From NCBI RefSeq assembly GCF_963921235.1, contig NC_086097.1:154444001-154508000 (forward strand): a stretch of DNA of 64,000 nucleotides. Reading direction: 5' to 3'. Of this stretch, positions 1 through 64,000 are shown in pieces (positions within the stretch are counted from its first letter, which is position 1; every line of letters starts with the position of its first letter). This stretch comes from Mobula hypostoma (lineage: Eukaryota). Under the pieces are notes generated by a model. That model ran no database searches. It saw nothing but the letters and a program-made list of their open reading frames with translations, and was not told the DNA's origin. The translations under genes and the position numbers were made by a program.

Positions 1-1564
1 CCCAGAGTGCTTAAGGAAGTGGCCCAAGAAATAGTGGATGCATTAGTGATAATTTTTCAAAACTCGTTAGATTCTGGACTAGTTCCTGAGGATTGGAGGG
101 TGGCTAATGTAACCCCACTTTTTAAAAAAGGAGGGAGAGAGAAACCGGGGAATTATAGGCCGGTTAGCCTAACGTCGGTGGTGGGGAAACTGCTGGAGTC
201 AGTTATCAAGGATGTGATAACAGCACATTTGGAAAGCGGTGAAATGATCGGACAAAGTCAGCATGGATTTGTGAAAGGAAAATCATGTCTGACGAATCTC
301 ATAAAATTTTTTGAGGATGTAACTAGTAGAGTGGATAGGGGAGAACCAGTGGATGTGGTATATTTGGATTTTCAAAAGGCTTTTGACAAGGTCCCACATA
401 GGAGATTAGTGTGCAAACTTAAAGCACACGGTATTGGGGGTAAGGTATTGGTTTGGGTGGAGAATTGGTTAGCAGACAGGAAGCAAAGAGTGGGAATAAA
501 CGGGACCTTTTCAGAATGGCAGGCGGTGACTAGTGGGGTACCGCAAGGCTCAGTGCTGGGACCCCAGTTGTTTACAATATATATTAATGACTTGGATGAG
601 GGAATTAAATGCAGCATCTCCAAGTTTGCGGATGACACGAAGCTGGGTGGCAGTGTTAGCAGTGAGGAGGATGCTAAGAGGATGCAGGGTGACTTGGATA
701 GGTTGGGTGAGTGGGCAAACTCATGGCAGATGCAATTTAATGTGGATAAATGTGAAGTTATCCACTTTGGTGGCAAAAATAGGAAAACAGATTATTATCT
801 GAATGGTGGCCGATTAGGAAAAGGGGAGGTGCAACGAGACCTGGGTGTCATTATACACCAGTCATTGAAAGTGGGCATGCAGGTACAGCAGGCGGTGAAA
901 AAGGCGAACGGTATGCTGGCATTTATAGCGAGAGGATTCGAGTACAGGAGCAGGGAGGTACTACTGCAGTTGTACAAGGCCTTGGTGAGACCACACCTGG
1001 AGTATTGTGTGCAGTTTTGGTCCCCTAATCTGAGGAAAGACATCTTTGCCATAGAGGGAGTACAAAGAAGGTTCACCAGATTGATTCCTGGGATGGCAGG
1101 TCTTTCATATGAAGAAAGACTGGATGAACTGGGCTTGTACTCGTTGGAATTTAGAAGATTGAGGGGGGATCTGATTGAAACGTATAAGATCCTAAAGGGA
1201 TTGGACAGGCTAGATGCAGGAAGATTGTTCCCGATGTTGGGGAGGTCTAGAACGAGGGGTCACAGTTTGAGGATAGAGGGGAAGCCTTTTAGGACCGAGG
1301 TTAGGAAAAACTTCTTCACACAGAGAGTGGTGAATCTGTGGAATTCTCTGCCACAGCAAACTGTTGAGGCCAGTTCATTAGCTATGTTTAAAAGGAAGTT
1401 AGATATGGCCCTTGTGGCTACAGGGGTCAGGGGGTATGGAGGGAAGGCTGGGTTCTGAGTTGGATGATCAGCCATGATCATAATAAATGGCGGTGCAGGC
1501 TCGAAGGGCCGAATGGCCTACTCCTGCACCTATTTTCTATGTTTCTATGTTTCTATGTTTCTAT
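1..1564 (+). mobile_element. Young CR1-clade LINE, 3' part (continues beyond window start)
   Basis: Uninterrupted RT ORF 7..1458; 3' UTR with GGGCCGAATGGCCTACTCC motif; terminal (TTTCTATG)n octamer tail at ~1534-1564. Confidence 0.95.
7..1458 (+). CDS. CR1 ORF2 reverse transcriptase domain and C-terminus (N-terminally incomplete)
   Basis: [77 protein letters not shown] motifs; no stops. Confidence 0.93.
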   Translation: MLKEVAQEIVDALVIIFQNSLDSGLVPEDWRVANVTPLFKKGGREKPGNYRPVSLTSVVGKLLESVIKDVITAHLESGEMIGQSQHGFVKGKSCLTNLIKFFEDVTSRVDRGEPVDVVYLDFQKAFDKVPHRRLVCKLKAHGIGGKVLVWVENWLADRKQRVGINGTFSEWQAVTSGVPQGSVLGPQLFTIYINDLDEGIKCSISKFADDTKLGGSVSSEEDAKRMQGDLDRLGEWANSWQMQFNVDKCEVIHFGGKNRKTDYYLNGGRLGKGEVQRDLGVIIHQSLKVGMQVQQAVKKANGMLAFIARGFEYRSREVLLQLYKALVRPHLEYCVQFWSPNLRKDIFAIEGVQRRFTRLIPGMAGLSYEERLDELGLYSLEFRRLRGDLIETYKILKGLDRLDAGRLFPMLGRSRTRGHSLRIEGKPFRTEVRKNFFTQRVVNLWNSLPQQTVEASSLAMFKRKLDMALVATGVRGYGGKAGF

Positions 1565-2475
1565 TCGGCCCTTCGAGCCTGCACCGACATTCAGTATGGT
1601 CATAGCTGATCATCCAACTCAAAACCCTGTACCTGCCTTCTCTCCATACCCGCTGATCCCTTAGGGTACAAGGGCCATATCTAACTCCCTTTTAAATATA
1701 GCCAATGAACTGGCCTCAAATGTTTCCTGTGGCAGAGAATTCCACAGATTCACCACTCTCTGTGTGAAGAAGTTTTTCCTCATCTCGGTCCTAAAAGGCT
1801 TCCCTTTTATCTTTAAACTGTGACCCCTCGTTCTGGACTTCCCCAACATCGGGAACAATCTTCCTGCATCTAGCCTGTCCAATCTCTTTAGAATTTTATA
1901 CGTTTCAATAAGATCCCCCCTCAATCTTCTAAATTCCAGCGAGTATAAGCCTAGTCGATCCAACCTTTCATCATATGAAAGTCCTGCCATCCCAGGAATC
2001 AATCTGGTGAACCTTCTTTGTACTCCCTCTATGGCAGGAATATCTTTCCTCAGATTAAACGACCAAAACTTCACACAATATTCCAGGTGTGGTCTCACCA
2101 AGGCCTTGTACAACTGCAGTAGTACCTCCCTGCTCCTGTACTCGAATCCTCTCGCTATAAATGCCAGCATGCCATTCGCCTTTTTCACCGCCTGCTGTAC
2201 CTGCATGCCCACTTTCAATGACTGGTGTACAATGACACCCAGGTCTTATTGCACCTCCCTTTTCCTAATCGGCCACCATTCAGGTAATAATCTGTTTTCC
2301 TGTTTTTGCCACCAAAGTGGATAACCTCACATTTATCCACATTAAATTGCATCTGCCATGAATTTTCCCACTCACCTAACCTATCCAAGTCACCCTGCAT
2401 CCTCTTAGCATCCTCCTCACAGCTAACACTGCCGCCCAGCTTCGGGTCATCCACAAACTTGGAGATGCTGCATTT
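1563..2475 (-). mobile_element. 5'-truncated CR1 of a closely related subfamily, 3' terminus cut off by the plus-strand CR1
   Basis: Reverse complement aligns to 607-1514; ORFs 1661..2218 and 2215..2490 encode RT C-terminal region with one frameshift. Confidence 0.93.
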
Positions 2476-3636
2476 GATAAGATGCTTCACACGAGGCTGC
2501 TTAACAAGATAAAATCCTATAGTATTACTGGAAATATACTGGTGTGGATGGAGGAATGGCTAACAGGTAGAAGGCAGCGAGTAGGAATAAAGGAGGCCTT
2601 TTCCAGTTGGCTGCCAGTGACTAGTGGTGTTCTTCAGGGGTCAGTATTGGGACAGCTACCTTTCACATTGTTTGTCAATGATTTAGATAGTGGGATTTGA
2701 TAGCTTTGAGGCAAGGTTTGCGGATGATATAAAAGTAGGCGAAGGGGTAGGTACTGCTGAGGAAGCAATGCGATTGCAGCAGGACTGAGACAAATTGGAA
2801 GAATGGGCAAAAAAAGTGGCAGATGGAATACAGTGTTGGGAAATGTATGGTAATGTATTTTGGTAAAAGGAACAATAATGCAGACTATTATCTAAATGGG
2901 GTGAAAATTCATACATCAGATGTGAAGGGAATTAGGAGTCCTCGTATAAGACTCCCAGAAGGTTAATTTACAGGTGGAGTCTGTGGTAAAGAAGGCAAAT
3001 GCATTTATTTCATGGGGAATATAATATAGAAACAAGATAACACTGAATCTTTATAAAATACTCGTCAAGCTGCACTTGGTGTATTGTCAACAGTTTTGGG
3101 CTCTTTTTCTCAGAAAGGATGTGTTGTCATTACAGCGAGACCAGAGGAGGTTCATGAGGATGATTCAAGAAATGAAGGGGTTAACATATGAGAACCGTGT
3201 GGCAGCTTTGGGCCTGTACTCACTGGAATTTAGAAGGATGCATGGGGATCTCATTGAAACCTGCCATATGTTGAAAGTACCAGATAGGGTGGATGTGGAG
3301 AGGATGTTTCATATGGTGGGGATATCCAGAACTAGAAGGTGTAGCCTCAAAATTGATGGGCGACCTTTTAGAACAGAAATAAGGAGGAATATTTTATCGG
3401 AAGCGTGGTGGATCTGTGGAATGCTCTGCCACAGACTGCAGTGGAGGCCAAGCCCATGGGTATATTCAAAGTGGAATTTAATAGATTCCTGATTGGTTGG
3501 GGCATTAGGGTTATGGTGAGAAGGCAGGTGTACAGTGTTGAATGGGATCCAGGATCAGCCATGATAAAATGGCAGAGCAGACTCGATGGGCTGAATGGCC
3601 TAATTCTGCTCCTGTGTCTTATGGTATTATGGTCTT
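2470..3636 (+). mobile_element. Older degenerate CR1, 3' half
   Basis: Begins AFDKMLHTRLLNKIK; VTSGVLQGSVLG; ORF 3076..3492 ALGLYSLEFRR; (TCTTATGG)-type tail at ~3617-3636; many stops and frameshifts. Confidence 0.9.
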
Positions 3637-4235
3637 CGCAGAGCTGCTTACCTACAGCCATGGGATTTTACGCTCACAATCCTCAGCCAATTGATTTCCT
3701 GCCCCACTAATTCATCAATCCCACATCTCATCTACACACCCACCTCTCGACACTCACATGACTATCTTGTGACTCAGTCCCAAGCACCAATCAATTCACC
3801 ACCCACATCAGCAAACACAGCTTTCCAACTCACCATCACCTGTATTGCTAAACAATAATTCTCTTTACCTTTGTAAAATGAAAATTACATTAAACAATAT
3901 TGAAACTTGAACCTTTATTGATCCTTACCCCAGTCTTTCTTTGAACTTATAACCCTCCCCATCTCTTGTTTTATTCTCTTACGGCAGCGCCACTCTGCCA
4001 GCCACAGTTTTGATCTTATCCGAATTCTTTGTATACTCCACGTGCTGAATAGTATTCTTCAGTATGAGCAGTCCCCTAAGGGGATATCCTTCCTGTAAGA
4101 ATAGCTTAAAATGCTACCAGACAAGTTGATCTAGATTGGAACTTACAGACTTGAATGTACTAGTGACAGGAACATGTTTTGAAATTCAGTCATTTTTAAG
4201 TTACTCGTAAATGAAAAATAGAATGAGCACTTAAC

Positions 4236-5625
4236 TTTTCTTTTTAAATCTTTTTTATTAATTATTATTGAAAATCAACAACAGAGAAAAATACATCAAA
4301 ATAATCAAGACAACATATCCATATGTAGAATAAGAGTTAAACTATCAACCAAACTGAACAGTATATCAATAATAATAAAAAAAAACAAAATGTTAAAGCT
4401 TTTTTTATGGAAAAAAGAAAGAAAAAAAGAATCCTTGCTAACTAAAACAGAAAAAAACCCTAATAACAAAAAAAAAGGGAAAAAATCCCATTTGAAGCAC
4501 AAACCCGGAGCTATACGCCATACAAGCTTCTATAAAAAAAAGACATCAATCTGCCAACCAAATCCATTTACCCAAGCATCAGAAAAGGACCATCTTTATT
4601 AACTCAAATCAAATGATAATAACGGGCAAAAGAACCCCACCTTTTCTCGAAGTCAAAGCTAGGATCAAAAGTTCGACTTCTAATTTTTTCCAAACTAAGA
4701 CATAACATCACCTGAGAGAAACATTGTATCAAAGTGGGAGCAGAGGCATCTTTCCATTTTAATAAAACAGCCCTTCTAGCCAATAATATGACAAATGTGA
4801 CGTATTGGTCTGATATAGAAATACCGTGAATATATTGAGGAATTATACCAAACAAAACTGTCAATTTATTAGGTTGTAAATTGATTTTTAAAGCTTTAGA
4901 AATTGTAGAAAAAATAGATTTCCAAAATTGTTTCAATACAGAACATGACCAAAACATATGTGTCAATGTAGCTATATCAGTTTTGCATCTATCACACTGA
5001 CTATTTACATTAGGAAATATTTTAAACAATCTCTCCTTTATCAAATAATAACGATGTATAATTTTAAATTGAATTAGAGAATGACTGGCACAAATCGAAG
5101 AAGAGTTAACCAGCTTCAAAATTTGCAACCAATCCTCAATTATCAAGGTTATGTTAAGCTCTCCTTCCCAATCTTGCTTAATCTTAAGTAAAGGGTAGTT
5201 ATCCTGTTGTAATTGTAAATTATAAATTTTCCCAATAAAACCTTTCACTAAAGGGTTAATTTTTAAAATAATGTCTAACAGGTCAGAGTCTTGTATATAT
5301 GGATAATTACTTAAATATTCTTGTAAGAAATGTCTGACCTGAAGATATAGCAAAAAATTTGAATATGAGAGAGAGTATTTAGTTACTAATTTCTCAAAGG
5401 ACATCAATCGGCCTTCTTGAAACAAGTCCATAAAGGAAAAAAATTCCTTTATTCCTCCAAAGAGAAAAGAAAGGATCACTAAGTGAAGGTTTAAATAAAC
5501 AGTTTTGATAAATTAAACTAAAAAGGTTAAGTTTTTTAAGATTAAAAAACTTACGAAACTGGTACCAGATTCGTAATGATTGTTTAATCATAGGATTTAT
5601 ATATAGAATAGAAATTTTGGCTAAC
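4236..5625 (-). mobile_element. 5'-truncated L1/Tx1-clade LINE (ORF2 C-terminal zinc-binding region, 3' UTR, A-rich tail)
   Basis: ORF 4604..5479 has LIQFKIIHRYY...CDRCK...TLTHMFWSC..LKQFW, typical of fish L1 ORF2 C-terminus; A-rich end with AATAAA on minus strand near 4240-4260. Confidence 0.85.
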
Positions 5626-6198
5626 AATGAGCACTTATTACCCATATTCAGACTAGTGGGAAGCCTTGAAGCCCTATATAGCCCCCACACGCAATACTGA
5701 CATTAGCGTACTGCACAGCAGCTGATTACCAGGTCTCTGCAGGCACTGAATAAACTCCAATGACAGCAATATTTTTTATGAATCTTAGGATGTGGAATAA
5801 AAAAGACAACAAAACAAACTGCAGCTGTTGAAGTCTTCAAGTTTTAAGTATCTAGTTTCACAAATCAATGATAATTTAAAGCCTATTGAATCTTCTCAAA
5901 TACACTCCTATTGTTAAGAGCTTTGCAAGTAAATTTATTCCAGTGAGAACTCTAGAATCTAATTTGCTCCAATATTGTTTATTTCCATCCTGATTTGCAC
6001 ATGAATACTACGATCTCTCTAGGTATGCATGTACTACTGATAGTTCATGGATGACTTTGCAATCTCTTTATCATGTGAGTCACCTTTTGAAGTTTAATGG
6101 TGCCTTAAGGTGGTACCAGTTCACAAAGATCTTGGTTGCCAATGGAAACTGAGGAACAGTTCACACCTGTTAATGTGGTTTTGCCATCCTTAGATGAG

Positions 6199-6480
6199 GG
6201 GAGACACGGTAGCTTCGCGGTTAGTGCAACGGTGTTACAGCTCAGGGCGTCAGATTTCGGAGTCCAATCCTGGCATCTTCTGTAAGGAGCTTGTATATTC
6301 TCCCTGTGAACGTGTGGGTTTCCTCTAGGTGCTCCAGTTTCCTCCCACAGCACAGAAGACAGTTAGTAGGTTATCTGGTCACTGTAAATTGTCGCTGTGG
6401 TTAGGCTTGGGTTAAATAGGTGAGTTACTGGGCAGTGCAGCTCATTAAGCTCGAAGGGCCAGTTCTGCATTTTATTTCAA
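6199..6480 (+). mobile_element. V-SINE (HE1-like) tRNA-derived SINE
   Basis: tRNA-like head followed by V-domain-like TTCTCCCTGTGAACGTGTGGGTTTCCTCTAGGTGCTCCAGTTTCCTCCCACA and a CR1-like tail (GAAGGGCCAGTTCT). Confidence 0.8.
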
Positions 6481-7859
6481 AAGTAAAATAATATTCAAGT
6501 GTCTGGATGCACAGTATTTTGTTCAATGTACTTTTCTTATTGTGAGAGAATTCTAAAACCTCTTTTTTTCCATGTCCCTGTGAACTTACAGTATTATAGC
6601 CAGCAGTCAGCAAGAATGGGAGTGAAAACTGGATGACACACAGAGCAACAACACTGTTAATACTATCATTAGCCACACAGTATCAGAAAGGAAGAACTGT
6701 GCAAATGTGCATGTACAAATATTGGAAACACTAGCATTGTCTCTTGAAGAGAATCTAGCCAATCCTAAGTGTTCCAAGAGTTGAAATAATATTAATAGCA
6801 TCAGTATCAAGGCCAAAACATGACATAAGTGATCAAATGTGAGGTATCTAACTTACTTATATTTGAGAAATTTGAAAGAGAAGATCAGCCAACCAAAGAC
6901 ACAGTCAGAGTTATATAGAGTTATCATCTATTGATTACATTAGCCGACTGTACCTGTACTTTAAATTGTAAAATCATGGACACAGGTAAGCAAAGTCTAG
7001 AGAAGGTCACAGCTTTAACTGAAAACTCATGTCAGAAGACACAGCAAACCTGAGAGAACTGATATCAATGAATTAAGTTTTAGCAAATCTAATGAAGTAG
7101 TATGTACAGAAAAAAATCTGTCCAACAGCGATTCAAAATATTATTTTAGACTTAGAAACCTATATTAAATGTATTGCAATACCCTGAGGACAATATGACC
7201 AGCTGATAGCATTTATCAGAATCAGAATCAGGTTTAACATGAAATTTGTTTTTTTGTGGCAGCAGTACATTGCAATACATAACAATAAAAATCAACTAAA
7301 GCACACACATTTGTTTGAATCAAGATAAGGCAACATAGAAAGAGGGTTTTTAGCAGTCACATAAGGATGTGAGTAGTTCCATATCTATCTCATGGAAGGA
7401 AACTCATAGTAAAAATAGAGCAAATCTATCTTAAAAATTATGTAGAGTTCCAGTAAATTTATACCTAAGAACTCTGATTTCTGATTTTATTTTAAAATAC
7501 AAACCAGCATAAGAAGTGACAGTTGCAGAGGCATTTCCTCATGTGTCAGGGAACTATGAGATAAGAGATGTAGGTATGAAGATAACTTAATGTAACATTA
7601 ACAGAAGTGAGAAAGTTCAGATAAGAAACCTATAGGAACAATGAGTTACAAAAAGTCATTGTCAGCAGATGATTGACGGACAGTCCAAAAAAGTGAGGCA
7701 AGGACAGCCAGCAACCATTGGTTAATCCAAGCAAACTCCCTATCGGAAAAAGTCATTTTACTTACTGTGTTGAGAAGTATCATTCACAGAAAAATGCAGG
7801 TAGAGCTACTTAAGGACAGCAAAAACAAGGCAAGGAACTACAGGTGAGTGAGCCTAACA

Positions 7860-10275
7860 TCTGTGGTGGGTTAAGTTATTGGAGGGGATTCCAGGGACAT
7901 TTCAATAGACAAGGTCTCGTTGAGGATAGTCAGCATGGTATTGTGCATGGGAGATCATGTCTGACAAATCTGTTAGAATATTTCAAAGGTTAACTGAAGG
8001 GACAGATGAGGGCATGGTGGCGGATGTCAGAACTTCAGCAAGGACTTTGACAAAGGTTAGATCATGTGGGATCCAGTTTACTAGATTCATAATTGGCTGG
8101 ACAGTAGGTAGCCGAGTGTGATGGTGGAAGGTTGTTTCTCAGACTGGAGTCCTATGTCTAGTGGCATGCCACAGGGATCAGTGCTAGATTCTCTGTTGTT
8201 CATTATGTATACAGTACAGTTGAATATACAAGGCATGATGTGAAATTTGTTGTTCTGCAACAACAACAGTACAGCACAGATACATAAAATTATTTTAATA
8301 TTACAACAAACAAACAAATAAATAAATAAATAAATAATGCAAAGATAAAGGAATGACCGGGTAGTTATGAGCTCACAGATTATTCAAAACCCTCAAATTT
8401 CAATGTAAATTTATTATCACAATAAATATGTCACTATATATAACCCTGAGATTCATTTTCTTGCAGACATTCACAGTAAATACTGAGAAACATAATAGAA
8501 TCAGTGAAAGACCTCACATAACAAGATGGAGAAACAACCAATGTGCAAAAAGACAGCAAACTGTGCATAGACAAAAATAAAAAAAATAAGCAATAAATAT
8601 TGAGAACATGAGAGTGAAAATTAGTCCATAGGCTGTGGGAACAGTTCAATGCTGGAGTGAGTGAAGTTGAGTGAAGTTATCCCCTCTGATTCAAGATGGT
8701 TGAGGGGTAATAACTGTTCCAGAACCTGGTGGTGTGGGTCCCGAGGCTCCTGTACCTCCTTCCTGAAGGCAGCAGTGAGAAGAGAGCATTGCCTGGTTGG
8801 TGGGGTGTCCCTGATGATGGATGCTGCTTTCCTGCAACAGCAGTCCATATAGGTATGCTCAATGGTGGGGAGGGCTTTATCCATGATGGACTGGGCTGTA
8901 TCTACTACTTTTTATAGGCTTTTCCATTCAAGGCCATTGGTGTTTCCATACCAGGCCGTGACTTAACCAGTCAATGTACTCACCACTGAACATCTATAGA
9001 TGCATGCCAAAGTTTTAGGTGACCTGCCAACTCTTCGCAAACTGCTAAGGAAGTAGAGACATTTGAAATGCTAACTTCGTATATAGCACTTTTGTGCTGG
9101 TCTCGGGATAAGTCCTCCATAAATATAGCACTGAGGAATTTAAAGCTGCTGATCCTCATTCCAATGAGGAACAGCTCATGGATGTCTGGTTTCCTCCTCC
9201 TGTAGTCAATAACGAGCTCCTCGGTCATGTTGACAGTAAGTGAGAGGTTGTTGTTGAGGCACTACTCAGCTAGATTTTCAAGGTGCTGATACTGCATATT
9301 GAATATCTTCCTAAGTGCTGCTTTCTCGTCACCTTTGATCGGCCAACAACAGTGGGGTTGTCAGCAAACTCAAATATGGCATTGGAACTGTGCTTAGCCT
9401 CATAGTCATAAGTGTAAAGCGAGCAGAGAGGGGCTTAAACTCACAGTCTTGTGGTGCATCTGTGCTGATGATGATTGTGGAGGAGATATTGTTGCCAATC
9501 CAAACTGTCTGTAACTGAGGAAATTTAGAATCCATTTGGACAAGGAAGTATTGAGGCTTAGGTCTTGAAGCTTATAAGTCTGAGGTGCTGCATTTTGAGA
9601 TGTCAAACCATCGTAGGGCTTACACAATGATTTGTTGGGCCCTGACAATATTGTGGAACAGAGGGCCCTGGGAGTACAAATACATAATTCACTAAAGTAG
9701 CATCACATGTAGACTGGTTGGTGAAAAAGCCATTTGGCATGCTCAGTCAGGGCACTGAGTATAAGACTTGTGACAGTATATTGCAGCAGTACAGGATGGT
9801 GGAGAGGGCACATCTGGAATTCTGAGTGGAGAATTGGTCATTCAGTTATAGGAAAGATCATCAAACTGGAAAGAATACGAAGATTTACGAGAATGTCGCA
9901 GGGGCTCAAGGACCCGAGTTGTACGGAAAGGTTGGGCTGACTCAGAGTTTATCCCTTGGAATGTATAAGTCAGAGCTATAACCATATAGAGATATATGAA
10001 GTCAGGAGGGACATGGATAGGGTGAATACACACAGATATTTTCCTAGAGAAAGGGATCTACACTTTAGAGGGCATAGGTTAAAGGTGAGGGATGAAATAG
10101 TTAAAAGGCACCAGAATAAACTGAAAGAGAAAGTAGTTGTGACAGGTATGATGGCATGTAAAACACATTGGGATAAATACATAGATAGGAAAGGTTTAGA
10201 AGGATAGGGGCCATCACGGGTAAGAGGAACTAGCTCAAGGAGACATCTTGATTGTCAAGGATGTTGGGCCAAATT
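7860..10275 (+). mobile_element. Old CR1 fragment (7860-8215 and ~9585-10275) split by Rex-type insertions
   Basis: Left part DSQHG/CLTNLLE/SGMPQGSVL remnants; right part VEQRALGVQIH, KLERIRRFTRM, RGHRLKVR remnants. Confidence 0.7.
8395..9575 (-). mobile_element. Rex1/Babar-type LINE, 5'-truncated, degenerate
   Basis: Minus-strand KWILNFL, IGNNISSTIIISTDAPQDC, ELVIDYRR, SSFKFL, ALFSLLPSGRRYRSLGTHTTRFWNSYYP. Confidence 0.85.
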
Positions 10276-10339
10276 AATTCTGCAAAAGATTCTAAGAGGC
10301 ATATGGATATGGAGAGATGCAGGCTGAGAACTGATCCAG

Positions 10340-10640
10340 TTAACCTAGAATATAGAATGTAGAACTAATCAGTTCATTTCTCCTGCAATGTTGTGCCAAT
10401 CTTGATGTGAATTTGTATGAAATTTCCTCCTCTCGTGTATCATCTGTATCCCTCTATTCCCTTCACATTCATGTGTCTACTTAAAAGCCTCCTACCCTCA
10501 CCAAACTGCCTGCTTCTTCTACTACCCCTGGTACCCCATTCCAGATGCTAACCACTCTGTGTAAAAACTTGCCTCTCACGCTGTGTTTATAATTTCCCCT
10601 CTAATCTTAAAAGCATGTTCTCTGGTGTTTGATATTTTTA
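10340..10640 (-). mobile_element. CR1 3'-end fragment
   Basis: Minus strand REHAFKIRGE remnant, TTTTTACACAGAGTGG motif, TTCTACATTCTATATTCT-like tail. Confidence 0.6.
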
Positions 10641-11539
10641 TAATTTGTATACCATTACACCTGCAAAGATGCTGAGAGAATGGTGTACGTATTGCTAGAT
10701 ATGTGAGGTTCAAAAAATACACAACAAAAAGAGGATATAATACCAGTGAGTTACCTTCATGTAGAACACCACATGCTTTTGCAGTAGGTTTGTTCATACA
10801 TAGACAAGAAAGGTATTTCACAGTGACAGACAAATACAACATTTCCTTTCATCAGATGGATTTAAAACTTGAAAGACACAACAATTACCTCAGCAGTTTG
10901 AATCCTGTTTGTAGAAGAAGAGATGTCTGTGTGAATAACCAAAACTATGGTTACTGGAAATATCACAGAACAGCAGAGAACTCTTGAAATATTCAGCAGG
11001 TCAGGCAGTATCCATAGAAATAGATAATGTTTCAGGTTGATTACCTTTCAGCATCCTTCTTTAATGAAAATTCATTAACCTCAAAAGATTTTGACTCCTC
11101 TGCTAAGGGAAATCAGTCTTTCTGATTTACTCTATACATCCCAAATAAGTCTACACTCAGTTTCGTTTGATTAAAGAAAACAAGCCCAACCAAACTAATC
11201 TTTCCTCATAACTATAATGTTCCAGTCCTGATAATATCCTTCTACATCTCTCTTCTAGTACACGCACATCTTTCCTGTAATGTTGTGATTAGACTGCACA
11301 TTTTACTCAAGCTTTGATTTATCTGAAATTCTTGCATATCTCCCCAGCTCTGGACTCTAATAAAGAAATCGAAGCTAAACAACTTTTTTAAATACCTTAT
11401 TCAATTGTCTTGATACCTTTGAAGATTTGTGAATGTATCCTTCAAGGTCCATTATAAGTTCATATTACTGAGTGTATTCCCATTCTTTCCTTAGTCAAAT
11501 GCATTTGCTCGTACTTTTTGCAATTAAATTCCATTTTTC

Positions 11540-11780
11540 ATTTATTTAGAGATACAGCCTTCAGTAATAGGCCTTCAATCAGCAGCCCACTAATTTAACC
11601 CTAGCCTAATTTCAGGACAATTTACAATGACCAGTTAACCTCTAAAGAGCACATCTTTGAAATGTGGGAAGAAATTGGAGCACTCGGATGAAACCCACAT
11701 GTTAACAGGGAAAACGTACAAACTCCTTACAGATCCAGAGCTGCAACTGTGTCGCACCAACTGTGATGCTACCACGGCGA
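11540..11780 (-). mobile_element. V-SINE copy
   Basis: Reverse complement of V-domain (GTGGGAAGAAATTGGAGCACTCGGATGAAACCCAC on plus) with (TAAA)n end. Confidence 0.7.
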
Positions 11781-12239
11781 AGTGTCTGCCCAACTAATCA
11801 GGTTATCTATATCTACCTGCAATTTAAATGTTTCCTCCCCACTGTCAATCATGTGCTCAATTTTCAGAGAGAATTTAAATAGATTGTAGAGTAATACAGA
11901 TTCATCAATATGTCACTCCTCCAACATTATCCAAGGGACATAGTTTTATGGAGTGACATAATCAGACAGTCAAGAACACTGTAATCAAGAGCTAAGGATT
12001 CAAACATTATCTTCCACTAGAGGGAAAAAGGTCAAAAAACAGCAACCATGCCAAACCGCTGCCTAAGGTGTTGAGCGGACAAATGTTATACTTACAATAT
12101 AAGAAAACCTGGAATAAATCGATATCCAAGTTTCCAGGCCACAGAGACCAAAATGAGATGCAGATTAGATGTAGAAGAATCCATTTCTTGGGTTCATTAA
12201 ACCAGTTTTCAGGTTTGTTGGGAGGTAGGGGTCAGAGTA

Positions 12240-12880
12240 GGGTTTAGGAACAAGGATGAGGACTCGTTAAAGGTCAGGAATAGTAAATAAAGGAGTTCAA
12301 GTCAAGGTCAAAGCGCTCTGCGGTTGAATATCAGTGATTCCAGAAGTCATGATGGCAGGCATGGAAGAGACCAGCTATCCCCAAATCAGAGGTCAATGCA
12401 GGCAGCATGCCTTAGGCACAGGCAAGAGTCACAAGGTCCAGTGAATCTCCAGGTCACCAGGGTCAGAGGTCCACATGAGAGCAGATTTTGAGGTCCATGC
12501 AAGTCCAGAAGTCAACACCTGACGGTTAATCCCAACATAGTCTGCAGGAAAAGCCAAACATCAAAGTCTTGAGCAGAGTGACTCAAAGGACAGGAAGCGT
12601 GGACGGGGCTGTCCTGGGGCTGGAGGCCTACCTGTGTGTGTAAGTGGGTAGGTGGGAGGGAGGGAAAAAGGGTTTGTTTTGCAGTTGTTGTCTTGCTTTG
12701 TTTTGTTGTTGCTGCTGCTGCTTGAGTTGTTCTGTGGAACAGTGTACACAGTATCTGTTGGCACCAGAATGTGCGACAACACTTGTGGGCTGCCCCGGCA
12801 CATTCATGGGAATGCTGGTTGTTAATGCAAATAGTGTATTTCACTGTATGCTTTGACGTACATGTGATAAATGTGATTTC
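12240..12880 (+). mobile_element. Unclassified non-coding interspersed repeat (second copy inverted at ~18588-18880)
   Basis: 3' part GTTGTTCTG...TTTCACTGTATG...GATAAAT matches reverse complement of 18588-18790; 5' boundary uncertain. Confidence 0.5.
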
Positions 12881-13601
12881 CTGCCTAACCAAATCTGAAT
12901 ATACAGGGAGTATCAACAACAACTAAAGCACTACCAGCCAGGGGAAAACTTCTAGCCAAATTAATTTGCAATCCTCATTATCATTGCAAAGAAAACCAAG
13001 CAGCTGATACCAGAGAAGAGCTGCAAGAACTCACAGTTACTGCTGTAGCTGAAGTCAAACAGTCACAAAGTCAGTCATACACCACAGATACAGGCTCTTC
13101 AACCTACCACGCCACTCCAACCTTTTTGCCCTTCTACTCTAATCCTAAGTTCTCACAGGAGGGCTATATCCTTCTGTGTTTTGTATATTTAATATTGCTT
13201 TACTGTTTCTCGATGGTCCACAGCTCATGCTGGCTATGAGAGCATAACATTTATCCATTGAGCATGGATTCTCAAAATTGAAGGAGAATACAGTAGCGAT
13301 CTTTAGCTGGATTCTTTATGTAGTCTTTGTTTATGTAGTTTTACCTATATTCCATTGTATTTCTTTATTTTCCTGTAAATGCCTGCAAGAAAATGAATCA
13401 CAAGGTATTATATGTAATTTGATAATAAATTTACTTTGATTTTGAATTTATTTTGGCTTCGAAGATCTCTTGGTTCGCTGGCACAAAGAAACTCTCCTCA
13501 AGCGTTTAACTCATTCATGGGAATATTCATATCTCTTCCAGTATAACTGGACTCTCTCTCCTTCTGCCCATGTGCCACCCTTGCCATCATGATAGTCATA
13601 G

Positions 13602-14797
13602 TGTCATGGTCCATGAAGTCCACATTCCGGTTCACAGACGGGTCCATCGATCCTTATTGGAGGCTTTCGGGTTTTCCCTTGTTCTGTTGGTGCCTTAATT
13701 GAGGCACGTGATTCTCATTTTGGGCTGGCTACATAAACAGTTCCTGGGCTCAGCTTCAGTGGCTGGACTGTTCCTTCCCCTCCCCTTCCCCTTCCTTCTG
13801 AAGCCTCGCCTGCTACCTTCGCCTGTGTCCTCGCCTGTAACGCCGTCAGGTTCAACACCCAGGGCAAGATCGGGGCCTTGCTGTGTCTAGATAAGGAACT
13901 GTCTTTCATTGTGGGAACTGTCTCTTTGTGCCCTCGCCTCTGCTGGGTAGGTCCGGCTGTTTGCCACTACCTTGAGTGGAGATCTGTCTCTCAGTGTTCT
14001 GTGTATGAGTCCCAGCCCTACGTCCTGTTCCCAAGGAGGGGTCCCGGCTCTGTGTTCCATGTTCCTGTCTCTCAAGACCAAGGCTTTGTGCTCTGCATTC
14101 CTGTCTCCCAAGGTTACCAAGGCTCTGTGCTCTGCGTTCCTGTCTCCCAAGATTACCAAGGCTCTGTGTTCTGCGTTCCTGTCTCCCAAGATTACCAAGG
14201 CTCTGTGTTCCATGTTCCTGTCTCTCAAGACCAAGGATTTGTGCTCTGCATTCCTGTCTCCCAAGGTTACCAAGGCTCTGTGTTCTGCGTTCCTGTCTCC
14301 CAAGGTTACCAAGGCTCTATGTTCTGCGTTCCTGTCTCCCAAGATTACCAAGGCTCCATGTTCTGCATTCCTGTCTCCCAAGATTACCAAGGCTCCATGT
14401 TCTGCATTCCTGTCTCCCAAGTCCAAGTCTTAGCTTCGTGTTCTCATCCAGTTCTGGTCCCGTGTCCTGCCACCACATCTAGTCCAGTTGCCTTGCCATG
14501 TCTTGTCCTCGCCTAGATCCAGAGTCCGAGCCCGAGTCAAGACCCAGGTTTTGGGTCCCTGTCCAGTCTCTGGCTCGGAGTCCTTGTCCAGGTTCCAAGT
14601 TCCTAGTTCTTCGTCCAGGTCCCGCTTTCCTAGTCTAGTCCTAGCCCAGGCCCTGTATCCTAGCCTCGTCCAGGGCCTGTGTCTTTTCCAGCGTTGTTTC
14701 TTCCCTACTTCCCTTGCTTCCTTGACACACCTAGTCCTGTTCCTAGTACTTCAGTGTCTGTGTCTTGTATCCACTCCCAACCACCCCCCGTATGGCA
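13602..14797 (+). mobile_element. Solo LTR (Gypsy-type) with internal minisatellite
   Basis: Starts TGTCATGG, ends TATGGCA; 5-bp TSD CATAG at 13597-13601 and 14798-14802; orientation inferred from similarity of layout to LTRs at 52389/56356. Confidence 0.8.
14047..14420. repeat. 39/36-bp minisatellite, ~10 units, consensus GTTCCTGTCTCCCAAGATTACCAAGGCTCTGTGTTCTGC
   Basis: Directly visible tandem units; 13-aa periodicity in the overlapping ORFs. Confidence 0.95.
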
Positions 14798-16678
14798 CAT
14801 AGTCTATGTTGCAACTATCTGGTTCCCAAGGCGATTATGCCTTTAAGGGTTGATGTCCTCCTCAGTTTGACATACATTAAAATGGCAAAAGTTGCATGCA
14901 GCTCAGTGAGGTCCAGCCAAAAACAGTCCAGGTGCCATTTAAAGGCTGCTTTCTTCCCAAAACTGCTTCAGATGCCTTACTGGCAAATTTTGCAATGTTT
15001 TGTCAGAGCAATGAATTTCTCTTAGCTCTAAACGCAGTGACACATTTGCACAGCAAAAGTACCTGAAACCAAATTTCTAGGCAACTGTATCTCTTAGCAG
15101 TGCATAGACCGTGTCAGAAAATAAGAATGATGTGAATCTTAAACTGTAATTAAGAAAGAGAGTTCTGTGAACAATGGACTGGAGTGTCGGGGGTGGAATG
15201 ATGGACTTGATTTATTATTAAACCAGTCACCTATTCCATATTAGGCATGAGAGACATAATGATTGCAAGGTTGGAAGCACAGATTAATATCTATGTTTTA
15301 TTTGTTAAGTATGAATTTTTATTGAAATTCTCAACTCATAGTCATAGTCATAGTCATACTTTATTGATCCCGGGGGAAATTGGTTACTCCCTCAGTTTAA
15401 TAAAATAAAGAAGACTTAAATTACATTTACTGTATATTATTGTTTATTTTCTTATCTAAAGCCAGTATATTTTTTTGTATTTGAGCAATGAAAAATAATA
15501 TATTCTGTCTAATGATTAAAATAATAATTAATTACTCTATGAATTATACTAGGATTTCCACCATGCCTTCTTGGTTAGAGAGTATGGACTGTGCTCTGCT
15601 GAAAACAACCAATTCTATTTATTTGTAGTTAGTAATTAACAGCTATAAAGATATCACAAAGATAATTCAAAGTACAACATTCACAACTATACTTCTCAGT
15701 TCTCTCCTCTACATTCTTGAAATTGCATCGTTGTTTAGGCCAAATATTTCTAATGTGTAGACTTGTGTGATCTTCACCAGACATACAAAGAGAGCTGTAA
15801 AACCTCAAGAATTTGTTTTACTTTAGACACAAGAACCCATTGCAAAGAAAATTAATAGTAAATTGTTTTCAGTGCTGCAGTAGTAGAAATAGTTGTATTT
15901 TTAATTAGGATATCACAAAGCAGATCATATGAGAGATCTGATGATCTGGAATCCCAGTTGTTCTTGCTGTTCAGGATTTCTGACTCTGATGACTGATTTT
16001 GAATCAGCCATTTGAATGAACTTACAAAAATTGAATGAAACTAAATAAATTTTAAAAATGCAAATTTCTCACATCTTTCGGGAATACTTTACAAAGGAAG
16101 AGCCTGAAAAGGGCAGTTAGTATATTTGTATTTTTGCTGATTTAACTTTAATTGTTTAGGCCATTGTAATTCAACTATTTGCCAGGATAAACTGCATCTT
16201 TAAAGACACATCCTTTTAAGTCTACAGTAAACAATAGGGTGAAATTTTCTAACCCATCAGCTGGTGGCTTGGAACTGGCCCTCTCTATGAGTCATGGTAC
16301 GCAGCACTAGAGGTCAGATTGCGTTGATTCTAACTTCCTACTCTGCCATGGATTTGGTGCTATTTCTGAAGGTGGGACACACATATCCCAAGCTAGGTGG
16401 CTGAATGTTTCACCTCTTTGCTTTCATCAGCCCTGGCTGCCTTGAGTAGCGCAACTTCAGTCATCTGAATGGATTGCTGACTGGGATTGAAATGATTAGT
16501 GTCTTTAAAATTTAATTATTTACATTAGGCAAATAGATGATTCAATAACTCTGAAAAATCTTATCATTTTTATCAGTCTCAACTGTTTTGTCATGAGGAA
16601 AGAAGAGAATAGTGGATTCAGCTAGTTATTTCACAGGCACAGCTCTCTCATTGTTGAGGACATCTACATGAGGACACA

Positions 16679-17125
16679 GGCAGGTTGAAGGAACAACACT
16701 TTATATTCCGTCTGGGTAGCCTCCAACCTCATGGCATGAACATTGATTTCTCAAACTTACGGTAATGGCTCCCACCATTCCCCATTCCCATTTCCCTCTC
16801 TCTCTTATCTACTTACCTGCCCATTCACCTCCCTCTGGTGCTCCTCCCCCTTCCCTTTCTTCCATGGCCTTTAGTCCTCTCCTATCAGATACCCCTTTCC
16901 TAGCCCTTTATCTCTTTCAGCAATCGACTTCCCAAATCTTTACTCCCCCACCCCGCTTTCACCTATCTCCTTGTATTTCTTCCTTTCCTCCCCCCACCTT
17001 CTTACTCTGACTTCTCATCTTTTTCTCTGCAGTCCTGATGAAGGGTCTCAGCCCGAAATGGTGACTGTTTAGCCTTTTCCATAGATGCTGCCTGGTCTGC
17101 TGGGTTCCTCTAGCATTTTGTGTGC
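16679..17125 (+). mobile_element. Penelope-like element 3' fragment (GIY-YIG C-terminus, pyrimidine-rich UTR, terminal repeat) inserted in a Rex remnant
   Basis: RLKEQHFIFRLGSLQPHGMNIDFSNLR* matches end of ORF 38991..39332; flanks 16640-16675 and 17128-17235 are Rex 3' remnants. Confidence 0.85.
17031..17067 (+). ncRNA. Degenerate PLE hammerhead ribozyme motif (cleavage site mutated)
   Basis: AGTC-CTGATGA-AGGGTCTCAGCCC-GAAA-TGGT-GACTG; core boxes intact, CGTC replaced by TGGT. Confidence 0.65.
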
Positions 17126-17255
17126 GATGCCCTCTTCATGATGCTGCTATAAGACAGGAGATTACAGGAGTTTAAAGACACAAACCTCAAAGTTCAGAAA
17201 CAGATTCCTCCCCAATGCAATCAGATTTTTGAAAGGATGCAAAAAACCCGAACAC

Positions 17256-17383
17256 AAGGAAATCTACAGATGCTGGAATTTCAAGCAACACACATAAAAA
17301 TTGCTGGTGAACGCAGCAGGCCAGGCAGCATCTATAGGAAGAGGTACAGTCGACGTTTTGGGCCGAGACCCTTCGTCAGGACT
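17256..17383 (-). mobile_element. Solo PLE terminal-repeat unit (hammerhead plus 3' structured tail) with 11-bp TSD
   Basis: AACCCGAACAC at 17245-17255 and 17384-17394; insert matches the terminal repeat of the 38903-39665 element. Confidence 0.85.
17348..17383 (-). ncRNA. PLE hammerhead ribozyme motif, single core substitution (GAAA to AAAA)
   Basis: Minus strand AGTC-CTGACGA-AGGGTCTCGGCCC-AAAA-CGTC-GACT. Confidence 0.7.
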
Positions 17384-17439
17384 AACCCGAACACTCATTT
17401 GGACTATATTTCTTATCCCCTCTTTCAACTTGCGCTAGA

Positions 17440-18065
17440 GTGGTCCATCAGAGAAAGGGAAGGAGGAAGGGAGAAAGAAAAGTGACAGGCAGGTGAGGAA
17501 CAGAGAAAGGGTGAGAGAGTAACCAGAATGGGGGATGGAAAAAAAGACAAGGGAAAGACGGAAGATATTACCAGGTTTGAGAACTCAATGTTCATTCCAT
17601 CAGGCTGGAGGCTACCCAGATGGAATATGAAGTGTTATTCCTCCAGTCTGAGGATGACCGCATCATGACAGTAGAGTAGAGGATACAATAGTGCCCCTCC
17701 ACCTTTCCTTTCTCCCATGGTCCACTGTTCTCTCTTTTCAGCTTCCTTCTTTTTCAGCACTTTGCCTCTTCAAGCTATCACCTCCCAGCATCTTTCTTCA
17801 TCCCCCCTCCCCCACCCACCCACCTTCACCCTCACCTGGTCTCACCTATTACCTACCAGCCTGTATTCCATTTCCTCCCCCCACTTTCATATTCTGTCTT
17901 CTGCCCCCCTCCGCACCTTCCTTTCCAGTACTGATGTGGGGTCTCAGCTGAAACGTCGACTCCTTATTCCTCTGTATACAGTATATGCTCCAGACCTGCT
18001 GAGTTCCTGCAGCATTTTGTGCATGTCGTTATGCATTTTAAGCATCTGCAGAATCTCTAGTGTCT
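17440..18065. mobile_element. Head-to-head pair of PLE fragments (minus ~17440-17690, plus ~17690-18065)
   Basis: Minus part encodes LRLEE*HFIFHLGSLQPDGMNIEFSN; plus part is pyrimidine-rich UTR plus terminal repeat ending AGCATCTGCAGAATCTC. Confidence 0.75.
17927..17961 (+). ncRNA. Degenerate PLE hammerhead ribozyme motif
   Basis: AGTA-CTGATGT-GGGGTCTCAGCT-GAAA-CGTC-GACT; A9 changed, stem I mismatch. Confidence 0.55.
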
Positions 18066-18424
18066 GTGTTAGATTAAGCTCATGCTAATTTCCTTTCTTG
18101 TCAAAAAACCTGCAGAAAGCAAATGTTTATGATATTTATGCATATGTATGCATGTCTATGACATTAAACTTGAACATGAAAATACAGTGAGCTGTCACAA
18201 TGCCAGCAGAATATCCTGAGTATCACTGCCGCAGGTCTAGTTGCTACTCCTGGAGCATTCTGCTTTGCTAGAGGCCCAGAGGGCCATGCAGTAAGTCTGG
18301 AGCTTGGCTACATCAGTGGTACTACAGATGATTGGTAAAGTTAAGTGAGATGCGGGGAGCCAAAACAAAATGATTACCACATCATGTACAATCTAGCCAA
18401 TATACTAAGCTACAGACAATTTAC

Positions 18425-19277
18425 TGAAAGAAATCAGCAGATGGAGCAGCATCGGAGAAAAGTTGTCACTATTTCAAACTGAAACCCTGCATCAGGACTG
18501 AGAATGGGGAGGTGAGATGGCCAGTGTAAAGAGGAGAAGGAGAGTGGCAAGAAGGGACATTGAGGTGGACTGAGGAGGCGAGGAAGATTCAGACTCAGAC
18601 TGATTTATCGTCGAAACACAGTGAAATACGTCGATGGAGATAACAAACAACACAACGTAAGGATATGCTGGGGACATTGCAGCACCAACACTTGCTCACT
18701 TCCTCAGAAGAACAATACAGAACACAACAAACAACAGAGCGACAACAACAAAACAAGCCCCTTCCTCCCTCCCACTCACCCAATTCCGGGATAGGCCGCC
18801 AGTGTCCAGTTTCCAGACTTCAGCCATCAACTTCAGGACCATTGGTCAATTATTAGGCTCCGATCTTTGGTATCAACTCGCAGGTGACAACACAAATGTC
18901 AGGTAGGGGAGGTGCGTCAAGGTGCAGTGGAGATTGTGGCAAGTAAATGATAGATGGGAGACAGGCAAAGAAAAAGTGAAAAAGATAAAAAACAACAACA
19001 GATGGAGCAAGGTGGAGATTGAAGACAAATGCCAGAGGAAGATGAGCAGGAACACCAGTGTTGGATTGTGATATGTAAAGGAAGTGAGAATGGGAACCAT
19101 TAGAGGAAAAGGGAGAGTTAAACGACAGTTTGAACCCAGATCTTATGTGTGAAGTTAATAGAAGGATATGGGGGGGAGGGGGATAAAAATTAGAGAATTG
19201 GAGAAACAGAAGGGAAAGAAGCAGAGAAAAGTGGTTGGGGAGAGAGGGAAAAAAGAAGAAAAAGGTGTGGCAGGCGG
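18425..19277 (-). mobile_element. Old PLE 3' UTR and terminal repeat (left half of an element split by the Gypsy insertion)
   Basis: Decayed hammerhead AGTC-CTGATGC-AGGGTTTCAGTTT-GAAA-TAGT-GACA at 18464-18499 (minus); purine-rich plus strand; continues at 31492. Confidence 0.7.
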
Positions 19278-19452
19278 TGTTATGTTTTGGATCTACAAAA
19301 ACTAATTGAAAGAAAAACACAGGAGAGGCAGTGATAAATATTTACTCTTCAATTTTACTTTTGTGAGACATGCACATATGATGTGATGGAGTAATGATGT
19401 ATGCCATTCATGTAATTTTACATAGAACCCATAATGAATTATATAAAACGAA
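19278..19452 (-). repeat. Gypsy 3' LTR (truncated by PLE tail)
   Basis: TGTTATGTTTT...GAAAGAAAAACACAGGAGAG...AACCCATAATGAATTAT aligns with 31259-31430. Confidence 0.8.
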
Positions 19453-21131
19453 CAAGGGGAAATCTTCAGATGCTGGAAATCCAAGTACAGGTTTCCCCCG
19501 CCATCCGAAGGTAGAGTGTTCCTATGAAACAGTTCGTAAGTCGAAATATCGTAAAGCGAAGAAGCAATTACCATTTATTTATATGGGAAAATTTTGTGAG
19601 TGTTTGCAGACACAAAAATAACCTACCAAATCATGCCAAATAACACATAAAACCTAAAATAACAGTAACATATATTAAAAGCCAGAATGATATGATAAAT
19701 ACACAGCCTATATAAAGTAGAAATATTTTTCCACAATCATTACTAAACTGTTCTCCGTAGCAAAACTCTCACGCAAGCGCCGTCGGCAGAAAATCTCACA
19801 CAAGCGCTGTTGGCAAAAACACGGCGCAAGCGCTCTCCAGTAATCTTTAAACTATGAAGCTGCCAAATCATACCAAATGGCACGTAAAAATACACAGCCG
19901 ATATAAAGTAGAAATAATGTATGTACAGTGTAGTATCACTTACCGGAATCGGGACAGCGCAGAGCACACTGATGATGGTGTGTTAGGCTGAGTCGTCGCA
20001 GACTGGGTGGTGCAGTGGCCCCCACCCTCCGGGCCACCAACCGATACATTGCCGCGAAGCACGCAGTGGTCCAGCAGTAGCCGGGATGCACCCAGCACAT
20101 CTCTAAGAAAAAAGCCGAAATAAACATGCTAATTGATTACGTGTAGGGCGGCATCTAATTAATTGGCATGTTTATTTCGGCTTTTTTCTTAAAGATGTGC
20201 TGTGTGCCTCCCGGCTACTGCTGCATTCTCCGTGAATCGGTACAGTATCTGTCCGGGGCCCGGGTGTTGGGGTGGTGGGACACGGGGGTGTCATCTCATC
20301 ATCGATCAGGGCAGGCAGCTCATCTTCTTCTATGATTGCCTGCCTTAATGTCGAAGCTCAAGGTTTGTCGTCTGCTGTGGCTGATGCGGAAGGCTTGCTT
20401 GACTGCTGAGCCTCGCGCATTTTTCTATCATACAGTTCTTTGTAAGGACTCAAAGAATCTTGCAAATATCCCCTAAACCTACATACCCTTTCAAAATTAA
20501 AGCCATACTTTATCATTACTCATTCGGTTTCAATTGTTATCCTTTCCTCTTCCAATTGCATCAGCTCTTCATCTATCAGTTCTTGGTCATGGGATGCCAA
20601 AACCTCTTCAAAATCATCTTCATCAGCTTCCACGAGCCAAACTCATTTTGTCTTTGCTTCATTCACCACGATCAAAATGCTTAATTACGTCTAGTTTTAT
20701 GTTAAGTGTAACACCCTTACGAGCTATTTCAGGCTTTTCCGACACCATAGAACTCATCTTGCAAACGACTGCTCACGGGCTCATGTTAAAGCAATGCTGG
20801 CGAGAATGCCGTTCCGAATCCGGGGAGAGCGGCTGCTCGGGGCGCGCGCTGCTTTTTATTACGCGGTGATTTTTTTCGCGCGGTGATTTTTTTCGCGCGC
20901 TGAATTTTTTATTGCGCGCTGAATTTTTTTCATAACAGTGAAAACACCTTCTGAAAGTGAAAACAGGGTACTAACGTAGGTTTTTCGTAACAGTGAGGTT
21001 TCGTAAAGGGAACGTTCGAAAAGTGGGGACACCTGTAACACATAAAATGCTGGAGAGACTCAGCAGGCCAGGCAGCATCTATGGAAAAGAATATAGTCAA
21101 TGTTTCAGGTCGAGAACCTTCAGCAGGACTG
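19451..21131 (-). mobile_element. PLE terminal-repeat unit split by the Tigger element
   Basis: AACAAGGGGAAATCTTCAGATGCTGGAAATCCAAGTA continues as TAACACATAAAATGCTGG...CAGGACTG; decayed hammerhead 21095-21130 (minus: CTGCTGA-AGGTTCTCGACCT-GAAA-CATT). Confidence 0.85.
19488..21035 (-). mobile_element. Internally deleted Tigger/pogo-type DNA transposon (1548 bp)
   Basis: TA duplication 19486-87 and 21036-37; termini CAGGTTTCCCC / CAGGTGTCCCC (revcomp); minus strand from 20757 MSSMVSEKPEIARKGVTLNIKLDVIKHFDRGE (CENP-B-type N-terminal HTH) joined to acidic C-terminal EADEDDFEEVLASHDQELIDEELMQLEEE and FNFER..YKELYDRKMREAQQS. Confidence 0.88.
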
Positions 21132-21252
21132 AGCAGCAGAGATCACAGACGGGGATCAATGAGAGAGGGTTTCACTGAACTCCGAACAAAGGGAAGATTT
21201 AACTTCTTCAGGGAAGGCATCCCTAGAAAAGACTTCGCAGTGTAGTAATCCA

Positions 21253-21385
21253 ATCACAAACAAGAGAAAATCTGCAGTTGCTGGAAATCCAAGCAACACA
21301 CAGAAAATGCTAGAGGAACTCAGCAGGCCAGGCAGCATCTATGGAAAGGAGTACAGTCGACGTTATGGACTGAGACCCTTCAATA
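21253..21385 (-). mobile_element. PLE terminal-repeat unit, hammerhead decayed/truncated
   Basis: AACAAGAGAAAATCTGCAG..GCTGGAAATCCAAGCAACAC..CAGCAGGCCAGGCAGCATCTATGG..AGTCGACGTT. Confidence 0.8.
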
Positions 21386-21977
21386 GTCCTTCTGAGATTT
21401 GGTTTGAGGAGATCCAAGCATGAGCACAAGGAGTGAACCAGGAACAGCAAAGCTGGTGAATTATTGGTTGTGGAGTGTGCTGCATTGCAATATGCAAGGA
21501 GGAAATTAGTGAGCTTTGGATTCAGTGTTAGTGTAGTGTGTTCTGCTGACTTTGATCACAGTGCGCTCTTTGGAGTACAGACAAACATTTCAGCCAAGCA
21601 ATTTGTAGCTGGGTGGAAAGTGTTCTTGACCACCAGCCCTTGAGAAGAGGCTCAACACATCAGCAATATTCAAGGCTGTTGTGGAGGCTTTTGGGAACAC
21701 TTCTAGCTACTTTGCAACTGCATCCACTACTACCAAGAAATTTGTGTCCATGAATAGTCCGGCAAAGTCCAAACGAATACTCTGCTAGGACAATGCAGTC
21801 CGTCAGTGGGGATGGAGAGGTGCTGCTCTTGGCATCTTCTGCATGTGTCGGTATCCAGAACAGTGCATAGCAAGCTGTTCAATCTGTTGATCTATCCCAG
21901 GCCATCAGACAAAACTCTAAGCCAACACTTTCATTTCATTCATGCCTACATGACCAGCAACACTTTAGCTCTGTCAG

Positions 21978-22068
21978 AAAGAAGGGTCTCAGCCCAAAAC
22001 ATTGACTGTTTATTCATTTCCATGGATGCTGCCCGACCTGTGGAGTTCCTCCAGCATCTTGTGTGTAA
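21978..22068 (+). mobile_element. PLE terminal-repeat fragment inside Gypsy integrase region
   Basis: GAAGGGTCTCAGCCCAAAACATTGACTG...GATGCTGCCCGACCTG..GAGTTCCTCCAGCA. Confidence 0.7.
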
Positions 22069-22098
22069 TACTTTCACTCTCAGCTTGGATGGTACAAC

Positions 22099-22690
22099 AG
22101 AATCAGAATCAGGTTTATTATCACCAACATATGTTGTGAGATTTGTTGTTATACAGCAGCAGTATATTGCAACACATAATTTAAAAAATTGTGAATTGCT
22201 GTGAGTACATACATATATCTGCAGTACTTTTAAAATTTTAACCGGAATCAGAATCAGATTTATTATCACCGGCATGTGTATGAAGTTTGTTAACTTTATG
22301 ACACTACCTATTTAAATTAACATTAATTTAAATTATATATGTTAATTTAAATAGGTAGTGCAAGAAAGTAGTGAGGTAGTGTTCATGGGTTCAATATGCA
22401 TTCAGAAATCAGATGGCAGAGGAGAATCATTGAGTGTGCACCTTCAAGCACCTGTAGCTTCTCTTGATGGTAGCAATGAGAAGAGGGCATGTCCTGGGTC
22501 ATAGGGGTCCTTAATGATGGCTGCCAACTTTCTCAGGCATTGCTCCTTGAAGATGTCCTGGACACTGAGGAAGTTATTGCCCGTGATGGAGCTGTCTGAG
22601 TTTACAACCTCTGCAGCTTATTTTGATCTTGTGGAGTGACCCCTCCCTGTACTAGAAGGAGATACAGGCAGTTAGAATGATCTCTTACGT
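22099..22690 (-). mobile_element. Rex1/Babar-type LINE 3' fragments (two (GATTCT)n tails)
   Basis: AGAATCAGAATCAG tails at ~22099 and ~22245; minus GHALFSLLPS.EATG remnant at 22440-22500. Confidence 0.7.
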
Positions 22691-23850
22691 GAAATTTGAA
22701 CAACCTTCAAACCCCACATAAGACAATCCCTCATCAAGGCCAAGTTCATCGTGGTGCAGGTAAAAATGGGGAAATGGAATTCCTGCAGTTATATGTGGCC
22801 ATATGGAGCTGAGACAATGTGGGGCCTTTTCTGGTTTCCCTTTGGATCCTCTCTGCCATAAAAGGAAAACTTTTGATTTGCATTAGGGAGAATACATCAA
22901 GAGGAGTGCCCTCTTTTGTAAATTTTTCAGCTATTTCCTTTTCCAAGGTAAACAGGACAATACATCAGCATATCCATGATTAGTCATCCCCTTGAATTTG
23001 ACTTGTATTTGTGTCCTCCAAGAAAGAGAGCCCATCTCTGTATTCCCGCTGCTGCTACATATTAGTGTTACTCCCTTCTGTGGATTGAAAATGGACACTA
23101 GTGGTGGATGATCAGTAATTAGGGTAAACTTTCCTCCGTACAAAGTACAGGTAGTAGTTGAAACCTTTTACACCTCAAACCAGACTCAAGGCCTCTCTAT
23201 CAATCAGTGCGTAAATTTTCTCAGCAGTCGTTAAGGAAACATGATGCAAAAGCTATGGGGCATTCACTTCCATCACTCATAACAAGCGAGATGACTGCAT
23301 CTATACTATAGGTCACCGGAAAGCTGTACTGGACGGTGAGGATCATAGTGTGTGAGTACAGGGTCTGATGACCCATCTCCTTTATTTTTTTGAAAGCCTC
23401 CCCACACTGCTTTGTCCACTGCCTTTTCTTCCTGAACTGTAGTAATAAGTTCAAGAGAGGAGCATAGGAGTCAGGTTTGGCAGGAACCTGTCACAGTAAA
23501 TGACAAATCCTAAAAAGAACAACAACGGTGACACATCCTTTGGCCTTGAGGCATCCACCACTGCTTGAAAACTCTCAGGAAACTTGTGTAATCTTTGTGT
23601 GTCAATACTGTGACCACAGTTAAGTGATGCTTGACTTAAATAACTCACATTTGTTGCAAATCATGCTCTGAACCCATAAACTTCTAATCTTTTTTTACAC
23701 AGTCCTGAGATTTTGGAGATATTCCTTGTCATTCTTACTGGTAACGGTGATGTCATCCAGGTAATACTGAGTGCCTGGGCAGCCTTGCAGCACCTGGTTT
23801 ACAGCTGTCTGCCATGGTGCAGGTGCAAATGCTACTCCAAAAACAAGCCT

Positions 23851-24168
23851 AATAATAAAGGCATCCATTAGTCTTGCGAGACCATGGATCTGTGCCTGGA
23901 AAGTCTTCACTCTCCAGGGCGCAGGCCTGGGCAAGGTTGTATGGAAGACCAGCAGTTGCCCATGCTGCAAGTCTCCCCTCTCCACAACACCAAAGTTGTC
24001 CAAGGGAAGGGCATTAGGACCCATACAGCTTGGCACCAGTGTCGTCGCAGAGTATGTGTGATTAAGTGCCTTGCTCAAGGACACAACACGTTCCCCTCGG
24101 CTGGGGCTCGAACTCACGACCTTCAGGTCGCTAGTCCAATGCCTTAACCACTTGGCCACGTGCCCACA
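23851..24168 (-). mobile_element. tRNA-derived SINE with TSD, inserted in Gypsy RT
   Basis: Head GGGCACGTGGCCAAGTGGTTAAGG (A box) ... GAGTTCGAGCC (B box); core TGTGTCCTTGAGCAAGGCACTTAA; TSD CCAAAAACAAGCCT 23837-23850 / CCAAAAAAAGCCT 24169-24181. Confidence 0.88.
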
Positions 24169-25522
24169 CCAAAAAAAGCCTCTTGTAATGATAAAGCCCT
24201 TTGTGAGTGTATATAGTGAGAATCACTTTGGACTCTTCTAGGTGGAGAAAGGTTTGCAAGGATATGCTTTATCCTGGACAAAGGGTATTGGGTTGATGAT
24301 GACCTTAAAGTCACCACAGATTCGGACAGACCCAGGCTACTGGGACTACTCACATTGCTATGGGCTCCATTCAACCTCAGAAAAAAATCCTTCTGTGTCC
24401 ATACGATCTAGCTCACTGGTTATTTTATCAGGGAAGGCATAAGGAACAGGATGGGATTTGTAAAACTTGGGTGTAGCATTGTTAGAAACAGTATTTTAGC
24501 TTTGATATGTTTCAGTTTCCAGTGCCACCCTTGAACACTGTTATGGCATGATCCAGCACCTTTCTTAATTCGCTTGCAGTTGACTCTATTGCAGGGGATG
24601 AGGCATGCACATGATAGATGGATCTCCATTCAAGTTGTAGTTGTCTCAGCCAATTATGACCCTGCAATCCTTACCCTCCTGTTTTTTCCACATGCAAGCT
24701 TTGTTGGTTGTTGTATTCCACTGTTGCCAATGTCATTCTCACAGAAGTTATATGTTCTCCAGTATAAGTTCTTAGTTGGATAGCTGCAGGATTCAGTTTA
24801 GTGTCTTTGAAATGCCATTCAAAACACATGTTGTGGAATGACTGAAACAGCCAAGCCAGCGTCCAATTCTATTTTAATTAATTTGCTGTTCACTTTAGAT
24901 GTAAGCCACATTGCTTGTCTCTTGTTTTCACATTGGAAATTTGAAGGCTACTCAGTCCTGTGCCACTTTCATCATTGACAGATTTTTCATCAACAGCATG
25001 CAGGTTGGTGCTCTTCTTGAAACTGCAACTTGTCATTTATCTCTTCCCTGTGCAGTCTATTTATTCTTATCTGCCTGAAATGCTCTTTGTATGTGTCCTG
25101 CTTGTGTTTTTACTAATATTCTATATGTGCCTGTGTACGCAAGGACAGCATTAGCTGCGGTGTTGCATCGTGGGTGTTGAGGCTGGTCAAGAGATAATCT
25201 CAGTGGGTTGGGAGGTGTACACTGTATACACGCTTATTCTGCATCATTATATTTTTATGAATATTATAACATAAGTTGCTTGGCCTGCTAGGTTTCTGTT
25301 TAGATGTTGCAATTTTGTTCATGCTCACATCCATTCCTGATTGCAACTCAATTGCGTCTCTGTCTGCCGTTTCCATTGGTACAACAATTTCTACTGTTCA
25401 TTTAAGCACGAGTTCTGCTTCAGGTAGGTGCCATTTCTGAATGCTTTCTTGTAGGATTTCACAAACTAGACAAATTTTCTGTGCATCTTTAAGTATATCA
25501 CTGAAATGGCAATGGAGTTATT

Positions 25523-28500
25523 GAGTCATAGAAATGTACAGTACAGAAACAGGTCACATTGATCTGCACCAGGGTCATAGCCCTTCATATCCCTCCCATC
25601 CATGTACCTATCCAAACTTGTTTTAAATGTTGAAATGGAAAGCACATCTACCATTTGCGCTGGCAGCTCATTCCACAATCACATGACCCTCTGACTTAAG
25701 AAGGTTCCCCTTAAACATTTCACCTTTCACCCTTAACCCATGACCTCTAATTCTAGTCTCACCCAACTTAATGGAAAAAGCCTGCCTGCATTTGCCCTAT
25801 CTATACCACTCATAAATTCGTATATGTCTATTCAATCTCCCCTCAATCTTCTATGTTCCAGGGAATAAAGTTCTAACCTATTCAGTGTTTCCTTATAACT
25901 GAGGTCCTCCAGTCCCAGCAACATCCTCATAAATTTTCTTGGTACTCTTTCAATCTTATTTATTTCTTTCCTGTAGTTAGGTGACCAAAACTGCACACAA
26001 TACTCCATGTTAGCCCTCAGCAACTTCTTATACAAGTTTAACATAACATCTCAACTCCTGTACTCAATACTTTGACCTATGAAGGCCAATGTGCCAAAAG
26101 ATTTCTTAACAGCCCTGTCTACCTGTGATAGCACTTTCAATGAATTATGGACCTGTATTCCCAAATCCCTTTGTTCCACCACCCTCCTCAGTGCCCACTG
26201 CTCACTGTGTAAAACCTACCTTGGTCAGTCGTCCTAAAGTGCAACACATCACACTTGTCAACATTAAATTCAATCTGCTACTTTTCTAGCTGGTCCAGAT
26301 CCCACTGCAAACTTTGACACTCTTCCACACAGTCCACCACACCAACAATCTTGATGTTATCTGCAAATTTTCTGATCCAGTTATCCATAATATCATTCAG
26401 ATCATTGATATAGATGACTAACAGCTACAGACCCAGCACTGATCCCTACAGCACTCTACCAGTCACAGGTCTCCAGGTAGAGAGGCAACCATCTGCTACC
26501 ACTCTCTGGCTTCTCCCACAAAGCCTATGTCTAATCCAAATTCCAACCTCATCTTGAATTCCAAGTGACTGAACCTTCTTGACCAACCTCCCATGTGGGA
26601 CCTTGTCAAATGCCTTGCTAAAATCATATAGACAACATCGACTGCCTTGCCTTCATCAACTTTCCTGGTGGCTTCTTCAAAAAACTCCATTGAATTGGTT
26701 AGACATGACTTACCACATACAAAGCCAGGCTGACTGTTCTAATTAATCCCTGTCTATCCAAATACTCATATATCCTGTACCTCAGAATACCTTCCAATAA
26801 CTTTCCCACTACTGATGTCAGGGTTACCAGCCTATAAATTCCTGGTTTATTTTTAGAGCCTTTCATAAACAATGGAATAACATTGGTTATCCCCACAATC
26901 CTTTGGTACCTCACCTGTTGCAGACAGGGACATAGAAACTTTGTAGTCTCAAAATTTCACTTTTGATGGCCTCCTAATTATTAAGTACAGCATTGCCAGA
27001 AAAGAACCCGTACCAATCCACATATAGCAGATCCTTTCTGATACCATCGAAATTTGCCTTTCTCCAACTTAGAATCTCAACCCAAGGACCAGACCTATCC
27101 TTTTCCATAATTACATTGAAACTAATCACTGGATGTAAAGCGTTCCCGTACACAAACTTCGGTCACCTGCACTGTCTTATTCCTAAAAGGAGATCTGGTA
27201 CTGCATTGTCTTTAGTTGGGACTTTCATGCACTGATTAAGGAAATTTTCCTGAACACAGCTGACAAACTCTATCTCATTGAGCCCTTTCAAAGTATGGGA
27301 GTTCCTTCAATATGTAGAAAGTTAAAATCATCTACTATCACAACCTTACCTTTCTTGCAATGGTCTGCAATCTCTCTACAAGTTTGCTCTTCTAAATTGG
27401 GTGGTCTATAATATAATCCCATCGATGTGGTCATACCTTTCTTATTCCTTAGTTCTACCCATAAAGCCTCACTAGACGAGTTCTCCACTCTGTCCTGCTG
27501 GAGCACTGCTGTGACATTTTCCCTGACCTGTAATGCTACCTATCCTCCTTTAATCCCTTGCATTCTATCACATCTAAAACAACTCGACACCAGAATATTG
27601 AGCTGCCAGTCTTGCCCCTCCTGCAAACAAGTCTCACTCGTGTCTACAATATCATAATTCCATGTGGTGGTCAATGCGCTGAACTCATTTGCCTTTCCTA
27701 CAATACTTTTGGCATTGAAATATATGCAGCTCAGGACATTAGTCCCTCCATAGAACCATAGAACATTACAGCACAGAAACAGGCCTTCTGGCCCTTCTTG
27801 GCTGTGCCGAACCATTTTTCTGCCTAGTCCCACTGACCTGCACCTGAACCATATCCCTCCGTACACCTCTCAATCATGTACCTGTCCAAGTTTTTCTTAA
27901 ATGTTAAAAGTAATCCCGCATTTACCACTTCATCTGGCAGCTCATTCCACACTCCCACCACTCTCTGTGTGAAGAAGCCCCCTCCTAATGTTCCCTTTAA
28001 ACTTTGACCCCTTCACCCTTAACCCATGTCCTCTGGATTTTCTCTCCCCTAGCCTCAGTGGAAAAAGCCTGCTTGCATTCACTCTTTCTATACCCATCAT
28101 AATTTTATATACCTCTATCAAATCTCTCCTCATTCTTCTACGCTCCAGGGAATAAAGTCCTAACCTCTTCAACCTTTCTCTGTAACTCAGTTTCTCAAGT
28201 CCCGGCAACATCTTTGTAAACCTTTTCTGCAGTCTTTCAACCTTATTAATATCCTTCCTGTAATTTGGTGACCAAAACTGCACACAGTACTCCAAATTCA
28301 GCCTCAGCAATGCCTTATACAATCTCATCATAACATTTCAACTCTTATACTCAATTATTTGATTTATAAAGGCCAATGTACCAAAAGCTCTCTTTACCAC
28401 CCTAACTACCTGTGACCCCACTTTTAGGGAATTTTGTATCTGTATTCCCAGATCCCTCTGTTCTACTGCACTCCTCAGTGCCCTACCATTTACCTTGTAT

Positions 28501-30710
28501 GTTCTACCTTGGTGTGTCCTTCCAAAGTGCAATACCTCACACTTGTCTGTATTAAACTCCATCTGCCATTTTCAGCCCATTTTTCCAGCTGGTCCAAATC
28601 CCTCTGCAAGCTTTGAAAACTTTCCTCACTGTCCACTACACCTCCAATCTTTGTATCATCAGCAAATTTGCTGATCCAATTTACGACATTATCATCCAGA
28701 TCATTAATATAGATGACAAATACCAATGGACCCAGCACAGATCCCTGTGGCCCACCACTAGTCACAGACCTCCACTCAGAGAAGCAATCCTCCACTACCA
28801 CATGCTGGCTTCTTCCATTGAGCCAATGTCTAATCCAATTTACCACCTCTCCATGTATACCTAGCAACTGAATCTTTCTTAATAACCTCCCACGTGGGAC
28901 CTTGTCAAAGGCCTTACTGAAGTCCATGTAGACAACATCCACTGCCTTCCCTTCATCCACTTTCCTGGTAACCTCCTCAAAAATCCCTAATAGATTGGTT
29001 AAGCATAACCTACCATGCACAAAGCCATGTTGACTCTCCCTGCTAAGTCCCTGTCAATCCAAATGCTTGTAGATCCTATTTCTCAGTACTCCTTCCAATA
29101 ATTTCCCTACTACTGACGTCAAATATTCCAGTCCATAATTTCCCGGATTACTTCTAGAGCCTGCTTTAAACAACAGAACAACATGAGCTATCCTCCAATC
29201 CTCCGGCACCTCACCCGTAGATACCGACATTTTAAATATATCTGCCTGGGGCCCCTGCAATTTCAACACTAGTCTCCTTCAAGGTCTGAGGGAATACCCT
29301 GTCAGCTCCTGGGGATTTATCTACTCTGATTTGCCTCAAGATAGCAAGCACCTCCTCCTCTCCAATCTGTATAGGTTCCATGACATCACTGCTTGTTTGC
29401 CTTATTTCCATGGACTCCATGCCAGTTTCCTTAGTAAATACAGATGCAAAAATCCCATTTAAGATCTCCCCCATATCTTTTGGTTCCATACATAGCCGAC
29501 CACTCTGATCTTCTTTCTTAAGTTTTTTTTTGCACTTTTTATACTCCTCAAGCACCTTATTTGCTCCCTGTTTCCTATACAGGTCATACATCTCTCTCTT
29601 CTTCTTTATTAGAGTTCCAATATCTCTTGAGAACCAAGGTTCCTTATTCTTATTCACTTTGCCTTTAATCCTGACAGGAACATACAAACTCTCACAATTT
29701 CTCCTTTGAAGGCCTCCCACTTACCAATCACATCCTTGCCAGAGAACAACCTGTCCCAATCCACGCTTCTTAGATTCTTTCTCATTTCTTCAAATTTGGC
29801 CTTTTTCCAGTTTAGAACTCAACCCGAGGACCAGATCTATCTTTATCTATGATCAAGTTGAAACTAATGGTGTTATGATCACTGGAACCAAAGTGTTCCC
29901 CTACACAAACTTCTGTCACCTGTCCTAACTCGTTTCCTAATAGGAGATCTAATATTGCATCCTGTCTAGTTGGTACCTCTATATATTGATTTAGAAAACT
30001 TTCCTGAACACATTTTACAAACTCTAACCTGTCTAGACCTTTAATAGTTTGGGATTCCCAATCAATATTTGGAAAATTAAAATCCCCTACTATCACAACT
30101 TTATGTATTCTGCAGTTGTCTGCTATCTCTCTGCAGATTTGCTCCTCCAATTCTCGCTGACTATTGGGTGGTCTATAATACAACTCTATTAATGTGGTCA
30201 TACCTTTCTTGTTTCTCAGCTCCACCCATATGGCCTCAGTAGATAAGCCCTCTAATTTGTCCTGCATGAGCACTGCTGTAACATTTTCACTGACTAACAA
30301 TGCCACCCCCCCCCCAACCCTTCATTCCTTTGCCTCTATCACATCTGAAACATCGGAACCCTGGAACACTAAGCTGCCAGTCCGCTCCCTCCTGTAGCCA
30401 AGTTTCACTAATGGCTATAACATCATAATTCCATGTCAATCCACACCCTCAACTCAACTGCCTTCCCCACAGCACCTCAGAAGATTATTACCACCACACA
30501 CAGAACCCTCCATGCTCAACCTTTTGCTTCCTGTCTTTGTAAGGGGTCTTAACAAATTCTGTCTCCACAACCACTCTACCACCGGTTCTGGCACTCTGAT
30601 TCCTAACCCCGTGCAACTCTAGTTAAAACTCCACCCCCCCCCACCAAGCTTTTCCGTGGATATTAGTCCTCCTCCAGTTTAGGTGCAAACTGTCTCATCT
30701 GTACAGGTCC
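25523..30710 (-). mobile_element. Older CR1 (25523-27751 and 30506-30710) inserted in Gypsy gag, internally deleted near 26920
   Basis: RT fragments 25832..26914; APE endonuclease fragments 27288..27866 (LSCIYFNAKSI, EALWVELRNKKG, YYRPPN). Confidence 0.85.
27752..30505 (-). mobile_element. Younger CR1 spanning APE to RT, nested in the older CR1
   Basis: (GTTCTATG)n tail at ~27748-27768; ORF fragments 27942..30306; CCCTCCAT repeated at 27744-27751 and 30506-30513. Confidence 0.88.
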
Positions 30711-31258
30711 AATCTGTGATGCTCAAGCAATTTCTTCAATTCAGCCACAGAAGCAGAAGTGGACTTCCCTTCCTCTTATGAAACCTAAAGTGTTCTGCAA
30801 TCAACAATGGTTTCAGTTCTAAATGTCGATGCATTACTTTCATGGTGTCTGTAAAGCTAATTTCAGCTGGTCTGGTTGGAACAATCAAACTTCGAAGCAA
30901 CCTGTATGCTCTTAGCAAAACTGCAACTCGTTTCTCATCAACTATCCATCCCATTTGTTTTAAAATACTGCTCAATTATTTTCAGTATACATAACACAGT
31001 TATCTTCCTGAATGAATCCAGCTTTTCATTTTAGCCAGCCCTAATGCATTTGTTTTCTGCCTTTTTTTTTTTTAGCTCTATTATCTCTGTTCCCTTCCAA
31101 AGAAGAAAAAAGATATGCTATGCTTTTTATTTACTTCACCAGTTCTTTCTTCTTGCAAAGAAAGCATGCTGCGCTTTATTTTCTAACTCAAACATCTCAC
31201 TGTGCTTCAACAGGGAGATAGTGGTCTCTGGTTCATTTTAAAACTTACTCATTGCCAC

Positions 31259-31491
31259 TATTGTGTTTTATCACTCCGAAAATTATAAAATGAAAGAAAA
31301 ACGCAGGAGAGCCAGGGATAACAGTGTACTCTTCATTTTCACTTTTGTGAAGAATGTACATATGATATGGTGGCTTGCTGACATATGCCATTCAAGTACT
31401 TTTACATCTAACCCATAATGAATTATGTAAAAAAAGAATGCTTAATCAAACAATATATTTATAATATTAGTGAAATATTAGATACACAACA
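31259..31491 (-). repeat. Gypsy 5' LTR
   Basis: Ends ACAACA on plus (TGTTGT start on minus); followed on minus by PBS-like TGGCAATGAG; homologous to 19278-19452. Confidence 0.8.
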
Positions 31492-32090
31492 AGGCAGGTT
31501 ACCTGAAATTGAAAAACTTAATTTTCATGCCTTTGTCGGAATATAAAGTGCTGCTGTTTCAGTTTGTATTGGGCTTCATCCTGGCAGTAGAGAAGGTCAA
31601 GGATGGATGGACAGGTCGGTTTGGGAATTGAGAAGGGAGTTGAAATGGCCTGCAGCTGGAAGTTTGGGATGGACATTGTGGAGTGAGTGTAGGTGTTCTG
31701 CAAAACAGTCACCAATTCAGACAAAGTCTGCGCTTCGGCCTGCCAACGTAGAGGAGGCCACATCAAAAGCTTCTCAGTTCAAAAGCAACTGCAGACAGAA
31801 TTAAATGCTGATTTTGCCAGTGGCACCCTCATCATGTGAACAAATTATAAAATAACCTTGCATTTATAATCAAGCAATTGCAGTCGGCAAGGCTGAAGGC
31901 GATGCATATGAACCTTTGCCTCCCCTGGAAGGACTGTTCTGGTCCTTGGATGGTAGTGATGAAGTTACATTTAGTGCAAGGGTAGAGGAAAGTGCCAGGG
32001 ATAAGGTAGGGGTGTATGTGGAAAGATAAGTGGACCAGAGAGTCATGGAGTGAGCGACAATACCTAAGCTACTCGGGTTGTGTGCCACAA
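31492..32090 (-). mobile_element. Old PLE GIY-YIG region (right half of the split element)
   Basis: Minus strand PGTF..C.KC..IQGPEQSFQ, CGLLYVG, GDCFAEHL, LLYCQDEAQYKLKQQHFIFR, ..NFR* at ~31499. Confidence 0.78.
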
Positions 32091-32859
32091 TGTCTTGTGT
32101 TTCTAATATACTAAGTTATAAGGAGAACTCCTCAATGTCAAAGGCATTCAGTTCTCAAATTTAACTGTTTGCATTGCTACATTAATTACATCTGGAAACA
32201 CCCACACACTTCAAATTTTAGTAGGTTGTTAAATGGAAAAAATTAAAACACATTATATTTTCTTATTGAACCATCAAACATATCCCAGAAATGATGAATT
32301 GTATTATTTTGGGCCTCAGATGAGTTCCATGAGAAAATAATTGATGGTCATGGACTTATTACAAACTTGAATGCTTTTTTATTATTTTAATGGCAACGTA
32401 CCATGGATAATGGAAATCCTAAAATCAGAAACATTCTAGATAAACTCAGCAGATCAGATCAAGTCTGAGAAGAGGAAGGATATTAATAGTTCAGGTAAAT
32501 GACTATCCTGATATATTCTGCTCCAACATAACAGATGATATTAACTTGATTAATAAAGCTATTGTTTGATTATAAATGCAGGATTATTTTATAATATGGT
32601 GAGGCTGCTGCTGGCAAAACCAGCATTTAGTCCTGTCTGCACAGTTGCTTTTGAACTGAGCGGCTTGCTGCATCATACCAGAAGGATCAGAGTGGATAAG
32701 AAGCAGAATTCCATCCATAAAGCCACTGACGAACCTGCTGTAAGAATTTGGTGTTTTTTAGTTACAAATTGAATACCAACTCCTGTTATCAAATTACCTG
32801 AAGTTATCCTCCCTAGCTGCTAAATAAAATTTGAACTCAGATAGAAATTAAGTTACATA

Positions 32860-33235
32860 TATAGGCTGAGCAGATGAGGTGAATGCGCAGCCTTCTCCAA
32901 GATTTGGAAATCAAAAATTAGAGGACGTAGGTTTAGGGTGAGAGGAGAGAGATTTAATAGGAACCTGAAGGACAACTTTTCACCCAGGGGGTGGTCAGTA
33001 TATGGAATGGGCTGCCGGTGACAGTGGTTAAGGAAGGTATATTAACAATATTTAATAGGAACTTGGACAGGTACATGGATGGGAAACGTTTAACTCTTGG
33101 ACAGGTACATAGATAGGAAATGTTTAACGGAATATGGGTTAAACATGGACAAGTAGGATGAGCTTAGGTATGAATTTTGATTGGCATGGCCAGTAAGGCC
33201 GAAGGACTGTTTCTGCATGCATGATTCTATGGTTC
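32860..33235 (+). mobile_element. CR1 3'-end fragment
   Basis: RGRRFRVRGERFNRNLKDNFFTQGVVSIWNGLP remnant and GATTCTATGG tail. Confidence 0.75.
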
Positions 33236-34535
33236 GATATATAGTTCTGCATCAAGGAAGTAACAAGGGTCATCACAAAAATTAAAGAGTTAGACTCTGA
33301 AAACTCTCATTGAAATGTTAGACTCTAATTGATTATTTTGTCATGTTGACAGCATTAGTGTTTATAGGTTCCATTGTGTTACTAGTTCCAGATCAAATCT
33401 TCCGAGGGAGAGCTATAAACAGAATTTTCTTTATTGAGGACAGTAGTAAATAAATGTGTAATATCTGGGTGCAGCAACTTATCAAGAATCATAATTCATC
33501 ATTTAAACTATTTCTGAAGGATATCTATATTCTCTTCTGTTGCAATCAGTTAACTGTTTAGATTTATCTACTGTTTTAGTTCAACCAGTTATGAATTCAT
33601 TCAAGCCCTTGCTCCTCATATTCACTGAATGCCGCAAACTTAATTTGACATCGCTTAAATATCTGCTCCAGGCACCATTAATTGTATTTTGTCACCTTCC
33701 CAGATAGACTGATGACTCATTGGCTCTGGTATCCTATTAATGGAACTATTTCCTCAATGCAGTTATTATTACAACCTTGAAGACATTTTTCTACCTCACC
33801 TGCATGAACCAATGTGTCCACATAAAATGACACAGAAGTTATTAACTTATCCATATAACTATAGACACCGGACAACAAAGGTAGCAGGAAGAAAGTGGAA
33901 AGCTTTGGTGTCACATTGATAATTCCTCTTTCAGGGTCATATCCAAGACCTGCAGTTCTGAATCAACTGTCTTCAATCAAGCAATGCCGTGGTTGGCTGC
34001 TGTTAATGACCATGCCTGTTATTAATCCTTCAGATACCTTTCAGAACTTATGAGCTGTTTCTACATTGTCATCCTGTCCTTTCTTGATTCTTCCACACAA
34101 TCAGTATAACATTCAGTCTATTTAGCAACTCTATAAATTGCAGAAATCCTGTGCTCTTCCTCAGCACTCGGCAACTTTCAGCTTCTCTCTGTATATTGCC
34201 TCGGCCAGCCTCAGTCCACGTTATTCCATTGCTGAACCTCACGCCTCACCCTTTGTTTCTCACCTTGCAGTAACAGAACTGTTATCCTAAAGCTTCTGTG
34301 AACTCTTTCTCCTTGTTTCAACAGATTACAGTCCCTTCCCCTTAGTTGTCAGCATTCAATTAATCTCAAATTAACCAATTATTCTGAAAAATACTGAATC
34401 ATGTTATTGCTGAACCTACACGCTTGCCTCTGCTTACTTGTATTGGATTATCTTTGTCCGCCCTAGACTCAGAATAGATTTTCCTCCAGGACATGTCATC
34501 AAGTCCATGCTGAGCTCTTGAACTCAGTCCCTACT

Positions 34536-35700
34536 AATGAAGGCCCACACGATACGCATTCTTAACCACCCTATCAACTTGTACAGCAACTCTGAGGGAT
34601 CTATGGATTTGGACCCCAAGATCCCTCTGTTCCTCCACATTATGAAGAACCTCGCCATTAGCCTTGTACACCACAATCAAGTTCAATCTTCTAAGGTATT
34701 ATCACTGCACAATTCTTCAGATTGAACTCCGTCGGCCACTTCTCAGCCTAGCTCTGCATCTTGCCTATATCCCATTGTAACCTCTGGCAATCTTCTACAC
34801 TATCCACAACACCACCAACATTCATGTCATCTACACACTTACTAACCCACCCTTTTAGTTCCATATCCAAGTTATTTATTAAAATCATAAAGAGCAGAGG
34901 CCTCAGAACAGATCCCTGTGGAGCACCACTGGTCACTGACCTGAAGGTAGAATATCCTCCATTTACTACTACCCTCTGACTTCTGTGAACAAGCCATTTC
35001 TGAACTTACAGAGCAAAATTGTCATGTATCCCATTACTTACTGTATGTCTTTCTGGATGAGCCAACCATGGAGAACCTCGTCAAATGTCTTACTAAAATT
35101 CATTTACACCACATCCACAACTCTATCTTCATTAATTTATTTTGGCATTTCCTCAAAAAATTTAATTAGACTTGTGGGGCATGACCTGCTCCTTAGGAAA
35201 CCATGCTGATTATTACGACTAAGACTATGCTTCTCCAAAAGCTTGTAAGTCCTGTCTTAAGAATTCTGTCTATTAATTTTTCCACCACTGACATTAGATT
35301 TGTGAGTCTATAATTCCCAGAATTATCAAAATTATCTTCCTTAAACAATCGAAGTACCATACCAATCCTCTAATGCTCTAGTACTACTCCTGTAGCAGGG
35401 AGATGCAAAAATCATCATCAACTCATCAGAAATCTCCTCCCTCATTTCCCTAGTAACCAGGGTATATCTTGTTTGGCCACAGGGACATATCTATCCTAAT
35501 GTTTCTCAGAACTCTAATACTGCCTCTTTCTCAAAGTTTACATTAGCCTGTTCTATGTTTCACATTTGTCAAAGCCCCCCTCCCAAGTGAACACTAAAGA
35601 AAATTCTTCATTAAGGAACTCCCCTTCGTCCTCCATTTCCAGGCACATTTCCCTTTTAATCCAGACTGGTCCTACCCTCACTCCATTATTGAATTTGGCT
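34536..35700 (-). mobile_element. Degenerate CR1 RT fragment
   Basis: TSGAPQGSVLRPLLFMILINNLD, KCVDDMNVGGVVD, QHGF remnants. Confidence 0.8.
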
Positions 35701-35714
35701 TCACTTGCGAACAT

Positions 35715-36945
35715 CTCTGGAATGTAATGGATCATATAAAGTTCCACCTTCCAGCTTCGTTGGATCCTTTCCAGTTCACCAACCACTCAAACTATTCCAC
35801 TGATGATGGCATAGCTCGCCACACCTTTCCATCCTGTCCCACCTAGAGAACGATGCCTCATATGCCAGGATGTTGTTCATCCACTTCAGCTCAGCACGAT
35901 CATCGCTCAAAGGCTGGTGGGTAAACTCTCTTTGTTGGGACTCATCACCCCTCTCTGCAACTGAATCTTGGATTTCTGTATGGAAAGACACCTGTCATTT
36001 TTGAGTTGGCAGCAATATCTCAAGCTCCACACTGACCACTGTTGACCCCCAGGGCTGTCTGCTCAGTCCGCTGCTGACTCACAATCATACTGCCAGATCC
36101 AGGTCAAACCACACCATCAAGTTTGCTGACGATACAACAGTGGTTGGCCTCATCTGCAGCGATGATGAGTCGACATACAGAGAGGATGTAGACAGGCTCA
36201 TCCAGTGATGCAAGAACAAGAACTTGATCCTTAATGTGAACAAAACAAAAGAGATGATTGTGGACTTCAGGAAAGCTCGTATCGACCACTCTCCATTGCA
36301 CATCAATGGCTCTGTCATGGAGGAGTGAAAAACATAAAGTTCCTTGGTGTGCATACAACAGATGACCTAACCTGGACACATATCACCTCTTCACTAGTCA
36401 AGAAGGCACTACAGCATCAACACTTTCTGAGGAGAATGAGACATGCAAGGCTCTCTGCCCCCATTATACCAACTTTCTTCAGGACAGCTATCAAGTGTAT
36501 CCTGATTGGCTGCATCACTGTGTGGTTGGAAGCTGCAAGTCATTGGAACACAAGGCCCTACAAAGGACTGTAAAAGCTGTTGAAAGGATCACCGGGGTCT
36601 CCCTCTACCTATTTGTGATACTTACTGGGAACGTTGTGAACAAAGGGTCCGAAGCATTGTTGAGGATCCTTACCACCCATCCCACAACCTTTTTGACCCA
36701 CTACTGTCTGGAAGGAGGTAGAGAAGCGTCAGGACTAGGACTGCCAGGCTGGGTAACATCTCCCTCCCTCAGGCTGTGAGACTAATGAAAACCCTGCCAC
36801 CACTGAGGTCTCATCATTCAGACAACAAGCTGTTTACTGTTTATTATTTACTGTTTACCTGTGCTGCACACTACATGTAATTGGAATTATATTTTATTAA
36901 CTTATTTATGATATATACACACAATCAAATGACAATAAACTTTTA
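35715..36945 (+). mobile_element. Rex1/Babar-type LINE, 5'-truncated, degenerate
   Basis: DPFQF..STDD, SHLENDASYARMLFIHFSSA, IKFADDTTVVGLI, KTKEMIVDFRK, KFLGVHTTDDLTW; ends CAAATGACAATAAAC. Confidence 0.88.
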
Positions 36946-38990
36946 AAATTACTCTTTAGATATAAACCATAGTGAACAGAGGAGAAACAGAATGTAGCAA
37001 ATAATTATTCCTGCTGAGGACTGAGGGCTATTTACATTAGTCATGACTTAATTGATTTAACATTGTCCAACTAACTACGGTATTAATATCTCTTTTACCA
37101 CAACCGTGTAAAATGTAAGAGATCAGGATATTTAAGGTTAATACTATGTCTGCCATAAAACACAGAGAATGTGTGACTATAAACTTATATGCAGATAATC
37201 TTAATATTTACTACAATAGGCTAAAATATTCATAACTATCTCAGGACCATCTTTGTTTTCTATTTGCTGTTCATTCTCTCAATGGTTTGTGGTCATGCTA
37301 TCCTCAGGCTTTCCCATATGAGGCATTATTTCTTCAGCTTCGTTTTTGTTTGCTTGAACATTCTAGTGTGGGCCCATGTCTTCACTCGTTGAAGTTATTA
37401 GTATTCAGTCAAAGGCCAATTCTGACCTGTATAGTAGAGCATACTTGCTACAGCAATATATCACTGTGGTCATTGATCATTAAGTCAGCATAGGTCACAA
37501 TGACCTCACCAAAGCCTGCTCCAAGAGGCAGCCAGCCACAGTACCATGTCAAAGCAGGCACCTTTAGTGCTACTTACTAAATGATGCCTTACTGTTGTTT
37601 GTCAAGAACTCTATCACCTGTTTTTGTTAAATTTCATACCCTTCACTAACTCCACCTATTAATATTTTTACCCTTCATTGTTCTGTTATATTCCTTTTAG
37701 TAAATCTATAATTTATTGCTTTGTAAAACAAGTATGAAACCTCATTTCCCTCTTTTAACATTTAATCTAAGAGACTGGGATATCTAAGAATCGTGCAAGA
37801 AATTTAACATTTTCTTGAGCCTTAAACAGGTTCTCACCTGTTTATAAATATTGAGGATCATGAAATTATTTCCATTGAATCACTGTCTCACCGATAGTAG
37901 AATATGTGACAACATTTTCTTTCATCGGAAACTGGTGAGGAGAAACTGGGTTAATCGCACATTTATATTGGTGATCATCAGCCTTCTCTTGTTAAAGTGC
38001 AGATTAAACAATCACTAGCTGAATGAGTGCAAATGAAATTTTACACTTATAGTCTTAATTGAAAAATTAATTAAAGTTAAGAAAATTCAAACATGTTGAG
38101 TAAAAGAGGTGCAGCCCTTCAAATTATGTTAGAACTAAGCATTATGCCCAGAAATAAGATTGCATGTAATTGTCATGCACTAAAGCATGAATATATTCTT
38201 TGTCAATGATCAATTGGATTCCTTACAAGAAAAGTAAATAAATTAGTTACCAAGATATCAAGTGAGTGTTAGATTGGCCAAAACCCAGAACTAAGCTCTA
38301 AAACAGCACAAGACCCAATGCAACTCTTCATTTCTCTGAACAATACAGCCAGAAAGGACATCACCACTATCAATAGCAACCAGGTGTCAGGGACATAAAC
38401 CTGGTCACATGGATGCTGCTAATGAAGGAAGACAGTTCCTCACAGTCACTCAGATAGAAGCATGTCCGGAGGAGGTCCCATGTACCAATGGGGCGTGGAG
38501 GTAGGAACCTGTATGGTGATCTGTAACTACTGCTTATGCCTCAAGAATAGAGATTTTCACTGGGAGAATGTACTAAAGTGAGATGCTTTTCATCAGGCAA
38601 TGCAGAGATGCTTTTGTAAGCCAGTTAACTAACAGAAGCAGAGACTTATTCAATCAGTGCACTGGATCTGCAAATGTGAGGGATTTTTTATACATCTTCT
38701 GGATTCTCCCATCTGATTAGCGTATTACATTGGTAGGAAGGATTGTATGTTTATGTTTCTTAACACTGCAGTATGGATTACATTAAGGCAATATATTTTA
38801 CTTATGAAATTTGTCTCTATATTAAAGAGTCCTTTATATGCCATGTGACCACTTCCTGCTTCCTCTTCTTGTCTAGGAGGTGAGCCTACGGATTGTGAAC
38901 AACAGGAATTCTGCAGATGCTGGAAATTCAAGCAACACACATAAAAGTTGCTGGTGAACGCAGCAGGCCAGGCAGCATCTCTAGGAAGAG

Positions 38991-39332
38991 GTGCAGTCCT
39001 TCCAGGTGAGGCAACACTTCACCTGTGAGTCAGCTGGGGTGATATACTGTGTCTGGTGTTCCCGATGTGGCCTTTTATATATTGGCGAGACCCGACACAG
39101 ACTGGGAGACCGCTTTGCTGAACACCTACGTTCTGTCCGCCAGAGAAAGCAGGATCTCCCAGTGGCCACACATTTTAATTCCACATCCCATTCCCATTCT
39201 GACATGTCTATCCACGGCGTCCTCTACTGTAAAGATGAAGCCACACTCAGGTTGGAGGAACAACACCTTATATTCCGTCTGGGTAGCCTCCAACCTGATG
39301 GCATGAACATCGACTTCTCTAACTTCCGCTAA
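38991..39332 (+). pseudogene. PLE GIY-YIG endonuclease domain (uninterrupted frame, lacks upstream RT and a real start)
   Basis: GVIYCVWCSRCGLLYIGET.HRLGDRFAEH...HF...EEQHLI..GMN; CxxC between GIY and YIG as in PLE endonucleases; the GTG start comes from the inverted arm. Confidence 0.9.
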
Positions 39333-39614
39333 TGCCCCACCTCCCCCTCGTACCCCATCTGTTACTTATTTTTAAACACACATTCTTTCTCTCACTCTCC
39401 TTTTTCTCCCTCTGTTCCTCTGAATATACCCCTTGCCCATCCTCTGGGTCCCCCACCGCCTCCCCCTGTCTTTCTTCCCGGACCTCCTGTCCCATGATCC
39501 TCTCGTATCCCTTTTGCCTATCACCTGTCCAGCTCTTGGCTCTATCCCTCCCCCTCCTGTCTTCTCCCCCTCCCCCTCCAACTTTCAAATCCCTTACTCA
39601 CTCTTCCTTCAGTT

Positions 39615-39650
39615 AGTCCTGACGAAGGGTCTCGGCCTGAAACGTCGACT
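39615..39650 (+). ncRNA. Minimal type I hammerhead ribozyme, intact core; predicted cleavage after 39646
   Basis: AGTC(39615-18) CTGACGA(39619-25) AGG-GTCTCGG-CCT(39626-38) GAAA(39639-42) CGTC(39643-46) GACT(39647-50); stem I AGUC/GACU, helix II AGG/CCU, helix III reduced to palindromic ACGU. Confidence 0.85.
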
Positions 39651-40149
39651 GCACCTCTTCATATAGATTGTGAACAAAAACATATTCCTGATAGTCTTAC
39701 TGTTTCTCCTGCTTCTGAAAGACACAGTCCTTTAGTCTCCATCCTGTCCTCCACCATGAGCTTCAATCTTCAAGTGCTGATGTTTGACAACACATAGTAG
39801 AGATTGATGAGATCTTTACATCTGCTTGGTTAACTCCTGGACTTTTACTGCCAAAGAAATCAGATTTTTAGGAGCCCTATGATATTTTCCATTGGTACCA
39901 GTAATTGTGTGACTGTTTTAATCTTCATTCAGCTGCTGTGGTTAGAGACAGGGCTGGTTTGAATAGCCAGAGAAGTAAAGGGCAGTGATAGCCACTGGCG
40001 ATGTCCAGCATTGCTGAATTCCTCAGGATAAAGAAGCTGTACGTGCTTCACTGAAAGACAGTATTCACCATGAGGAAATCCTCATGATTTGCAAGGTTTT
40101 ACACATTGAGCCAGTGTTCCCGATTTACAAAAATATCTGGACTATGATT

Positions 40150-42645
40150 GATATATTCTGGGCCAGGAGGACTACACCCCAAGATTTTGAAAGAGGTAGC
40201 TGAAAGGATTGTGGAGGCATTAGTAATGATCTTTCAAGAATCACGAGATTCTGGAATGATTCCAGAGGTCTGGAAAATTGCAAATATTAATCCACTCTTA
40301 AGTAGGGAGGGAGGCAGAAAAAAGGAAATTATTGGCCATTTAGCCTGACTTCAGCAGTTGGGAAGATGTTGGAAAATCTCTATTATTTGGAGGCACATGT
40401 CAAAATAAGCCAAAGTCAGCATGGATTTCTAAAAGGGAAATCTTACCTGACAAACCTATTAGAATTATTTGAGGAGGTAACAGACAGGATAGATAAAGGA
40501 GCATCAGTAGATGTTGTTTTCTTGGACTTTCAGATGGCATTTAACAAGGTGCTACACATGAGGCTGCTTAAGAAGATAAGTGCTCATGGTATTGCAGGAA
40601 AGATATTAACATGTATAGAATATTGGCTGACTGACAGGCGGCAAAGAGTGGGAGTAAATGGGGTCTCATATGGTTTGTGACTGCCACTAGTGGTGTTCCA
40701 AGGGGTCAGTGTAGGGACTGCTTCTTTTCACGTTATATGTCTATGAAGGTTTACAAGTTGAACTTCAATGAAGATGGTGCCAGTGAACAACGCGACCAAG
40801 GGTGTCCTCCTCCATTCATTTCACTGAACTACTTCTTTCACCTCTTTTTGTTTCAACTATGGTTCTGCTACTGTTGGAGTCTATTATCTACATTTTGCTG
40901 GTGTGTTTTCAGGCCGATTAGTGATCTGGCACTTTGCTGTCTCCGAGTGGTCTTGGTGAAGTTTCAAGCAAAGTGTGCAGCCTGGAGACAGGTCATGGAC
41001 CTATAATCGACCCTTTTTTCTCCCTGATCTTGCTAACTAAATCATCAAGGAAGATTGAAATCATTAAGGAGAGTGGAGGTGAGTGGGTGTTCAGCACCAT
41101 CTACCTGTGGGTGACCGGGTTCTCTCTCCCTCTCGCTTGCTGCTGCCATAAGAAGATGACAACGTGCGATGGTCTCTTTCTCCCTCTCATCCATTGCTCC
41201 CAGAGGAAGATCCCTGTGTTCGAATGGTCTCTCTCTCCCTCTTGCTGGATACTGCTGGAGGATGGTGCTGGAGTCCTGGGTCTTAACCGATGTGAGTTGT
41301 GGACTGGACTCTGTAGTTCGCATTATGATGTGTTTCTGGTTTCTGGTTGCCCCTTTTTTTGTTGCTATTTTGTGCAATTTTGATCAAGGAGAACATGCTC
41401 TGCAACCTGAAGTCAATGAACAACATAGCACTAGTTTGAACTGAACTGAACTGAGCTGAACTGGGTATGCCAGGAATGATTCGATGATTTGTGACTTGAT
41501 GTTTCATATTCTGTGCTTTTTGCTTTTTTTTTGCTGTTTGCGTGATGTGTTCTTTTTATTTTGCACGTTGTGTGTGTGATGTTTCTCTCTGAATGGGGTC
41601 CATGGTTTTCTTTCTTTGTTTTGTGGCTCTCTGTGGAAAGATGAATCTCAGAGTTGTATACAGTACTGCACATATACTTTAAACTGAGAACTTTGAACCT
41701 GAACTTTGATACGGATGACTGAATTGATGGATTTGTGGCTACATTTGTTGACAATACAAAGATTAATGGAGGGGCAGGTAGCATTGAGAAAGCAGGAGTG
41801 CACAGAAGGATGGAATAGGAGAATGGACAAAGAAAGAGCAAATGGAATATGGTGTAGGGAAGTATAGAAGGAGTAAAAGTGCAGACTATTTTCTAAAAGG
41901 GAAGAAAATTCAAAAATCAGAGGTGCAAAGGGACTTGAGAGTCCTTGTGCAGGGTTCCTTAATTGTTAACTTGTAGGTTGAGAGTGGGGAAGGAAGGCAA
42001 ATGCATTATTAGCATCCATTGCAACAGGACTAGAATATCAAAGCAAGCAGGTTAGACTGAATCGTTATTGGTCAGACTGTACTTGGAGTACTGTGAGCAG
42101 TGTTAGGCTTCTGTTCTAAGAAAGGATGAGGTGGCATTGGAGAGGGTCCAGAGCAGGTTTGTGAGAATGATCTCTGGAATTAAAGGGTTAACACATGAGG
42201 AGCTTTTGATGGCTCTGGGTCTGTATATGATGGAGTTTAGAAGAATGAGGGGCAATCTCATTGAATCCTGTTGAATATTGAAAGGCCTAGATAGAGTGGA
42301 TGTGGAGAAAAAGATTCCAATAGTGGGAGAGTCTAAGACCAAAAGACACGGCATCAGAATAGTGGGACACCCCTTTAGAACAGAAATGAGGAGTTATTTC
42401 TTTAGTCAGAGGGGAGTAAATCAGTGAAATTCATTGCCACTGACAGCTGTAGAGGCTAAATCATTTAGTATACTTAAAGTGGAGGTTGACAGGTTATTGA
42501 TTAGTAAGGGCATCAAAGGTTATGGGAAGAAGCCTGCAGAATGGGGTTAGGAGGGATAATAAATCAGTCATGATGGAATGGTGGAGTAGACTTGATGGGC
42601 CGAATACACTAATTCTGCTCCTATGTCTTATGGTCTTATGGTCTA
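40150..42645 (+). mobile_element. Degenerate CR1 (40150-40747 and ~41708-42645) split by a non-coding insertion
   Basis: GPGGLHPKILKEVAE, QSQHGF, DFQMAFNKVLH on left; ATFVDNTKI, ALGLY..EFRR and (TCTTATGG)n tail on right. Confidence 0.85.
40748..41707 (+). mobile_element. Unclassified non-coding retroposon with Rex-type 3' end
   Basis: Interrupts CR1 cleanly; AAGATGGTGCC near 5' end; internal (GAACT)n; 3' GAATCTCAGAGTTGTATAC...(GAACTTT/GAACCT)n tail also seen inverted at ~49578-49650. Confidence 0.6.
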
Positions 42646-42660
42646 AATCTAAGGGTCAAT

Positions 42661-42753
42661 GAGCAACACACACCAAGGAACTCAGCAAATCAAGCAACAT
42701 CTATGCAGAGGAATAAACAATTGACATTTTGGGCCGAGACTCTTCATCAGTAC
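42661..42753 (-). mobile_element. PLE terminal-repeat unit, decayed hammerhead
   Basis: Minus strand GTA-CTGATGA-AGAGTCTCGGCCC-AAAA-TGTC-AATTG. Confidence 0.7.
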
Positions 42754-43531
42754 ATTAATAAGAACAAGGGTCAATGATGCTCTGTGAATAAACATGCTTC
42801 TGACATATTTCCAGGTTCTCTGTTGTCAGAAACAAACAACACATGCTTTGATATCCTTTCACTACAACTTTTAATGATGGCAAAGTTGGAGATAAAGGAA
42901 AAAATGGGTGCCAAATCTTTACTGAGTGTTAAATTATTATTGTGTGAACACTAGTTTTACTTGTAAATTGGAACCTGATATTGAGATAACATAAAAAAGG
43001 AAAAAAGTAGCTGACTTTAAATTTGCTTTGGATTAAAGTTATTGATTCTGTCAAACAAAAGTGAAAGTTAATTGACTGGGTACTGTAACAAGGAAAAGAA
43101 AGAATTGCCTGATTAAAAATTTATTTATAGTGACAGCATTGATTAAGAACCGTTTGTCCTATTTTCTTATTCATTTTCAGGATGGTCATATCACGGTTGA
43201 AGCCAGCATTCATCAATATTTGTCCTTAAAGTAAATGGTTTACTGGATCATTTCAGAAGGCATGAAGCGTCAATCAATAGCTGAAAAGCAAAATTCTGCT
43301 GAGAAACTGAAAACAAAATCAATAACAGCTGAAAATATTCAGCAGGTCAGATTGTATCTGTGGAAAGAGAAAAGCTATTTTAACACACGAGTTTGATTAG
43401 ATCTGATGAAGGATTAACAATAACAGATTTGAATCTCCAGCCGCCACAGTGGGTTTGGAATTAATTTCTCCGGCTCAATATACACACATCTGAATAACTA
43501 CTCCGGTAATTTAACAACTCCCCGAAATTAT

Positions 43532-43710
43532 TTTCTTAGAGATTCAGTGTGGAGAAGAGCCTTCCAGTCCATTGATCTGCATTGCCCAACAACCCACCTG
43601 TTTAACATTTGCCTAATCACGGAAAAATTTACAATAACCAATTAACTTACTAATTGGGACGTCTTAATAACGTGGGAGGAAATCAGAGCACCCAGACGAA
43701 ACACACCCAC
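43532..43710 (-). mobile_element. V-SINE 3' fragment
   Basis: GTGGGAGGAAATCAGAGCACCCAGACGAAACAC is the reverse complement of the V-domain. Confidence 0.7.
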
Positions 43711-43728
43711 CCAATAGTGAAATGGGTG

Positions 43729-43749
43729 AATAATAATAATAATAATAAT
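43729..43749. repeat. (AAT)7 microsatellite at the 5' junction of the R4/Dong element
   Basis: Directly visible. Confidence 0.95.
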
Positions 43750-45298
43750 TTTAATTCTTAAAAAACCTGAAAAAATGCCCAAATTTTTGACAGAAGGTAA
43801 AACATGTCTCTTACTTAAAGGAGAAATCACAAATGACCAATCAAAATATCATCCTATCACTTGCTTACAAACTATATATAAAATTGTAACATCATGTATC
43901 ATGCAATTAATCACCTCTTACTTAGATAACCACAATATACTTACAGATGAGCAGAAACGATACCATAAGGGTATAAAAGGATGTAAAGAACATCTGATAA
44001 TAATTTCTGTAACTCTAAATCAAGCTCGGTGGAAAAGCAGAAATCTTTCATGTTGTCATATTGACTACCAAAAAGCATTTGATTATGTCCCACACGCAAG
44101 GTTAATACAAGTTTTTAATATATATAAATTAGATCCTCTACTTGAGAAATTCCCATGACATCTGATGGAGTATTGGCGTTCTATAACCACCCTATCCATC
44201 ACCAACCAAAAAAGAACAACCACCATTGTCAAACTAGACTGAGGCATTTTCCAGGGCAATTCTCTAAGCCCACTATGGTTTTGTCTGGTTTTAAACCTGC
44301 TCTCTAATTTACTGAATCAGATGAAAATTGGGTATCAATTCAGGGACAACCAAACGAATTATATCTTGACAAACCTTGTATACATGAATGATTTGAAATT
44401 GCACGCTCCTTCATCAGACAAGCTAAAGAAATTCATTCAAATAGTTGAACTATTTACTAAAGATATAATCATAAACTTTGGACTAGATAAGTGCAAAATA
44501 TTGAACATAAAGAAAGGTGCAACAGAGTTAGAATATGAAACAGAACAGCAGGATACATTATAACTGATGGATGAGTACGAAACATATAAGTATCTGGGAT
44601 ATCAATAAGCAAAGTAAATAGATCATAGTGTAATAAAGGAAAAGCTTTCGACATAATTTAGATCGAGGCTTAAGAAAAATAGCCAAACAAAGCTCAATAG
44701 TAAAAATATAACAAAGGCACTTAACGCTTTCTATATACCCATGTTAAAACATTCATAATATCTTGGTCTGAAACCATCTGGAAGATTTACAAAGAAAGAT
44801 AAGAAATGAAATGACAAATTTTAGAAATCGCAATGTACACTTGAGCACACTCAGATTCACACTACCTAGGACAGAAGGAGGAAGAGGAATAAGTCATTAA
44901 AAAATCTACACAATAGTCAGATAAAACCTCTAAGGATATACTTTCATCAATGATAACAGGATTCAGCACTCCATGCAAGCATATGCAATTGTGAAAAGAA
45001 GTAAACACCACTAAATTTAAATGAAAGTACAACCCAGAAAAATTAAGAAACTATCACTGCAGAAGAATAGTTAACAATGTAAGAGCGCTATCCTCCATGG
45101 AAGAAAATCTCACAATCGGAGAAGATTAGATATTGACAACGAAGTGTCAAATGCCTGGCGCAGAGTTGGAGACCCCTTCCCAAAAACAGAGGGGTTCCTT
45201 GTGGAAACACAAAATGATCAAAAATACATAATAAAAGACTAACAAATTCAAAATAAAAAATACAGAAAACCAGAAACAACCCAACACATTACAGGTGC
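43750..45298 (+). mobile_element. R4/Dong-clade non-LTR retrotransposon fragment (RT to pre-zinc-finger region), degenerate
   Basis: FLTEGKTCLLLK..YHPITCLQTIYK, EQKRYHKGIKGCKEHL, IDYQKAFDYVPH, GIFQGNSLSPLWFCL, YMNDLKL, NFGLDKC, YKYLG, TLPRTEGGRG, SNAW.RVGD.FPKTEGFL. Confidence 0.82.
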
Positions 45299-45351
45299 AA
45301 TTATGGGTGCAATTCCCCCCCCCCCAAAGAAGCAGCAGCATTCTAAAGACA

Positions 45352-45670
45352 AAGCAACACACACAAAATGCTGGAGGAATTCAGCAGGCCAGACAGTATC
45401 TATGGAAAAGAGTAAACAGTTGATGTTTTGGGCCGAACTTCATGACTGGAAAGGAAGGAGGTGGGGGGAGGGGTGGAAGAAGTACAAGGTGGTAGGTGAT
45501 ACGTGGGGCGGGGGGTGAAGTAAAGAGCTGAGAAGTTGATTGGTGGAAGGGATTAAGGGCTGGAGGTGGTGGAATCTGATAGGAGAGGGTAGAAGACTAT
45601 GGAAGAAAGAGAAGGAGGAGGAGCACCAGAGGGAGGCGACGGGCAATTGAGGGAGATAAGGTGAGAAGTT
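45352..45670 (-). mobile_element. PLE 3' UTR plus terminal repeat, hammerhead deleted/decayed
   Basis: AAGCAACACACACAAAATGCTGGAGGAATTCAGCAGGCCAG..AGTTGATGTTTTGGGCCGA followed by purine-rich tract. Confidence 0.75.
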
Positions 45671-45780
45671 TTTTCACAGGAGAACATTTGATTTTGTTAA
45701 TGTACTAATAATCTACTGTAATGATTTTTAAAAATGTAGATTTAATGCTAGATTGCCTGTCAGCATTTGCCATTTTGTGT

Positions 45781-46012
45781 TGGGCACGTGGCCAAGTGGT
45801 TAAGGCGTTCGTCTAGTGATCTGAAGATCGCTAGTTTGAGCGTCAGCTATGGCAGCGTGTTTGTGTCCCTGAGCAAGGCACTTAACCACACATTGCTCTA
45901 GTGTCTGTGTGAGGAGTGGCGCCCCACACAGACTTCCAATCTGTGCCTTGTAAGGCATGAAAATGCCCGATGCAGGCATCTCATGGCCTGAGTCGACGTT
46001 CCCTCCCCTCCA
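45781..46012 (+). mobile_element. tRNA-derived SINE, same head/core as 23851-24168 but different tail
   Basis: TGGGCACGTGGCCAAGTGGTTAAGGCG...TGTGTCCCTGAGCAAGGCACTTAACCACAC then GTGAGGAGTGGCGCCCCACACAGAC...GAGTCGACGTTCCCTCCC. Confidence 0.82.
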
Positions 46013-47959
46013 TTCACCATTCTTTCACCTTAAGGCTCATAGGACATTCAAACGTGTACTGACAATCTTCACAGCCATTCAACCTTACCAACCCTATCTC
46101 AGTCTTTTACTGCAGCTTTCAATCAAACTGGGTTGATAATATATGCATGAAGAAACTGTAGCATTGTTATTTGAGGACAAACTTTAGCTCATTCTAACTG
46201 ATTTAAATTAAACTGTACACAGGATTAAATGCTCAAGAGTATTTATTAACTGAATCCAGAACCGGGTCTGCTCTCACTGCTCTCGTGTGCTGTCATAATC
46301 ACTTGACTGACCTCCTTCTCCTTCGGAGTGTAGTCACTAGGGTGAGAGGGTAAGCCAGGGGCTGGTCATTAGTGAAAAGCTTCATGGATGAGGAGGCTCT
46401 TGGATTCAGAAAGCAAGGGTCATAGACATTCCTACCACCTACTACGGCTCTATTACCAATCAAGCTTTGTCTATTTTCAGGTTTTTGTGTAATCAAGAGC
46501 TTACATGGGGAAGAAAGAAACTCCCGGGAAACTCAACCAGTTAAGCAGCATCTATAGAGGCAAAAGTGTAGTCAACAGTATGGGTTGAAACCCTACATCA
46601 GATATCCTGATTGCAGTCTTTAGTCTCCAAGAATGTTACCTGAGCACTGAGCTGTCCTAGAAGTTAGTTTTTTTTTTGCTCCATATTCCTGTATCTGCAT
46701 TCTCTCTTTTTATACAGTTCACATAAGGCATTTAGGGATGTGGAGAAAAGTTTCTGTTGCAAGCATGCAGACATATGGAGAAGAAGCATTATTTTTCTCT
46801 TTTGCCAATTCTGACTAATCCTGTGCATAGTCTCTAGGTTAATCTGCTTACAGACCTCATCACAGCAGCTGCAATGCACAAAGAACCAATGTTCTCAGCT
46901 CTGATTTTGTGAAGCTTGGCAGCAAACTAGTCCAATGAGGAAGAAAAACACTGTAGAACTGATTGAATATATGGCAGGCAGAACATTGGTGAGAGATCCA
47001 TATGCTGCCGCAAAAGTGCCTGTTATGCTTGGTATTGCCTTTTATTCCACAACCTTCTGCAAGCCTTAATGTTGTACATCAAAAACACACACAAGATGTC
47101 ACATTTTGTGCCATGTGGCAGTAAATGCTGATGGCATCCAGAGGCATGCCTTTGTATTCCTGGAATGTCCCTTATTTGAACATCAAAGTTTAGATGTTAG
47201 TGAACACTTGAAAATACATGGTCACTGGTCAGTCTTTGTGTGCTACTCTTTGATTGTCTTTGTTTGTATGTAGTTTTCCATTAATTCTGCCGTATTTATT
47301 TGTTTTACTGTGAATGCCTGCAAGAAAATGAATCTCAGGGTTGTATTTAATGACATATATACACTTTAATAATAAATTTACTTTAAATTCTGGAAAAGAC
47401 ACTACACAGGAAAACACTTTCCATGACTTGGGAGCCATCCCCCAATGAAGCCAGATATTGATGACAAAACTTACCATCATTTCTAACTTAGTCATCTTAG
47501 TCTTTGTTATCTGTGGAAAAAGAGTTTTTGAAGATTAAAACTTTGAATCTGACAGGGAAAAAGGGACAGATGATCCTCCTGCCTTTGCCACATCTACTAG
47601 AGGCTAATGACAAGTCCGAGAAATAAAGCTGGCCATTTTGCACATGTTCTGACATATATTTGTTTAACCTGAGGCAAAGTGGCATCACCAGAGGAACCGC
47701 TGTCTCACGGCTCCAGGATTACGGTTCAGGTTTGACATCCATTGCTGATTACATGGAGTTTACAGATGGGCTTCTCCAGTTGCTCTGTCCTCCACCCTCG
47801 TTCCAAAGGCTCATTGGCTGGTAGGTTAATTTGCTAATGTAAACTTCCCCTAGTGTGGCTAACTGGTGCATTATGAGGAGTGTGGTGCAGGGGGATGGTG
47901 TTGGGGAGGGGTGAAGAAGTTCATCAGTTCATCCATGCTGAACATTGGGGAATAAGTGG

Positions 47960-48517
47960 TGATCTTATAGAGGTGTATAAAATTATGTGGAGAATAATGT
48001 GCACAGTGTTTTCTTCAGGTTTGAAGGATCAGGAACAAGAGCGCAGAGATTTAAGGTGAAAGGGGAAAGGCTTAATAGGAACCTGAGGGGCAACTATTTT
48101 TACCCAAAGATTGGTCAGAATATGGAATAGCTGCCAGAGGAAGTATTTGAGGGAGGTGCAGTACATTAATGGCATTTGAAAGGTACTTCGTACATAGATA
48201 AGAGGCCAAAAGACCAGAGGACACAGCCTCAGAACAGAGGGGCATCCTTTTAGAATGGAGATGAGGAGGATTTTTTTTTTGCCAGAGGGTGGTGAATCTG
48301 TGGAATTCTTTGCCACAGGCAACAGTGGAGGCCAAGTATGTATATTTAAGGTAGAGGTTAATAGATTCTTGATTGGTCAGGGCTTTAAGGGATACAGGGA
48401 GAAGGCAGGAGACTGGGGCTGAGAGGAAAATTGGTCAGCCACAATGAAATGGCAGAGCAGACTGGATGGGCCGAATGGCCTAATTATGCTCCTATCGCTT
48501 CTAGACTTATGGTCTTA
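47960..48517 (+). mobile_element. Two abutting CR1 3'-end fragments
   Basis: DLIEVYKIM remnant 47960-48200; RGHSLRTEGHPFRMEMRR..QRVVNLWNSLP and CTTATGGTCTT tail 48205-48517. Confidence 0.75.
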
Positions 48518-50662
48518 AAATGGAAATAGATCCTTCCTATTTACTCTGCCTAGATCCTTTGTTTGTAGATCTCCTCTGCATCCTCACATCGCTCCTGGAT
48601 AGAGGTGACAGAGGTGTTAAAAGGTGAATAGATGAAGACCCAGAGGCTGGGTTGTGTTGGTTCAGACACACCATCTGTAAATGCTGACTGCAAACTTCAT
48701 CTGCTTCCACCTGCTTCAGCCAGATGCAATGGCCCCATTTTGTTGGTTATCTGTAGTCTCAAGACCTGTTCTCTGGCTCGAGCAAACACTGAACAATGAG
48801 TTGAATAGTGCAGAAAGTTTATGCCACAAACTGCAAACGATTTCAACAACCTCTAAATTGTCGTTGATTTTCAAAGACAATTTAGAACAATGAAAATAAA
48901 AGTAATTTTACAAAAATCTATTTGCAGAATATAACATTAATATTTAAAGAAAATGAAACTAAAATTAATGAAATACATTAAGCAGCTGGAAATACTAAAG
49001 CACATTATGCTAAAGCAAGGGACATTAAAAGCTGTATTAAAAACAAAAAATGCTAGGTACACAGTTGGTTAGCTAGTGTGTTGCCTGCCCTCTGAGTATG
49101 ACCAATATTTTCTGCTTTTATTTTAGATTCCCAACATCAGCAGTTTTTTTTCTGCTTTTCAATTACAGTAAAAGGTCTGCAATCCAGCACTCGCTGAATG
49201 TCATTGGCACTGGTTCCTTCAGTGTTAGAGTGATTGTTCCCTTGTTACCACCTCTCTGTCAGTCCTGTGATTTCCACACCCCGCCCCCTACTCCCCGCAC
49301 CTCTGCCACTGGTCTAGAGTAAAGGGAAAGAAAGATTGATGAGTGCAAATTGTTTAATTCACTATTTCTCAGGTAGAACTTCTCTACAGGAAGGGAGACA
49401 AATGAATGATGGTAAATTATCCACTATCAGTCTGCACTCAAACATCTGTAATAAGGAATTGTGCATCAACAATTTAAGGAGCGAAGATCAGAAAGAGAAA
49501 ACTACAGACATGTTGGCTTTACATTAATAGGTAGGGAATATAGAAAATAATATGATGAGCAGGGTCAATGTGGAGCAAAGGTTCAAAGGTTCATTTTATA
49601 ATCAAAGCATGTATACAGAATACAATTGTGAGATTCATCTTCTCCAGAAAGCCATGAAAAAAGCATTGAGGCCATTGAAAGAAAAGACATTAACACCCCT
49701 CCCAACATGAAATAGAAAAAGAAACAAAAACTCACAGACCCAAAACCCCCTACCCCTCCCTTGCACAAAAACTAACAAATCACCCAATTGGACAATGGCA
49801 GCTGGAACAACAACATCAAATCCCAAACCCTCAACCTGCCTCTCTTGCAAAAGAACTAACATATTGCCCACAAGGGAAAAAATCAGCGACAGTAACATCA
49901 AATCCCCAAAAACTCCCGCTCACAAAAAAAAACACAATGCCCAGAAGTATTCAAACCCCCAACCCGCCAAATGGCAACGAGAAAGAAGACACAGATGACG
50001 GAAGGAGACCAGTATAGCAATGGGAATTTAGCAGTATAGCAGCATTGGGAATTAAAAGATACAACAAACAAGAAAGAAGGCAATCCTTTGAAGGTAACTG
50101 GTAATTATTTATTATTGGCACATGCACCATAATACAGGGAATAACTTTGTTTTGCATGCCATCCACACAGATCGTTACAAAATGTAAGTACACTGAAGTT
50201 ATACAAAGGAAATAGCAATAACAGGCTGCAGAATATAGTGTACAATTACAGCGAAAGTGCAGTGCTGCTAAGCAATAAGGTGCCAGATCACAAGGAGTTA
50301 CATTGGGAAGTCAAGAGTTCATTTTTATCCTACCAGAGGTTCATTCAAGAATCTCATAACAGCAGGAAAGAAACTGTGAATGTTATTTGAATATACAACA
50401 ATAATTATGACATCTTAATGTAATTTATATTACCTTATTAAGACCACAATTGGAATACTATTTTCTGGTCTGCTAAAAATGTGTCAATTTCATCAGTTTT
50501 CATGTTGTTAACAAAAGACTTTACTCCAAGCTCCCTCTGACATGCAATCATGCTCTTGCCACTGACCTTCAAATGCAGAGAGGAGGCTTAGGTTCCGGCC
50601 TTGTTGTTGCATGAATATTCAACAAAATATTACAACTAAGCTGACAGCCTTTGGAGTCACAA

Positions 50663-50720
50663 GTGTGTGTGTGTGTGTGTGTGTATGTTTGTTTGTGAGA
50701 GAGAGAGGGAGATAGAGAGA
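50663..50720. repeat. Compound (GT)11 / GA-rich microsatellite
   Basis: Directly visible. Confidence 0.9.
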
Positions 50721-52435
50721 TAGACCCCCTTTCAAAGCAAGTCTGCCCTGGCCCAATATTACACAATATTTTATATGCTAAACATCAAAGGACAATTCAG
50801 GCTAAAGTCCAAAGGACAATTCCATATTTGCAATGCTTCCTTTGAACTACATACAACAGTTTCAAATGCCTGGATTTTCCCACCATCATACCTCCCTGTT
50901 CGCACCTATATTATAGATACCGAAATATACACAATCAGTGTTGTCTGTTCTTCCAATTAACTTGGTTCACAGTTCTTCGGAACATAACTTTAACTGACTT
51001 CATCCCCTAGCCTTGAGGTTCATACATAAATTGTGAATTAAATCTAAAATGCAGCTCCGAACAGGACTTTCCCAAAATCCCCCACACCCTTGTCCCTAAA
51101 CATGAAACCTGTCCCCAAAATCATCCCTTTCAACCGTGAACCTAAAAAAAAAATCATGCCTTGATCCAAAAAACATGTCATGTATAATGTAACTTTTGTT
51201 TTCAATATACTAGTTCTAACTTTATATAGGTAAAATCATGAAAAATATCGATATTACACATTTAAGAACAACCCAAAGATCCAATCTTACCATGGGTTTT
51301 CAAGTTAAACAGTCCCTAAAAACCAAGAATTCCTTTCTTTGCATTATTTATTTATTTTTGTAATTTATAATTGTTTTTGTCTTTGCACTATACTGCTGCT
51401 GCAAAGTAACAATTCTCATGTCATACACTTCAGTGATAACAAATGTGACTCTGATTTCTCTTCTCATTGCTGAAATTCTTCACCACCTCCACTTTCAGAA
51501 GAAATGTTCTCACTATATGACTTGCTGGGGTGAATGTGGTCAAGATGCTTACCCACTAAGAACACTCTATTACAGTTTAAACAGGCAACATTGCAGATTT
51601 TGACCACACTGAAACACCTGCTGTGATAATTGTAGTGGTGGTGTAGACATTTTGTTCTTACAGGTAGTGGATCACAAATCAGAATCACAATCAAAATGTG
51701 CCTGTAAATCAACTGTGCCATATGTGTCTCACTGGATCATATGATTTACATGAATACTCTCAATTTCATTCATAAGCAGAACAAGGCACCATTCAGAACG
51801 ACAAACAGCAGGAGCCATTCCAGTTTCCCCTTCATCTGTATCTTATTTGTTAGGAAAATTCAAAAAACCCACATGATCTTTAACTTAAAATGTTCTTGTC
51901 TGTGAAATCTAAATTGAAATTTGGTTTTGAAAAATCTTATTTCTGTTCCACTGTCAGTGTGGTTTGGTTTATGCCAAAGTTTCCACTGAGTGCAAGGGAA
52001 AGTGCTGGGGTTGTATGCTGTAGTACTATGAAGATGTAGAACATCTCAATACTTTAACAGGAAAATTGTCAAATGATGTTTCATACTAAAGGAAGAAATT
52101 CCCTGTAGACTTTGCTTCTTAACTGCATCTTTGATTTCCCTGTTAGTTCATTCAGCTTCTTCAGTAACATGGGAATACCAGGCTATGTTTGAAAACATTC
52201 CTTCATGTAAAATTGTTGAACTACTAAACTGTGGTCTGCCTTCAAAGGTTATTTCCTCCAGCTGACCATGATTTGAAAATATTGCTGAAAGGTAGAATAT
52301 CTCATGAGCTTAACTTCCAGCTAGAACTTACAAATGCCTTGTCTCTTTTCGGTAAAATATATGTGCCTTAACAGAAGGAGTTGCTTAGTGTCATGAGCCC
52401 TGTGGGCCTGTGCACCTGCATTTGTTAATTGTTAT

Positions 52436-55400
52436 ATAAGCATATAACCATATAACAATTACAGCACAGAAACAGGCCATCTCGGCCCTTCTAGTCCATG
52501 TCGAACCCTTACTCTCACCTAGTCCCACCAACCTGCACTCACCTCTTAACCCTCCATTCCTTTCCTGTCCATATAGCTATCCAATTTAACTTTAAATGAC
52601 AACATCGAACCTGCCTCAACCACTTCTGCTGGAAGCTCGTTCCACTCAGCTACCACTCTCTGAGTAAAGAAGTTCCCCCTCATGTTACCCCTAAACTTTT
52701 GCCCTTTAACTCTCAACTCATGTCCTGTTGTTTGAATCTCTCCCACTCTCAATGGAAAAAGCCTATCCACGTCAACTTTATCTATCCACCTCATAATTTT
52801 AAATACTTCTATCAAGTGCCCCCTCAACATTCTATGCTCCAAAGAATAAAGACCCACCTTGTTCAACATTTCTCTGTAACTTAGGAGATGAAACCCTGGT
52901 AACATTCTAGTAAATCTCCTCTGTACTCTCTCAATTTTGTTGACATCTTTCCTATAATTCGGTGACCAGAACTGTACACAACACTCCAAATTTGGCCTTA
53001 CCAATGCCTTGTACAATTTCAACATTACATCCCAACTCCTATACTCAATGCTCTGATTTATAAAGGCCAGCATACCAAAAGCTTTCTTCACCACCCTATC
53101 CACATGGGATTCCACCTTCAGGGAACCATGCATCATTATTCCTAGATCCCTCTGTTCTACTGCATTCTTCAATGCCCTACCATTTACCATATATGTCCTA
53201 TTTTGATTAGTCCTAACAAAATGTAGCACCTCATATTTATCAGCATTAAACTCCATCTGCCATCTTTCAGCCCACTCTTCTAACTGGCCTAAATCTCGCT
53301 GCAAGCTTTGAAAACCTACTTCTTATCCACAACTCCACCTATCTTAGTATCATCTGCATACTTACTCATCCAATTTACCACCCCATCATCCAGATGAATA
53401 ATATATATGACAAACAACATTGGACCCGGTACTGATCCCTGAGGCACACCACGAGTCACCGGACTCCAATCTGACGAACAGTTATCCACCACTACTCTCT
53501 GGCGTCTCCCATCCAGCCACTGCTGAATCCATTTTACTACAATATTAATACCTAACGATTGAACCTTCCGAACTAACCTTCCATGTGGAACCTTGTCAAA
53601 GGCCTTACTGAAGTCCATACAGACAACATCTACCGTTTTACCCTCGTCAACTTTCCTAGTAACTTCTTCAAAAAGTTCAGTAAGATTTGTCAAACATGAC
53701 TTTCCACGCACAAATCCATGTTGACTGTTCCTAATCAAACCTTGTCTATCCAGAAAATTATATATACCATCTCTAAGAATACTTTCCATCAATTTACCCA
53801 CCACTGATGTCAAACTCACAGGCCGATAATTGCTAGGTTTACTCTTAGAACCCTTTTTAAACAATGGAACAACATGAGCAATACGCCAATCCTCCGGCAC
53901 CATCCCTGTTTCTAATGACATTTGAAATATTTCTGTCAGTGCCCCTGCTATTTCCACACTAACTTCCCTCAAGGTCCTAGGGAATATCTTGTCAGGACCC
54001 GGAGACTTATCCACTTTTATATTCCTTAAAAGCCCCAATACTTCCTCTTCTTTAATCATCATACTTTCCATAACTACCCTACTTGTTTCCCTTACCTTAC
54101 ACAATTCAATACCCTTCTCCTTAGTGAATACCGAAGAAATTGTTCAAAATCTCCCCCATCTCTTTTGGCTCCGCACATAGCCATCCACTCTGATTCTCTA
54201 AGGGACCAATTTTATCCCTCACTATCCTTTTGCTATTAATATAACTGTCGAAACCCTTTGGATTTATTTTCACCTTACTTGCCAAAGCAACCTCATATCT
54301 TCTTTTAGCTTTGATAATTTCTTTCTTAAGGTTCTTTTTACATTCTTTATATTCCTCGAGCACCTCATTTACTCCAAGCTGCCTATATTTATTGTAGATC
54401 TCTCTCTTTTTCCGAACCAAGTTTCCAATATCCCTCGAAAACCATGGCTCTCTCAAACTTTTAACCTTTCCTTTCAACCTAACAGGAACATAAAGATTCT
54501 GTACCCTCAAAATTTCACCTTTAAATTAACTCAATTTCTCTATTACATCCTTCCCATAAAACAAGTTGTCCCAATCCACTCCTTCTAAATCCTTTCGCAT
54601 CTCCTCAAAGTTAGCCTTTCTCCAATCAAAAATCTCAACCCCGGGTCCAGTCCTATCCTTTTCCATAATTATATTGAAACTAATGGCATTGTGATCACTG
54701 GACCTGAAGTACTCCTCCCCAACACATACCTCCGTCACCTGACCTAGCCCATTCCCTAACAGGAGATCCAACACTGCCCCTTCTCTAGTGGGTACCTCTA
54801 TGTATTGCTGCAAAAACTATCTTGCACACTTTTGAAAAACTCCAAACCATCCAACCCTCTTACAGAATGGGTTTCCCAGTCTATGTGTGGAAAATTAAAA
54901 TCTCCCACAATCACAACCTTGTGCTTACTACAAATATCTGCTATCTCCTTACAAATTTGCTCCTCCGATTCTCGCTCTCCATTAGGTGGTCTATAATACA
55001 CCCCTATAAGCGTTACTACACCTTTCCCATTCCTCAATTCCACCCAAATAGCCTCCCTAGATGAGTCCTCTAACCTATCCTGCCAAAGCACCACTGTAAT
55101 ATTCTCTCTGACAAGCAATGAAACACATCCCCCTCTTGTCCCTCCAATTCTATCACACCTGAAGCAACGAAATCCAGGAATATTTAGTTGCCAATCACAC
55201 CCCTCCTACAACCATGTTTCACTAATAGCTACAACATCATATTTCCAGGTATCAATCCATGCTCTAAGCTCAACCACCTTTCTTACAATGCTCCTAGCAT
55301 TAAAATAGATGCATTTAAGAAACTCTCCACATCTTACTCTCTGTTTATCCCTAATGGTGCAAACAACTTTGTTATCTTTTTCTTCCTTCTCCCCTACATC

Positions 55401-55612
55401 TCCGGTCTGAGTGCTCCCGTTCTCTGTCCCCTGCCTATCCTCCCTCACACACTGTCTACTAGCTTTCTCTATTTGTGAACTAACCTCCTCTCTCCTAGTC
55501 TCTTCAATTTGATTCCCACCCCCCAACCATTCTAGTTTAAAGTCTCCCCAGTAGCCTTCGCAAATCTTCCCGCCAGAATATTGGTCCCCTTAGGATTCAA
55601 GTGCAACCCGTC
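52436..55612 (-). mobile_element. CR1 with nearly complete ORF2 (APE plus RT), few frameshifts
   Basis: (TTATATGG)n tail at ~52436-52460; ORFs 52546..55526 give LKCIYFNARSI, YYRPPN, VGDFNFP, NYRPVSLTS, KYADDTK, FFTQRVV. Confidence 0.92.
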
Positions 55613-56355
55613 CTAACTATCTAGAATACTTAAGCACTTGTGCTTTCTGTTTGATTTTATCAAGTTTATTTTGATTGGCTTGGGTTTTCTGCATACAGTG
55701 ATTATTTAAAGGGGACACCCAAGTAGCTTTAATTGTGGGGTCCTTGTGTGTTTCGAGAATGATTCATTTCACAGTGTTGCTCAGTCAAGCCCCAATGTTC
55801 AGTTGGAATTCTTATGAATAAAGTCTTGTTTCTGCCTCAACATGAGAATCTATCATTCTTCCGCACCTTGGTTCAGTCATTTTCAGCACACGTCATGACA
55901 GAAGGACCGCGCGCAATAAATTGATCTAGCAGAGGTTCAACACTGGCTTGGACATCAATTGGCTGGAGGCAAGGTTGCCTTCTGTTCTTAGTGTTTGTTG
56001 CAAGGCTACATTCCAAGTTTCCCGAAGCTACGTTTCTCGGGTCCATATTTTGAGTTCATGTTCCAAGACTCTCGAGTCCACATTCAAGGTTGTCAAGGTT
56101 TCTTGAGTCTCCCATGGCCTTTCATGTTTCCAAAGCCTATTCCAGACTTCTGAAGACTATTCCATGTTTCTATTCATCGTTTCCAAATTTGATTCTGTGT
56201 TCCTTTTAATTCTATGTTCCAAGTAAAATGGAATATTCCCACATTTTTCAGCTCTGACTCGAGAGCATCAGGTCTGTTTTGAATTTACCAGCCCAGTCTC
56301 GAGTTCCTCTGGATCCCTGGGCCGTAATGTGCTGGTCTTAGGGGGAGGGAGGTAC

Positions 56356-56685
56356 TGTCATGAACCCTGTGGGCCTGTACGAGATCTGTCTTCATTAATT
56401 GTCTTACCTTGAGTCACTAAGCCCTTGTGCTTTCTGTTGAGTCTTCCAAGTTTATTTTGAATAGCTCAAGTCTTCTATGTACTGTGTTTATTTAAATGGG
56501 ACTCCCAATTAGCTCTGATTGCAAGGGTCCTTGTGTGTTTCGAGAGTGATTCATCTCAGTGTCACTCGGTCAAGCCACTGATGTTGTTGGAATTCCTGTG
56601 AATAAACTCTTGTTTCTGTCTCAACTTGGGAGTCTGTTGTTCCTCCACACCTGGGTTCAGTCGTTTGTCAGCGCATACTGTGACA
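56356..56685 (+). repeat. 3' LTR (330 bp) of the TRIM-like element
   Basis: TG...CA termini, AATAAA at ~56601, aligns with the split 5' LTR. Confidence 0.88.
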
Positions 56686-57869
56686 CTTAGACCTTGTACG
56701 CATTTGCACTTTTTCCACGTGTTAATCTACACAGCTGGCAGATCGATCCAAACTTGACCATTCTGTAAAACTTTCCGTAAAATTTCTTTCATTACTCCAA
56801 TCCAAAGCATTCCATATGTAACTCAGTCAATGTCTTTGGTCTTAAAGCTGTAGCTCATAGCTGACACATTCTCCATTTTTCCCTTCATCACATGACAATT
56901 CCCTTCAGTGGAACTAATTGATCTTAGCTCTTCATTGATACATTTCCAACTCTGACTAGTCACAAAAAGCATTTCTGTAATTGCTTTGCAATTTCCTAAA
57001 TTGACACATAACATCATTAATCACTTGATTGGAGTGTGAACATTACTTTCACAGCTCACATTCTCAAGGAAAAGACTAGACAATACATCTGCTGCTTTAA
57101 TCTGCTTCAAAGCCTTGTATTTTATCTTGCATTCAGAATGAAAAAGAAGAATTGTCTATTGTTGCATCTGTGATCCTGTCATTAGTGGTGTAACCAGCTT
57201 TGCGTCTTAACTTCCCACTACTGGTGTCTGATCTGGTTCCAGAATCAATTGGCTTCTATAATAAATTTGATGAATTGATGTGTTCTCATTGACATGAAAT
57301 ACTCACTCTGCTTTTTCTTCAGATGCTGCCTGACATTTTAAACTTTTAGTTTCTAATTTCCAACATTCCTAGAATTTTGCTTATTTTCCTTTTTCTAATA
57401 TTTCCTTATGGTGCATTCATCCCACTGCCCGTGCCTGCTCTCAAAACAATACCAACAATCCTATTCCCCAAATTATTTCCTTGTGACTTTTTCTTTCTGA
57501 CATGCCTTCAATTCCCGTCCTACACCTGCCCTCTTTTCTCCATTCTCCTGTAATCCATCTGCATCGGAGATACTTTATAGCAACCTTCTAGGCAGAACAT
57601 TCCTGGGATGTGGAAGGAGGGTCAACTGGCCGCTGTGCTTTACAAGTATTATAAACGTACTGTTCTTGTCTTACCAGTCTGCTACCTCATTGGGAACCAG
57701 GGGTCTCCCAAGCAGTCACAGGGAGAGCATATAGACTCCACAGAGACAGCAACGGCGGCAACTGGAGTTGTGACGCAGAAGCACTATTTGTGATGCTCAC
57801 TAAGAGATTGATGGAACTTTTTGTTACCATGTTTGATGCCTGCAACTCTCTTTTTCTTTCTTTCTCTCT

Positions 57870-58150
57870 CTATTTGGAGATACAGCATAGAATAGACCTT
57901 CCTGGCCCTTTGAGTGGAGCCACCTGCAACCCCTGATTTAACCCCAGCCTAATCATGAGACAACTTACAATGACCAATTATCCTGCTATCTGGTTTGTCT
58001 TTGGACTATATGAGGAAACTGGAGCACCCAGAGGACGCCCCTGCATTCCAGGATGAGGACGTACAACTGTATTATGGAGGACACTAGGATTGAATTCCGA
58101 ACTCTGATGCCCTGGGCTGTAATATCGTTAATCGCTACACTACAGTGGCA
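57870..58150 (-). mobile_element. V-SINE copy
   Basis: GAGGAAACTGGAGCACCCAGAGGA (V-domain revcomp); head matches reverse complement of 6205-6280. Confidence 0.75.
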
Positions 58151-59752
58151 CATCCTGATTGGGGCATAATTTTGCTTGTCAAACTATGGGGTGCAAAAGA
58201 AACGTCATATTTTCTGTCTATTATTCACTAAATGGCTGACCAAAAGCCATTGCTTGAAGCACCATGCACAACCTAATTCACAAGTAGTGTTGTACCGGGC
58301 AGGAAGAACTTTACTATCTAATTTTCATTCAAGCATGCTGCTGTGCTTTGTCCCTTATCGACTGATGATCTCTCTTCACTGCAAAAACCATCTCGAAATT
58401 CTACACCATCAAGGTTCAGGGAAAGGGAAGGAAAATCTCACCATTGGCTGCAAGGTTAACTAGACCAGCCACTAAATATTATAAACAAAAAGCGGGCACA
58501 TGATGGCAGTGAGTAACTCACTTCATACACCCCCAACTCTGTTTGACAGCACAAAGGTTGGAAAAGAGTGTAGGAGAGATGTCAGAGCTCGATTTTTTAC
58601 AGAGAGAGGTCAGGGCATGAAACATGTTGCCAGGTATGGTAGTAGAGGCAGATATTTTTAGGGACATGTAACAGCCTCTAAGATAGGCAAATGGATGAAA
58701 GAAAAACAAGAGGGCTATGTGGAGCGAAGCATTAGATTGATCATGGAGTAGGTTGAAAGATCAACACATCATGGGCCAAGGGACCAATGCTGTGCTGGAC
58801 TGTTCTATAATCAATGTTTATATAGACCAACAGTGTGATGTAGTTTTTTTTTACTTGCCTGGATCAGTGCTGTTCCAACAGATTTGATGTTGTACAGAGC
58901 AAAGGAACCAACTATCACTTCTAAGCAGTTACCATTTCAGCTGTCAGTTCACAATAGCTGTAGTACATGTATAATATTCATAAGATGTAGTGCAATGACT
59001 GATTGAAGTTACTTCAACAGCACCTCTGGAAAGTTAAGGGCAGCAGATAGACGAGAATGCCATTAGCTTCAAGTTCCTCCGCCGGTCACATGTAGCTCTG
59101 ACCAGGAAATATATTGCTGTTCCTTTGTCATTATTAGTTCTAAATCCAGGAACTCGCTTCCAATGAGCAATTTACCTTTATGAGACAAAGCATACAACAG
59201 GATCCCCAAAAGACAGCATGGACCATCACATATTTGTAAACACCCATATATGTAGGGACTTAGCAGTGATTTACCAGCACCACAGAGATTCAAAAAGGTG
59301 GCTCATCACTGCTTTCTATAGGGGAAGCAGAGATCAACAAGCTCCCTGTCAAGCTCTCTTGACAGCCAGCACCTTTTCCCCAGTATAGAAATGTCCAATA
59401 TCAGAAGCCATCCATTTCAAGTGAGTGGAGGAAATGTTTCAGTGAGATGTCAGAGGTAGATTTTTTTTTATACAGAGAGTGGTGGAGAGGTTGGTGCAAT
59501 AAGGATATTTAAGAGACTTAGATAGGCATGTTATGAAGGGCTGAGGGCTGTGTAGGAGTGAAGGGTTAGGTTGGCTGTGGAACGGGTTTATATAGGTCGG
59601 CACAGCACCATGGGCTGAAGGGCCTGTACTATTCTGTACTGTTTTATGTTTTAACATTGAATATTTGTCTCACCAGAAACAACTACATTCTGTGAATTAA
59701 TTAAAAATAATATATTGAGAGAGAAATTAGGGGAGTGGATAAATATGATACA

Positions 59753-60806
59753 TTTCAGAATGGCAGGCGGTGACTAGTGGGGTACCGCAAGGCTCAGTGC
59801 TGGGACCCCAGTTGTTAACAATATATATTAATGACTTGGATGAGGGAATTAAATGCAGCATCTCCAAGTTTGCGGATGACACGAAGCTGGGTGGCAGTGT
59901 TAGCAGTGAGGAGGATGTTAAGAGGAGGCAGGGTGACTTGGATAGGTTGGGTGAGTGGGCAAATTCATGGCAGATGCAATTTAATGTGGATAAATGTGAA
60001 GTTATCCACTTTGGTGGCAAAAATAGGAAAACAGATTATTATCTGAATGGTGGCCGATTAGGAAAGGGGGAGGTGCAACGAGACCTGGGTGTCATTAAAC
60101 ACCAGTCATTGAAAGTGGGCATGCAGGTACAGCAGGCGGTGAAAAAGGCGAATGGTATGCTGGCATTTATAGCGAGAGGATTCGAGTACAGGAGCTGGGA
60201 GGTACTACTGCAGTTGTACAAGGCCTTGGTGAGACCACACCTGGAGTATTGTGTGCAGTTTTGGTCCCCTAATCTGAGGAAAGACATCCTTGCCATAGAG
60301 GGAGTACAAAGAAGGTTCACCAGATTGATTCCTGGGATGGCAGGACTTTCGTATGAAGAAAGACTGGATGAACTGGGCTTGTACTCGTTGGAATTTAGAA
60401 GATTGAGGGGGGATCTGATTGAAACGTATAAGATTCTAAAGGGATTGGACAGGCTAGATGCAGGAAGATTGTTTCCGATGTTGGGGAAGTCCAGAACGAG
60501 GGGCCACAGTTTGAGGATAGAGGGGAAGCCTTTTAGGACCGAGATTAGGAAAAACTTCTTCACACAGAGAGTGGTGAATCTGTGGAATTCTCTGCCACAG
60601 GAAACAGTTGAGGCCAGTTCATTGGCTATATTTAAGAGGGAGTTAGATATGGCCCTTGTGGCTACGGGGATCAGGGGGTATGGAGGGAAGGCTGGGGCGG
60701 GGTTCTGAGTTGGATGATCAGCCATGATCATAATAAATGGCGATGCAGGTTCGAAGGGCCGAATGGCCTACTCCTGCACCTATTTTCTATGTTTCTATGT
60801 TTCTAT
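59753..60806 (+). mobile_element. Young 5'-truncated CR1, same subfamily as 1-1564
   Basis: Near-identical to 508-1564; uninterrupted ORF 59770..60708; (TTTCTATG)n tail. Confidence 0.95.
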
Positions 60807-61085
60807 TAGATTTTGGTTCTTAGACTTACAATTTATAAATTTGCTAAGATGGTAGCCTTGAAATGATAGTTTCTGTCAAGTAATCCAATGGATACATTTC
60901 AATAAAATGTCATTGTCTAGCATATTGATGTAAGGTTAATCGGTTTCTATAAGTTACCCCTCGTGTAGCTGGCTAGCAGGAGAATTAATAATGGAGTTTC
61001 CGGACATGTGAAAGAGGATAGATTACAGGGAAATATGTTGTAGAATGGGATTAATGGGAATGCCCTCAGTATTGGCATAGATTCA

Positions 61086-61818
61086 TACATACCAACCCTC
61101 ATGGAGGGATCAGAAGTGGAGAGAATGAGCAGCTTCAAGTTCCTGGGTGTCAAGATCTCTGAGGATCTAACCTGGTCCCAACATATTGATGCAGTTAGAA
61201 AGAAAACAAGACAACAGCTATGCTTTATTAGGAGTTTGAAGAGATTTGGCATGCCAACAAATACACTCAAAAACTTCTATAGTTGTACCATGGAGAGCAT
61301 TCTGACAGGCTGCATCAGTGTCTGGTATGGAGGGGCCACTGCACAGGACCGAAAGAAGCTGCCGAAGGTTGTAAATCTAATCAGCTCCATCTTGGACACT
61401 AACCTACAAAGTACCCAGGACGTCTTTAGGGAGTGGTGTCTCAGAAAGGCAGCATCTATTATTAAGGACCCCCAGCACCCAGGGCATGCCCTTTTCTCAC
61501 TATTACCATCAGGTAGGAGGTACAGAAGCCTGAAGGCACACACTCAGCGATTCAGGAACAGCTTCTTCTCCTCTGCCAACCGATTCCTAAATGAACATTG
61601 AATCTTTGGACACAACCTCACTTTTTAAAAACTATACAGTATTTCTGTTTTTGCACATTTTAAAAAATCTATTGAATATATGTAATTGATTTACTTGTTT
61701 ATTTATTATTATTTATTTTATTTTTTTCTCTGCTAGATTATGTATTGCATTGAGCTGCTGCTGCTAAGTTAACAAATTTCATGTCACATGCCGGTGATAA
61801 TAAACCTGATTTTGATTC
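61086..61818 (+). mobile_element. Rex1/Babar-type LINE 3' fragment inserted in a V-SINE tail
   Basis: ORF 61101..61601 VERMSSFKFLGVKISEDLTW..ESILTGCISVWYG..HPGHALFSLLPSGRRYRS; tail ATAAACCTGATTTTGATTC; GATTCA on both sides. Confidence 0.88.
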
Positions 61819-62013
61819 AATGGGCTGGAAATTACAGCAGACCAGTTATTTCATTTTCTTTAAGTTTATAGGTATAGTATTTTTCAAGATGAGTAGGAAT
61901 CTAAAGAAGGTTAGCATTCCCAATTTGTTATCATACTTGGTATCATTACATTTAAAAAAAGAGCCTGATCACTTTTTTTCTACTGTATCTGGTGCTCTCA
62001 GTGTGGCTTCCTG

Positions 62014-64000
62014 TATAGAACATAGAAAATAGAGTAGTACAGCACATTACAGGCCCTTCGGCCCATAATGTTGTGCCAAACCTCAAACCCTGCCTCCCAT
62101 ATAACGCCCCACCTTAAATTCCTTCATATACCTGTCTAGTAGTCTCTTAAACTTCACGAATGTATCTGCCTCCACTACTGACTCAGGCAGTGCATTCCAC
62201 GCACCAAATACTCTCTGAGTAAAAAACCTTCCTCTAATATCCCCCTTGAACTTCCCACCCCTTACCTTAAAGCCACATCCTCTTGTATTGAGCAGTGGTG
62301 CCCTGGGGAAAAGGCGCTGGCTATCCACTCTATCTAATTATCTTGTACACCTCTATCATGTCTCCTCTCATCCTCCTTCTCTCCAAAGAGTAAAGCCCTA
62401 GCTCCCTTAATCTCTGATCATAATCCATACTCCCTAAACCAGGCAGCATCTTGGTAAATCTCCTCTGTACCCTTTCCAATGCCTCCACATCCTTCCTATA
62501 GTGAGGTGACCAGAACTGGACACAATACTCCATTTGTGGCCTAACCAGAGTTTTATAGAGCTGCATCATTACATCATGACTCTTAAACTCTATCCCCCGA
62601 CTTATGAAAGCTAACACCCCATAAGCTTTCTTAACTACCCTATCTACCTGAGAGGCAACATTCAGGGATCTGTGGACATGTACCCCCAGATCCCTCTGCT
62701 CCTCCACACTACCAAGTGTCCCGATATTTACCTTGTACTCTGCCTTGGACTTTGTCCTTCCAAAGTGTACCACCTCACCACTTCTCCAGGTTGAACTCCA
62801 TCTGCCACTTCTCAGCCCACTTCTGCATCCTATCAATGTCTCTCTGCAATCTTCAACAATCCTCTACACTATCTACAACACCACCAACCTTTGTGTCGTC
62901 TGCAATCTTGCCAACCCACCCTTCTACCCCCACATCCAGGTCATTAATAAAAATCACGAAAAGTAGAGGTCCCAGAACAGATCCTCGTGGGACACTGCTA
63001 GTCACAATCCTCCAATCTGAATGTACTCCCTCCACCATGACTCTCTGCCTTCTGCAGGCCAGCCAATTCTGAATCCACCTGGCCAAACTTCCCTGGATCC
63101 CATGCCTTCTGACTTTCTGAATAAGCCTACCGTGTGGAACCTTGTCAAATGCCTTATTAAAATCCATATAGATCACATCCACTGCACTACACTCATCTAT
63201 ATGCCTGGTCACCTCCTCAAAGAACTCTATCAGGCTTGTTAGACATGATCTGCCCTTCACAAAGCCATGCTGACTGTCCCTGATCAGACCATGATTCTCT
63301 AAATACCCATAGATCCTATCTCTAAGAATCTTTTCCAACAGCTTTCCCACCACAGATGTAAGGCCCACTGGTCTATAATCACCCAGACTATCCCTACTAC
63401 CTTTTTTGAACAAGGGGACAACATTCGCCTCCCTCCAATCCTCCGGTACCATTCCCGTGGGTAATGAGGACATAACGATCCTAGCCAGAGGCTCAGCAAT
63501 CTCTTCCCCCGCCTCGTGGAGCAGCCTGGGGAATATTCCATCATGTCCCGGGGACTTATCCGTCTTAATGTATTTTAACAACTCCAAATCCTCCTCTCCT
63601 TTAATATCAACATGCTCCAGAACACCAACCTCACTCATATTGTCCTCACCATCGTCAAGTTCCCTCTCATTGGTAAGTACCAAAGAGAAGTACTCATTGA
63701 GGACCTTGCTCACTTCCACAGCCTCCAGGCACATCTTCCCACCTTTATCTCTAATCGATCCTATCTTCACTCCTATCATCCATTTTTTCTTCACATAATT
63801 GAAGAATGTCTTGGGGTTTTCCTTTACCCTACTCGCCAAGGCCTTCTCATGCCCCCTTCTTGCTCTTCTCAGCCCCTTCTAAAGCTCCGTTCTTGCTTCC
63901 CTATATTCCTCAATAGACCCATCTGATCCTTGCTTCCTAAACCTCATGTATGCTGCCTTCTTCCACCTGACTAGATTTTCCACCTCACTTGTCACCCATG
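62014..64000 (-). mobile_element. CR1 LINE 3' part (continues beyond window end)
   Basis: ORFs 62083..63839 with [50 protein letters not shown]-like tail at ~62014-62035. Confidence 0.93.

What the first reader, a model, noticed from the sequence alone, without database searches (positions are those of the whole stretch)
38891..39677. Inverted PLE arm stops at the predicted ribozyme cleavage site
Seen: within a 12-bp TSD (GATTGTGAACAA) the insert is [inverted 3' tail 38903-38998] + [GIY-YIG, UTR, hammerhead, ~20 nt of tail]. On the minus strand the inverted arm starts GACTGCACCTCTTC, exactly the 5' end of the predicted 3' cleavage product (GUC/GACUG). The junction also has 5 nt of microhomology (CAGTC) with the ORF, so the breakpoint is ambiguous over 38994-38998. 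Inference: reverse transcription ran off a ribozyme-cut RNA end and was joined by microhomology to a second, oppositely primed cDNA. That would be a genomic fossil of in vivo cleavage.
Basis: partly seen in the sequence, partly recalled or inferred. Interest (0 to 1): 0.72.

Follow-up and report, generated by a model that had tools for sequence, protein, structure and literature searches.

The report
Two-armed Penelope insertion, cut-site match weak
This is one head-to-head insertion of a very common Penelope-type jumping gene whose short arm ends at the predicted cut site of the element's hammerhead ribozyme, but a 5-base overlap likely explains this junction, and across the genome arms end about five times more often 31 bases further on, so it is at most a weak hint that the ribozyme cuts in living cells.

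Summary
The anatomy is as described: 12-bp target duplication, inverted tail arm starting at GUC/GACUG, GIY-YIG fragment, minimal hammerhead, 5-nt CAGTC overlap. Arm ends are spread over the whole tail and ribozyme: 2 of 101 unselected ends lie at the cut, 29 at -30..-32. Position -31, the hammerhead's front edge, holds about 4,000 ends against about 750 at the cut. After removing two helix-I junction classes, the cut site keeps a one-base peak of about 129 ends, against 32-60 at five neighbours and about 80 and 57 at two C-ending controls (1.6x and 2.3x). The exact junction recurs once, independently, at the longest overlap available. Two-sided priming is well supported: 134 of 140 two-armed copies pair one long and one short tail end. 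Verdict: ordinary Neptune-type insertion; occasional in vivo cleavage is possible but not shown, and this locus cannot show it. The scan reported the same pattern earlier in this and other genomes.

The parts
38891..38902 (+). Target-site duplication, left copy (last 5 letters also match the tail's far start site)
   Evidence: (D13)
38903..38998 (-). Inverted arm: tail from the long (about +100) start site back to the predicted cut site; no hammerhead core
38994..38998 (.). CAGTC overlap shared by arm end and ORF; breakpoint ambiguous over these 5 bases
38994..39332 (+). 3' fragment of the ORF: GIY-YIG endonuclease with CxxC between GIY and YIG, ending in TAA
39333..39614 (+). Pyrimidine-rich untranslated part of the pseudo-LTR; body 92% identical to reference copy L418
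39615..39650 (+). Minimal type I hammerhead: helix I AGTC/GACT, CTGACGA 39619-39625, GAAAC-GTC, predicted cut between 39646 and 39647; family 5'-end hot spot corresponds to 39611-39617
   Evidence: PMC4209133
39647..39665 (+). Short tail of the long arm (14 nt exact plus 5 letters, or 22 nt with 2 mismatches reaching into the duplication)
39666..39677 (+). Target-site duplication, right copy
   Evidence: D13

Best explanation
This is a 5'-truncated, two-armed insertion of a Neptune-type Penelope-like retrotransposon, likely made when both nicked target strands primed reverse transcription at two different start points in the tail and the two cDNAs were likely joined at the shared CAGTC, with no ribozyme cut needed. 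Shown: the duplication, the two arms, the overlap, the two-start-site rule and the genome-wide spread of arm ends. Inferred: staggered nicking 12 bp apart; one cDNA ran through the uncut hammerhead into the ORF, the other stopped in or near CAGTC for any of the reasons that stop arms all along the tail; annealing of the 5 complementary bases fixed the junction. Inferred: the family's main 5' end, at the hammerhead's front edge (-30 to -36), marks where much of the copied RNA begins.
For: Arm ends cover +29 to -32, with 2 of 101 at the cut and 29 at -30..-32. In a second sample, 44 of 94 true ends between -14 and -57 lie at -30..-36 and 9 beyond -39 (first 100 of 7,362 rows, by eye). Position -31: 1,261 matches, 99 of 100 listed rows true, about 4,000 after pass-rate correction, against about 750 at the cut. 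Overlap-driven junction classes arise wherever sequence allows: 43 of 100 rows at +4 are palindrome joins, 30 of 100 at the cut join helix I by AGTC. Of 10 distinct junctions into the ORF near this site, 2 start at the cut, both at the 5-base overlap; the other 8 start elsewhere, most with 2-5 shared bases (by eye). Two-site rule 134 of 140 classifiable of 193 two-armed copies; duplications mostly 12-15 bp. In a lizard PLE, hammerhead mutants insert normally in vitro, both strands are nicked and extended, RT starts at two internal sites, and no RNA-seq reads ended at the cut (PMC11167929).
Against: The cut site is a one-base peak: about 129 non-helix-I ends (95% range 102-158) against 44, 60, 59, 32, 36 at +3, +2, +1, -1, -2 (2.8x) and 1.6x (1.1-2.3) and 2.3x (1.5-3.5) over C-ending controls at +4 and +19. 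Most of those junctions have 0-1 shared base or filler (23 of 28). Cut-site arms start at the short site more often than neighbours do (15:9 against 20:45, p 0.013, post hoc), so they may be a distinct class; the window's own arm, however, is a long-site arm. The same junction arose twice independently.
Confidence: 0.65

Rival explanations
1. One reading: the hammerhead cut this RNA in the germ line, reverse transcriptase ran off the 5'-OH end at GACUG, and the finished cDNA annealed by its last 5 bases to the second cDNA. A tandem transcript carries two hammerhead-plus-tail units, so one can be cut while the other is read through.
For: Sharp one-base excess at the cut, 1.6-2.8x; clean solo copies that end at the cut next to their duplication exist (L347 no overlap, L354 2-base overlap); skew to short-site arms; L534 shows the tandem unit with hammerhead and tail both before and after the ORF, 3,477 nt apart; hammerhead core intact with palindromic ACGU for dimer folding (PMC4209133).
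Against: The excess accounts for only about 40-55% of non-helix-I cut-site ends, and this junction has a 5-base overlap that suffices. The cut is a minor end (about one fifth of -31). 7 of 13 non-inverted cut-site ends examined show no adjacent duplication and may be later breaks. Minimal PLE hammerheads cleave poorly in vitro (PMC4209133). No raw RNA reads were available.
Confidence: 0.25
2. Structure, not cutting: reverse transcriptase pauses as it leaves helix I and enters the folded or protein-bound core, or a single cDNA folds back on itself through helix I letters, which gives ends at the same base without any cleavage.
For: 47 of 100 listed cut-site junctions join the helix I region (30 CTGAC, 17 AGGAC), as fold-back at AGTC/GACT would give; self-priming was proposed for palindromic PLE junctions (PMC3846280 passages).
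Against: Fold-back of one cDNA would end both arms at the same tail site, but only 6 of 140 do. A pause would more likely be broad, while +1 and -1 are low (59, 32). Skips across the core without inversion are rare: 6 genome-wide, 1 from the cut.
Confidence: 0.1

Closest known systems
Endonuclease-bearing Penelope-like element insertions with adjoining inverted 5'-truncated copy, pseudo-LTR, optional tail and target duplication (PMC8557442 passages; PMC3846280 passages)
   Same: Inverted 5'-truncated copy next to the body, duplication of about 8-15 bp, hammerhead in the pseudo-LTR, optional extension of about 35 nt between the two tail ends (about +65-70 and +102).
   Different: Here the inverted arm holds only the tail and the long arm has a very short tail; arm-end frequencies are measured genome-wide.
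Poseidon element of Anolis carolinensis, in vitro (PMC11167929, parts 1-2 of 4 read)
   Same: Both strands nicked and extended; two internal reverse-transcription start sites that define the tail; hammerhead upstream of them.
   Different: That element's ORF starts within the hammerhead, and its clade lacks the linker zinc motif (PMC8557442); here the ORF starts after the tail and has CX4CxxC. That paper found no reads ending at the cut and, in the parts read, did not tabulate genomic 5' ends; its supplements were not seen.
Minimal type I hammerheads of metazoan PLEs (PMC4209133, parts 1-2 of 4 read)
   Same: Conserved core, short helix I, no helix III beyond a palindromic ACGU, dimer-type design.
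   Different: Helix II here is only about 4 bp against 7-8 bp in the Schistosoma motifs; activity of this motif is untested.
Twin priming of L1 (Ostertag and Kazazian 2001; recalled, not read here)
   Same: Both target strands prime; inversion joined through a few shared bases inside one duplication.
   Different: L1 arms copy different parts of the RNA; here both arms copy the same tail from two fixed start points.

Membership tests
Endonuclease-bearing Penelope-like elements | Single ORF with reverse transcriptase and C-terminal GIY-YIG | tested here: met
   GIY-YIG in the window; in the longer copy L533, RVT_1 E 2.9e-5 (below curated cut-off) with YIDD, followed by GIY-YIG E 0.009 in another frame
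Endonuclease-bearing Penelope-like elements | Pseudo-LTRs from partial tandems, with hammerhead | tested here: met
   L534: hammerhead and tail at both ends of the ORF, plus an inverted truncated copy
Endonuclease-bearing Penelope-like elements | Optional 30-40 bp tail extension | tested here: met
   Tail ends peak at about +65-70 and +102
Neptune/Nematis clades | CX2-5CxxC zinc-finger-like linker between RT and endonuclease (PMC8557442) | tested here: met
   CKRNKCYTC just before GIY-YIG in L418 and L533
Neptune clade proper | RT phylogeny | not tested
   No labelled reference RTs at hand; 'Neptune-type' rests on the linker motif only
Minimal type I hammerhead | Core CUGANGA / GAAA / NUH with helix I closing and palindromic 15.2-16.2 | tested here: met
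   AGTC CTGACGA ... GAAAC GTC GACT at 39615-39650; Rfam gathering search negative; single-strand folding does not give the active fold
Minimal type I hammerhead | Self-cleavage at GUC | not testable with these tools
   Needs RNA assay; only contigs, no raw reads
   1.6-2.8x one-base excess, about one fifth of the -31 peak

The most novel reading that the evidence does not exclude
A few hundred of this family's insertions are copies of RNA already cut by its minimal hammerhead, so the one-base peak at GUC/GACUG is genomic evidence that a metazoan Penelope hammerhead cleaves in the germ line, occasionally and without being required, while most templates begin 31 bases upstream.
Probability: 0.4. 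Interest if true: 0.6.

Novelty: new member of a known kind. Interest (0 to 1): 0.3.

Why it matters
Whether the hammerheads of animal Penelope-like elements cut in vivo is open: they cleave weakly in vitro (PMC4209133) and were dispensable, with no matching RNA-seq ends, in the one reconstituted element (PMC11167929). A family with tens of thousands of arm ends makes this testable from DNA alone. The result here bounds the effect: cleaved templates are at most a small minority, and the dominant 5' end lies at the ribozyme's front edge. The single locus adds little.

Tried and rejected
Rfam at gathering score: no match in the window. Sequencing runs: no RNA holder listed, contigs only; laying 4 runs gave no usable starts or joints. 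A copied master element with this junction: rejected, only 2 exact junctions genome-wide, with different duplications and arm lengths. One cDNA folding back as the general mechanism: rejected by the two-site rule. The DNA search was biased toward CAGTC-C-T ends by its query, so its palindromes were left out of frequency counts. Extra A after the last templated base as a run-off mark: also common at neighbours and at +19 (by eye), dropped. Splicing as the cause of the -31 peak: the sequence before helix I looks like a splice acceptor, but rows show no shared upstream exon. The first attempt at concordance for the second diagnostic letter read the wrong column and was redone. Literature: 5 searches listed no paper that maps PLE genomic 5' ends against the hammerhead cut; subscription papers and supplements were not searched or seen.

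Full report
Observation. The coordinates hold. A 12-bp direct repeat flanks the insert. The left 96 bases are the reverse complement of the element's tail and begin, on the minus strand, at the base after the hammerhead's GTC. The body is a GIY-YIG fragment, an untranslated stretch and a minimal hammerhead at 39615-39650. Untruncated copies show that the ORF shares exactly CAGTC with the arm end. Positions below count from the predicted cut: 0 = arm ends at the cut, + = stops short of it, - = reads through it.

The family. The window lies on contig C1 of a 3.5-Gb genome. One 29-letter ORF word has at least 17,381 exact copies. Locus L534 shows the whole arrangement: inverted truncated copy, then hammerhead and tail, a long ORF, untranslated part, hammerhead and tail again, 3,477 nt from hammerhead to hammerhead. 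L533 has an RT domain with YIDD and a CX4CxxC linker before the endonuclease; PMC8557442 (passages) gives that linker for Neptune and Nematis. I built no RT tree, so 'Neptune-type' rests on the motif.

How two-armed copies form. Among 193 two-armed copies in the fetched loci, tail ends cluster at about +65-70 and +102; of 140 with both ends classifiable, 134 have one of each, 5 two short and 1 two long; the other 53 had an end too short or unplaced. The arms share subfamily letters in 149 of 164 and 168 of 194 pairs, against 50% and 55% for random pairs. These loci were selected by arm-end patterns, not at random. This fits priming from both nicked strands at two start sites on RNA from one source, as PMC11167929 found in vitro for a lizard element (parts 1-2 of 4 read). 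It argues against one cDNA folding back.

I counted arm ends with patterns made of a tail anchor, two non-matching letters at the chosen position and a distant check that rejects intact copies. Whole-genome counts: +4 159, +3 50, +2 100, +1 98, 0 294, -1 56, -2 89, +19 196. Listed rows (all rows, or the first 100) were sorted by eye into true ends and point mutants that carry on; a script on the first 30 loci gave 19 against my 19 at +1 and 17 against my 18 at -1. True ends: +3 44 of 50, +2 60 of 100, +1 59 of 98, -1 32 of 56, -2 36 of 89. At 0, of 100 rows 9 were false, 30 join helix I through AGTC, 17 read AGGAC into the core and 44 were other, giving about 129 other ends (102-158), 2.8 times the neighbour mean. 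Because an arm ending in C finds overlap easily in the pyrimidine-rich partner strand, I added C-ending controls: +4 had 50 other of 100 rows (43 palindrome joins and 7 false left out), about 80; +19 had 29 other of 100 (11 joins to the hammerhead edge and 60 false left out), about 57. Ratios are 1.6 (1.1-2.3) and 2.3 (1.5-3.5). So a one-base excess remains, about 40-55% of those ends. It does not rest on long overlaps: 23 of 28 inverted junctions have 0-1 shared base or filler. Cut-site arms come more often from the short start site (15:9 against 20:45, p 0.013), a post hoc result on small numbers.

The main hot spot is elsewhere. In 101 unselected ends between +31 and -32, 2 lie at 0 and 29 at -30..-32 (this stratum excludes the helix-I class by design). 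In the first 100 of 7,362 rows covering -14 to -57, 94 were true ends: 44 at -30..-36, 11 at -31 alone, 9 beyond -39 (by eye). A direct count at -31 gave 1,261 matches, 99 of 100 rows true, about half not inverted. With rough pass-rate corrections that is about 4,000 ends against about 750 at the cut. About a dozen of the -31 rows restart at CCTTCG, a slip back to -19, as if the template ended there. A solo hammerhead-plus-tail copy with this 5' end lies in the window at about 17245-17394. A transcription start, a trimmed RNA end at helix I or a protein footprint could each give this; I could not tell them apart. The initiator-like TTCAGT just upstream is a recalled motif, not a tool result.

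This junction. It occurs exactly twice in the genome; the second copy has another duplication and other arm lengths, so it formed independently. CAGTC is the only overlap of 5 or more bases between this arm end and the body from -250 to -1100. Three gap patterns found 10 distinct junctions into this part of the ORF; 2 start at the cut and the rest at about +29, +27, +26, +16, +6, +5, -16 and -20, mostly with 2-5 shared bases (by eye; the patterns do not cover all end pairs evenly). Overlap alone can thus place this junction, and cleavage cannot be shown or excluded at this locus. I put 0.25 on a cleaved template here and 0.4 on cleavage explaining the family-wide excess.

Comparison. Inverted 5'-truncated copies, tails and palindromic junctions are standard for these elements (PMC8557442, PMC3846280, passages). 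Minimal PLE hammerheads are known and cleave weakly (PMC4209133, parts 1-2 of 4). A 2026 preprint on animal retrozymes (10.64898/2026.07.22.740005, passages) does not treat junctions in the passages seen. Five searches listed no paper mapping genomic 5' ends against the cut; supplements, such as Fig. S2 of PMC11167929, were not seen and may bear on this. Earlier reports of this scan, looked up after my own counts, state the same three points in this and other genomes: main end at the hammerhead's edge, two start sites, small excess at the cut. They are unchecked notes, not independent support.

Verdict. Observation confirmed; interpretation partly supported; an ordinary member of a known kind, with a modest family-level hint worth a bench test. 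Interest 0.3.

Noticed in passing
G000 arm junctions, e.g. L162, L180, C2:173972420: Nine arm ends are followed by TTAGGG telomere-repeat filler; three begin with the same letters GCATTAGGG, two of them one base past the predicted cut and one at -35. This may be copying from telomerase RNA during end joining (inferred, telomerase RNA not checked).
   Followed up: partly
window 17245-17394: Solo hammerhead-plus-tail mini-copy of the same family with an 11-bp duplication; its 5' end lies at -32..-35, the family hot spot.
   Followed up: partly
family-wide, window equivalent 39611-39617: 5' ends pile up at the hammerhead's front edge, about five times the cut site; several slip back and recopy CCTTCG. 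The upstream sequence looks like both an initiator and a splice acceptor; PMC4209133 notes an intron ending at helix I in Drosophila Penelope.
   Followed up: partly
L095, L110, L117, L119, L193, L198 and similar: Two recurring junction forms (CAGTC-AGGAC-GAAGGG, about 50 genome-wide; CAG-GACT-GACG, 8) differ from the helix-I palindrome by a 2-base inversion and need two template switches; skips without inversion are rare (6).
   Followed up: partly
window 40306-40740: Decayed reverse-transcriptase fragment of an unrelated non-LTR element (Pfam RVT_1, E 9e-9).
   Followed up: no
window 17031-17130, 17575-18054, 21038-21358: Older, more diverged hammerhead-and-tail repeats of related families, some in head-to-head pairs.
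   Followed up: no
L446, L236, L471: A subfamily with the same tail but another sequence upstream of the hammerhead (reads GGATTTGACTGCTAC on the arm strand); its helix I differs and it could serve as a natural control.
   Followed up: no
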